From Eledone cirrhosa (lineage: Eukaryota), in the NCBI GenBank assembly GCA_964016885.1, contig CAXHJY010001592.1:1-64000 (forward strand): DNA of 64,000 nucleotides. Reading direction: 5' to 3'. Shown here piece after piece: positions 1 through 64,000 of this stretch; within the stretch, counting starts at the first letter, position 1, and each line of letters starts with the position of its first letter. The notes below the pieces were generated by a model that had not been told where the DNA came from, searched no databases, and was given only the letters and a program-made list of their open reading frames with translations. The position numbers and the translations under genes are program-made.

Positions 1-44
1 ATTATATATATATATTATATATATATATATATTATATATATATA

Positions 45-99
<55 letters not shown>

Positions 100-111
100 A
101 TATTATATATA

Positions 112-178
<67 letters not shown>

Positions 179-378
179 ATATTATATATATTATATATAT
201 ATATATTATATATATATATATTATATATATATATTATATATATATATATTATATATATATATATTATATATATATATATTATATATATATATATATTATA
301 TATATATATATTATATATATATATATTATATATATATATAATATATATTATATATATATATATTATATATATATATAT

Positions 379-410
<32 letters not shown>

Positions 411-420
411 ATTATATATA

Positions 421-485
<65 letters not shown>

Positions 486-506
486 TATATATATATATAT
501 ATTATA

Positions 507-567
<61 letters not shown>

Positions 568-605
568 ATAATATATATATATATATTATATATATATATA
601 TATAT

Positions 606-670
<65 letters not shown>

Positions 671-702
671 ATATATATTATATTATATATATATATATAT
701 AT

Positions 703-734
<32 letters not shown>

Positions 735-849
735 ATATATATATAATATATATATATATATATAATATATATATAATATATATTTATATATATAATATAT
801 ATATAATATATATATAATATATATATATATAATATATATATATATATAT

Positions 850-880
<31 letters not shown>

Positions 881-891
881 ATATATATAAA

Positions 892-960
<69 letters not shown>

Positions 961-975
961 ATATATATATATATA
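1..975. repeat. Interrupted (TA)n microsatellite
   Basis: TA dinucleotide run with single T or A interruptions. Similar tracts lie at about 1175-1720, 1830-2240, 3235-3650, 8770-9138 and 10430-10938. Confidence 0.98.
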
Positions 976-1173
976 AGATCAGAGCAAACAGCACGGACAC
1001 TCTATCTCAAAATTATTTTTGAAAAGCATTTAGAAATGCACAACCGGTAAAAACTTAAAAACTTAAAACCACAACTGAATACTAACCCATACAATCACTA
1101 ATACTCTTTTATTCCTAATTAAACCATTTTTCAACTGTGAACAATTTCTCAGCATTTTCTATTCTGTTTACCA

Positions 1174-1206
<33 letters not shown>

Positions 1207-1231
1207 ATATATATATTAAATATATATATAT

Positions 1232-1263
<32 letters not shown>

Positions 1264-1277
1264 ATATTATATATTAA

Positions 1278-1308
<31 letters not shown>

Positions 1309-1437
1309 ATATATATATTATATATTAAATATATATTTATATATATATTATATATAAATATATATATTATATATAAATATATATATTAAATATATATATT
1401 ATATATATATATTATATATATATATATTATATATTAA

Positions 1438-1468
<31 letters not shown>

Positions 1469-1720
1469 ATATATATTATATATTAAATATATATTTATAT
1501 ATATATTATATATAAATATATATATTATATATAAATATATATATTAAATATATATATTATACATATATATTATATATATATTATATATATATTATATATA
1601 TATTATATATATATATTATATATATATTATATATATATTATATATAAATATATATATTAAATATATATATTATATATATATATTATATATATATTATATA
1701 TATATTATATATATATTATA

Positions 1721-1830
1721 TTCAAATCCCGCCGAGGTTGACTTTGCCTTTCATCCTTACGGGGTCGATAAAATAAAGTACCAGTAATGCACTGGATAAT
1801 TGCTGGCCTTGTGCCTAAAGTAGAAACAAT
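1721..1830 (+). mobile_element. tRNA-derived SINE, 3' part
   Basis: TTCAAATCCCGCCGAGGTTGACTTTGCCTTTCATCCTTACGGGGTCGATAAAATAAAGTACCAG...GGCCTTGTGCCTAAAGTAGAAACAAT. The family has more than 15 copies in this window. Confidence 0.85.
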
Positions 1831-1917
1831 TATATATATATTATATATATATTATATATATATTATATATATATATTATATATATATTATATATATATTA
1901 TATATATATATTATATA

Positions 1918-1983
<66 letters not shown>

Positions 1984-1991
1984 ATATATAT

Positions 1992-2023
<32 letters not shown>

Positions 2024-2138
2024 ATATATTATATATATATATAATATATATATATATATATTATATATATATATAATATATATATATATATATTATATAT
2101 ATATATAACATATATATATATATATTATATATATATAT

Positions 2139-2169
<31 letters not shown>

Positions 2170-2240
2170 ATATATATATATATATATATTATATTATATA
2201 TATATATATAATATATATATATTATATATATATATATATA

Positions 2241-2837
2241 TAGGAGATCAGATTAGCATGGGAGGAGGGTGTTCCGAGGCCATAGTATCTAGAATAAGGA
2301 CGGGTTGGAAGAAGTTTAGGATGCTGCTTCCTCTGTTGATGAAGAAGGGTTTCTTCCTGCGTACGAAAGGCCGGTTGTATGAGGCCTGTGTGAGGAGCGC
2401 GATGCTGCACGGTAGTGAGACATGGGCAGCAACTGCAGAGGATATGCGACGGCTGGAGAGAAATGAGGCAAGCATGCTCCGTTGGATGTGCAGTGTAAAT
2501 GTGCGTGAACGACCCAGCATAAATGTGTTGAGAGAGATACTGTGTCTGAGAGGGATAGAATGTAGTGTACGGGAGAGGAGACTGAGGTGGTATGGACATG
2601 TGATGCGCATGGAGGATGACTGATGGGTAAAGAAGTGCCAGGAAATGCCAGTTGAAGGAAGACGTGGCAGAGGTAGACCACGAAAAACATGGGCGGAGGT
2701 GGTGAGAACAGACCTCAGATCATTGAAGCTCACGGTGTAGATGACGAGGGACCGTGACGAGTGGAGAGATGCTGTTCTGAATAAGACCCGTCCCACCCTT
2801 GCAAGCAGGGAAAAGCGGACGTAAAATGATGATGATG

Positions 2838-2838
<1 letters not shown>
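2241..2838 (+). mobile_element. RTE-clade LINE, 5'-truncated 3' end
   Basis: ORF 2258-2623 has KGRLYEACVRSAMLHGSETW...RRLRWYGHVMRM, followed by a GRGRPRKTW motif and an (ATG)n tail. An inverted copy of the last ~60 bp lies at about 2893-2950. Confidence 0.9.
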
Positions 2839-2876
<38 letters not shown>

Positions 2877-3084
2877 TATATATTATATATCATTTCATCA
2901 TCATTTCATTTTTACGTCCGCTTTTTCCCTGCTTGCAAGGGTGGGACGGGAACTGATTCTGGCTTGATTTCTACAGCTGGATGCCCTTCCTAACACCAAC
3001 CTCATTTACAGTGAGTGCTGGGTGCTTTTTTGCCGTGGCACCTCCACGACCACTTTGCAGTGGAATGATATGGACCCCAGTCCC

Positions 3085-3232
3085 TATCATCTCATTTCTA
3101 CAGCTGAGTAAACTGGAGCAATGTGAAATAAAGTGTCTTGCTCAAGGAAACAACACATCACCCAGTCTGAGAATTGAACTCACAACCTTTCGATTGCAAG
3201 GCCAATGCTCTAACCACTAAGCCATGTGCCTC
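3085..3232 (-). mobile_element. Second tRNA-derived SINE family fragment
   Basis: The minus strand reads GGCTTAGTGGTTAGAGC (A box) ...GTGAGTTCAATTC (B box)...GTTTCCTTGAGCAAGACAC. Confidence 0.6.
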
Positions 3233-3653
3233 CATAATATATATATATTATATATATTATATATATATTATATATATATTATATATATATTATATATATA
3301 TATATTATATATATATTATATATATATATATTATATATACATATATATTATATATATTATATATATATATTATATATATATATATTATATATATATATAT
3401 TATATATATATTATATATATATATATTATATATATATATATTATATATTATATATATATATATTATATATTATATATACATATATTATATATACATATAT
3501 TATATATATATATATTATATATATTATATATATATATATATATTATATATATATATATTATATATATATATATTATATATATATATATTATATATATTAT
3601 ATATATATATATTATATATATTATATATATATATATTATGTATATTATATATG

Positions 3654-6618
3654 CAGCAATCCATTCTTAACGTCCCTTGATACACTAATAACTATGATCA
3701 AGAATGACCCGCACCTCTTCGTCACCTCCGACAAAACCAAAAAGCTGTACAAGATGGACGCGAGTGAGTATAAAAAATTCATCTATAAGGAACTACACAA
3801 AGACTACAAAAAGACACCCTCTAGTACCCTAAATGACATAAATAGAGTAGGGAAGGATATAGTCACCAGCTTAGAAATAGAAAAGTACACTAACCCGTAC
3901 GTCCCTCTGACGCCAAAATTCTCTCTGAAGGATCACAAATATGACTTTAATGAAAGCCCCTCTATTAGACTAATATGCCCCTCTACATCAGATATAGGTA
4001 AGATTAGTAAAGTGATCCTTGACAGAGTACTACTGGAGCTTAATAGAAAGGCTAAGGTCTGCCTCTGGGGCAACACCGACCAGGTCATAAATTGGTTCAC
4101 CGAGTTGCAGGATAAAGCCACCCTGAAATTCATCCAGTTTGATACTCTTAAATAAGGCACTTATCTTAGCTAGATCTAACACTAGCCTCACTAAAAGAGA
4201 AATAGACATAATTCTAGCAGCGCGTAGAACCATTATCCAGTTCGAAGACTCCCACTGGACCATAACCAACCGTCCTGATAACTTCGATGTCACGATGGGG
4301 TCCAGTGACTCAGCGAAAGCAACTGACCTGGTCGGGATATACCTCCTACATAAGCTTAGGGAAGAGATACCGGCCCTACAAGGAGGTGTATATAGGGACG
4401 ACGCCCCGTTTACCGTTAGGAACCATAGCCCCCGTAGGATAGAGAACCTTAACAAACATATACACAGGTTCTTCAAGCCTATCCGTAACTATGGACCTCA
4501 ACCACAGGGTTGTCAACTTCCTAGACGTGACCCTGGAGTTGAGTACGGGCTTATACAAGCCATACCATAAGCCTGGAGAGTGCCTCTCATATTAATTATA
4601 CCTCCAACCACCCTAAGCAGACTCTCAACTCCATAGTCTATAGTATCTCACATAGAATCTCGAGGCTATCCGCCAATGAGGATATCTTCAACCAAGCGGC
4701 AGATTACTACAATAGGGCCCTGATAAGCGCCGGCTTTAACCGAGGAATTTCCTACATCCCTAACGCTAGCTCTAGAAACCACCCCCTCATAAAACAAACG
4801 TTATAGTAAGCCATACCTATAACCGATCACGCGGCGACCTCGTTGAAGTCGGATATAATAGAATAGATAACCGCACCAAAGATCACGACCCCGGCGACGG
4901 TGAACACTGTAGATTACTCGAACTATTCCCCTATTACAAAACCAACAAAGGCGACGGCCTACTACCAACGCCTTCCAACCAACATCTTCGTGTACATAAA
5001 CATGGAAGAGGTAGGAAGAGTGCACCCGAGCATAAAGTGAAAGGGGCACCGAACGGGCGACTGCGCATTAACACACATAAGAGCAGTCACCTAGATGGAA
5101 CCACCCGTAGCAAAAGTACAAGGACACGTAATCGCCACCGTAACGTCCTATGCCCCCCCCCCCCCCCCACTCTCGAAGTGTGGCCTCCAACATACCCCGG
5201 ATGTTCTTCGAAGCCTTAGAGAAGAACTTCCCGCCCAACCATAGGTATAGAAAAATTCTTAATAGGAACAATATAAAAATATCCTTCTCTACTACTCCTA
5301 ACCTAGCAGACATCATAGGAACAACGAACCACAGTAAGATCACCAAGACACAGCACCTCGATACAGACGCACCTACACCTGACAATAACTATATCGGCCT
5401 TAACAACTCCCTGGCAGCATCCAATAGTGTTGGCAACGGCATCCGCAGACGCAACCAGCATAACTGCGAAATGACTGGGGAACATGCAGGACATGACGTG
5501 CAGAATAACAATCGCACCACCCCGCGTGCTGTGGGTTGTAATGGTGCTAACGACAGCTGCGGTAGCGTAGGTAACAACGTAGGCAGCAACAATGATAGCC
5601 TTACCGTGGGAAATAGACGGAACCGCGACAGAAATTGCAACTGCCGCGACAGAGGACGCTGCCCCCTTAGAGGATACTGCTTGACTGATAGGGTTATATA
5701 TAGATGCACTATTACTAGCCACAATAGCGTTAAACATTATATAGGGGCTACCTCCGACCCGTTCAAAATTAGGTTTCGAACACATCTCCACTCTTTCACA
5801 AATAGAAAACTAAGGCACTCTACTTCGCTCGCGGACTACATCACATCACTAAAGGACTTAAACATCAGCTTCTCCACGCACTGGGAGATTGTCGGCAGGG
5901 CTGCACCGTACAACTTCAAGAGGAAATGCGATCTTTGCCTCATGGAGCTCTACCTCATCATAACTGCACCCCACGAGCTCATCAACAGCAGAGCTGAAAC
6001 AGCGATAAGTTGTACACATCGCTTAAAAATATCCTTCTTCAGATGGGTTAAGGATGAGGAGTGAAACCGTACACCGGATCTCCCTGCAACAAATCTTAAC
6101 ACCCCGGCGGGCAGGTGCTGCAAAATAACACCCAGGAAACTATCCTTGCATACCAGACCCAGCCTCAGACAAACAGATGCGGCCAAAAAAAAAAAAAAAA
6201 AATTGTCTGGGAAAGACTGCCCTAACACCGGCCAGAGTTACCTCCCTTGACCTGCTGCAAAATCAAAACAAGATATTTTTGCGAGCAATGAACCTTGATG
6301 TGGATTTAACCTCCAAAACTCTTTCCGAGCAATATAAGGAACACTTGGGATTATTTATGCCCTTGAGAAGCCCAACTGGGCGAAACGTACGTAGATGCTG
6401 TTTTATATAAACATGTTTTAACGGTCTATTCTCCGATTTTTTACTTTCCCACGTGCTTTCGCTCTGCTAACTCTCTAGCCCACTAAATATTAACACTTCA
6501 AATATTTAATACTGCCGGCACTAGTATCGTGCACCTTTAGCATACGCTACTTGGCAAATAACTATATGTATCACCTATCCTCCCCTTTTTTCTCTTTCTC
6601 GATACGTAAATACTGTAT
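3654..6618 (+). mobile_element. Penelope-like element (Naiad-like), 5'-truncated and frameshifted, inserted in (TA)n
   Basis: RT segments (SDKTKKLY, RLICPSTSDIG, FDVTMGSSDSA, GGVYRDDA, NFLDVTL) and a GIY-YIG region (NCNCRDRGRCPLRGYC, IYRC...YIGAT..FKIRFRTH, CDLCLME). Homologous to the ORF at 46399-48750. Confidence 0.92.
3694..6064 (+). pseudogene. Disrupted PLE RT plus GIY-YIG endonuclease ORF
   Basis: Pieces 3694-4155, 4139-4570 and 5150-6064. A deletion frameshift follows FIQFD (compare FIQFDINSYYTSISPILLNKAL in the intact paralogue), and a second shift occurs near 4478. Confidence 0.88.
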
Positions 6619-6878
6619 ATTATATATATATATTATATATATTATATATATATATTATATATATATTATATATATTATATATATATATATATTATATATA
6701 TATTATATATATTATATATATATATATTATATATGTATATATTATATATATTATATATATATATATTATATATATATATATTATATATATTATATATATA
6801 TATATATTATATATATATATTATTTTTTAATAAGTTTCCAGATTCCACGCTTTGCCTGGATACTTATATGAGAAGAGT

Positions 6879-6958
6879 CTTCCCTGACGACGGAATGATT
6901 CTCTGTGTTTTCTTCTGAAAATTTATTTATTCCATTCCAGAAACTAATTAGTTGGAAG
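6879..6958 (+). ncRNA. Type I hammerhead ribozyme, long stem II
   Basis: CTTCC-CTGACGA-C-GGAATG...CATTCC-A-GAAAC-TAATTA-GTT-GGAAG. Stem I is CTTCC/GGAAG and helix III is palindromic (AACTAATTAGTT). Confidence 0.85.
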
Positions 6959-7400
6959 TGATATTTTAGTAAGTAAGTTAATTTTATAATTTTCTTATTT
7001 TACGTCTCTCATATTATTGTTCTGCAACCCCATGCATTGAACCACAAAGTTACTAAGACAAAATCTATATATTTGCTAGCATTGATATGCATCTGTATGT
7101 ATATATATGTTACTAGATATTAATTCTTTATAATTATCTCCAAATTATTTGTCGAGCAATATTGGCCATGACTGCTGCTATGGTAGCAGGCAGGCCGCTG
7201 TCTTATTAGTAAACCACTTTCCACTGATTGACCTCGATGTCACGTGATTGATTCCTTTTGAATTAGCCACCGACGCAGAGGCAGGGATTTTCTCAATGGC
7301 TAGGAATTCAGTCCACGCTTTGCTATTTTCTATCCACTGAATTATTTTTTAATAAGTTTCCAGAGTCCACGCTTTGCCTGGATACTTAGATGAGAATAGT

Positions 7401-7480
7401 CTTCCCTGACGACGGAATGATTCTCTGTGTTTTCTTCTGAAAATTTATTTATTCCATTCCAGAAACTAATTAGTTGGAAG
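7401..7480 (+). ncRNA. Type I hammerhead ribozyme (second tandem copy)
   Basis: Same motif as 6879-6958, 522 bp downstream. Confidence 0.85.
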
Positions 7481-7678
7481 TGATATTTTAGTAAGTAAGT
7501 TAATTTTATAATTTTCTTATTTTACGGCTCTCATATATATTATATATATATATTATATATATATATTATATATATATATATATATATTATATATACGTTA
7601 TTCCGGGTTGAATCGGAGGTAACCACAGTAAGTAAGGTACTCAATACATAGCAGAGTATAACAGTTTTAATATAGATG

Positions 7679-7729
7679 AGATTCTACAGGACTAGAACTG
7701 TTTCATTCATTAGAAATCATCAGGAATCT
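7679..7729 (-). ncRNA. Type I hammerhead ribozyme
   Basis: Reverse complement of 8703-8753. Confidence 0.85.
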
Positions 7730-8702
7730 GGGTATCAAAAAATAAATATGGTATTTATAGGTCTCTACAAGTGGTAGGAGAGGGTGGGGAGTGGGATGGG
7801 TGCAGGTCATTGGTTGATAGAAAAGGGAATTCATTAAAAGCTAATTCTACAAAGCTATAGTTTATTTTTATTTTTATTTATTTATGTTTTTAGAGTAACA
7901 AGGGCAGACAGAATTCTATAAACAGGTTCCGGATGGCATACCATTCCTTGTCAATAAGTTTCTCTTAAGCTAACAGATGTCTATAAAATCAGTGGGGGGT
8001 CATTCATGGTCGATAGAATTAAAGAAAAGGGAGATTCTTACTATTATCTTCGAACTTCTCTTAAACTAATCAACTATATGCCAAAAATCAACAGACACAT
8101 TCACAAAAAAACAAAAAAACACATACTCATTTTTATATATGTGTGTGTGGTTTTATGTGTGTATATGTGTGTATATGTGTTTGTGTGTGTGTTTATGGTT
8201 GCGCGTAAGTGTGTGAGTGAGTATGTGTTTTTTTGTTTTTTTTGTGAATGTGTCTGTTGATTTTTGGCATATAGTTGATTAGTTTAAGAGAAGTTCGAAG
8301 ATAATAGTAAGATATGCACTCAGTATTTTGAATCTGTCTGCAGAATTCTCTAGACCTTTGTCACTTAGTAGAACCTTAATGACTTTAGCTTTTAAAGAAT
8401 CTCCTTTTCTTTAATTCTATCGACCATGAATGACCCCCACTGATTTTATAGACATCTGTTAGCTTAAGAGAAACTTATTGACAAGGAATGGTATGCCATC
8501 CGGAACCTGTTTATAGAATTCTGTCTGCCCTTGTTACTCTAAAAACATAAATAAATAAAAATAAAAATAAACTATAGCTTTGTAGAATTAGCTTTTAATG
8601 AATTCCCTTTTCTATCAACCAATGACCTGCACCCATCCCACTCCCCACCCTCTCCTACCACTTGTAGAGACCTATAAATACCATATTTATTTTTTGATAC
8701 CC

Positions 8703-8753
8703 AGATTCCTGATGATTTCTAATGAATGAAACAGTTCTAGTCCTGTAGAATCT
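8703..8753 (+). ncRNA. Type I hammerhead ribozyme
   Basis: AGATTC-CTGATGA-TTTCTAATGAAT-GAA-ACAG-TTCTAGTC-CTGT-A-GAATCT. Stems I and III are perfect, stem II is short, and the cleavage triplet is GUA. Confidence 0.85.
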
Positions 8754-8910
8754 CATCTATATTAAAACTATATTATATATATATATATATTATATATATA
8801 TATATATATTATATATATATATTATATATATATATATTATATATATATATATATTATATATATTATATATATATATATTATATATATATATATATATTAT
8901 ATATATATAT

Positions 8911-8944
<34 letters not shown>

Positions 8945-8958
8945 ATATTATATATATA

Positions 8959-9001
<43 letters not shown>

Positions 9002-9083
9002 AATATATATATATATTATATATATATATATAATATATATATATATTATATATATATATATATATATTATACATATATATTAC

Positions 9084-9129
<46 letters not shown>

Positions 9130-9138
9130 ATATATATT

Positions 9139-10428
9139 AATGTAGGAGGTGAGTTTTATTGTAGTACAATAAAGCAATGCAGATATCGGATAAGAAGCAC
9201 TCTACAGTTTGTAGGACTGGAGTATGCATAATATAAGATCAAAAGATGGTTAAAGGAGTTCCATATATTTTATTATTTGCATTTCAAAAACAAACATCAT
9301 CATGCAATAATATTTGTGTTTTCATCAGATAAAACAGGAGAACATGATATGAAGGCTAAAAAACACTTGTGGATAGTGCAGTTTTAAATCAACATATGAA
9401 AAGTGGTTTTAGATTGATGTGTGATATTGGGAAAAATATTTTATTTAGAGAGGGGGCGGGGAAAGGATGAAAAGGGAAGGAGATGAGAGGGAGAGATGGG
9501 TGATAGAGAGAAAGAGATAGTTTTTATAACTGAGAGGAGATATATTTTTTACATAGAGAGGTTGAAAACCGTTGGAAGATACTGTATAAATTAAAAATTT
9601 TGAAAATTAACGAAGGGAGGATATGTGCGAGGAAAAAATATTTTATTTAGGGAGGGGGGGGTGGAGAGGATTAAAAAAAGGGGGAGGAGATGAGAGTGAA
9701 GGTGGAGAGGGAGAGATGGGTGATAGAGAGAAAGGGATAGTTTTTATAACTGAGAAAAAGATATATTGTTTTAACATAGAGAGGTTGGGAACCGTTGGAA
9801 GATAATGTATAAATTAAAGGAATTTGAAAATTAACGAAGGGAAATTATGTATGAAGATAGAGAGAAAAAAATAATAATTGTGGATGAATATTCTAACGTC
9901 AAAAAAGAAATGTATGTATTGTGGCAATTTCAAAATTAACGAAGAGAAAAATTATTAAGGTTTGTGTGTAGAAGGATTTGAGAAAAATAATGTGAAGTTA
10001 AAGTTTGTATATTGATTGAATTGATAATATATGCGAATAAAGAGTTAATATGTGTTAATAATGAGTTCGTTGATGGGGAGAAAAAAATAATAATAAATTA
10101 AGGATGAAATTGAGATTAAAAAGATTTATGATAGAGAGAAAAAATAATAATGATTGCGGATGAATATTCTAACGTCAAAACAAATGTTATGATTTTACAA
10201 GGAGAAGATAGAATGAGGGTAATGAGTAAACAAGTATTATAGAGTGTATAATGCCCTTTAAAGTAAGGTAGATGGGTATATTTTAAAGAGGTGTATGTAT
10301 ATGTGCCTTTGAGAAAAGATTCTAAATTGATAAAGAATTGAATATTAACTGTATACTTTGTGAAAAGTTCTATGGAATTTATGCAGGCAGATAGAAAACA
10401 AATCTGCGCCTCTATTTATTATAGAATC
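9139..10428 (-). mobile_element. 3' end of a Naiad-like PLE (last codons, 3' UTR and HHR) in (TA)n
   Basis: The minus strand from about 10428 reads DSIINRGADLFSICLHKFHRTFHKVYS*, matching the C-termini LLNKKSEVFATCQHRLRHSF and LINSRAETAISCTHRLKISF of the other PLEs. An internal ~200-bp direct duplication lies at about 9430-9620 and 9630-9845. Confidence 0.7.
9268..9334 (-). ncRNA. Type I hammerhead ribozyme
   Basis: Minus strand: TTTTAT-CTGATGA-AAACACAAATATTATT-GCAT-GATGATGTTTGTTTTT-GAAA-T-GCAA-A-TA-ATAAAA. The cleavage triplet is AUA. Confidence 0.75.
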
Positions 10429-10446
10429 TATATTATATATATATGT

Positions 10447-10484
<38 letters not shown>

Positions 10485-10610
10485 ATATATATATTATATT
10501 TATATATATATTATATATATATATATTATATATATATTTATATTATATATATATTATATATATATATTATATATATATATTATATATATATATATTATAT
10601 ATATATATAT

Positions 10611-10682
<72 letters not shown>

Positions 10683-10689
10683 TATATAT

Positions 10690-10721
<32 letters not shown>

Positions 10722-10788
10722 ATATATTATATATATATTATATATATTATATATATATTATATATATATTATATATTATATATATTTA

Positions 10789-10840
<52 letters not shown>

Positions 10841-10855
10841 ATATATTTATATATA

Positions 10856-10898
<43 letters not shown>

Positions 10899-10937
10899 AT
10901 ATATATATTATAAATATATATATATTATATATATATT

Positions 10938-11078
10938 ATGGATTGGCAGTATCGGTAGAGGGTCGGACGCCATGCTTTCCAGCATAGTTACGTCCCTTTA
11001 AGATCTGAGTTCAAATCCCGCCGAGGTTTACTTTGCCTTTTATCCTTACGGGGTCGATAATATAAAGTACCAGTAATG
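10938..11078 (+). mobile_element. tRNA-derived SINE
   Basis: TGGATTGGCAGTATCGGTAGAG (A box) ... GAGTTCAAATCC (B box) ... CCTTACGGGGTCGATAA. Confidence 0.85.
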
Positions 11079-12536
11079 CATCCAGCAAATAGCTAACTCC
11101 ATCCACCAGAGTATTATAGTTACTATAGACTACCCAAGCAAACACTCCAACCATCGATTACCTGTACTAGACACAGAGCTCTGGTTAGATACCATTAATA
11201 ACAAAAAACAAATCCTCCATTCCCATTATGCCAAACCCATGACTTCCAAATATCTGATCCACCGAAACTCAGCTGTTTCGGACCATACCAACATCAACAT
11301 ACAGATTGCGGATTTCGTACGGGTGATGAGAAACGTGTCCCGCATGTGCAACCCCGAAGAACTAGAGAGACACATACAACACTTCATCCACCGTATGCAG
11401 TTCTCTGGTTACAATCAGAGAGATAAAATCAGAGTGTATAGAGGAGCCAGAACCAAATGGGAAAAAATGGTAAATAATGACACAAATGGGACCTGCCCCT
11501 TGTATAAGAGCAAATTTTGGAATAGAATAGAAAGAACTAGGAATAAGGCTAATAGAATAAACTCATGGTATGATAGCAATAAATACCAGAGTGTAATGTT
11601 CATCGATACAACCCCTAGAGGTGAAATAGCTTACAAATTTAGAAGGGCCCTAGATAAACATAAACTCAATATTAAGATAGTAGAAAGACCAGGTACCTCC
11701 ATAAAAACACTTATTAGCAAGGCATACCCTTTTCAAAGACCCCCTGTATAGATAAGAAATGTATAACCTGTAAATTATGCCCCCGTATTAACTGTAAAAC
11801 TAGAAATGTAGTATAAAGCATAAGATGTACTGAAGGACAATGTAGAGACAAAAATATAGTGTACATAGGTGAGACAGCTCGTAGTATAGAGGAACGGATA
11901 AATGAACACTGGCGAGACCTTCAAGATAGTAAAGAATCATCTGTACTCTACCAACATGCTAAAATAGAACACAAGGGTAAATTAGAGAACATAGAAATAA
12001 AAATGGAATCTACACACAGAAAAGATGCAATGTTTAGACAAATCACAGAGGCAATAAACATAAAAGAATTACAACCAAAATTAAATAGAAAATATGAGTG
12101 GAACAGCAACATCACAACTTACAATTAAGGACAAAATAAAAACACACACACACATAGAACAAACAACCAACCAATAACATGTAAATAAATAAATAAATAA
12201 ACAAATAGATAAATGAACATAAACACACAGACACCCGGATGTGGCGCATGCGCAAACTGAGCACACAACACACACACAGAAACAAAATGGCGTAGGACAG
12301 AAGAAAGGAAAGGCACAGAAACAAAGAAAGGAATCCCCAGTCACTGAAGAGGTCACAGAGTGTGTGACGAAAGGACTATGACTATATATAAACAACTATC
12401 TGGTTGTGGAACCAACCAACCAACCAGAAATTTATAAATTTGTAAATTTGTAAATTTATAAATATATAATAAATTGAAGTGAAAGCAACTGGTGCGTGTG
12501 TTTCTTATTGGCAACATGACCCTCCCAAAGTATAAC

Positions 12537-12540
<4 letters not shown>
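11079..12540 (+). mobile_element. Penelope-like element of a second clade, 5'-truncated (RT C-terminus, Cys-rich linker, GIY-YIG, HHR)
   Basis: LPVLDTELW...HYAKPMTSKYLIHRNSA, then C..KKCITC...NCKTRNVVY, then VYIGETARSIEERINEH...RQITEAINI...LNRKYEW. Frameshifts occur near 11750-11820. Confidence 0.88.
12339..12383 (+). ncRNA. Type I hammerhead ribozyme in PLE 3' region
   Basis: AGTCA-CTGAAGA-G-GTCAC-AGAGTGT-GTGAC-GAAA-G-GA-C-TA-TGACT, with a minimal helix III. Confidence 0.85.
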
Positions 12541-12570
<30 letters not shown>

Positions 12571-12716
12571 TTTTGAGTTTATGTTGGTTGTATACCAACA
12601 CTTCAGTATGCAGGCTGGAGCACTCGACGAAGTGCGCAGGTTGGTTTGGTTACTCCGGAGTAGTGTAAAATAAAGTTAAATAAAAGTCAAATGATTAAAA
12701 TTTAGCTTCGTTTATT

Positions 12717-12771
12717 ACTGCTATATATATTTCAGTGACAGCCATCTTTGGCTGTGACCTCTTCAGGCAGT
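12717..12771 (-). ncRNA. Type I hammerhead ribozyme in an orphan pLTR-like segment (about 12560-13085)
   Basis: Minus strand: ACTGC-CTGAAGA-G-GTCACAGCCA-AAGA-TGGCTGTCAC-T-GAAA-TATATA-TA-GCAGT. Confidence 0.82.
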
Positions 12772-13085
12772 TTGAATTAGTATGGTATAGACAAGTACAT
12801 ATGTTATTTAGGTGTATGATATTGTCAATACTCTGATATGCCCAGTTCCTTGTTGGGTTGTTAATTCACTGGGGAACTGGAGTCATATGAATTCAAACAA
12901 ACGAATTTTGGTGTCACAGGTCCCCTTCTCCTCTCATTGGTCAGTTATTAGAACATTCCTCATTCTAAGTGTTGTTATTGTTGGAGTTAGCTTAAAAATT
13001 GATAAAATGGTAGAAGGGACAAGGTGTTAAAGGAACAAAATAACAAAAAAAGTGTCAAACTTCCCATTGTTCAGTTCTGAGAGCA

Positions 13086-13117
<32 letters not shown>

Positions 13118-13303
13118 GTGTGTGTGTCTACTTGATGCAATATCAGTTCAGAGATTAGGAAAGCCACAAATCAAGGTAGGACTCAATATAAATTTAGATG
13201 CAGAATATTTAGCCAGTTTGAACACATGCACGTATACATATGCACATGTGTGTAGTTGTCCCTACGTAAATGACTATAATAATGATAATCGTCGATCACT
13301 ATA

Positions 13304-13500
13304 AATGTTTCTACTTTTGGCACAAGGCCAGCAATTATTTCAGTGCATTACTGGTACTTTATTTTATCGACCCCCGTAAGGATGAAAGGCAAAGTTAACC
13401 TCGGCGGGATTTGTACTCAGACCATAAAGGGGCGTAACTCTATGCTGCAAATCATGGAGTCCGACTCTCTACTGATACTGCCAATAGTTAAGTAAATCAG
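13304..13500 (-). mobile_element. tRNA-derived SINE
   Basis: Reverse complement of the family consensus. Confidence 0.85.
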
Positions 13501-14016
13501 TTAAAGTACCCAAGAAGATGGGAAAAAACTGAACATAGGCGCCAGTAGCTAGAAGTCTGAACATCCGGTTGACTAATGAAATATTGAGAAAATCGAAATT
13601 TGAAATGTAGTCGTCCCGACGAAAATGACTATAATAATAATATCGACTGCTAGAAATAATATTTGAGAAAAACGGTAGAATGTTATGTCGATACATTTTA
13701 TACAAACACATAAATAAGAAAACTGGTTGTGTGACTTGGGCAAAGTGTTTAAAAACTAAATTCTGTACAAGAGGAAGTTACTCTTCCTTCCTTCTTAAAT
13801 CATGTGGAGATAACTTTTTTCTACTGTGGACAGTTCAGTGAAATAAATGACTTGACATTTTTTACACAAAAGTAGTTTGAAGTTTCTATATTTACCTAAA
13901 AACCTTCCATCACATTTGTATGTACGATTGTTATGTTACAATCCAAACACCAGTTTAATAATTTTAATAATGAAAAATAAATACTGTTCACACACACACA
14001 ATATATATATATATAT

Positions 14017-14207
14017 AATTGTTTCTACTTTTGGCACAAGACCAGCAATTACCCAGTGCATTACTGGTACTTTATTTTATCGACCCCGTAAGGATGAAAG
14101 GCAAAGTTAACCTCGGCGGGATTTGAACTCAGAATGGCAAGGACCGTAACTCTATGCGTCAAAGCATGGCGTCCGACCCTCTACCGATACTGCCAATCCA
14201 CCGCCCT
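14017..14207 (-). mobile_element. tRNA-derived SINE, full length
   Basis: AATTGTTTCTACTTTTGGCACAAG...GATTTGAACTCAG...CCGATACTGCCAATCCACCGCCC. Confidence 0.9.
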
Positions 14208-14364
14208 ATGTTAGGTGTATAACAACAGGCAGCGCGCTGTTATATATATATATATATATACACACACAGGATGCCCCCCCCCCCCCCCAAAAAAAAAATG
14301 TATACACACTTCAACAGCATTCAAATAAATATGTATATATTTTTGGGGGACAGACAACCTGTGC

Positions 14365-14396
<32 letters not shown>

Positions 14397-15284
14397 AGTG
14401 CCCATTTTGTGGGTGGAGTATAATGAATGCTATGTAGGTGAGGCTTACACGTGTAGTAGAATTTGAATTGCAGTGAGAAGTATGGATTGTTCTTAATAGG
14501 AGCTAGAGTGATTGAGTTGGCAAATAAGAAAACTACCAATCTGAAAGAGAAGATATTTTAATGCTGGTCTTTAAAAAATCACAAAGGCTGGAAGTGCTAT
14601 AAATTCTCAAAGATCTACCGACTAATACAGAACTTTCCAATACACGGAAGCTACAAAAAGATTCAACAATAGAAACATTTAACTAATTTTTCTTATTTTT
14701 GCCCCAAGTGCTTCTTCTCTCTCTCTCGTTTTTTTTTCTTAATTATAAGACAGATATTTTCTCAACCAGCCATAGCTTACCAGCTCTACACAGATGTTTA
14801 AATTGATTAAGTGGATAAAAAGATAAAAGCAGATTTATATGTGAGATATGCGTTGGTGTGCAACGACCACATAAAATGTAGGTGTGGTTGCAAAAAATAC
14901 TGAATAGAAATTTAGAAAAAGTGTTTGTAAAAATAAATTCAATACAATGAGAGCGTGTTTGAGTTAGTCGATATCAGTCATGCGTGGGTCAGACAAAAGT
15001 TTGTAAGAAATATTCAAAGTCATTCTAGAATGAATGGATAAATACCAATACGCCTATGCTTTCTAAATTTATGTTTATATATCAATGTGCTTGATAATCA
15101 TATATATTTATATATATTGTATGAGGCAACGAAGTTTCACTTTAAAATGTCTTTATTCCATATCGAACATCGCATATGTTTCACAAATGATCGGATAGAG
15201 ATCTTTATCGATATGATAGAGCTGACTTCAGTATGGGTTTGCTTATCAGACGTATAGATTTCAGTCAAGATATTTTATATACTC

Positions 15285-15367
<83 letters not shown>

Positions 15368-15654
15368 AACAAATAACGAAACGAAATTAAATTTCGTTTC
15401 GCTTCTAACTCACTTTTGTATGACTGACACTTAAACAATTAAGTTAAAGTGTACATCCACATATGTATACGGAAGTATTAGTATGCATATAAATACACAC
15501 ATGTATACATATGTACATGTACTGAGTTTTTCACTAGACACTTTACAGTGAGTGTCAGCTAGTCTGTATGTAACCACACAGATGGACCGGGTTTTAGAGT
15601 CATACGAGTTTTCAAGGAAAAACATTTCCTCTATTCTCCAGAGGGCCAGACAGG

Positions 15655-15698
15655 AATATTGGACTAGTTTCGATGTATTACATCTCATCAGCAATATT
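15655..15698 (-). ncRNA. Type I hammerhead ribozyme
   Basis: Reverse complement of the 16489-16533 motif, with stem-loop II 1 nt shorter. Confidence 0.85.
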
Positions 15699-16122
15699 TA
15701 CCCATCTTCCGGCTTCTCTGGAGAATTGTAAAAGCACATATCGTTATATGCTTTTTCTATGAAAATTAGTAGTGGGTAGACCAATTTGCATAGAACGTGA
15801 GTTATTGTACGCACCGGTTCAGCGGAAACGATAAAAACAAATAACGAAACGAAATTAAATTTCGTTTCGCTTCTAACTCACTTTTGTATGACTGACGCTT
15901 AAACAATTAAGTTAAAGTGTACATCTACATATGTATACGGAAGTATTAGTATGCATATAAATACACACATGTATACATATGTACATGTACTGAGTTTTTC
16001 ACTAGACACTTTACAGTGAGTGTCAGCTAGTCTGTATGTAACCACACAGATGGACCGGGTTTTAGAGTCATACGAGTTTTCAAGGAAAAACATTTCCTCT
16101 ATTCTCCAGAGGGCCAGACAGG

Positions 16123-16167
16123 AATATTGGACTAGTTTCGATGTTATTACATCTCATCAGCAATATT
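16123..16167 (-). ncRNA. Type I hammerhead ribozyme
   Basis: Reverse complement of the 16489-16533 motif. Confidence 0.9.
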
Positions 16168-16488
16168 TACCCATCTTCCGGCTTCTCTGGAGAATTGTAA
16201 AAGCACATATCGTTATATGCTTTTTCTATGAAAATTAGTAGTGGGTAGACCAATTTGCATAGAACGTGAGTTATTGTACGCACCGGTTCAGCGGAAACGA
16301 TAAAAACAAATAACGAAACGAAATTAAATTTCGTTTCGCTTCTAACTCACTTTTGTATGACTGACGCTTAAACAATTAAGTTAAAGTCACGTTCTATGCA
16401 AATTGGTCTACCCACTACTAATTTTCATAGAAAAAGCATATAACGATATGTGCTTTTACAATTCTCCAGAGAAGCCGGAAGATGGGTA

Positions 16489-16533
16489 AATATTGCTGAT
16501 GAGATGTAATAACATCGAAACTAGTCCAATATT
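16489..16533 (+). ncRNA. Type I hammerhead ribozyme
   Basis: AATATTG-CTGATGA-GATGT-AATA-ACATC-GAAAC-TA-GTC-CAATATT. Canonical core, GUC triplet and palindromic helix III (ACTAGT). Confidence 0.92.
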
Positions 16534-16960
16534 CCTGTCTGGCCCTCTGGAGAATAGAGGAAATGTGTTTCCTTGAAAACTCGTATGACTCTAAAACCCG
16601 GTCCGTCTGTGTGGTTACATACAGACTAGCTGTAAACACTCACTGTAAAGTGTCTAGTGAAAAACTCAGTACATGTACATATGTATACATGTGTGTATTT
16701 ATATGCATACTAATACTTCCGTATACATATGTAGATGTACACTTTAACTTAATTGTTTAAGCGTCAGTCATACAAAAGTGAGTTAGAAGCGAAACGAAAT
16801 TTAATTTCGTTTCGTTATTTGTTTTTATCGTTTCCGCTGAACCGGTGCGTACAATAACTCACGTTCTATGCAAATTGGTCTACCCACTACTAATTTTCAT
16901 AGAAAAAGCATATAACGATATGTGCTTTTACAATTCTCCAGAGAAGCCGGAAGATGGGTA

Positions 16961-17005
16961 AATATTGCTGATGAGATGTAATAACATCGAAACTAGTCCA
17001 ATATT
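16961..17005 (+). ncRNA. Type I hammerhead ribozyme
   Basis: Identical to 16489-16533. Confidence 0.92.
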
Positions 17006-17269
17006 CCTGTCTGGCCCTCTGGAGAATAGAGGAAATGTGTTTCTTTGAAAACTCGTATGACTCTAAAACCCGGTCCGTCTGTGTGGTTACATACAGACTA
17101 GCTGACACTCACTGTAAAGTGTCTAGTGAAAAACCCAGTACATGTACATATGTATACATGTGTGTATTTATATGCATACTAATACTTCCGTATACATATG
17201 TAGATGTACACTTTAACTTAATTATATATAGTATTAAGGATACTATTTATGGTTATGTATATACTAAAA

Positions 17270-17600
17270 CTTTTTATAGTTATAATAATCTTATATAAAT
17301 AAAATACACATGCATGCCCCACGTGTAACTATTGCATACACTAACTACTTCAAACTGTCCTCTTGCATTATCTTCGTAAACTGCCGATGTTGTATTTTAA
17401 CTTTAATTTTGTTTTAATATGATTTTAATTTTTGAATATAAATTGGCATGCAAAAATATTATAATGGACGTAACCCCACCGTGCATCGATATATACATAT
17501 GTTTCTGCATGTCTCTTGTGTTGGAAAGGAGGTCATGTATGTAAACAATCATTGAAAAATTGCTCCGAAGACTCCAAACCTCGGTTTGGACGAAACTATT
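17270..17600 (+). mobile_element. Diverged pLTR fragment of the PLE family at 44866-50100, with a truncated HHR
   Basis: Shares CACATGC.TGCC.CAC, AAAGGAGGTCAT and AATTGCTCCGAAGA.TCCAAACCTCGGTTTGGA.GAAAC with 49600-49890. Confidence 0.75.
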
Positions 17601-17610
17601 GATTCATGTG

Positions 17611-17657
<47 letters not shown>

Positions 17658-17870
17658 TCCTGGAATTCAAGAAAATATTAGAACAGGAGGCCAGTTATTG
17701 CTCAGGCCAAGTGTTGAGTAAAAATAAAATTAAAACGTTTGATAGGATGAAAGTAGTAAGTTGTAACGCTAAAAATAACTCACTAACTCTCGACTAAAAA
17801 CTGCTCGACTAAGCCAGGTGTAATGAGAGAAGCTAAAAGCCCAAGGCCTCAGGAAACTACATATCTGATA

Positions 17871-18305
17871 TACTCTTGGGTCTCGAGTAATCATCTCCCT
17901 CCCCGCTTATTAATTCTTCAGATTTTTTCCAACAACACCGCTTTTATCCCCCGCACCCGCTTATTAAATTTTGCTCATCTATCTCCGGCGAAATTTTATT
18001 TTAAGTGGTAGCATTCCTGAGATAATTAATTTTCTTTAGATATAAAAGAAAACCCATTATACATGACCGAAAAAAAGTATATTACTTGAAATCCCATACG
18101 TTATATGATAAATAGGATGGTTTTGGGCGTCTCAATGTGTAAACTTAACGACTAATTCTGGTTTTTTAAAAAATCAACGGAGACAACCTAGAAAATTTAC
18201 CGATTTTCCAACCTCCCCACTTATCCCACCTCTTCTTATTCCAACTCTCCAGTTTATCAACTCCCCCGCTTATCCCCTCCCCCTATTATTTGGGACCCGA
18301 GAGTA
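17871..18305. mobile_element. Non-autonomous TIR DNA transposon (Tc1/mariner-type MITE)
   Basis: Imperfect TIRs TACTCTTGGGTCTCGAGTAAT / ATTATTTGGGACCCGAGAGTA with TA termini. Confidence 0.7.
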
Positions 18306-18548
18306 CATATATATATAAATATATATTGTGTGTGTGTGTTGAGATATATGTATCTGTGTTCGTGTCTATTCTGTCGTTATAAATGTAGCAGCTGTTCTCA
18401 ACACATAACCGAATAACAGAATATGTCTGGTTAAATCTAGTGACACAGTTTTACGTTATTGTCATAACTGTCGACGCTGTGACATTTATGCTGAAATAAA
18501 CGCAGACAATAGGGACATGTTTGTGTGTGTGGGTGTGAGTCCGTTTAT

Positions 18549-19555
18549 CTATTAGCATGTCTATCTATGGGCGCCTGGCACACTGAGTGTGCCCAGGCGC
18601 TCACCGCCCTCTGGCAGGCGGATCCGGTTGTCAGTGGAGACTCCACCGCAACATTCTATAGAGGGCTGGTACGCAGCAGGTGCGACGACGCCCTCGGAGA
18701 AGCCCTAGACATGGAGGAGGACGAACTGGCCAGCCTGTTCGGTAGGACATTCAGCCCGGGACCTATGGACAACTTCCAGAAGTCCCTGGCCTGGCAGTGC
18801 TACCGAGGGGCTTTACCCGTTCGAGAAAGGCTCTACAGACACGGGCGCCCGGGTAGGGACCCCGCCAAAAAGATCTGTCCCAGATGCGTGTGCGACGAGG
18901 AAACCGTTGCACACGCATTGGTACACTGCTCGGGCGTAGCCGATCTGTGGGGCTATGTCGAACAACTGCTGTCAAGGGTGGGACCGATCCGGTTGACCAC
19001 CGAGTCTATTGTAATGATCAAGCCGCCTCCCCCCTTCAAAGATGAAGCAGAGGCGGTGTTTCTGTGCGTAATAGCCATGGCGAAAGAGGTTGTATGGTGG
19101 ACGCGTCTGAAAGGACTGAGGTCGGGCACCTTTCTCTCTGGCCAACAACTGGTCCGTTTCTTCCGATATCATTTCGGAAGAAGGATCAGGATGGAGAGAG
19201 AGGTGCTGCACCCCAGCCGTTTCTATGAAAGATGGGTGAAAGTGGCGAGAATGGCCCGTGTGAATGGGCCTTCACTCTACATCAGACTATAGGTGAGGAA
19301 GATGAAAGACCAAGGGAGCACCCCTTCTCTGTGCTCCTGAGGAGAAGGGTTGCACACTTTTTTCGGGGGTGTGTGCGACCCCCCAAGGCGCCTCCTCTCT
19401 ATTGAGGATTTTGTTAAAAATTTTATTTTTTGTTATATCTTATTTTATTTTTATATTTTGTTATTGCCTCCTCCTTATTGAGGACGCCTTTTTGTGTAAA
19501 CTCCCCCCTTTGTACTTGTCCCACTTTTGATGCCCTAGTGGCAAATAAAAGAAAT
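18549..19555 (+). mobile_element. L1/Tx1-clade LINE 3' end (zf-RVT region plus 3' UTR), (TCTA)n flanks
   Basis: WQCYRGALPVRERL...CPRCVCDEETVAHALVHC in ORF 18525-19292, then AATAAA and (TCTA)n. A diverged 3' UTR copy lies on minus at about 54190-54435. Confidence 0.85.
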
Positions 19556-19556
19556 A

Positions 19557-19633
<77 letters not shown>

Positions 19634-19724
19634 CTCTATCAGTCTATCTATCTACACACACATTTATATATATCGATATGTCTGTCTCTTGATTTCTTTC
19701 TGCCCTCTCTGTTTATACATATGT

Positions 19725-19809
<85 letters not shown>

Positions 19810-19811
<2 letters not shown>

Positions 19812-20375
19812 AGGATGTTGACCAGTTCTCCTTTTCGGGTAGTGTTTTCGATGCTCAGAGAGTGGGAATGGTCGAGTGCAAGGCCTTTCTCCATTAAAAA
19901 AAACTTCAATTTTCTGTAATCTGACGAGCGATTGCAATACTCTTAGCAGAGTTTGCAGCCATCATGTATGCAGTGCAAGTTGAAGATCTTGCGGTACTTG
20001 TGTGATTATATAAAAGCGTCTACTAATTAGAGCCAGGAGGTCTTAGCTATATTCGTCGATTAAATGGAGGATTGAATGATCTTATTTTCCTCCTCTCTTA
20101 AGCGCAGGTGGCTTGTTCTCCATGTATACTATTTTTTCTTTAAATCCACTTTTCTCTATTCCCTTATTGTAATGGGATGTCTCTGTTGAAGATATGTTTA
20201 TTGGAGAATAAGCTAGAGATTCTTCTGGAAAGTCCCGTTTCCAAGGTTTCTAACTATAGTTATAGTTGGAATTCCTATGTATATATACCGTTTGCACATT
20301 AAGCTTCTTAGAGGCGGAGGATGGGGTGCTTACCAGTATTGAGCACCAAAATGACGTCCAGAACGTTGACTTTGG
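19810..20375 (-). pseudogene. Highly decayed PLE RT fragment
   Basis: The minus strand gives TKVNVLDVILVLNTGKHP (compare VVNFLDVTLELSTGLYKP) and FNPPFN. Confidence 0.45.
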
Positions 20376-20379
20376 TTAA

Positions 20380-20602
20380 CCCTTTAGTATTTACATTACG
20401 TTATATATATACTATTATATTATTGTGTTAAAGGCTTTATCTCACGTAATTATTCCGCATAATATAGAATCTATGGGATTTTGATATTATTTATTTTGAG
20501 AACAATACATTTACATCAGTATGAGTCACTAGTTATGACCTGTTTGAATAGAAAGAGGTGAGAAAATTCTGGTCGGATATCGACTGTTTAAATGCTAAAG
20601 GG
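20380..20602. mobile_element. piggyBac-type MITE
   Basis: TTAA|CCCTTTAGTATTTA ... TAAATGCTAAAGGG|TTAA: TIRs with a TTAA target-site duplication. Confidence 0.8.
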
Positions 20603-20924
20603 TTAAGTTAATGTTAACCGTGGTGTTTAATTTGAACTCTGAAGATCCTTACACAATTTGTTTAAACCTTTCCATCGCGTGACCGTTCACTATTTGCCCA
20701 TAGTGAACGAAAGAAAAAAAGAACACAAAACAAAAGACGACGTGATATACAAATTGAAGTTATTATGCTGATGCTAAGGAGAAGTGAAAAGGAATTGTTG
20801 GTGACATTTTAGACTATATCCTTCTCCGAAGGATGAAAAAAAATGAAGAAAAAATTAAAGATAAGAAAATAGAGAAAAAATAGGTTGAGGCAAATTGTCA
20901 TGTGTGTACATAAGGGTCACACAC

Positions 20925-20990
<66 letters not shown>

Positions 20991-21139
20991 CTATTTTTAT
21001 ACCCGTTGAGTGGGTTATGAATTTCGTATTTTTACTAACCTAAAGTACGTTTTTGACCATGAGAAATAGTCCAAGTTCAGCATATAAACTCCTGGAAACA
21101 GAAAATAATTATGGAAACGTGTGCTGGAAATAAAATGAT

Positions 21140-21256
21140 GTATATATACACACACACATACATACACACACACATGCACACCCACCCACACACAAACACA
21201 CACACGTGTTTGTGTGTATATATATATATATATGTATGCATATATATATGTATATA

Positions 21257-21321
<65 letters not shown>

Positions 21322-21455
21322 GTATATGTATGAATGTATGTATATATGTATGTATATATATATTTATGTGTATATATATGTATGTATATATACATGTATG
21401 TATATATATATATATACACATATATACATACACATATATATACACACACACAAAC

Positions 21456-21486
<31 letters not shown>

Positions 21487-21670
21487 TATATATACACATA
21501 TATACATACACACATATATATACACACACATATATATATACACACATATATATATACATACATGTATATATACATACATATATATATACACATAAATATA
21601 TATATACATACATATATATATACATTCATATATATGTATATATATATATATATATACACTTATATACATA
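21140..21670. repeat. Compound (TA)/(CA)/(TG) microsatellite
   Basis: Low-complexity run; the overlapping ORFs are artefacts. Confidence 0.95.
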
Positions 21671-22004
21671 CTACATCCTTATTTCAATATAAATGTCAGG
21701 CATGAACAAATGAAGCCATTGTTATTCAGATACAGTAATAAATTCTTATATCGCTGTTGTTATTGCTGCAGTTGGCGTCGGCATTGTCGTTTCTGGTGTT
21801 GTTATTATTGTTGTTATTGTTGTTGTTATGATATGTCATCACCCCAAACTCTCTCCCCAACCCTTCCCCCTCAACCCAGGATGCCAGTAATGTGTCGACA
21901 TTTTTACAACTGCCGTTAAAGGGTATCTCCCAGACTCTATGTGAAATATTCGAAATATCGCACCAACTGCTCGTACAGAGAGAGAGAGAGAGAGACAGAG
22001 AAAT

Positions 22005-22037
<33 letters not shown>

Positions 22038-22317
22038 GAGAAAGGGGTTGAGATACAGAGAGAAAGGGGTTGAGATAGAGAGAGGGAGGTATGATGATGA
22101 TGATGTTGTTGTGAGAGATAGAAAGAGAGGGAGACCGGGTGTGTGAGAGAGAAATGCACTGATTCGAATCCACAGAAACGCGGGCGGTGCGTGCAAAAAG
22201 AGATATATACACATATAAGCATATTATCTCTGTCCGCTCACTCCCCCACTCTCTCTCTGAATATATATATATATATATATATATAATAAATGTAATCTGA
22301 GTTTTTCGAATATTAAT

Positions 22318-22508
22318 AATTGTTTCTACTTTTGGCACAACGCCAGCAATTACCCGGTACTTTACTGGTACTTTATTTTATCGACCCCGTAAGGATGAAA
22401 AGCAAAGTTAACCTTGGCGGGATTTGAACTCAGACCATAAAGGGCCGTAACTCTTTGCTGCAAAGCATGGCGTCCGGGCCTCTACCGATACTGCTAATTC
22501 ACCGCCCT
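22318..22508 (-). mobile_element. tRNA-derived SINE
   Basis: Full-length family copy. Confidence 0.88.
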
Positions 22509-22636
22509 TATAATAATATTCTCAGATGAATAAACTCAGATTACATATATTGTATTCAGCCATGTAGAGTGGAAATTTATATATATGTATATATATATGT
22601 AAACGGTAAACAGAAATAACAGCACAAACGGTACAG

Positions 22637-22678
<42 letters not shown>

Positions 22679-23374
22679 TGTATACATACATACATACGCG
22701 CACACGTGAAATATTAATTAATCAGAGAGTGGCGTTTGCGTTACAATATTCAATTAACGTAAGTATAAGCCAAATTAAACACTCCACTACTAACTAACAG
22801 ATCCAATAGTATTGTATGGTATGGTTCCGTAACACCTGATAGAGTCGAGGGGCGCCGTACGGTGTTTCTTGGGCAATTCAAAAATGGCGGATCCCTTCCT
22901 TTTCCAGGAATGACTACAGCAGATTTCTTCTAGAGAAATATAGAAATTGAGAGAGTGTAATTGAGAAAGAGATACAGAGGAAGAATCAACTCCAGTACTA
23001 GACTGTAACTTTATTTATTGACCTAGAATGGATGAAAGGCAAAGTTGACCTCGGCGGGACTTGAACTCAGAAAGCTGAAACGGACACAGCAAAGCATTCT
23101 ATCCGACGTTTTACGCTTGATATAGTAGGAAATGAGTCTTAACGTTTGGGAAGCTTGTCCTTCATCAGAAAATAGAATGGAAAATTAAAGAGGAAATAGA
23201 AAGACAGAGGAGAGTGGGTAGTGGGAGAAACGAAAAAAAAAAGTTCTATTCAAGTCGCCATCTCTTGGAAAGCTGTTGATCTGGCATTGTTGTATAAGAA
23301 AATTTGTTGGTCCTGTAGTGTTCAGAGGAGAGAGAGAAAGAGAGATTGAGATAGATAGATAGATAGATAGATAA

Positions 23375-23455
<81 letters not shown>

Positions 23456-23743
23456 TGAAGCAACAAAGCAACAAAGATATGGACAGATTGAAATGAAAGA
23501 GAGAAACCTATTTTAGTGACCGACATTTGGAAGAGAGAGAGACTGATAAATAACAGATTGACAGATGGAGAAATAGAGAAAGAGAGAGAGACAGAGCGAG
23601 GGGTGTAGAGATTTGGATATATTAAAATAAACCAGTAAAAAAAAACAAAAAAAAACAAGAGGGACCTAGTTTAATGGCCGACATTTTGAAAGTAGTGATG
23701 TGAGTGTGACGTAACAATGGAGATTAGTAGACTAATATGAAAT

Positions 23744-24625
23744 AATTGTTTCTACATTTGGCACAAGGCCAGCAATTACCCAGTGCATTACTGGTACTTT
23801 ATTTTATCGACCCCGTAAGGATGAAAGGCAAAGTTAACCTCAGCGGGATTTGAACTCATAATGGCAAGGACCGTAACTCTATACGTCAAAGCATGGCGTC
23901 AGACCCTCTACCGATACTGCCAATCCACCGCCCTTCTAATATGAAATAATTGTTTCTACTTTTGGCACAAGGCCAGCAATTACCCAGTGCATTACTGGTA
24001 TTTTATTTTATCGACCCCGTAAGGATGAAAGGCAAAATCAACCTCGGTGGGATTTGAACTCAGATCGTAAAGGGACGTAACTATGCTGGAAAGCATGGCG
24101 TCCGACCCCCTACCGATACTGCCAATCACCTCGATGAAATAATTGTTTGTACGTTAGGCACAAGGCCAGCAATTACCCAGTGTGATTAGTTGTATAGTAC
24201 AGTTGTACAGCTGTAATTAACTCCCTTTTTTACACAGCTCATCACACATACCTTTATTATTGTGAGGGCGGTGGATTGGCAGTATCGGTAGAGGGTCTGA
24301 CGCAATGCTTTACAGCATAGAGTTACAACTCTTTATGATATGAGTTCAAATCCTGCTGAGGTTAACTTTACCTTTCATCCTTACGGGGGTCAATAAAATA
24401 AAGTACCAGTTACGTACTGAGGCTGATTCAATCGACTTTCCCTTCCCCCAAAATTGCTGGCCTTGTGCCTATATAAGAAATCATTATTATAAGGGCGGGG
24501 GATTGGCAGAATCGGTAGAGGATCGGACACCATGATTAGCAGCATAGAGTTACGGCCCTTTACTGTCCGAGTTTAAATCCCGCCGGTGTCGATAAAATAA
24601 AGTACCAGTAATGTACTGAAGTCGA
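23744..24625. mobile_element. Cluster of five tRNA-derived SINE copies
   Basis: Minus strand: about 23744-23934, 23948-24127 and 24140-24183. Plus strand: about 24265-24490 and 24492-24625. Confidence 0.85.
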
Positions 24626-24669
24626 TATATTCTATATTCCCTCTTTCTTTCTTTCTTTCTTCTCCGCTT

Positions 24670-25170
24670 ATTTATTCCTGAGAGGGTCGTGAGGACAAAG
24701 TCCTCAAACACTCCCTGCAGTGGGTCCTGTAAGAAGCAACCGTCTCCATCTAATCTGGCTGGGTCCTCAAGTATGACCAGTCAAGCTCATGGATGTTAGC
24801 CAACTATCTTGTTCGGGTTCTACCTCTGGGTTTCCTATAAAATCTGTCCAGCAATATATGTTGTTATCCAAAGGAAAGACAGTGTCAGCTTGGCACCAGT
24901 GTCATCTCTATATACACTTATTTGCCCACTTATTCCTGAGAGAGTTGTGGGGACAGAGTCCTCAAACACTCCTTCCAGTGGGTCCTGTCAGAAGCAACCA
25001 TATCCAGCTGATCCGGCTGGATCCCCAAGCGAGACCAGCTAAGCTCATGGATGTTATCCAACCATCTGGGTCTCCTGCCGGTTAGATTTGCTCGTAAAAT
25101 CTGTCCAACGATTCTTTCCTGAGACATTCTAACCACATGCCCATAGATTGGAGCTGTGATCTCTCCCCAT
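24670..25170 (-). mobile_element. Decayed LINE (RTE-like) 3' end, locally duplicated
   Basis: YGHVVRMSQERIVGQIL...GRRPRWLDNI...DRTHWKECL. The 3' end is repeated at about 24670-24860 and 24930-25110. Confidence 0.7.
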
Positions 25171-25434
25171 AAATTGCTGACCTTCTGCTTCATTACAATT
25201 AAATAAAGATACTATTACAATATCGTCACTTCCGCTTCAGATGCCAACCGCTCATCACATCCGTCGTCCTTGTCGCCTTTACAACGATATCACCGCCATC
25301 TTTTTAATCGACCTCTCAACCAACTGTTTTTTTTGTCATTGGTTTGGCTTTGTTGTTTCTTTTTATTTATTCTCTCGTGTCTTGCTGTCCTCATTCTTGT
25401 CGACGTCATCGTGGTCATGGTCCTCCTCCTCCTT

Positions 25435-25720
25435 ATCATCATCATCATCATCACCAACGCCACCGCCGCCAGCGCCACCACCACCATTATCACTACAATC
25501 ACCACAATCACCACCACCATCACTACCATCACCACTACCACCACCACCAATAGCATCACCACCACCACCACCACCACGACCACTAACAAGGGAATCCTCT
25601 TAACTCGATCTGCCAGAAATAACAACGAAATCTCTCTTAAAATAACTTTCTCAGCTGACCGAGGCTAATCATCACCGCCACCACCACCACCACCATTAAT
25701 AGCAACAACAACAACAACAA
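25435..25720. repeat. (CAT)/(CAC)/(CAA) trinucleotide low-complexity tract
   Basis: Explains the poly-T, P, H and V ORFs. Confidence 0.9.
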
Positions 25721-26109
25721 AGAAACCAACCAACTGCCTAGCCTGGCCTGGTGTCAGCCAAACTGAGAAATCCTGGTTATCTATCGTTAGTGGTGGTCAT
25801 GTTTGTACTTGTAGTTCCATTGCTGGCGCCATCAAACCATTTCCTTGATGTGGAAGTTTCATAAAAGTTCAAAGGAAGCTACAGATACTTGCTACCATAT
25901 AAGGTCTCGGTAATTCTGAAAAAACATCAAAGGGGAATCCTTCCTTCTTTTTGTCTCCCTCTCTCTCTCCCCCTCTCTCGCTATATATCCAACCATATAT
26001 GTATCTATATATTTGTCTGTCATCCTGTCTATGTATGTATGTATGTATGTATGTATGTATGTATGTATGTATGTATGTATGTATGTATGTATGTATGTAT
26101 GTATGTATG

Positions 26110-26162
<53 letters not shown>

Positions 26163-26214
26163 GTATATATGTATGTATATATATATGTATGTATATATAT
26201 ATGTATGTATGTAT

Positions 26215-27212
26215 GTTTTCTCTTTCTCTTAATTTCGAGTATATTTTTTTTGACCGGCCACCTTCCTGGTGGCAAGGTTGTAAAAGAAAAGAAATTGTCA
26301 TCCCTTGAATCGCAATAATGTTTTGCATATTTTGAAGGTGCCAGCTATCGCAGCCATTTGTAGACTATGAATTAGGGAGCTGCGCTTTTTGTCCGCAAAT
26401 CCAAGTTCGGTCATACTTTGGTCCAAGCGGGTTGGTATATAACCCGTAGCACCAATAATGATGGGTATGAAGCTAAAGGTGTATCTTGGATACTGGATTT
26501 GTAAGCTCCTCATCAATGGTCCGTAGATGTCCTCCTTCTCCTGTATTTTTCTGACAACGTTTACATCAAGTGGGCAGCTTATCTCCACAACAGAACACGT
26601 TTTCAATGTGTGGTCCCAAACTACAATATCAGGCCGGTTGTGCTTTAATTTGGTGGCAGTTTTTATTTTCAGGTTCCACCAGTATTCCTTAGTGCCATCT
26701 GTCTCAATATATTCTTCCTCGTTTGTTGTTAATTTTGTTTTCCGAAGTGCGTTCCAGATAGTTCTAGCTATCCCATCGTGTCTCATGGGGAGGTAGTAGC
26801 GAGATGACATTCTTTCGCAGCTGGCAACAATGTGGCTTACATCCTCGATCTTTGTTTTACATAGCCTACATTTATTGTCAGCTGCTGGCCCTCCTCTTTT
26901 GTGCAGCAGATATTTGGTAGGGAGTTCTTGTTCCTGTATTGCATAGAGATATCCCTCAAGGTGTGATGTCATAAACTTGTCGGAACTCCATGCCAGGCTT
27001 TTTGAGTGGTTTATCCCCTCTATGGTCTGTGTTTTACGCCTCAAGTATCCATGCACAACTTTCTCTGTAAATTGGTCAATTTTTTTTTCTTGTTTGAACA
27101 TTGAATAGGATCTTCCGATTTCTCTGGGTGAGAGATTTATATCAGGCTTTATTCCATATCTCTCCTCCAGATCAGTCGCTATTCTAATGATATTTCTTTT
27201 TTCATGCTCATA
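26215..27212 (-). mobile_element. R4/Dong-like non-LTR retrotransposon 3' end with restriction-like endonuclease, inserted in (CATA)n
   Basis: AIQEQEL.TK, CRLC...EDVSHIVASC (CCHC), RHDGI, RPDIVVWD...VEISCP...KEDIY in the open frame 27212-26298. (TATG)n lies on both sides. Confidence 0.88.
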
Positions 27213-27372
27213 ATGTATGTATGTATGTATGTATGTATGTATGTATGTATGTATGTATGTATGTATGTATGTATGTATGTATGTATGCATGTATGTATGT
27301 ATGTATGTATGTATGTATGTATGTATGTATGTATGCATATATGTATGTATGTATGTATATATGTATGTATAT

Positions 27373-28665
27373 GGGAGAGATGACCCCTTAGCCTTTGTCA
27401 AGGCAGAATTCTAGGAGAAGGAAAACTCTGATATAGCACCTGCAACCCTGATGGTATCCAATGATGTTGACTTGTTCTTCTTTTTGGTAAATATCATCTT
27501 GGTTAAGAGAGTGGGACTGGCTTTGTGCAGTGCCTTTGCTCACTATAAAAGCTTCACGGCACAAGCATTGCTTTATATCTGGAGATCTCTCTGCACTTGT
27601 CGTCACATGGTCCCATGGGCCCAGCACTAAGTGTCAATAATTGTCACAAGTGTAGTGTTTGTACCAGAGTTTTCAAGTCGCTGGCTGGACTAAAAAGTCA
27701 CACTCGTTCAGCGCATCGGTAGGGGTTCTCCTACATGGATATAAAGTAGTGGCCGTACTCGAAAACGAGTTGGCAGCCACGATGTATGTATGTATGTATG
27801 TATGTATGTATGTATGTATGTATGTATGTATGTATGTATGTATGTATGTCAGGTCACCAGTTGGTGCTACTGGTAACATGTATGCCAGTACAACCCGTCT
27901 CATGGTCGGGTCGTTGGCGACTAAACTGGCAACCCCACCAATGTTTCTTGGTGAGGAGGGTGACTTTCGACACCCTGCAGGACTAAAAACAAAACCTGTC
28001 AAAGGGCAAAGGAGCTCTTAAGAGTCAATGGCCATCCAAAATCACCGGGAGAGATGACCCCTTAGCCTTTGTCAAGGCAGAATTCTAGGAGAAGGAAAAC
28101 TCTGATATAACAGCTGCAACTCTGATGGTATCCAATGATGTTGACTTGTTCTTCTTTTTGGTAAATATCATCTTGGTTAAGAGAGTGGGACTGGCTTTGT
28201 GCAGTGCCTTTGCTCACTATAAAAGCTTCACGGCACAAGCATTGCTTTGTGTCTGGAGATCTCTCTGCACTTGTCGTCACATGGTACCATGGTCCCAGCA
28301 CTATGTGTCAATAATTGTCATAAGTGTAGTGTTTGTACCAGAGTTTTCAAGTCGCTGGCTGGACTAAAAAGTCACACTCGTTCAGCGCATCGGTAGGAAT
28401 TCTCCCACATGGATATAAAGTAGTGGCCGTACTCGAAAACGAGTTGGCAGCCACCATATATATATGTATATATATATGTATATATGTGTGTATGTGTATG
28501 TATATATGTATATATGTATTTATATATATATGTATATGTATATATATATATGTATATGTGTATGTGTATGTATGTGTATATATATGTATATGTGTATGTG
28601 TGTATAGATGTATGTGTGTATATATGTATATGTATATATGTATATATGTGTATGTGTGTATATAT

Positions 28666-28697
<32 letters not shown>

Positions 28698-29480
28698 GTA
28701 TATGTATATGTGTATGTATATGTGTATGTATATATGTATGTGTATGTATGTGTATGTGTATGTGTATGTATATGTGTATGTATGTATGTGTATATGTATA
28801 TGTATGTATATGTGTATGTATGTATATGTATATGTATATGTATGTATGTCTATATGTATATATATGTATGTGTATATGTATGGGTGTATGTATATGTATA
28901 TGTATGTGTTTGTATGTCTATATGTATATATATGTATATATATGTGTATGTGTATGTATATGTATGTATATGAATGTATATGTATATGTATATGTGTATG
29001 TATATATATATATGTATATGTGTGTATATGTATGTATATGTATGTATATATGTGTGTATGTATATATATATATATGTATGTATATATATCAAAGGGCAAA
29101 GGAGCTCTTAAGAGTCAATGGCCATCCAAAATCACCGGGAGAGATGACCCCTTAGCCTTTGTCAAGGCAGAATTCTAGGAGAAGGAAAACTCTGATATAG
29201 CACCTGCAACCCTGATGGTATCCAATGATGTTGACTTGTTCTTCTTTTTGGTAAATATCACCTTGGTTAAGAGAGTGGGACTGGCTTTGTGCTGTGCCTT
29301 TGCTCACTATAAAAGCTTCACAGCACAGGCATTGCTTTATATCTGGAGATCTCTCTGCACTTGTCGTCACATGGTACCATGGGCCCAGCACTATGTGTCA
29401 ATAATCGTCACAAGTGTAGTGTTTGTACGAGAGTTTTCAAGTCGCTGGCTGGACTAAAAAGTCACACTCGTTCAGCGCAT
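27373..29480 (+). mobile_element. Three tandem copies of a short non-autonomous RTE-derived element separated by (TATG)n-type tails
   Basis: Copies at about 27373-27783, 27847-28456 (longest) and 29089-29480. They carry the RTE 5'UTR-like motif CTAGGAGAAGGAAAACTCTGA and a terminal C2H2 remnant, [24 protein letters not shown]. Confidence 0.75.
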
Positions 29481-29496
29481 ATGTATATATATGCGC

Positions 29497-29571
<75 letters not shown>

Positions 29572-29666
29572 AAGTAATTCCGTCGGAAAAGTCCAGAAAA
29601 AAAGAGTGCTCTATGTAGGTAACAGAGCTTAATAGTTATGTAATAAACAACATAGGGCAATTATTC

Positions 29667-29720
29667 CATTTACCAGTGGTTTCTTAAAAGCAAAAGATTT
29701 AGCTTTCAATCCTCAGAATG
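29667..29720 (-). ncRNA. Type I hammerhead ribozyme
   Basis: Reverse complement of the 36121-36174 motif, with one stem II mismatch. Confidence 0.82.
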
Positions 29721-29899
29721 AAAAAAATCCTGGTTTGTTTATTGAATTTGGATTTTAAAAACAAAAATGCAATCTATATGAAAGTGAGGCTGGAGAAGGA
29801 AGAAGGAAAGGAAAAATAAAATAAAACTACACATGCAAAGACACACAAAAACACGCACACTCACACACAAAAGCATACATACACACACACACACACACA

Positions 29900-30025
<126 letters not shown>

Positions 30026-30587
30026 CACACATATATATATACATATACATACACTCATACATACACACACACACATATATACACACATATATATATACAT
30101 ATACATACACTCATACATACACACACACACATATATACACACATATATGTGTGCATATAAATACACACAAACACATACACATACACATATATACATACGC
30201 ACATAAATATCAACACATCCATACATACACATACATATATACAACCACACACACATATATACGCACATACATACACATAGAAACATAAATATAAATACAT
30301 ATACATACACACATATACATACATATATATATATATGTGTACAAGCATACACATACACAAACATAGCCATACACACATACATATACATACATACATACAT
30401 GCACACAATCATACATATATACACACGTACATATATACACATACATAAATGCACTCCTCTACATATTCACACACGCAAATAAATATAATTAAAAAAATAT
30501 ATATATATATTTTATGTTTATTTTAACACGTCTGTTGAGAACTCTTATTCGATATGTGATTTTTTGTATTACAAAATTTACACTTAC

Positions 30588-30679
30588 TGAATTCTTTCGC
30601 CACGTGCGTCCAGTAACAGGTCCCCCTGTATTCTTGAACGAAACATCCGTTGAGAAAGCACGTTCCACGTTCATCTTTA
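30588..30679 (-). other. Candidate host-gene internal exon (92 nt)
   Basis: The minus strand reads TTCTAG|...|GTAAGT with open frame KDERGTCFLNGCFVQEYRGTCYWTHVAKEF. GC is higher than the flanks and the sequence is unique here. Confidence 0.35.
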
Positions 30680-31687
30680 CTAGAAGTCAGATATTTTTTT
30701 TATGTGGGCTGACAGTAATTGATTAAGGAACTGCAGAAACCCAAAAAGCTAGAATTTAACATCCTTCTAGCGGGTCCAGGTGAGTTTTTTACATTCATTT
30801 AATCTATTAATTTATTAATTTTTTATTTGAATGACCCGAATTTTCCTGGTCGTTTTTTTTCGGTTGTGCGATTGATTCTAAGCATCGTCTTTATGTGTTG
30901 GTATTTTAACGATAGTTATAGCTCTGGTTCATCCAAACTATTGAGCCCTCTGCTACACATGTCGAAGTTTGTTTATCGTTATTTCGTGGGCCGAAATTCT
31001 GATTCTCGATTATTTACTTATATATATATATATAAAAAATTTTTTGACAGCGATACAAACTGCAGGTAACTGGACAGACACGCGTGGTAAGTAATACACA
31101 CAAATGCACGTATACATACGTACGAAATAGTAAATACATACACACACTCTCGCACATAAATATACATATACAAATACATAAACACATACATACACATACA
31201 CAAATACATGCACAAACACGCACACGCACACGTATACAATTATACACACACACATACACACACATATGTATATGTAATTATATACACATACATATATATA
31301 TATATACATAAATATAAAAATACACACACACATATATGTATACATACACACACACATATACATACATAGCTATACAATTATACACATACAAATACGTACA
31401 TATCATAAACACGCACAACCAAACACAAACACACACACATACACACATATATATATATATATATATATACATACACATACATACACATATACATGTGTGT
31501 GTGTGTAAAACTCAGTCTTAGATAATTCATATGAACCTTACATATATATGGTAGTAAGGTAATAAAGTAATAAGCAACATAAAGCAATTATTCCATTCAC
31601 CAGTGGTTTATTAAAAGCAAAAAATGTTTCCTTCAATCTTCAGAATGAAAAAACCTGGTCTATCTACATATACATACATATACACAC

Positions 31688-31804
<117 letters not shown>

Positions 31805-31986
31805 AATATACATGCACATACACATAGGTATGTGAAGGGCAAGGCAAAAAGAATATATGGGTGGGGGACATAGGAAAAGGTGAAATATAAGGGGAGGTAA
31901 GGGAGAAAAAATTAAATATACAAGAGTACGGAACGTAGATTCAGCAAAATAAAAACCGTACCAGAAGTAAAGAGCAGAGAAGGAGT

Positions 31987-32680
31987 TCAAGGCGGTTGAT
32001 TTATCATAGGAGTGTCAATCCAGTTACAGATCAGATGCGATTTCAGATGAGGACAGCATCTGAAGATCTCAGTCTTTGAGTTAAGGCAAGCGGAAGTGGC
32101 TCTCAAGTTTAGCAAAATCCTATACTTTTCTGTGGTACACAAAGAACAATTCTTCGTGCCCCTTTGGTACTCCCTCGAATGGTCTAATATAGACCAATCA
32201 ATAGAGTACGGGATGTTACTATCCTTGAGTTCCCACACCTTACTTGCGAGGGGCGTTGATGTTCGTTTATCGGAGTGCTTAAAAGAAGCGACATGTGAGT
32301 AAAATCTGGTTTTAAACCTGTCCTGGGTCATACCGACATATCGCTCACTCCTGGCTGGCTGGTTGTTGATTACCGGTGTTATCTTAGCCTCATAAACAAC
32401 AGATTTGGTGTTACATTTACCCTGCAATGGGCATTCATCCGGCTTCCTGCAACTGCATCCTGGATTTATTCTCGTATGGTTTGAACTGGTGATTTTGGAC
32501 TTCATAGATGGGCAACAAGAGTAACTGATCTTAACTACGTTCCTATTAAATATCTTATAATATCTATGATTAGGAGGAAAATGTTTGTCTAAGAGTTCAA
32601 GGAATTTCCTTCCTACATTAGTTTTGACAGTTAGAGAGAAGGGGTGTGTGAACCAAATAATCTTCCTTTTCCTGTTATTG
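31987..32680 (-). pseudogene. 5'-truncated PLE ORF, GIY-YIG endonuclease domain
   Basis: KRKIIWFTHPFSLTVKTNVGRKFLELLDKHFPPNHRYYKIFNRNVVKISYSCCPSMKSKI...CSCRKPDECPLQGKC...VVYEA...YVGMT..FKTRFYSH...CSLCTTEK. Confidence 0.9.
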
Positions 32681-32729
32681 TGGTTAGTTTTAGGGGGGGG
32701 GGGGAGTAGGTAAATAATAATTTTTTTCT

Positions 32730-33222
32730 GTATACGAGAATAAATCCAGGATGCAGTTGCAGGAAGCCGGATGAATGCCCATTGCAGGGTAAATGTAACA
32801 CCAAATCTGTTGTTTATGAGGCTAAGATAACACCGGTAATCAACAACCAGCCAGCCAGGAGTGAGCGATATGTCGGTATGACCCAGGACAGGTTTAAAAC
32901 CAGATTTTACTCACATGTCGCTTCTTTTAAGCACTCCGATAAACGAACATCAACACCCCTCGCAAGTAAGGTGTGGGAACTCAAGGATAGTAACATCCCG
33001 TACTCTATTGATTGGTCTATATTAGACCATTCGAGCGAGTACCAAAGGGGCACGAAGAATTGTTCTTTGTGTACCACAGAAAAGTATAGGATTTTGCTAA
33101 AATTGAGAGCCACTTCCGCTTGCCTTAACTCAAAGACTGAGATCTTCAGTTGCTGTCCTCATCTGAAATCGCATCTGATCTGTAACTGGATTGACACTCC
33201 TATGATAAATCAACCGCCTTGA
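32730..33222 (+). pseudogene. Inverted, shorter copy of the PLE GIY-YIG domain
   Basis: Near-identical to 31987-32477, with a few substitutions (SREY/SSEY, LLNL/LLKL, FRCC/FSCC). Confidence 0.9.
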
Positions 33223-33402
33223 ACTCCTTCTCTGCTCTTTACTTCTGGTACGGTTTTTATTTTGCTGAATCTACGTTCTGTACTCTTGTATATATATTTT
33301 TTTCTCCCTTACCTCCCCTTATATTTCACCTTTTCCTATGTCCCCCCCCCCCATATATTCTTTTTGCCTTGCCCTTCACATACCTATGTGTATGTGTATG
33401 TG

Positions 33403-33499
<97 letters not shown>

Positions 33500-33717
33500 T
33501 TGTGTGTGTATATGTATGTATATGAGGATAGACCAGGTATTTTCATTCTGAAGATTGAAGGAAAAACTTTTTGCTTTTAATAAACCACTGGTGAATGGAA
33601 TAATTGCTTTATGTTGCTTATTACTTTATTACCTTACTACTATATATATGTAAGGTTCATATGAATTATCTAAGACTGAGTTTTACACACACACACATGT
33701 ATATGTGTATGTATGTG

Positions 33718-33782
<65 letters not shown>

Positions 33783-34211
33783 ATGTGTGTGTGTTTGTAT
33801 TTGGTTGTGCGTGTTTATGATATGTACGTATTTGTATGTGTATAATTGTATAGCTATGTACGTATATGTGTGTGTGTATGTATACATATATGTGTGTGTG
33901 TGTATTTTTATATTTATGTATATATATATATATATGTATGTGTATATAATTACATATACATATGTGTGTGTGTATGTGTGTGTATATGTGTGTGTATATG
34001 TGTGTATATATAATTGTATACGTGTGCGTGTGCGTGTTTGTGCATGTATTTGTGTATGTGTATGTATGTGTTTATGTATTTGTATATGTATATTTATGTG
34101 CGAGAGTGTGTGTATGTATTTACTATTTCGTACGTATGTATACGTGCATTTGTGTGTATTACTTACCACGCGTGTCTGTCCAGTTACCTGCAGTTTGAAT
34201 CGCTGTCAAAA

Positions 34212-34293
<82 letters not shown>

Positions 34294-35852
34294 AAAGTTA
34301 TATGTAAATTGTTGGGTTACAACTAGTAAATATTTATAACTGATATAAAAGCACTCAACAAGTATTTGGAGTATATTTACGATATTAAATAAATGGTTTT
34401 TATTTTTAATATGTAATATCTTTAATATGTAATATTTTTTTAGTTTTCTATTTTATTTATTTGTTTATTATATTTATTTTTATTTTTATTATTATTATTA
34501 TTATTATTTTTTGTTTTTGTTTCTGATATTTTTTTATATTTTTTATTAATATATTGAAATCTGCTCTCTATTTCTGCTTGATAGATAATCATGCAGAGTA
34601 AAGACAAGAATAGTATTGTTAAAATTAATATAGACTCTATATATATATGTGTATATATACACATATATGTATACTTAAATTTTTATAGCACAATGAGAAT
34701 GTTCTCCGTGTGAAATAGGGGTTTGCAGAGTTGATCACGTAAATTCACATCGATGTTTGTAGTTATCATATAAACATATGAATTTTTAAAACTAGACATA
34801 AGATCATTACTTTTCACACATTATGGATACGTGTCTCCTTCAGGAATACTGATATTTACATTATAGTGCCTGGTTTTTATACGAACTAATATTTCTACAT
34901 TAAAACATAGGGTTTAAATTTTGCCTCGCCTATGTCTGGTTACTTTCATTTTTCTCTCTATATAACGGCTGGTTTCTTTCCTAACCACATATATCTCCCT
35001 TACATTAATACTAGAGCTAAATAAATAAATAAATAAATAAATGTATCATTGATACGTTCATCCAACGGATGTCCAACTACCTACTTTTCTCTATATATGT
35101 CTATCTCTATCTATTTCCTCTCTCTCTATATATCTCTCTCTGTTTCTTTACATGAAGTTCTTCTCTTTATCTATCTTTCCATCTCTCTATTTTGTTGCAT
35201 GCATTTCTTCTTTTTCTTCTTTTTCTTCGTTTTCTTTCTTTTTCCTTCTTTCTCTCTTTCTTTCTTTCTGTTTACAATTTTTCACTGCCAAATCAACTTT
35301 TTCAAATACAAGTCGATGTTGAACGGTATGTCAAATCTATTTATCTATAAAACTGTCTATATTGTATTTTGTCTGAGGAAGGCATAACATATTGTTAATA
35401 TGATATCCCTGAAATATATACAATGAAATAAATATGGTTTTATAAATATAGTTTCCATTTATTTAATATCGTATATATATATATATATATATTTTTTTTT
35501 TCCTTATATTTATTTGCGTGTGTGAATATGTAGAGGAGTGCATTTATGTATGTGTATGTATGTACGTGTGTATATATGTATGATTGTGTGCATGTATGTA
35601 TGTATGTATATGTATGTGTGTATGGCTATGTTTGTGTATGTGTATGCTTGTACACACATATATATATGTATGTATATGTGTGTATGTATATGTATTTATA
35701 TTTATGTTTCTATGTGTATGTATGTGCGTATATATGTGTGTGTGGTTGTATATATGTATGTGTATGTATGGATGTGTTGATATTTATGTGCGTATGTATA
35801 TATGTGTGTGTGTGTATGTATGAGTGTATGTATATGTATATATATATATGTA

Positions 35853-35966
<114 letters not shown>

Positions 35967-36120
35967 CGTGTATGTATGCTTTTGTGTTTTTGTGTGCGTG
36001 TTTTTGTGTTTGTAGTTTTATTTTACTTTTCCTTTCCTTCTTCCTTCTCCAGCCTCACTTTCATATAGATTGCATTTTTGTTTTTAAAATCCAAATTCAA
36101 TAAACAGACCAGGATCTTTT

Positions 36121-36174
36121 CATTCTGAGGATTGAAAGCAAAATCTTTTGCTTTTAAGAAACCACTGGTAAATG
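36121..36174 (+). ncRNA. Type I hammerhead ribozyme
   Basis: CATT-CTGAGGA-TTGAAAGCAAA-ATCT-TTTGCTTTTAA-GAAA-CC-ACT-GG-TA-AATG. Confidence 0.85.
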
Positions 36175-36222
36175 GAATAATTGCCTTATGTTGTTTATTA
36201 CATAACTATATATATATATATA

Positions 36223-36740
36223 TAAACGGAAAAAATGAAACGAAATTTCATTTCCCACTCTTAGTACGACTGTTACTTAAATATAAGTATGTACACGTAC
36301 ATACATATATGTATACAGACGTACAGTAGTATGTATATATATATACATACATGCACACATATATATATATATGTACGTATGGATTCACCGAACATTTATT
36401 ATAATGCTCGGTGTGTTTGTAAACAAACATCCCGTATTAAGCCGTAGTATCCAGCAACCATCGTTGCTCGTTTTTTCAACACTGACAAAGGAACGCTGTA
36501 CTAGTTTCAAGCTTATTAGCTATCGTCAGCAACGTATACCTTCCTGCCAGATTGTTGAACGTATATACTTACCTTATGCATATTAACGGCTGAGTAGCCC
36601 AATTTGCATATCGAGTGGGTTAATTAGCCGGGTGCACCGAAAACGATAAACGGAAAAATGAAACGATATTTCATTTCCCACTCTTAGTACAGCTGTTACT
36701 TAAATATAAGTATGTACACGTACATACATATATGTACGTG
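36223..36740 (-). repeat. About 1.2 copies of a ~424-bp HHR-containing monomer (retrozyme-like)
   Basis: AAACGGAAAAA..TGAAACGA.ATTTCATTTCCCACTCTTAGTAC recurs at about 36224 and 36648. A partial second locus lies at about 55545-55770. Confidence 0.8.
36493..36535 (-). ncRNA. Type I hammerhead ribozyme
   Basis: Minus strand: ACGTTG-CTGACGA-T-AGCT-AATA-AGCT-T-GAAAC-TA-GTA-CAGCGT. Confidence 0.85.
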
Positions 36741-37265
36741 TACATATTTCATTGCTGAAATAAATAGCTAAGTAGCTAAATGATCAAAGGTGGCAGATAT
36801 CAGAATCGATAGAAAAGATGAGACAAAATGGTTAGCAGTGTTTCGTAACTTATGTTTATGTGCGTGTGTATGTGTGTGTGTGTTTTTTTGTGTGTGTGTG
36901 TAGGTCTATGTGTGTGCTTGTGTGTGTATGTATGTGTATGTACTTGTGTGTTTGTGTATGTGTGTGTTTTTGTAGGTCTATGTGTGTGTGCTTGTGTGTG
37001 TGTGTTTGTATATGTATGTGTGTGTGTTTGTGTAGGTCTATCACCCATATATATCTATTCACCCATATCCCTCAATTTTCCCCACCATGAAACACATCTC
37101 ACCTATGTCTGTAATGTAATATAAACAGTGAAACTATCAGATCTGGGGCAGCTTCACATAAAACGTTAATTGAAATCAGACCAATTCATTCTCGATCTTC
37201 AATATCTTTGGCTATGGTATGTTAAGTAGGCAATTAGTACATGTGGTATATGTTTATGGTTATCT

Positions 37266-37340
<75 letters not shown>

Positions 37341-37711
37341 CGTATAAAAAGGAAGTCTATTTATTTATTTGCATTCCAGCCGAGGGGTTGAGGCCATGCT
37401 GGAGCACCGCTGGACGCTAATAACACTAAATAAAATTTGTAATAGTTAAGACTTTTCGTGTTTTCAACTAATCTGAACTCCGGTTTACTCGCCATCGACT
37501 TTTTCTCCGAAAATAAACTGAAGGTGTGGTATGGAGTTTTTGGGGGGAGATTTTACTGCTATTTCTAGCATATTGACTCTATGGCAGGTATTCTTGGTGG
37601 TTTATACATTCATATAATTTATTTCTATCTCTGTCTATTCTTCTCTATCTTACTTAATGTCTCCCGTTATCTCTTTCTCACTCTCCCTCTCTCCCTCTCT
37701 CCCTCTCTCTT

Positions 37712-37742
<31 letters not shown>

Positions 37743-37765
37743 GCACACGCCCACACACGTATATA

Positions 37766-38138
37766 TCTATATATATAAAGTTATAGTTCCTGTCTGTTTG
37801 TTTGTTTGTTTGCTCACGAACTCCTCCTATAGTTTTGGAGATAGACACCCATAACCATATATATTCTGAAACTACATTGCCCAGGGTACTTGGATAAGTA
37901 TATTTCATTTAAATAAAAGGGTTCTACGGGGGCACAAACCCCCGCTGAAAATTTTTTCCCGTCGATTTATATGAAATTTAAACCATAGGTAAATGACAAG
38001 ATATGCAAATTTCAATAATATTAACACACCCTAATGGAGTTTTTCTCCATAAATTATATCACTTATTTAAAATCAATAATCATTTTCTTACAAAAAAAAA
38101 ATGTGTGAAACGCAGCAAGGTGCGTGTAATTCGGCTAG
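37766..38138 (+). mobile_element. Non-autonomous Helitron
   Basis: 5' A|TCTATATATATAAAG, (GTTT)n near the 5' end, subterminal hairpin ACGCA-GCAAGG-TGCGT and 3' CTAG|T. Confidence 0.75.
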
Positions 38139-38213
38139 TATATATATATATATATATATACGTGTGTGGGAGTGTGTACACACACATACACACACACACA
38201 CATACACACACAT

Positions 38214-38249
<36 letters not shown>

Positions 38250-38479
38250 GTATATATGGAACAGCCACCCACGACATTTTGTTTTCGACCGATCTGACAT
38301 CCGCCTCACTCGCCAACGATTACTTTTTTCGAAAACGAAGATGGGGAAGCGGGACCCTCGGAGTTAGAGATAACCACCTATCAGCCGTTTAAATTTATAG
38401 AAAAGCAATCCCTTGTTACTGTAGGATTTCTTTCCTTCATCATTTTGTATTGTTGAGGAAAGTGTTGTAAACTTAATCA

Positions 38480-39060
38480 AGTATTCCCCAATTTCAAAAA
38501 CTACCATTCCAACGAGGAGTGGTTGTGTGAAAGAGCAATCATTGCCATCCAAAACATCACAGTGAATGCCATCAACAAAAATCTCACACAAATGATCCCT
38601 GAATGTAGCCAGACCTATAAATATCTCAACAGTCTTGAACCATCCGGTATGCTGTCATACAGCCTTGAATTGAAGAAATGCACAGTCATCATGCTTCTCA
38701 GAAACCAGGATCAGCCATGATTGTGTAATGGGACGCATATGGCCGTGATTGAATTACAGCTTTACATTATCGAAAATAAAAGTGGATGTGGTAAGGAAGA
38801 CATCGTATTTATACCTAGAATGCCACTAATATCAACAGATGTCTTCTTTCGTTTCAAACGATTGCATTTCCCAGTGAGAGTCGGTTACACAATGACCATT
38901 AACAAGTCCCAAGGTCAAACACTGCAGCTTGTCGGTCTCCATCTAAAAGGGCTGTTATTCACAAGGTCAATTGTATGTAGGTTGTTCCAGAGTAGGAAGC
39001 CCACACAAACCCTTCATATATGCTCCAAAGAAAACAGTTAAAAACATTGTATATACTGAA
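38480..39060 (+). pseudogene. Helitron PIF1-like helicase C-terminal remnant
   Basis: WLCERAI...IMLLRN..P*LCNGT...VFIPRMPL...FKRLHFPVRVGYTMTINKSQGQTL...GQLYVGCSRVG, with a stop and a frameshift. Confidence 0.9.
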
Positions 39061-39129
39061 TTTCAATAAATGTTTGCCAATTTTTGTAGAATACATTTTT
39101 CTGTTATTATCTTTATTACTTTCTTTTTT

Positions 39130-39320
39130 TGGGCGGTGGATTGGCAGTATCGGTAGAGGGTCGGACGCCATGCTTTTCAGCATAGTTACGTCCCTTTACG
39201 GACTGAGTTCAAATCCCGCCGAGGTTAACTTTGCCTTTCATCCTTACGGTATCGATAAAATAAAGTACCAGTAATACACTGGGATAATTGCTGGCCTTGT
39301 GCCAAAAGTAGAAACAATTA
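39130..39320 (+). mobile_element. tRNA-derived SINE, full length
   Basis: GGGCGGTGGATTGGCAGTATCGGTAGAG...GAGTTCAAATCC...GTAGAAACAATT. Confidence 0.9.
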
Positions 39321-39439
39321 TCTTTATTACTTTCTGTATTTAGATATTCTAAATAGATTCTTAAAATTATGTTATGCAATATTTAAATACCTTTTTACAT
39401 ATTTTATTCTAAGGAAAATTGACATTACGGCAGATAACA

Positions 39440-39700
39440 ATAGGTGACAGCCAGGCTGAATAGGAAAAAACTGTCAAAGTATCGGTCGCTTTCTGATAGG
39501 TTTGTAGTTGAACCTGTGGCAGTGGAGACTTACGGCGTTCTTGGCCTCCGGACCACATCCTTGTTCACTGCTCTCAGAGCAGAGTTGGCAACCCGCCAGT
39601 GCGAGCTCCGCGAGGTGGAGTAGCTGGTCCAGCGCGTCTTCCTTGCTGTCTTCCAGGGCAATGTCCTGGGCCGGAACTACGAGGAGGACTGACTTTTAAG
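39440..39700 (+). pseudogene. CRE-like non-LTR retrotransposon RLE-domain remnant
   Basis: EKTVKYRSLSDRFVVEPVAVETYGVLG...LVQRVFLAVFQGN resembles the K..KY...P.AVET.G...QR.S.A.QRGN end of CRE elements. Confidence 0.65.
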
Positions 39701-40035
39701 TTTCATTTATCGTGGTGGCATGTGGAATAGATTTACTTCTATAAGCATGAGTTGGTTGAGAAACGAAATAAGTATCAATTCAGGTTTATATTTTTTCTGA
39801 TTTTTTAAACAACGAATATCTATTGCTGTAAATTAAAAATATATTACCGAAAGTTTCTTTTTTGTCTCTGTGGAAGGAAGAAAATGTTTTATTTCACGTA
39901 TGGATGTGCGTACTTGAGTGTATGTGTGAAAATGTATATGTATGTGAGTGTATACTTATGTATGTGTGTGTAGGAGGTTTAATAGATTAAAAGATATATT
40001 TCATTAAAAGAATGCGTATATGATTTTGGTGTGGT

Positions 40036-40076
<41 letters not shown>

Positions 40077-40296
40077 CACCATCATCTTATATATGTGTGT
40101 ATGTGAGTGTGTGTGTATGTGTGTGTGTATGTGTAAGGTGGGATGAAGAATGATGTCTTTATACAATCTGGAGAGAAAAGAATCGTTTAATAAAAATTAT
40201 AGATTAGAAAATAAAAGATTTTTGGTGTACATAAATGTAGACATATTGTTGACATATTGAAAGGAGGCGCATTCGAGTACTATATATATGTATCAG

Positions 40297-40346
<50 letters not shown>

Positions 40347-40352
40347 CACACA

Positions 40353-40419
<67 letters not shown>

Positions 40420-40854
40420 GATAGCGGGGGCATATCCAGGTTATGCTGTTAAAAACGGAATTGCGCTTGGTGGAGCATATTTCTGAGACGGAGAAAAATC
40501 GTCAGCTTAAGAATACTCTCCATTAGCCATTACTACACAGAGGTATTGAAAAAATGTAGAAATATTTCCATCCCGTGTGTTACATTGACTATCGCTAGGT
40601 GTCTAATGTGGCCTCTGATTGTGTGGCTTGGCGTCACAAGATCCACCAGCCAGTTTCTTCGTTTGAAATTGCTCAGAGGACTGTTACCGAGAACAAAGGG
40701 AGACAGGGGAATATGCGTGGTTCAACATCATCGAACCCAGAACATAATTTTCCTTACAACCACAAACACTGGGTTTGTCGCAGCGGGCCTGAAATATATC
40801 CCTATGCTTTCTGGTTGTCTGCTCAATACAGCGCTTGACAATTTCGGTCTACAT

Positions 40855-41146
40855 CAGGTATGGGCAACCTTTTTCGAGAAGGGGGCCGCATGAAATATGG
40901 CTCATCATCAGGCGGGCTGCAAGCGCTAATTTACATTTATGCCCACATTAGGAAATTAGGGCGGTAACTCAGGTTATTTTGATTTGTTTCTTCAGAATTC
41001 GTACACGTTGTTTTCCTCGATCGTGAAAATGAGAGAAAGATAAATTACGACTGAAAAGCTGGGGTAAAAAAATCAGAAAGATTTCACTAGGTGACTGAGG
41101 CGAACGATTCAGAAAGCTTCGCGGATCGCAGGTTGCCCATGACTTA
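40855..41146. mobile_element. hAT-type MITE
   Basis: TIRs CAGGTATGGGCAACCT / AGGTTGCCCATGACTT. Confidence 0.7.
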
Positions 41147-41783
41147 TCTGGCTTTTTATACCAGGCATACTTTTAAAAAGACGTCCACATAAAGTGCACG
41201 TTAGGTTTTGTACAGCTAAGTATATACATACATATTATGTATGTAGATAGATACGTATGTACAATTTTCACGTGTGTATGTATATACGTACATACTACTT
41301 ATGTACATATGTGTATATGCATGTACATGTGTGTACGTACATACTACGTTTGCTTAAAATATGTTTGTGTATATATACATACTACATATGGATGTATCTA
41401 TGCATGTAATTAGATAATTAAATTAATCACATAAATTGATTACACGGCACATTCTTCTTCTGATGTTGAGAACGACGTAGACATACATATATAGCAACGC
41501 CCCATGCCTTGTCGCCCTCTTCAACAATTAAAGGATCTTATCCTGAAAGTTCGCCAACATTGCAGTATACAATATGTAAATAATTGAAAACCTTTGCCTT
41601 TATTTCCTTCTGTTTCTATTTTCTTTTTTCAATTTCTTTCATCTTCGTTTTTTTTCTTCCTCACTCTCTTTTTTGTTATCTCCATCTTCATCTCCCATCT
41701 TAATCCAGCATCTTCCACCCTCAACTCAGCATCTCTCACCCTCCATCTAGCATCCATCATACCCCACCCTTCATCTCACACAG

Positions 41784-41859
41784 TCTTCTTCTTCTTCTTC
41801 TTCTTCTTCTTCTTCTTCTTCTTCTTCTTCTTCTTCTTCTTCTTCTTCTTCTTCTTCTT
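41784..41859. repeat. (CTT)n microsatellite
   Basis: Pure trinucleotide run. Confidence 0.97.
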
Positions 41860-42332
41860 TAAAATGTTTCTAAATAATTAAAATAATATCAAAGTAACAT
41901 GGAACATTGCCCAATAACTGATAAACATTATATTTCTTTATTTTACCATTTAGTCAGCGAATATAGGACAGCACCCCGTGATCCTTTATTGTTTTAGTGT
42001 CTTCGAGACTAGTGAGATGAAGGGAGGAAGTTATCCTCAAATCGGACACCTGACCTAAATACTTGCAACTTAATTATTTCCGTTAAAAGTACTCAAGGAC
42101 CGGGTGTTGATATTAATCCCAGGGACGTATTAAGTTCAACACCAAAGAATTAAGGTTATAGGGAACTGGAACAATTACCGCAAGGTATTTCAACCAAGTG
42201 TCTAAAATTTCCGGTTAATCTAATAATTGTGAAAGGATGAACAACTAAGTCAACTTCAGCAGGATTTGAAATCAGAACATAATGCAAGCCATTTGTCTGA
42301 CACTAATGAATCAGTCAATTCACCACCCTATA

Positions 42333-42518
42333 TAATTGTTTCTACTTTTGGCACAAGGCCAGCAATCACACCAGTGCATTACTGGTACTTTATTTTATCG
42401 TAAGGGTGAAAAGCAAAGTAAACCTCGGCGTGATTTGAACTCAGAACGTAAAGGGCCATGACTCTATGCTGCAAAGCATGGTGTCTGACGCTCTACCGAT
42501 ACTGCCAATCCCCCGCAC
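42333..42518 (-). mobile_element. tRNA-derived SINE
   Basis: Family copy. Further copies lie at about 44065-44281 (-) and 51498-51603 (-). Confidence 0.85.
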
Positions 42519-42707
42519 TATATGATTTCCAGTCATCTTCCGTCCATGACTGCTACTTTAATTCATCAACCTCTGGAAGGATGAAAGACAAAGTCAGGTT
42601 CAGTGGCATTCGAACGCAGGACATATAGAACTATAACTAAATACACAATGTTCTGACATAGACACAAGACACCAATTATTTTCTTTTAAGGGAGGTAGGG
42701 GTGAAAA

Positions 42708-43042
42708 TACGAGGGTCGGTTGAAAATTTCATAGGCTGACCAAGATACTCTCATGGAATGACCAAATGAGATTTATTTTCCAACATAGTCCCTGGAAAGA
42801 AACAATGCAGTTATTAATAAGAAGAGTTGAAATTAATACATGCAAGATTTCACAGCTCTAGCATCACTCCTTTATAGCCTGACCAAGATATTCTCATGGA
42901 ATGACCAAATGAGGTTTATTTTCCAACATAGACTCGGAAAAGAAACAATGCAGTTATTAAAAAGAAAAGTTGAAATTAATGCAAGATTTCACAGCTCTAG
43001 TCCTTCATAGTCAGCCTATGAACCTTTCAGCCAACCCTCGTG
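42708..43042. mobile_element. mariner-type MITE with an internal ~140-bp duplication
   Basis: TACGAGGGTCGGTTGAAAATTTCATAGGCTGAC / GTCAGCCTATGAACCTTTCAGCCAACCCTCGTG. Confidence 0.8.
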
Positions 43043-44715
43043 CATCCTCCTAGTACTCAACTGGAACTTTATTTAATTGATCACAGTAACATGGAAGGCA
43101 CAATTGATCTTAGTGAAGTTCAAACTTAAAACATAAAGAGCCGGAATTATGGTTTATTACATAGATACAAGGACAGGAATTTAGTAGGAGGGGTTAATCA
43201 ATGAAACTAACCCTAGTACTTTATTTGATCGACCATCGAAAAGACAAGGTTGATCTCGGTGAGATTTGAACTCAGACAGTAAAGAGCTGGTATTTTGCAA
43301 GGTATTTTGCCCGTCACTCTATCGATTTTACCAATTAACTGTTCAATAGCAATGTCATAAATATATATTATATGGGAAGACAGTGATATGACTTTGTTGA
43401 GCGCCACCTCTGGTCTCCTCATTAAAAGTCAATGTGGTCGTTGTTGTTGTTGTTGTTGTTGTTGTTACTGTTGTCTGTGTAGAAACAATAGGTACAAAGA
43501 GCTGAGTGACTCTGGTTTAGTTAGTATTAGCTAACATAAAGACACTAGCTGTCAGCTAAAATGTCACGTTGTCATTGGAAACACGTCCCAGCCTGTTGTA
43601 GCCGTTACTGTTATTGTTGTTGTTGTGGTTGCTGCTGCTCTTGTTATTTAGGCCCAGGTCAACGCCGAGTGAGTAGACCTATGATCAAAGTCATTCAATA
43701 TATGACAAAGCTGGGTCTTCGAATTACAAGCAGAACCCATCCAACAGAATGTTTCCAGTCACATTCCGTCTTCTCAATTTCACTCACAAACATTGGGATG
43801 GCCGATGTAGCGGGTGTCTCTGGCCATTCTTCATGGTAATGTTTTTACCGCTTTATCTGCGGGACGTAATTGTGGCACCGCTCAGATTGGGGTGTAGTGA
43901 CTGCCCTTCCCTCTCATTTTCTTTCAAGGCTTAATTCTTCTTTCCTTTTTTCCTTTTCTCTTTTTCATTGTCTTTTTTCATTTTTCATTTTTGTTCCCTT
44001 TAATAGTTTATTTTGTTTTTCTAAGATACTGCACAACATGTACCTGTACTTTACAATAATTAATGATTTCTGATTTAGGTATAAGGCCGACAATTTTTGG
44101 GGAGGGGAAAGTCGATGAAATCGACCCCAGTACATTACTAGTACTTTATTTTATCTACCCCGTAAGGATGAAAGGCAAAGTCAACCTCGGCAGAATTTGA
44201 ACTCAGAACGCAAAGGGCCATAACTCTATGTCGCTAGGCATGGTGTCCGATGTTCTACCGATGCTGTCAATCCACCGCCCTGTACTTTACATTAATTAAT
44301 AAATTAATTTATTATTTAAAGTAAAAAGGATTGGGATGAGTCAAGGCTATGATAAATAACATTTACTCAAGATGCCACACAGTGAGATTGAACCACGGAC
44401 CTTATGGTTGTGAAGCGAGCATCTTAACTATTTGGACATGATGTGTCTAGATGTAAATATGACAATGGTGAAACATTATTAGTCTATCTGTGTGTTTCTT
44501 TTCCGTTATATTATTATATATTTCAATGATTAAGGTCAGAACAGCATTAAATTGCAGATTTATTAATCTCATTATGAAAGGAGCATTATAATTAGTGAAA
44601 AAAGGTATTAATTAAACCGCGTTATACAGACAACCAATATTTTAAGCTTTTGTTTCGTACAACAAATCTGGGGATAGCTCTTAATTCATAAAATATTATA
44701 TAACTTAATTCCACA

Positions 44716-44756
<41 letters not shown>

Positions 44757-44813
44757 AAGAGAGAGATAGATAGATGTATATGTGTGTGTATGTATGTATA
44801 TATTCAATTAGTT

Positions 44814-44870
<57 letters not shown>

Positions 44871-44908
44871 GAAATATAAGAATCAAAGAACTGTTCAAAA
44901 CATTATTG

Positions 44909-44955
44909 TGCTTACAGCTGTTTCCTCCAAACCGAGGTTTGGATTCTTCGGAGCA
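44909..44955 (-). ncRNA. Type I hammerhead ribozyme, U4C core variant
   Basis: Reverse complement of 49851-49897. It is sense to the ORF and about 1.45 kb downstream of the stop. Confidence 0.75.
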
Positions 44956-46398
44956 ATTTATTAATGCATGGACAGTTATATGACCTCCTTTTCAGCCGAG
45001 AGACATACCAATACATATTCAAACATTGATACATATTCAAACATTGTGGGTCAACATTCATTACAAAATTTAGAGTGGCAGTACACACTTCGAGATTACA
45101 TTTATATTAATAGGTACAATCAAAAATCAAAGATATAGGTTAAAGTACAACATGAAGATAAGTGGTTATATAGTGCAAATGTTATATGTGTGGCACGCAT
45201 GTGCGTCTTGTTTATATAGTGTGGCAGAGAGATATGTGTGGTAGAGGCACTTAGGTAGGTAAATAAGAGTGTTAGGTTGGTAGATCTGGTGGCAAAGTCT
45301 TTATATGATTGATGTAGTCTGTGTGTGGAGAAATATTATAAGCATTAAAGATAGTGCAAGCATTAAAAGTGTTATAAGTATTGGAGATGCACAACGCAGG
45401 GATGTCAAGTAATTCATGTACTTCGGCATTTTCATGGTCAAGGGAGTGTATATTTCGATTATATGCCTTTCACATAATCCACGACAATCCAGTTAGAGAT
45501 CGTAGTCTGGTGTTCTTTAGTTCGATACAGGAGGTTGTTACGTTTCGAGAGACGCCATTGAATACCGGAAGTGTGTGTGTGGCTAAGGGGAGTTAATGCA
45601 TGCGGGGAGGTAACTCTGGGGTTTCTATATCTAGCCATTAAAATGTGTCCCAATATGGACCCTAAATTCTATGGTGAGGTGCACCTTCCAAGAGAGACTT
45701 TTAAAGCATAAAGTGTACTAACTATAGAGTAGTTTAACTAAATTATGCTGAAGGTGATCATATTATTATTAAGGTGGATTAACCCATCTTAAGGTGCTAC
45801 AAATGGAAATTATAGATGATGAGCGAGGATTCTAAATTAATGATCTCTGTGGTTGTAGTCTGCTCATATGACCAGGCGCGGTGATTGCAGGATTGCTTCA
45901 GGACCCAATGATCTCTGGTAAGATCTGGGTCATCGCTTGCTACATTGGATGTCGAAAGATAATCGTCCCCAGGCAGGCCAAAGGTCAATCCGCAGTCCTC
46001 GCGACCCCTCTCTGACCGTCAGATCATCCATATACGTACAACCCGCACGGCAGTTGCATTGCATTCACTCACTGCGCTCAGCAGCCCGGTCCTACTGGTC
46101 AACAGCGCTACTCGATTAAATCATTTTACATCTGTCTAAGGAAGGTGTTTCCTCTGCCCAACACCATCCAACCGATCAATTCATGCTCAAATTACCCTTA
46201 GAGCGGTGTAGTGCCGTCCAGGTGGGTGGATGTTGTCACACCTGCCGTAGAGGTATAAATGGGTATTTTCCCTGCGAAGGGTTCCAGAGGGATGTCGTTG
46301 TTTGTGTTATAATGGATCAGCTAGTGTTGGGTATGTAGTATAGGGTGTGTCTCTGGTGTTTGATGCTAGATGTGGTGTTAGGTTCCAGTCCGACATTG

Positions 46399-48763
46399 CT
46401 ATATATAGGGCTTAAAGTTTTGGAAGGAATGTCTGAGGCGGTGTTGGCAAGTTGCAAACACCTCCGATTTTTTGTTAAGTAGGTTACGGTTGGAGAAGAT
46501 AATATTGTGTGTCTCTAGTATACAGAGGTTACAGAATTTATTAGGTGGTTTGTACGAGGTCGCGCTGCCTATCACTTCCCATTTGAGTGTGTATGGTTTA
46601 TTTTTAGATTTTAGATAGTGTATGTAGCTAGAAAGTGAGGTGGAGTTGGCTAGGCTGTGCTTTTTGAACGAGTGGATGTGCGAGTTATATCTAATTTTGA
46701 AGCAGTTAGAAGTGGAGCCTACATAGGTTTCTGAAGAGTTATTAGTCGTGACTGTGCATGAGTATATGACATCCTTGGTTAGGCATTTTTTATCTAAAGG
46801 GCAGGTTCTATTAGCTCTACAGTTACAATTATTCTGTGCGTTAGTCCGCTGGTTATAATGCAATGCGGAAGTCTGTGTGGTGGATATAGGATTTTGGGTG
46901 TTCAGGTTGACAACCCTGGTGTTATTACTTATACTAGTGTTATTTCTATTGTTACTGCCGTTGCTATTGTTGCTTGCTACAGTGGTATTTAGAGGGTTTG
47001 CATCCCGTTGTGATTTTGTTTGTTGGAAGTAAGAACTAATTTTACTATTATTGCTGCTAGCTATGTGGTATGCTAAGTTAGGCGTCGTAGAGTATGAGAT
47101 TTTAATGGTGTTTTTGTTTAAGAGGTTGTGGTACTTGTGTCCTAGAGGGAAGTTTTTATCTAGTAGTGAGAAGAAAGCCCTAGGTATGTTGGTGGAGACA
47201 TTTAGGTTGAAAGGAGGGTTGAAAAATGTATTATTTCTTCTTCTATTTTTGCTTTTAGTGTTTGGTGTGTTGCTTCCTCCTAAGGCCTCACAGTAGTTTC
47301 CATGGTAATGGTTACTTCCGGTGGCACCCTCCGCTTTGGTGTACTTGTGGTTGCTATTCCTATTATTAGATTTCCTCATGGACATGTTGTGCGAGATGAT
47401 GTTGTAGCTATGTGTTTTCTTAGGTAGGAACTCTATTTCTATATTATGGCCGGAGCTAGCTAATGCTTGATTGTAATATTGTGAGTTTTTGCTAAATATG
47501 TTTGCGTCATAGGACAGACTAGAGATTCTATTGGACACCCCCTTAGAGATAGAGTTTAATATTGATCTAGGGTGATTAGACTTGGTATCTACGTAAATAA
47601 GTTTCTCATTAGGCTTATGGAAAGGTGTATATATTTTTGAGTCTAGGTATAGTGTGGCGTCAAGGAAGTTAACATTTTTAGTGTTTTTGTCCATGGTGAT
47701 ACTAAGGTTAAAGTTTTTGAATGTCTTATGCAGTTGTTTTCTAGTTCTTTCTATATTAAATTTTTTATATTCTATGAGTAGAAGTGCATCATCGCGGTAC
47801 AAACCACCGTTGAGGTAAGGGAGGTCTTTATGGATTTCATTGAGGAGGTATAGGCCGACCAAATCAGTGACCTGCGCCGAGTCACTAGATCCCATGGTTA
47901 TGTCGAAGTTGTTGTGCGTATCCTTGCGTGTCCATAGTTGGTCCTCGAAGGTGATTATGGTTTTACGGGCCGCAAGGATGACATCAACCTGGGCTCTAGT
48001 CAGGTCGCTATTGGTCATGGCCATGATAAGTGCCTTATTTAATAGGATAGGGGAAATAGAGGTGTAGTATGAATTGATATCAAATTGAATAAATTTTTTG
48101 TTCTTATTATTCTTGATATCCTTAAACCATTCAATTACTTCACCCGTATTTCCCCATTGTTTAAGGTGTATCTTGTGTTTAATTTGTGGGATGATTTTAT
48201 CCAAAATCTTCTTGCTGATAATACCAATGTCGGACTTGGAAGGGCAGATAAGTCTTATCGTGGGGTTGCTGATGAAGTTCTCCTTATGGTCCTTCAGAGA
48301 GAATCTAGGGGGGTTCGGAGTGAAAGGTTGTGTATGCCTCTGTAGTCCTAGTTTAGACACTATATTATAACCCTCTACATTAATATCTTCTAAGTTTTTC
48401 AAGGTGGTTTTTTTGTAGCTTTTATGTAGTTCATTATATATAAACTTTCTATAAGTAATATAATCTAGGCTGTATATGTTATTAGTTTTATCTGCGTGTA
48501 CAATAATTTTATTACTAGTTTTGAATCCACTAATAGAAGTGTTAAGTTTGTTTAAGAAGGTGTTGCTTCTAATATGGTGCTTATTGTATTTAATGTTCTT
48601 AACTAGTTTAACTAGGTCATTTTCAAAGGAGTTAATTAGAGTGTTATGAGGGGGGCTTTTAAAGGTTTTAAAGCCGAAGGAGTCAAAATTGTTAGTATTA
48701 TTCAAGTTGTTAGATTTGTTTCTATCATAATGGAATGTCCTCCATCTCACTCTATTGATAAAT
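46399..48763 (-). CDS. PLE reverse transcriptase plus GIY-YIG endonuclease (Naiad-like), uninterrupted but slightly 5'-truncated
   Basis: 783-aa ORF: FINRVRWRTF (annotated start is an internal GTG), HADKTNN, RLICPSKSDIG, FIQFDINSYYTSI, FDITMGSSDSA, GLYRDDA, NFLDATL, FNPPFN, CNCRANRTCPLDKKC, IYSC..YVGST..FKIRYNSH, CNLCILE. Confidence 0.95.
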
Positions 48764-49850
48764 GTTGTACGTATATGGATGATCTGACGGTCAGAGAGGG
48801 GTCGCGAGGACTGCGGATTGACCTTTGGCCTGCCTGGGGACGATTATCTTTCGACATCCAATGTAGCAAGCGATGACCCAGATCTTACCAGAGATCATTG
48901 GGTCCTGAAGCAATCCTGCAATCACCGCGCCTGGTCATATGAGCAGACTACAACCACAGAGATCATTAATTTAGAATCCTCGCTCATCATCTATAATTTC
49001 CATTTGTAGCACCTTAAGATGGGTTAATCCACCTTAATAATAATATGATCACCTTCAGCATAATTTAGTTAAACTACTCTATAGTTAGTACACTTTATGC
49101 TTTAAAAGTCTCTCTTGGAAGGTGCACCTCACCATAGAATTTAGGGTCCATATTGGGACACATTTTAATGGCTAGATATAGAAACCCCAGAGTTACCTCC
49201 CCGCATGCATTAACTCCCCTTAGCCACACACACACTTCCGGTATTCAATGGCGTCTCTCGAAACGTAACAACCTCCTGTATCGAACTAAAGAACACCAGA
49301 CTACGATCTCTAACTGGATTGTCGTGGATTATGTGAAAGGCATATAATCGAAATATACACTCCCTTGACCATGAAAATGCCGAAGTACATGAATTACTTG
49401 ACATCCCTGCGTTGTGCATCTCCAATACTTATAACACTTTTAATGCTTGCACTATCTTTAATGCTTATAATATTTCTCCACACACAGACTACATCAATCA
49501 TATAAAGACTTTGCCACCAGATCTACCAACCTAACACTCTTATTTACCTACCTAAGTGCCTCTACCACACATATCTCTCTGCCACACTATATAAACAAGA
49601 CGCACATGCGTGCCACACATATAACATTTGCACTATATAACCACTTATCTTCATGTTGTACTTTAACCTATATCTTTGATTTTTGATTGTACCTATTAAT
49701 ATAAATGTAATCTCGAAGTGTGTACTGCCACTCTAAATTTTGTAATGAATGTTGACCCACAATGTTTGAATATGTATCAATGTTTGAATATGTATTGGTA
49801 TGTCTCTCGGCTGAAAAGGAGGTCATATAACTGTCCATGCATTAATAAAT

Positions 49851-49897
49851 TGCTCCGAAGAATCCAAACCTCGGTTTGGAGGAAACAGCTGTAAGCA
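49851..49897 (+). ncRNA. Type I hammerhead ribozyme, U4C core variant
   Basis: TGCT-CCGAAGA-A-TCCAAAC-CTCG-GTTTGGA-G-GAAAC-AGCT-GTA-AGCA, with palindromic helix III (ACAGCTGT). Confidence 0.75.
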
Positions 49898-50415
49898 CAA
49901 TAATGTTTTGAACAGTTCTTTGATTCTTATATTTCATATAACTGCTCTGTAAATCATCTGATGTTTTTACATTGAGCTACTTAACTTACTGGTAATAAGG
50001 TAGTAATACATTACTGCCTACCACTATTTAGGGTGTGTGTAAAATACTTACAACTGCTTAAGGTTTTGTGTTTACATAACCATAAATAGTATAACTAATA
50101 CTATATATATATATAAACTAATTATCCATATTAAAAAAATTGTTTATAAGCCATAAATAAAAACGTACTTCCTCATCCGTTTTTACATGTCGTGGTCTTT
50201 GCCTATCAAGATCTCACGTTCAATCAACTACTACAACATCAAAAAACTATGTAGCCAAACCACAGTTGCCGTAATATGTGATTGAAAGCAACGATGCTTA
50301 ATTTCATCAAATGCTTGCTAAAAAAAAAGACAACATATCGTTACCATATTTCTAATAAAAGATTCTGCCAATGGTTTTCAATTCATTTTGAAAATAATCA
50401 ATACTTTAGAGTGAT

Positions 50416-50494
<79 letters not shown>

Positions 50495-50557
50495 GTAAGA
50501 ATATTTTCGAAACAGCGAGTGGATTTGAAATTATTAGAAATGTTAGCTATCATTTCT

Positions 50558-50602
<45 letters not shown>

Positions 50603-52036
50603 CTGGTCATTGTTAAGCTCGTGTTTAGAATATTGCAATATTGTTTACATAAAATTATGGTGGAAGATTTTTAGATAAATACAAACACTTTAAAACAAAC
50701 AGTTGTTTATTGCGGCACCGAGAGTGGTTTCAAGCGGTTTAGTATCAAAAAGCAATTCTATTATACTCTATTATGATAAATGGAAACAATTTATCAACCT
50801 GATACCAATGTAGCTCAAATTCAACTGCAAAGAGAATAAAATTGTCACGGAAAGCACCACCAATATTAGAATTGTTATTCGTGATGTAGAATCATATATT
50901 GTTTCTCAGCCAACAAATGCCAAATTATCTATAACTATAGTTGTTATCGACATTTCTGTATCATCATCAAAATAGGAGGAAAGAGAAAAATATACAACAT
51001 CGCCCCCTGGAGAGTATACAAACACAGTTTAGAAGTTTCAACTGGATATTTAATTTTAATTAACAAGCCTTTACTGATCATTGATATACTTCTGTTTATA
51101 TAACAACACCATCATCACTACCACCATCTTCACCACCACCACCTTTATCGTCCTCCTCCTCATCATTATCACAACCACTAACACCATAACCACCACCACC
51201 GTGTATATATATACACACATATATATATGTGTGTGTGTGTGTATATATTATATGTAGGCCAATGTAATGTGACTCGTGACTTTTCTGTGGCATCAATTGT
51301 TCACCCTTGTCCTTTTGTCGATCAGTCGACCTTTTAAACATCTGAAGGTCAACTTGCAATTTTAAAGAATAAATTTAATACTTTTTAAAGAGAAAATTCT
51401 AAATTTTGAAAAACAGAAAATAAGTTTGTTTTAATCCTTTCGTAACCATATTTTTAATGAAAGGTTCTGCCTATGATTTGTAAATCATTTTGAAAATAAT
51501 TGTTTCTACTTTAGGCACAAGGCCAGCAATTACCCAGTGCATTACTGGTACTTTATTTTATCGACCCCGTAAGGATGAAAGGCAAAGTCAACCTCGGCGG
51601 GATTGGATAAATTTAGTGATATAATTAAATCTCTTATTATTAAGCTGGTGTTTGGAACATAACTTAAAAAAGATTCTTATATAAAACACTTTAATCCGTC
51701 CATTACCATATTCCCAACGAAAGGCATTGCATCTGATTTTCAAATAATTTTGAAAATAATCTAAAGAATTTGAAGACATTCAGTACTATAACTAACTTTC
51801 TCAATATTTTGAATGTAACTTAACAAATTCTTTTATACAAAAGTCTGATGGAAACAGTTTTCCACAGAAGTCCTATTAAAAAGATTTAAATAAATGAAGA
51901 AAATTGTACATAATTACCTGCTGACGATTTACGAGTAGAATCAAATTAGAATGAATTGCCAAAAATATCTGAGAGGTCAAAAGGCATGTCATTAAAAGTT
52001 ACTAATACTCTCTCTCCCTCTTTCTCTCCCCCTCTC

Positions 52037-52081
<45 letters not shown>

Positions 52082-52087
<6 letters not shown>

Positions 52088-52197
52088 ACGAGTAGGACCC
52101 CGACGGCTGAGCTCAAGCCGTTTCGACGGCTAATTCTGTCCAGAATTAGCCGTCGAAACGGCTTGAGCTCAGCCGTCGGGGTCCTACTCGTTCCTAT
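52082..52197. repeat. Near-perfect 116-bp palindrome made from the 3' half of a hammerhead ribozyme
   Basis: 57-bp arms around a TC centre. Each strand reads ...GCCGTC-GAAACGGCT-TGAGCTC-AGCCGTC-GGGG, and the right arm continues to about 52277 before (TA)n. Confidence 0.85.
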
Positions 52198-52379
52198 TAC
52201 CCACTCTACTACCCTAAGTATTGAGTACTTTGGTGCGTTATGGTCCATCTGGTTCCTTACCACATTTCCTTCGTTATATATATATACAGGATGTTATACC
52301 GAAGAGGAACAGAATGTAACCAATACATTAAGTAAGAACGTACATGAAACATTTCCAGACATGTAGAATTCATTTCTAT

Positions 52380-52545
52380 ATGGTATTTCCCGGCGTCGAA
52401 GACGCTACTTTTTCCCCAAAATAAGTCTTAAAAATCTACCATGCATCATAGAGGCCGAAGGTTGTTTATCCTTTTTTTTCAAATATTTCGTTGTCAAAAT
52501 TGGGGTGCGTCCACGAAGACGAAGCGTCTTCGGCGCCGGATATAT
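52380..52545. mobile_element. pogo/Tc2-like MITE
   Basis: Inverted ends CCGGCGTCGAAGACGCT / AGCGTCTTCGGCGCCGG. Confidence 0.65.
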
Positions 52546-52596
52546 ATAATATATATATATATATTGGAAAATGTGTGTAATCCTTGGTACAGTTAG

Positions 52597-53820
<1,224 letters not shown>

Positions 53821-55104
53821 AGAAGAGCGATAAGCAGCCCGTGTGTACGAAAAAGTTGTATTTGTATATAAACAGAGTGGGTAACCAAGATTACGCCAAT
53901 GATTATGTAAATATGCACATTTTTAATGTGCAGACATGTAAGCTTGCCAGAGAATACAAATTTCCCTGTAAATTGAAAGATTGATAAACACCCTTAATCG
54001 ATTTTCGGACCTAGTTGTGTCCTCATCAAAAGGCATGTATACAACCACAAGGAACCACGTATTTGATGGCCTTATATTTCCATTGGCTGGACGTATTAAT
54101 TTATATCTTAATTAACTACAAACAGGAACGATAATTATATGCAAATTAGCACGTATATCTCAGAGTACTACTAATAGCGAATGATAGATAGATAGATATG
54201 TTTCTTTATTAGCCACAGGGGCACAAAAGAAGGGGACAAATACAAAGGGGGAAGTTTACATACAATAAAAACGTGTAAAATGTTATCACAGATGGAATTT
54301 AAAAGTTAGTCGATTTTCCCCAATAGAGGGAGACAGTTTATATGGGTAACACATACCCCCGAAAAAAATGTGCAACCCTCATCTCCAGGAGTACGAAGAG
54401 CTTGTACTCCTTTCCTCTCCTCCTCCTTTTCCTCAATAGATAGATAGGTAGATAGATAGAGAGATAGATAGATAGAGAGATACATAGATATATAGATAGA
54501 GAGAGTATGAGAGAGAAATATATATATATAAGTAGACCTCGGTTTCACTGCTAGTATCGGTTGCATCTCAGCGTACTCAATAGGTAATGTTATGTAAAAT
54601 CCCAGAGTAGACACATAGTTTTTCGCTTCGATGCAACACACGTAAATGGGTACCTTCAATCTATACCCGTACTCGAGTTTCTGCCACACTTAATGCAGCA
54701 ATACAGTGAACAGCATCCACTGTCTGCATTTATTATGCAGCAATGCCCAATCGGCGCATGTCGCTTCATCAGCGGGTTTTGTCTAATCAATAACCAATCG
54801 ATCGACAGAATTCAATTCCAGTCCGTGTCGGCTATGACAGTGAATGCGACGGTCAACAGAGTATTACATTAGCAACTGAAATCCCTACGCGTCATCACAA
54901 TGCCGTCAACTGATTGGCTATTGGTTCAGAAATTTACGTGACGGTAGGAGACGAAATTCAAAATAGTTCCGCTCCCGCCATAAGCTCTCAGCCAACGTAT
55001 CTCAAACACAAATTAACAATTAAGTGAAACATTGGTTATTAGAGAAAATCAGTCTCTAATCGCTGTACAATAGAATGGTAGCATTCAGCTCCAGTCTCCA
55101 AGTA

Positions 55105-55210
<106 letters not shown>

Positions 55211-55372
55211 TACATATATAAGCACACAGACTCACACAATATCTTCAGAAGAAATTAAAGTTAAAAAAAAGTAATAAATTGTGAAGCAAAGAATGAAAGG
55301 AAGAAGTAGTGAAGTGGAGGATATGAACAGAGGTGGGGGTTATACATATATAAATATATCTATGTATGTATA

Positions 55373-55462
<90 letters not shown>

Positions 55463-55481
55463 TATATATATATATATATAC

Positions 55482-55547
<66 letters not shown>

Positions 55548-55784
55548 TGTACACGTACATACATATATGTATACAAACGTACAGTAGTATGTATATATAT
55601 ATACATACATGCACACATATATATGTACGTATGGATTCACCGAACATTTATTATAATGCTCGGTGTGTTTGTAAACAATCATCCCGTATTAAGCCGTAGT
55701 GTCCAGCAACCATCGTTGCTCGTTTGTTCAACACTGACAAAGGAACGCTGTACAAGCTTATTAGCTATCTATAATATATGCAAT

Positions 55785-55818
<34 letters not shown>

Positions 55819-56338
55819 GTACGCAGTTTGATTAAGGAAGTTATTTGAGATAAACATAAAATATAAACATTTACGTCACAAATATCCTTGAGATATTAAT
55901 TAATTGAAGTTAATTACTTACGTATAAGTCAAGTAACTAGTATTGAGTTCTTCAGGCCAGTGTTGTCGCAACTCATGTATGCACTAAATACACTATATAT
56001 ACACTATATATACACTATATACACAATATGTGCGCTATACAATCATGACATATGATACTGTTGGAGGAACAAGCAAAGGTGATACATGGCACCAGAGCAA
56101 CGTGAAATAATGTGTCACCTGGTCTGGGGATCGAAACTAAGACCTAACGATTATGAGCCCCAAACCCTAACTAGTAGATCACACACTTTTACTGATATTT
56201 CAATACTCTTCATGTTTTCGATAAATCAGTACTAAAAAACCCCATTTCCTAGGTAAAACAGAAATAGATAGATAAAGAGAGAGAAAGCTTGAGCGAGAGA
56301 GAGAGAGTGAGAGAAAGAGAGAGAGAGAGTGAGATAGA

Positions 56339-56376
<38 letters not shown>

Positions 56377-56396
56377 GTGAGAGAGAGTGAGATAGA

Positions 56397-56474
<78 letters not shown>

Positions 56475-56615
56475 GTTTGTGTGGTATATTCAATGTTGCT
56501 TCAGTTTCTTTTTCTGTTTCCATTATCCCCTGTCCGCCGATGTCTCTTACATTATACACACACACACACATATATATACATACACACGTACATTGTATGT
56601 ATGGATGTATATATG

Positions 56616-56735
<120 letters not shown>

Positions 56736-56957
56736 AATTAAGTTAAAGATGTACATCCATATATGTATACTGAAATACTAGTATGTATATGAATACACAC
56801 ACGTATACATATGTAGATGTACCAAGTTTTTTCACTGGTCACTTTACTGTGAGTGGCCAGCTATTCTGTATGTAAACACACAGACAAACCGGTTTTTAGA
56901 GTCATACTGGTTTTTGAGGAAACACCTTTCCTCTATTCTCCAGAAAGCCAGACAAGG

Positions 56958-57002
56958 AATATTGAACTAGTTTCGTTGTTGTTACAACTCATCAGCAATA
57001 TT
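56958..57002 (-). ncRNA. Type I hammerhead ribozyme
   Basis: Minus strand: AATATTG-CTGATGA-GTTGT-AACA-ACAAC-GAAAC-TA-GTT-CAATATT. Confidence 0.9.
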
Positions 57003-57769
57003 TACCTATCTTCCGGCCTTTCTAGAGAATCGTAAAAGCACATATCGTTATATGCTTTTTCTATGAAAATTAGTAGTGGGCAGACTAATTTGCATAGAGT
57101 GTGAGTAAGTACCGGTTCAACGGAGACGATAAAAACAAATAACGAAACGAAATTAAATTTCGTTTCGTTTGTAACTCACTTTTGTATGACTGACGCTTAA
57201 ACAATTAAGTTAAAGATGTACATCCATATATGTATACTGAAATACTAGTATGTATATGAATACACACACGTATACATATGTAGATGTACCAAGTTTTTTC
57301 ACTGGTCACTTTACTGTGAGTGGCCAGCTATTCTGTATGTAAACACAGACAAACTGGCTTTCTGGAGAATAGAGGAAAGGTGTTTCCTCAAAAACCAGTA
57401 TGACTCTAAAAACCGGTTTGTCTGTGTGTTTACATACAGAATAGCTGGCCACTCACAGTAAAGTGACCAGTGAAAAAACTTGGTACATCTACATATGTAT
57501 ACGTGTGTGTATTCATATACATACTAGTATTTCAGTATACATATATGGATGTACATCTTTAACTTAATTGTTTAAGCGTCAGTCATACAAAAGTGAGTTA
57601 CAAACGAAACGAAATTTAATTTCGTTTCGTTATTTGTTTTTATCGTCTCCGTTGAACCGGTACTTACTCACACTCTATGCAAATTAGTCTGCCCACTACT
57701 AATTTTCATAGAAAAAGCATATAACGATATGTGCTTTTACGATTCTCTAGAAAGGCCGGAAGATAGGTA

Positions 57770-57814
57770 AATATTGCTGATGAGTTGTAGCAACAACGAA
57801 ACTAGTTCAATATT
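57770..57814 (+). ncRNA. Type I hammerhead ribozyme
   Basis: AATATTG-CTGATGA-GTTGT-AGCA-ACAAC-GAAAC-TA-GTT-CAATATT. Confidence 0.9.
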
Positions 57815-58559
57815 CCTTGTCTGGCTTTCTGGAGAATAGAGGAAAGGTGTTTCCTCAAAAACCAGTATGACTCTAAAAACCGGTTTGTCTGTGTGTTTAC
57901 ATACAGAATAGCTGGCCACTCACAGTAAAGTGACCAGTGAAAAAACTTGGTACATCTACATATGTATACGTGTGTGTATTCATATACATACTAGTATTTC
58001 AGTATACATATATGGATGTACATCTTTAACTTAATTGTTTAAGCGTCAGTCATACAAAAGTGAGTTACAAACGAAACGAAATTTAATTTCGTTTCGTTAT
58101 TTGTTTTTATATATATATATATATATATACATACATACACATATACATTATCTCATACATAGGCCACATACAAACATAAACACTGTAGTGTCAAATCAAG
58201 GTAGTTTATCAAGTTCAGTGCTATTTGCATTAGATCTTATATATTAGTTTCGGATTTAGACACAAGGCCAGCAATTTGGGACGAAGTGGAAGTTGATTGA
58301 ATTATAATATAATTGACATGAAAAACAAACACATTCAATTTACTAAATCTCACAATGTCATGAAAAACCATTGACATTATATAAAAAATAATTGAGCAAT
58401 ATCTAATAAAAACAAAGAACACTATTAAAGGGAGCAACAAAAGAAGAAAAAGGAAATGAAGAGAAGAAAGAGAAAAATGTGTCAAGCCACGAAAGAAAGT
58501 GGTGTCACAGTCTGAGCGGTTTCACAGCTGCGCCTCACGGACAAAAATGGAAAAGACGT

Positions 58560-59330
58560 TACCGCGGAGAATGACCGCTGCAACAGCCACCCCACCTTAC
58601 GTTCAAGAGTGAATCGGAGGCCGAGGCCAAGGCCACTGAATCTTGATGGGAATTTCACCTGTTGCCAGCCGGCGCTGTCAAAGCAAGCATTGAAGGTGAG
58701 TTCGGCATAGCGTCGGGATGGTGACATCAATTCGACAAGTCAATCTACTAGAGTGGGCCGTGTAGCCTAAAGGGGAATTTGGGGGGAGCGAAGCGGTTCC
58801 TCAGGAGGAAGAGTGCTGTGTGCGCGTCCATGTGGCGTAATATCTCTATCACCCTCGTCAGGTCAAAGAAGGAAAACGTCTTTTTATTATCTTTATGCAT
58901 TTCAAACAGTCACTCGCCTAAGGCTTTCGGGAGGATAGGGGAGCCGAGAATGCAGACGGTGTTCTTCAGGGTCAGCCGAGCCCCAGTCAGGACAGGATCG
59001 ATGCTGAGTACGGCGTCTTGGAATTCGACTTTACCGTAGCTCACATTAACGACCTCCGACTTGGACGGGTACTTTATGATAGGGATGACCCGCTGGAGGT
59101 CCTCAGCAACATGCCCAACCGAACATCATAGTCGCATGTCCAATCAACAGACATTGAAGGCAAGAGGACTGAATCGACGATGCCATCAAAATCCAGTGCG
59201 ATTTAGGAGAGGGCCGGGTGGGTCCTCTTGCCGGACACCTATCGCGGAGGTGATTCGTTTGTCAGCAACCACGAGTGTGCTGGGTGTCCCACAAGAGAGG
59301 TTTGTGAGAGCGTGCAACAAGGAAGCACAT
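58560..59330 (-). pseudogene. CRE-like non-LTR RT remnant
   Basis: The minus strand gives GVRQEDP (compare GVQQGDP), AFNVC*LD, ILGSPI and GWQQVKFPSRFSGLGL, with many disruptions. Confidence 0.65.
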
Positions 59331-59656
59331 CTTTTTATTATTCTTATACATTTAAGATATTATTGTGGTTTCAGAATAACTACCTCTATGATTTTATGTA
59401 CGGAGGAATAGATGAAAGTGTTTATATTTCACACTTCATTCTTATCACAGTTATTGCTGTTCTAGCTAAATATATATTTCAAAACACACCCACTGTATTG
59501 CCATTAACTAAAATGTGTGCATTCTGAACTACGGGTTGCAGTATCATTACTACAACCTCGAGATTTATTGAGTGGGTGAGGCGTTGGCCGGAGACCGTTG
59601 AGTTAACATCAACGATTTTCGTAAACCTTGTGTTTATTATTTTACTAAGTTACTAA

Positions 59657-59977
59657 GGGCGGCGGATTGGCAGTATCGGTAGAGTCGGACACCATGCTTT
59701 GCAGCATAGAGTTACGGTCTTTACGGTCTGAGTTCAAATCCCGCGAAGGTTAACTTTGCCTTTCATCGTTACGGGGTCGATAAAATAAAGGACCAGTAAC
59801 GTACTGGGGTCGATTTAATCGACTTTCCCCTCCCCCAAATTATTGGCTTTGTGCCTATATTAGAAATCATTATTTTACGAGGTTAACTTTGCCTTTCATC
59901 CTTACGGGGTCGATAGAATAAAGTACCAGTAATGTATTGGGTAATTGCTGGCCTTGTGCCAAAAGTAGAAACAATTA
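59657..59977 (+). mobile_element. SINE dimer (long variant plus truncated short variant) with flanking direct repeat
   Basis: ATTATTTTACTAAGTTACTAA occurs on both sides (about 59636 and 59974), a likely target-site duplication. Confidence 0.8.
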
Positions 59978-60174
59978 TTTTACTAAGTTACTAAAGGTGT
60001 ACACGTAATGCAAATTGAACTAAGCATTTCGGGTACTATCTATATTCTGTATGACATATGTGTAGCGTTACTATAGCAACATTCCACCGCACATGGGATC
60101 ATACGAGTAGTTATTCTCTGATGAGGAGACAAAAATCTCTGATATGTACATAAAGACAATAGGCTTCTAATTCC

Positions 60175-60209
<35 letters not shown>

Positions 60210-60789
60210 ACATATATATATACATATATATGCATGTATACACACACACACACACACACACAAATACATATATAATTATAAAGAAGAATGTTTTTCGGTG
60301 CAAAAGAATTTACGAGAGTGTTCCGGTTGCTGAGTGAGTATATTTGTATGTGCATGTGTATGTTTAAATATGTATGTGCATATGTATGTGTATGTGTATG
60401 TGATATGTCTGTGTGTGTATGAGAGTGTATGTGTGATTATGTCCTTATACCAATGTCTAATGATGTGGTATTTCACCTGCATTTCTGGAAATCAATCTCT
60501 ACACAGATCAATATTGTTATGGTCAGTTTATGAATGTTTGAGAGATTTTGATATGTCAAATCAATCAAACATAAAACAGTAGTCATTATTACAACAGCAA
60601 CAACATCAACAACAACAACAACAATACTTATTGTTTTAGGTTGTTTGGTCTGTTTTATGTGAAAGAGGGAGGGGGAGTATTCCGGTTATTGGTATTTCAT
60701 TGTTTTTTTACAATAAATTCCATTATAACAAACACACACCCGACCAACGACACAGACACCACCAATACTACTACTATTAATAATAATAA

Positions 60790-61230
60790 TAATTGTTTCT
60801 ACTTTTGGCACAAGGCCAGCAATTACCAGTGCATTACTGGTACTTTATTTTATCGACCCCGTAAGGATGAAAGGCAAAGTTAACCTCGGCGGGATTTTAA
60901 TGTTTCTACTTTTGGCACAAAGCCAGCAATTACCCAAGTACATTACTGGTGCTTTATTGTATCGACCCCGTAGGGATGAAAGGCAAAGTTAACCTCGGCT
61001 GATTTGAACTCAGAAATAAAGGGCCATAACTCCATACTGCAAAGCATGGTGCTTGACCTTCTTCCAAATAATAATTGTTTCTACTTTTGGCACAAGGCCA
61101 GCAATTATCCCAGTGCATTACTGGTACTTTATTTTATCGACCCCGTAAGGCATAATAATAGTCTTTGATTTAGGTACAAAGCCAACAATTTTTTGGGAGG
61201 TGAAAGTCTATTAAATCGACCCCAGGTACT
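60790..61230 (-). mobile_element. Tandem SINE fragments
   Basis: Three to four partial family copies. Confidence 0.8.
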
Positions 61231-61249
61231 TTAGTCTAGTATAGACACT

Positions 61250-61410
61250 ATACTAGAACTGTTCATTCGTTTGATTGATTTCATACGAATGAAATAATTC
61301 TAGTCCTGTAGAAGTTATTTCTATATAAAATAAAGATGTCAATACTCTACCAACGTATTTAGTATCTTTTTTAACTGTGGTTACCTCCCGACACCACTCG
61401 GGAACCTACA
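61250..61410 (+). mobile_element. Decayed relative of the 7596-8770 pLTR family with a broken HHR
   Basis: GAATGAAATAATTCTAGTCCTGTAGAA...ACTGTGGTTACCTCC matches the 7596-7729 segment in reverse complement. Confidence 0.6.
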
Positions 61411-61477
61411 TATTATATATATATATATGTGTTACACACAGGCACACATACACACACATATACATATATACACATAT

Positions 61478-61620
<143 letters not shown>

Positions 61621-61635
61621 TACACGCACACACAT

Positions 61636-62900
61636 ATTTTATAGACCTAACCACAGTTTTCAAAACTGTGAACAGAAATGCTCTCTGGACAGTTCTCAAA
61701 AAAAAAAAAAAAAATATTTGCATGATAAGATGCTAAATGTCATCATTTCCTTTGATGAAGGAATGAAAGCATTTGCTTTATCAGATGGTCAACTTTAAAA
61801 ATTTTCCGACGTTTCGAACAGCTCAAAACAAGGTTGTCTCAAGGCCCCAGTTCCTTTTATATGTTTATTTTTAGCCATGTTTCCCCACGTTTATGGCTAT
61901 CTAGATTTAGATCTACAGTTTGAATTCTTTAATAAGTGTGGCCTTTGCTATCACCAGTGTTTTACAGCAAAAACTTGTCCAAATGGCAGTCATATATAAC
62001 CTCTTGTATGCTGCACCTTTTGCAACATCGATCAAAGAAGCACAATAGCTTGTTAGTCAATTTTCTAACATTAAAAATATTGAAGTCGTCCAAAAGCCAA
62101 GGCCCACCACCAAGCAAATAAGAGGCATAAAACAGCAACAACCCGTTCAACAGTTTCCTACTTCTCTCATCCTCATCGATGGCAAAACCTGAAATGTGTA
62201 GACACTTTCACATATCTAAGGGGCGTATTGAACTCAAGTACCTCTCTTGTTGATGAAATAGTCAACGATATAGTCGAAGCTAGCATTGCTTTCGCCTAAC
62301 TTTGTCTTCGTCTCTGGGATGCAATGAGAATAATCTCATTAGAAACCAAAATTAATCTCTACCAATCTGTAGATCTTTCCGATCTCTTGTTCAGATTATA
62401 ATCTCGGGTCCCCTATCGATCATATATTAACCAGCTTGATATCTTTCATAAACGATGTCTTCAGACCATTTGTGGATACAGCTTAAATGATGAAATTTCG
62501 AATATTCTCTAAATGTAAAATTAGTGGAATCGGATTCTTTCTTTGCAATACCAATTAAGATCTATCTGTCATGTCATTAAAATGAGTGACAACAGAATTT
62601 TAAAACGTTTTCATGTACAGGAAGTTCCAAGTTGGAAGGAAAAATGTAGGAGAACCATAGTTGAGGTACAAAGACAAGCACAAAGTTAACATGAAAGCGA
62701 CAAAGATTCATTTCAATTACAATGAATGGAGAATCATTTTCTATAAAACCATAAGCAAGCTATGAAATACGCCTTCTGGATCATCTTAAAAGATTGAACT
62801 CAAAGAAAGAATCGATTTTTATCTTGCCAGCCATTTTGAATAACCATCCTCTCTTATGTACAATCTATGATATAGATTGCAAATCATTGAGACTTAAACA
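61636..62900 (+). pseudogene. Decayed RTE-clade LINE RT and 3' region
   Basis: [40 protein letters not shown] and later LETKINLYQSV and FHKRCLQTI, with many stops. Confidence 0.75.
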
Positions 62901-63094
62901 TGAAAATAAAATAAAAACTTAGCTGTTGGACCTTCGTACGTCGAAATCAATGGGAGTTGCGACCAGCAATGGAAAGATGGAATTATAGTTACCTAGGTCA
63001 GATTTGACCATCGGCTCCTTTTCTTTTTGTTGTGTTGTCGTTGCTTTTGTATAGCCACAAATTGGCAGAGCCGTTAAAGCGTCAGTCTGTGTTT

Positions 63095-63290
63095 AAACCA
63101 GGACCACATCCCGATCAGCGCTTGACCCAGAATCCTAACCCGGTCTTCGATTGACTCAGGATTATTCCTCGGTTTGTGCTTTGATCAAGACCACACCCGG
63201 TCTGCGCTTGACCCACGATCACACCCAAGTCTTCACTCGATCCAGGATGCACCTCGGTCTGTGCTTGACCCAGGACCACACTTGGACTCG
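63095..63290. repeat. Degenerate ~28-30-bp minisatellite
   Basis: Variants of CCAGGACCACACCCGGTCTGCGCTTGAC repeated about 6-7 times. Confidence 0.7.
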
Positions 63291-63760
63291 ACAATATCCC
63301 TACATCTCTTTGCCAGGTACTTAGCATAGACTTTCTTGGGGAGGCTTAACAAGGAAATTCCTTTATTAATAAAGCAATCTCTCTTCTCTTCGTTTTTGAA
63401 AATTGGGATTATTCTCCCGATTGCGATTGCATTGGTACCTTTCCAGAGATCCAGGCCGCCTGACACACATGTGTCAACGAGAGCATACCTTCGCTGTTTA
63501 AGGCTTTTAACATCAGCGGAACTGCATAAGTTTCAGTCTTAGTTCATGTCTGTGCAACATTAGTGAAGTTATCCCACATTGCGTTATAGTTGGCGTTGAT
63601 AGCAGATGCACTTACTTCCACATGAAAACCCTCGTAAAAGCATACTTTTCAGTCTGGTTAGGTGGTATCAATGGAGGTTTTTAAAAACATTTTTGAGCAG
63701 CGTCACTTATTTTAAACATCTAAGATCGGGTAATACAGACTTCTTGGCGGTGTGGGGTGG
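63290..63760 (-). pseudogene. LINE RT remnant
   Basis: IIPIFKNEEKRDCFINKGISLLSLPKKVYAKYL matches RT domains 1-2 of RTE/L2-type elements. Confidence 0.7.
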
Positions 63761-64000
63761 GAGTGACCTTGAAAGGCTCATCTAAATGTTGCTTAGCTGC
63801 TACTATTTTTCCAGAAAATTCCCACGTCACGTGGGAATTTGTGCTTAAGAATCACACAGACCCCTGCTGATGTTTTCAACAAATGTCTATCCGTTGGTGT
63901 TTGTTAGGACTAGTTCCCTAAAGCCCTTCATTTATGTTTTCAAATTATTGTTGTGTGGTATGGACTCCGAACAATTCGCATTATATTTTACAATGGTATT

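Follow-up and report, generated by a model that had tools for sequence, protein, structure and literature searches.

The octamer ATGCAAAT stands 80-117 nt upstream of the hammerhead ribozyme core in three unrelated lineages of non-coding elements in a 64-kb window (the whole stretch of DNA analysed) from an octopod cephalopod. On balance, and with moderate confidence, we read it as a functional site for a POU factor (POU2/Oct-1 type) in an internal, probably compact RNA polymerase II promoter. The evidence comprises its conservation between two homologous repeat families, designated F1 and F2, its recurrence upstream of two unrelated hammerhead elements, F3 and F4, and its reversed orientation in one of the latter.

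Hammerhead repeats and Penelope-like elements of the window

The window is 34% GC and rich in microsatellites, retroelement fragments and SINE copies, the last of which we take to resemble octopus SINEs. It contains two F1 loci and two F2 loci, with Penelope-type junctions (Table 1). The monomers, with periods of 424, 469 and 472 bp, contain no tRNA-like part, and no frame of at least 120 aa crosses F1, F2 or F3. An earlier note on this DNA had described two diverged families; the divergence stands, the sequences being 61-63% identical, but the families are collinear and align with a local score of 78-87 (shuffle maximum, 29-30), and their treatment as independent was rejected on these grounds.

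Every F1 and F2 monomer holds an intact type I hammerhead core, with a stem I of 6-7 bp, a stem II of 4-5 bp and a helix III in which a single A-U pair is closed by a palindromic CUAG loop. At least five copies match Rfam HH9 (E-values of 6e-6 to 5e-4, 32-38 bits, against a gathering score of 52), and at the gathering threshold Rfam recovers no hammerhead in the window. The two monomers fold far better than shuffled sequences (z of -10.9 and -7.4), and 17 of the 124 consensus pairs of the monomer, including some in hammerhead stems I and II, are altered on both sides. The best explanation for these short, low-GC tandems lacking LTRs and coding frames is that F1 and F2 are octopod retrozymes of the non-autonomous, non-LTR kind, whose transcripts would be cleaved and circularised; the hammerhead anatomy and the tandem non-coding monomers thus bear out the description of the repeats as retrozyme-like. 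F3 and F4, each present once, are not tandemly repeated. A search of bacterial and archaeal genomes with the octamer-free hammerhead pattern returned three chance matches (Prochlorococcus, Paraglaciecola), which showed neither further similarity nor the octamer.

Table 1. Positions of the repeats, ribozymes, octamers and related features in the window.
Feature	Position	Strand	Remarks
F1a locus	15363-17223	both	ca. 2.2 monomers on -, then ca. 1.8 inverted monomers on +
F1b locus	56731-58110	both	tandem copies in an inverted pair, flanked by (TA)n arrays; 89% identical to F1a
F2 locus	36222-36736	-	424-bp monomer plus 92-bp repeat of monomer 3′ end, ending in (TA)n
Second F2 copy	55535-55769	-	5′-truncated, 92% identical; starts inside hammerhead
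F3	53820-54200	-	single unrelated hammerhead element ending in (TA)n; core at 54029, palindromic helix III
F4 degenerate hammerhead	60111-60160	+	core at 60118; GAAA reads GATA; palindromic helix III
Octamer, F1a	15784-15791	-	exact search
Octamer, F1a	16253-16260	-	exact search
Octamer, F1a, first + copy	16396-16403	+	candidate POU-factor site; 100 nt before hammerhead core
Octamer, F1a, second + copy	16868-16875	+	period 472
Octamer, F1b	57088-57095	-	exact search
Octamer, F1b	57677-57684	+	exact search
Octamer, F2	36602-36609	-	80 nt before core
Octamer, F3	54139-54146	+	reversed relative to own hammerhead; 117 nt before core
Octamer, F4	60008-60015	+	110 nt before degenerate hammerhead core
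Predicted hairpin, F1a	16392-16432	+	5′ arm holds octamer; 3′ arm reads as reversed octamer with one mismatch
Type I hammerhead, F1a	16478-16548	+	core at 16496; predicted cleavage after 16526
Second tandem hammerhead, F1a	16950-17020	+	core at 16968; predicted cleavage after 16998
Hammerhead, F1b	56942-57013	-	
Hammerhead, F1b	57759-57830	+	
Hammerhead, F2	ca. 36493-36535	-	
PSE-like string	17102-17121	+	234 nt after octamer, in RNA hairpin, unconserved in F2
Hydra-clade Penelope-like element (motif-based)	44866-49940	-	young insertion; 814-codon frame at 46399-48843

The insertions consist of partial tandems with an inverted, 5′-truncated partner; both ends are bordered by TA, and only one of them bears an extension. 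Since this pattern matches that described for Penelope-like elements, F1 and F2 were most likely mobilised by a Penelope-like enzyme. In F1a, the two parts of opposite strand meet at 16384-16387, the locus ends in (TA)n on the left and in a short TA run on the right, and the one-sided extension is of ca. 70 nt; in the second F2 copy, 7 nt are missing from the GAAA-helix III part. A 50-bp stretch adjoining the right end of F1a (17223-17272) recurs with 86% identity at 50060-50109, 120-170 bp past the young Penelope-like insertion.

In this insertion, inverted repeats of 1177 bp, 100% identical to each other, flank an 814-codon frame with the motifs RWR (at 33), DKT (118), YRDD (349) and CxCx5C (673). 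Its best named relative, at 38% identity, is an Argonauta hians protein, an indication of an octopod host. The Hydra clade is described as having an RWK-like motif, DKT, a CxCx5C linker, a C-terminal GIY-YIG region, a hammerhead and (TA)n targets (PMC8557442); judged by its motifs against this description, the element belongs to the Hydra clade. Fragments related to its frame lie at ca. 3.7-6.6 kb and 31-34 kb. Pfam gave no match in six of eight frames, that of this element among them, and zf-RVT in the other two; non-LTR retrotransposon fragments with zf-RVT are found at 26298-27410 (-) and 18513-19292 (+). Because a blastn comparison detected no similarity of F1-F4 to the 3′ ends of the autonomous Penelope-like elements in the window, the mobilising partner can only be inferred, and the element at 44866-49940 is a candidate for its type.

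About 10 hammerhead lineages occur in the 64 kb, none of which reaches the Rfam gathering score. At least five further types (7533-8887; 12344, +; 12766, -; 29716/31643/33548/36125; and 6363, +) are mostly situated at 3′ ends or in inverted repeats of Penelope-like fragments. Another short hammerhead tandem, with a period of 522 bp, lies between (TA)n arrays at 6819-7541 (+); its stem II is very long, its helix III is a 12-nt palindrome, and it has no perfect octamer. A further relaxed scan added no lineage and missed some of the known ones. Long palindromes (52540-53784, 2787-2950, 52082-52197 and 23781-24618; 1250 bp at 95%, the shorter ones at 66-97%) are likely fold-back insertions or assembly features and a source of spurious microRNA matches; among the best 150 of 327, microRNA matches at the E-value threshold were dismissed as microsatellite or palindrome artefacts. 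A weak tRNA-like match at 3163-3226 (-) is probably a SINE head.

Conservation and recurrence of the octamer

An exact search finds the seven octamers listed in the earlier note, four in F1a, two in F1b and one in F2, each in hammerhead-sense orientation and within the context that it gave, ATGCAAATT[AG]G.CT. The CUGANGA core follows the start of the octamer by 100 nt in the 470-bp copies and by 80 nt in the 424-bp copy, in agreement with the distances to stem I reported there (85 and 66 nt). F1 and F2 being homologous, these seven sites amount to three sequence variants (F1a, F1b and F2) of one lineage, at three loci. The whole window contains 14 occurrences, against 5.5 ± 2.4 in shuffles, but this excess arises because the F1 and F2 copies multiply the sites: with this lineage counted once the number drops to eight, which is unremarkable against chance, and the window-wide excess was therefore rejected as evidence.

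Of the 485 columns in the three-way alignment of F1a, F1b and F2, 242 are invariant. They form their longest runs in a 3′ hairpin (11 columns), a TA-rich block (10) and the octamer block TATGCAAATT (10), which is thus among the three longest of the monomer, while the halves of the catalytic core have runs of 9 and 7. In this alignment, the octamer is more conserved than most of the monomer. The probability that eight given columns are all invariant is ca. 0.004; a run of 10 invariant columns, though, arises somewhere in 19% of permutations, and the two other equally long blocks have no promoter reading.

A scan blind to the octamer, directed at hammerheads with a palindromic helix III, identified four lineages, where a shuffled window gives 0.3 hits; these are F1/F2, the Hydra pLTR, F3 (54029, -) and the degenerate F4 (60118, +). 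The sequence ATGCAAATT is situated at -80 to -117 in three of the four, being at -110 in F4 and, reversed, at -117 in F3. Neither F3 nor F4 could be aligned to F1/F2, scores being at shuffle level; a score of 28 between F2 and F4, against a shuffle maximum of 25, fell in TA-rich sequence and was set aside. F3 and F1b have 12 nt in common around the octamer, as occurs in 0.5% of shuffles, and the flanks that they share presumably resemble high-affinity POU sites. The decayed inverted partner of F4 (59373-59409) has no octamer at the aligned place, where five of eight bases agree and homology is uncertain. Just upstream of F4 there is an inserted SINE cluster (59636-59997), with a 24-bp direct repeat (96%) resembling a target-site duplication.

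Among ten other hammerhead lineages, two have the octamer within 150 nt upstream (P of ca. 0.01). The count excludes F1a, F1b and F2, as the discovery set, and 36125, which belongs with 33548 to one lineage; it includes the weak candidate 9328 as well as two degenerate hammerheads, 6363 and 60118. The octamer was found in none of the four hammerhead types at the 3′ ends of Penelope-like frames (6363, 12344, 33548/36125 and 49855), an absence that we counted in favour of the promoter reading of the F1-F4 octamers, and it is also absent from the 522-bp tandem (6884/7406), the orphan hammerheads 8709 and 12766 and the weak candidate 9328. Both hammerheads of the Hydra-clade element (44951, -, and 49855, +) lack a perfect octamer; their core reads CCGAAGA, and a one-mismatch reversed octamer lies at -229.

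Two things stand above chance: F1 and F2 have both kept the octamer, and it recurs upstream of two hammerheads unrelated to them. The evidence base is three independent lineages from one window. It is unlikely, in our judgement, that an A/T-rich 8-mer was retained in two related repeats, and is found close to two further hammerheads, by accident. Such a coincidence would fit the motif-agnostic nulls of 0.06-0.19 (with shuffled sequence, 3 of 10 upstream regions have some 9-mer in common in 19% of trials, and one with at least two G/C in 5.6%), the decay of F4 and the five remaining octamers of the window, which have no hammerhead downstream at a matching spacing. It fits less well with the motif having been named before F3 and F4 were examined, with a motif-specific P for recurrence that comes on top of that for conservation, and with a 9-mer common to the upstream regions of F1/F2, F3 and F4, for which P is 0.0016 in a set chosen partly on the result. 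A second 9-mer is shared by F1 (16414-16422) and F3 (54167-54175, +), 10 and 20 nt after the octamer, that is, at offsets one helical turn apart; it is absent from F2 and arises in 21% of shuffles.

Level of action and promoter layout

A hairpin equivalent to that of F1a, with the octamer in one arm, is predicted in F1a, F1b and F2 (-11 to -12 kcal/mol). The eight bases might then be conserved as RNA, as the hairpin arm of a circular RNA that is bound by a protein such as the partner reverse transcriptase and expressed by read-through from host or neighbouring promoters, which we hold to be quite unlikely. The folding of the monomers beyond shuffles and the equally invariant 3′ hairpin block agree with this possibility, and ribozyme-bearing elements without promoters of their own are known (according to PMC6765202). 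Against it, none of the seven predicted octamer pairs co-varies and one mismatch is tolerated inside the helix. Both F1-F2 differences in this helix fall on the arm opposite the octamer; such one-sided change favours a constraint at the DNA level, although two changes are suggestive only. F3 offers a better argument than the helix pattern: its octamer is reversed, and a double-stranded DNA site is therefore favoured, and no such hairpin forms around it (-5.8 kcal/mol). The recurrence of the octamer, with one copy reversed, hence favours a POU site acting at the DNA level.

The earlier note had further proposed an snRNA-type promoter, with the octamer as distal element and the string TCAC[TA]GTAAAGTG, ca. 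240 nt downstream, as a PSE. The string is indeed present, in eight copies, and a perfect octamer, as expected of a distal element, occurs in F1a, F1b, F2, F3 and F4. The snRNA label did not hold up on the proposed PSE, which is poorly conserved, lies in a hairpin and would place the octamer at ca. -300. In snRNA promoters, the general layout of which is described in PMC5855946, the PSE is reported between ca. -70 and -40 and the distal element between -250 and -170 (PMC9652321), and the human octamers listed in supplement S9 of PMC3499247 span -90 to -271. The F1a string matches the human U6 PSE (PMC1790723) at 13 of 19 positions, as do ca. 2% of 140-nt background windows, F1 copies included; the best matches in the corresponding interval are 11/19 in F1b, 9/19 in F2, 10/19 in F3 and 8/19 in F4, where the interval is truncated. 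The human H1 PSE has no significant match in F1a, F1b, F2, F3 or F4, and with a further PSE consensus only F1a scores (14/16). The compact interval between octamer and ribozyme likewise contains no PSE-like word (8-10/19 against the human motif). No PSE conserved across units was thus detected with the human U6 and H1 motifs, from which an octopod PSE may differ. The hairpin of the string is present in all three variants with differing sequence and co-varies, its structure being kept and its sequence not. On the proposed PSE and its spacing, membership of these repeats in the snRNA promoter class is not supported.

Human motifs are a poor probe here because invertebrate elements diverge: schistosome U6 has a predicted near-octamer at -253 (PMC5460494) and sea urchin U6 an E-box (bioRxiv 2023.01.09.523328). 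We found no description of a mollusc snRNA promoter in the parts of the literature available to us, and the window holds no snRNA gene at the Rfam gathering score. Dependence on SNAPc through a diverged octopod PSE situated elsewhere is conceivable, if rather doubtful. The classical layout itself, with a start ca. 300 nt after the octamer and read-through into the next unit, is in our opinion very unlikely. Besides the F1a match and the divergence of invertebrate elements, it could draw on the lack of a TATA at Pol III spacing and on newt satellite 2, which has such a promoter type and a matching weak helix III; it has to contend with the poor matches in F1b, F2 and F3, the structural conservation of the string and the position of the octamer outside the human range, and in these dimer loci its transcripts would probably each contain a single hammerhead.

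A ZNF143-like word lies beside the F4 octamer (60024-60035, -), matching 11/11 positions of a core motif drawn up after F4 had been seen (P of 0.002) and 12/17 of the full motif in supplement S10 of PMC3499247 (P of 0.20). Scores in F1a, F1b, F2 and F3 are at background level, so that ZNF143 as a shared partner of the octamer is unsupported outside F4.

Returning to a compact Pol II promoter, we propose that the octamer is kept by selection acting on the element and that transcription would start ca. 50-100 bp beyond the octamer, immediately 5′ of the ribozyme. A compact start is suggested by the constant distance from octamer to ribozyme in three unrelated lineages, and with it a dimer, the most monomers that any locus holds in one orientation, would give a transcript through two hammerheads and hence a full monomer, which a start at +300 would not. 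Hammerheads with such a weak helix III are thought to cleave as dimers (PMC6765202). The two would pair through the palindromic helix III, cut and free a monomer of 424-472 nt, which might be circularised, reverse-transcribed and inserted into (TA)n by a Penelope-like, probably Hydra-clade, reverse transcriptase/endonuclease, carrying with it the promoter for the next generation. In a plant retrozyme, transcription starts upstream of the ribozyme, and cleavage removed the 5′ end. Runs of T4-T6 occur inside all four monomers examined, so that Pol II is favoured and a Pol III promoter was set aside as disfavoured. An essential octamer is reported at -97/-90 in the human H1 promoter (PMC3499247), and orthologues of POU2, 3, 4 and 6 are expressed in a squid (PMC4407788). 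Between octamer and ribozyme, F3 contains CCAAT (54088) and an A/T-rich, TATA-like word (54077), and F1/F2 an invariant ATATA ca. 40 nt after the octamer, which in A/T-rich DNA are weak promoter signs.

Significance and comparison with known systems

Coats is said to have named an snRNA-type promoter of newt satellite 2 in a title of 1994, a promoter that presumably contains the octamer. This precedent, invoked in the earlier note, was confirmed at second hand from PMC2220036, in which the newt snRNA promoter is used by Pol II; the accessible text of the 1986 newt paper (PMC2114352) contains no octamer string. It is credible that the octopod repeats work like newt satellite 2, and so is their promoter motif. 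The concept is 30 years old in newts and the octopod case is new: no report of the octamer in mollusc retrozymes was found in the portions of the literature consulted, subscription journals lying outside this scope. In the hammerhead-repeat literature surveyed, as far as the texts were available, element promoters are described for newts and schistosomes only (PMC2220036, PMC6765202), and the text of PMC7229834 names none, both of its uses of 'promoter' referring to T7. Animal retrozymes reach high levels in every tissue examined, a behaviour regarded as atypical of retroelements by those who described them (PMC7229834).

An octamer/POU compact promoter ca. 100 bp before the ribozyme may, we suggest tentatively, be a recurring design of animal retrozymes, arisen independently in at least three octopod lineages and in salamanders, absent from the autonomous Penelope-like hosts and, in one lineage, doubling as an RNA helix arm. 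Were this so, it would explain the constitutive, strong expression of animal retrozymes and could supply short, strong native promoters for cephalopod transgenesis. A conserved octamer at a fixed distance in several octopod families also makes it possible to test, specifically and cheaply, whether such repeats drive their own transcription in a protostome, and it points to a cephalopod snRNA/POU promoter grammar that is still undescribed.

The human H1 RNA (RPPH1) promoter likewise has a perfect octamer, in either orientation, less than 100 bp from the start (PMC3499247). The octopod repeats differ from it and from the vertebrate DSE/PSE arrangement in lacking a PSE match and a consistent ZNF143 site, and in that the octamer is internal to a mobile repeat. 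The schistosome Sm-alpha and Sj-alpha hammerhead SINEs resemble them in having a promoter followed by a hammerhead and in needing tandem copies (PMC6765202), but use a Pol III promoter, whereas the octopod monomers have T4-T6 runs and no tRNA-like part. With Hydra-clade Penelope-like elements and their non-autonomous derivatives (Craig et al., 2021, PMC8557442) they share partial tandems, an inverted 5′-truncated copy, a one-end extension, (TA)n targets and hammerheads; unlike these, F1-F4 have no coding frame, and the autonomous hammerheads of the window lack a perfect octamer.

The non-LTR retrozymes of metazoans (Cervera and de la Pena, 2020, PMC7229834) are similar in their type I hammerheads, low-GC tandems from dimers upward and structured monomer, and in that coexisting Penelope-like elements are proposed as partners, as they are here; they are typically of ca. 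300 bp, and the octopod monomers are longer and known here from DNA alone. Closest in anatomy are newt satellite 2 and axolotl HHR_Amex1, in which short non-coding monomers are likewise arranged in tandem and the type I hammerhead has a helix III of a single base pair closed by a palindromic tetraloop (PMC7229834). Newt satellite 2 has an internal snRNA-type promoter, whereas no conserved PSE was found in the octopod repeats, which differ further from the salamander ones in their mollusc host, their length (424-472 bp against ca. 330 bp), their Penelope-type inverted and tandem insertions in (TA)n and the presence of the octamer in three unrelated lineages.
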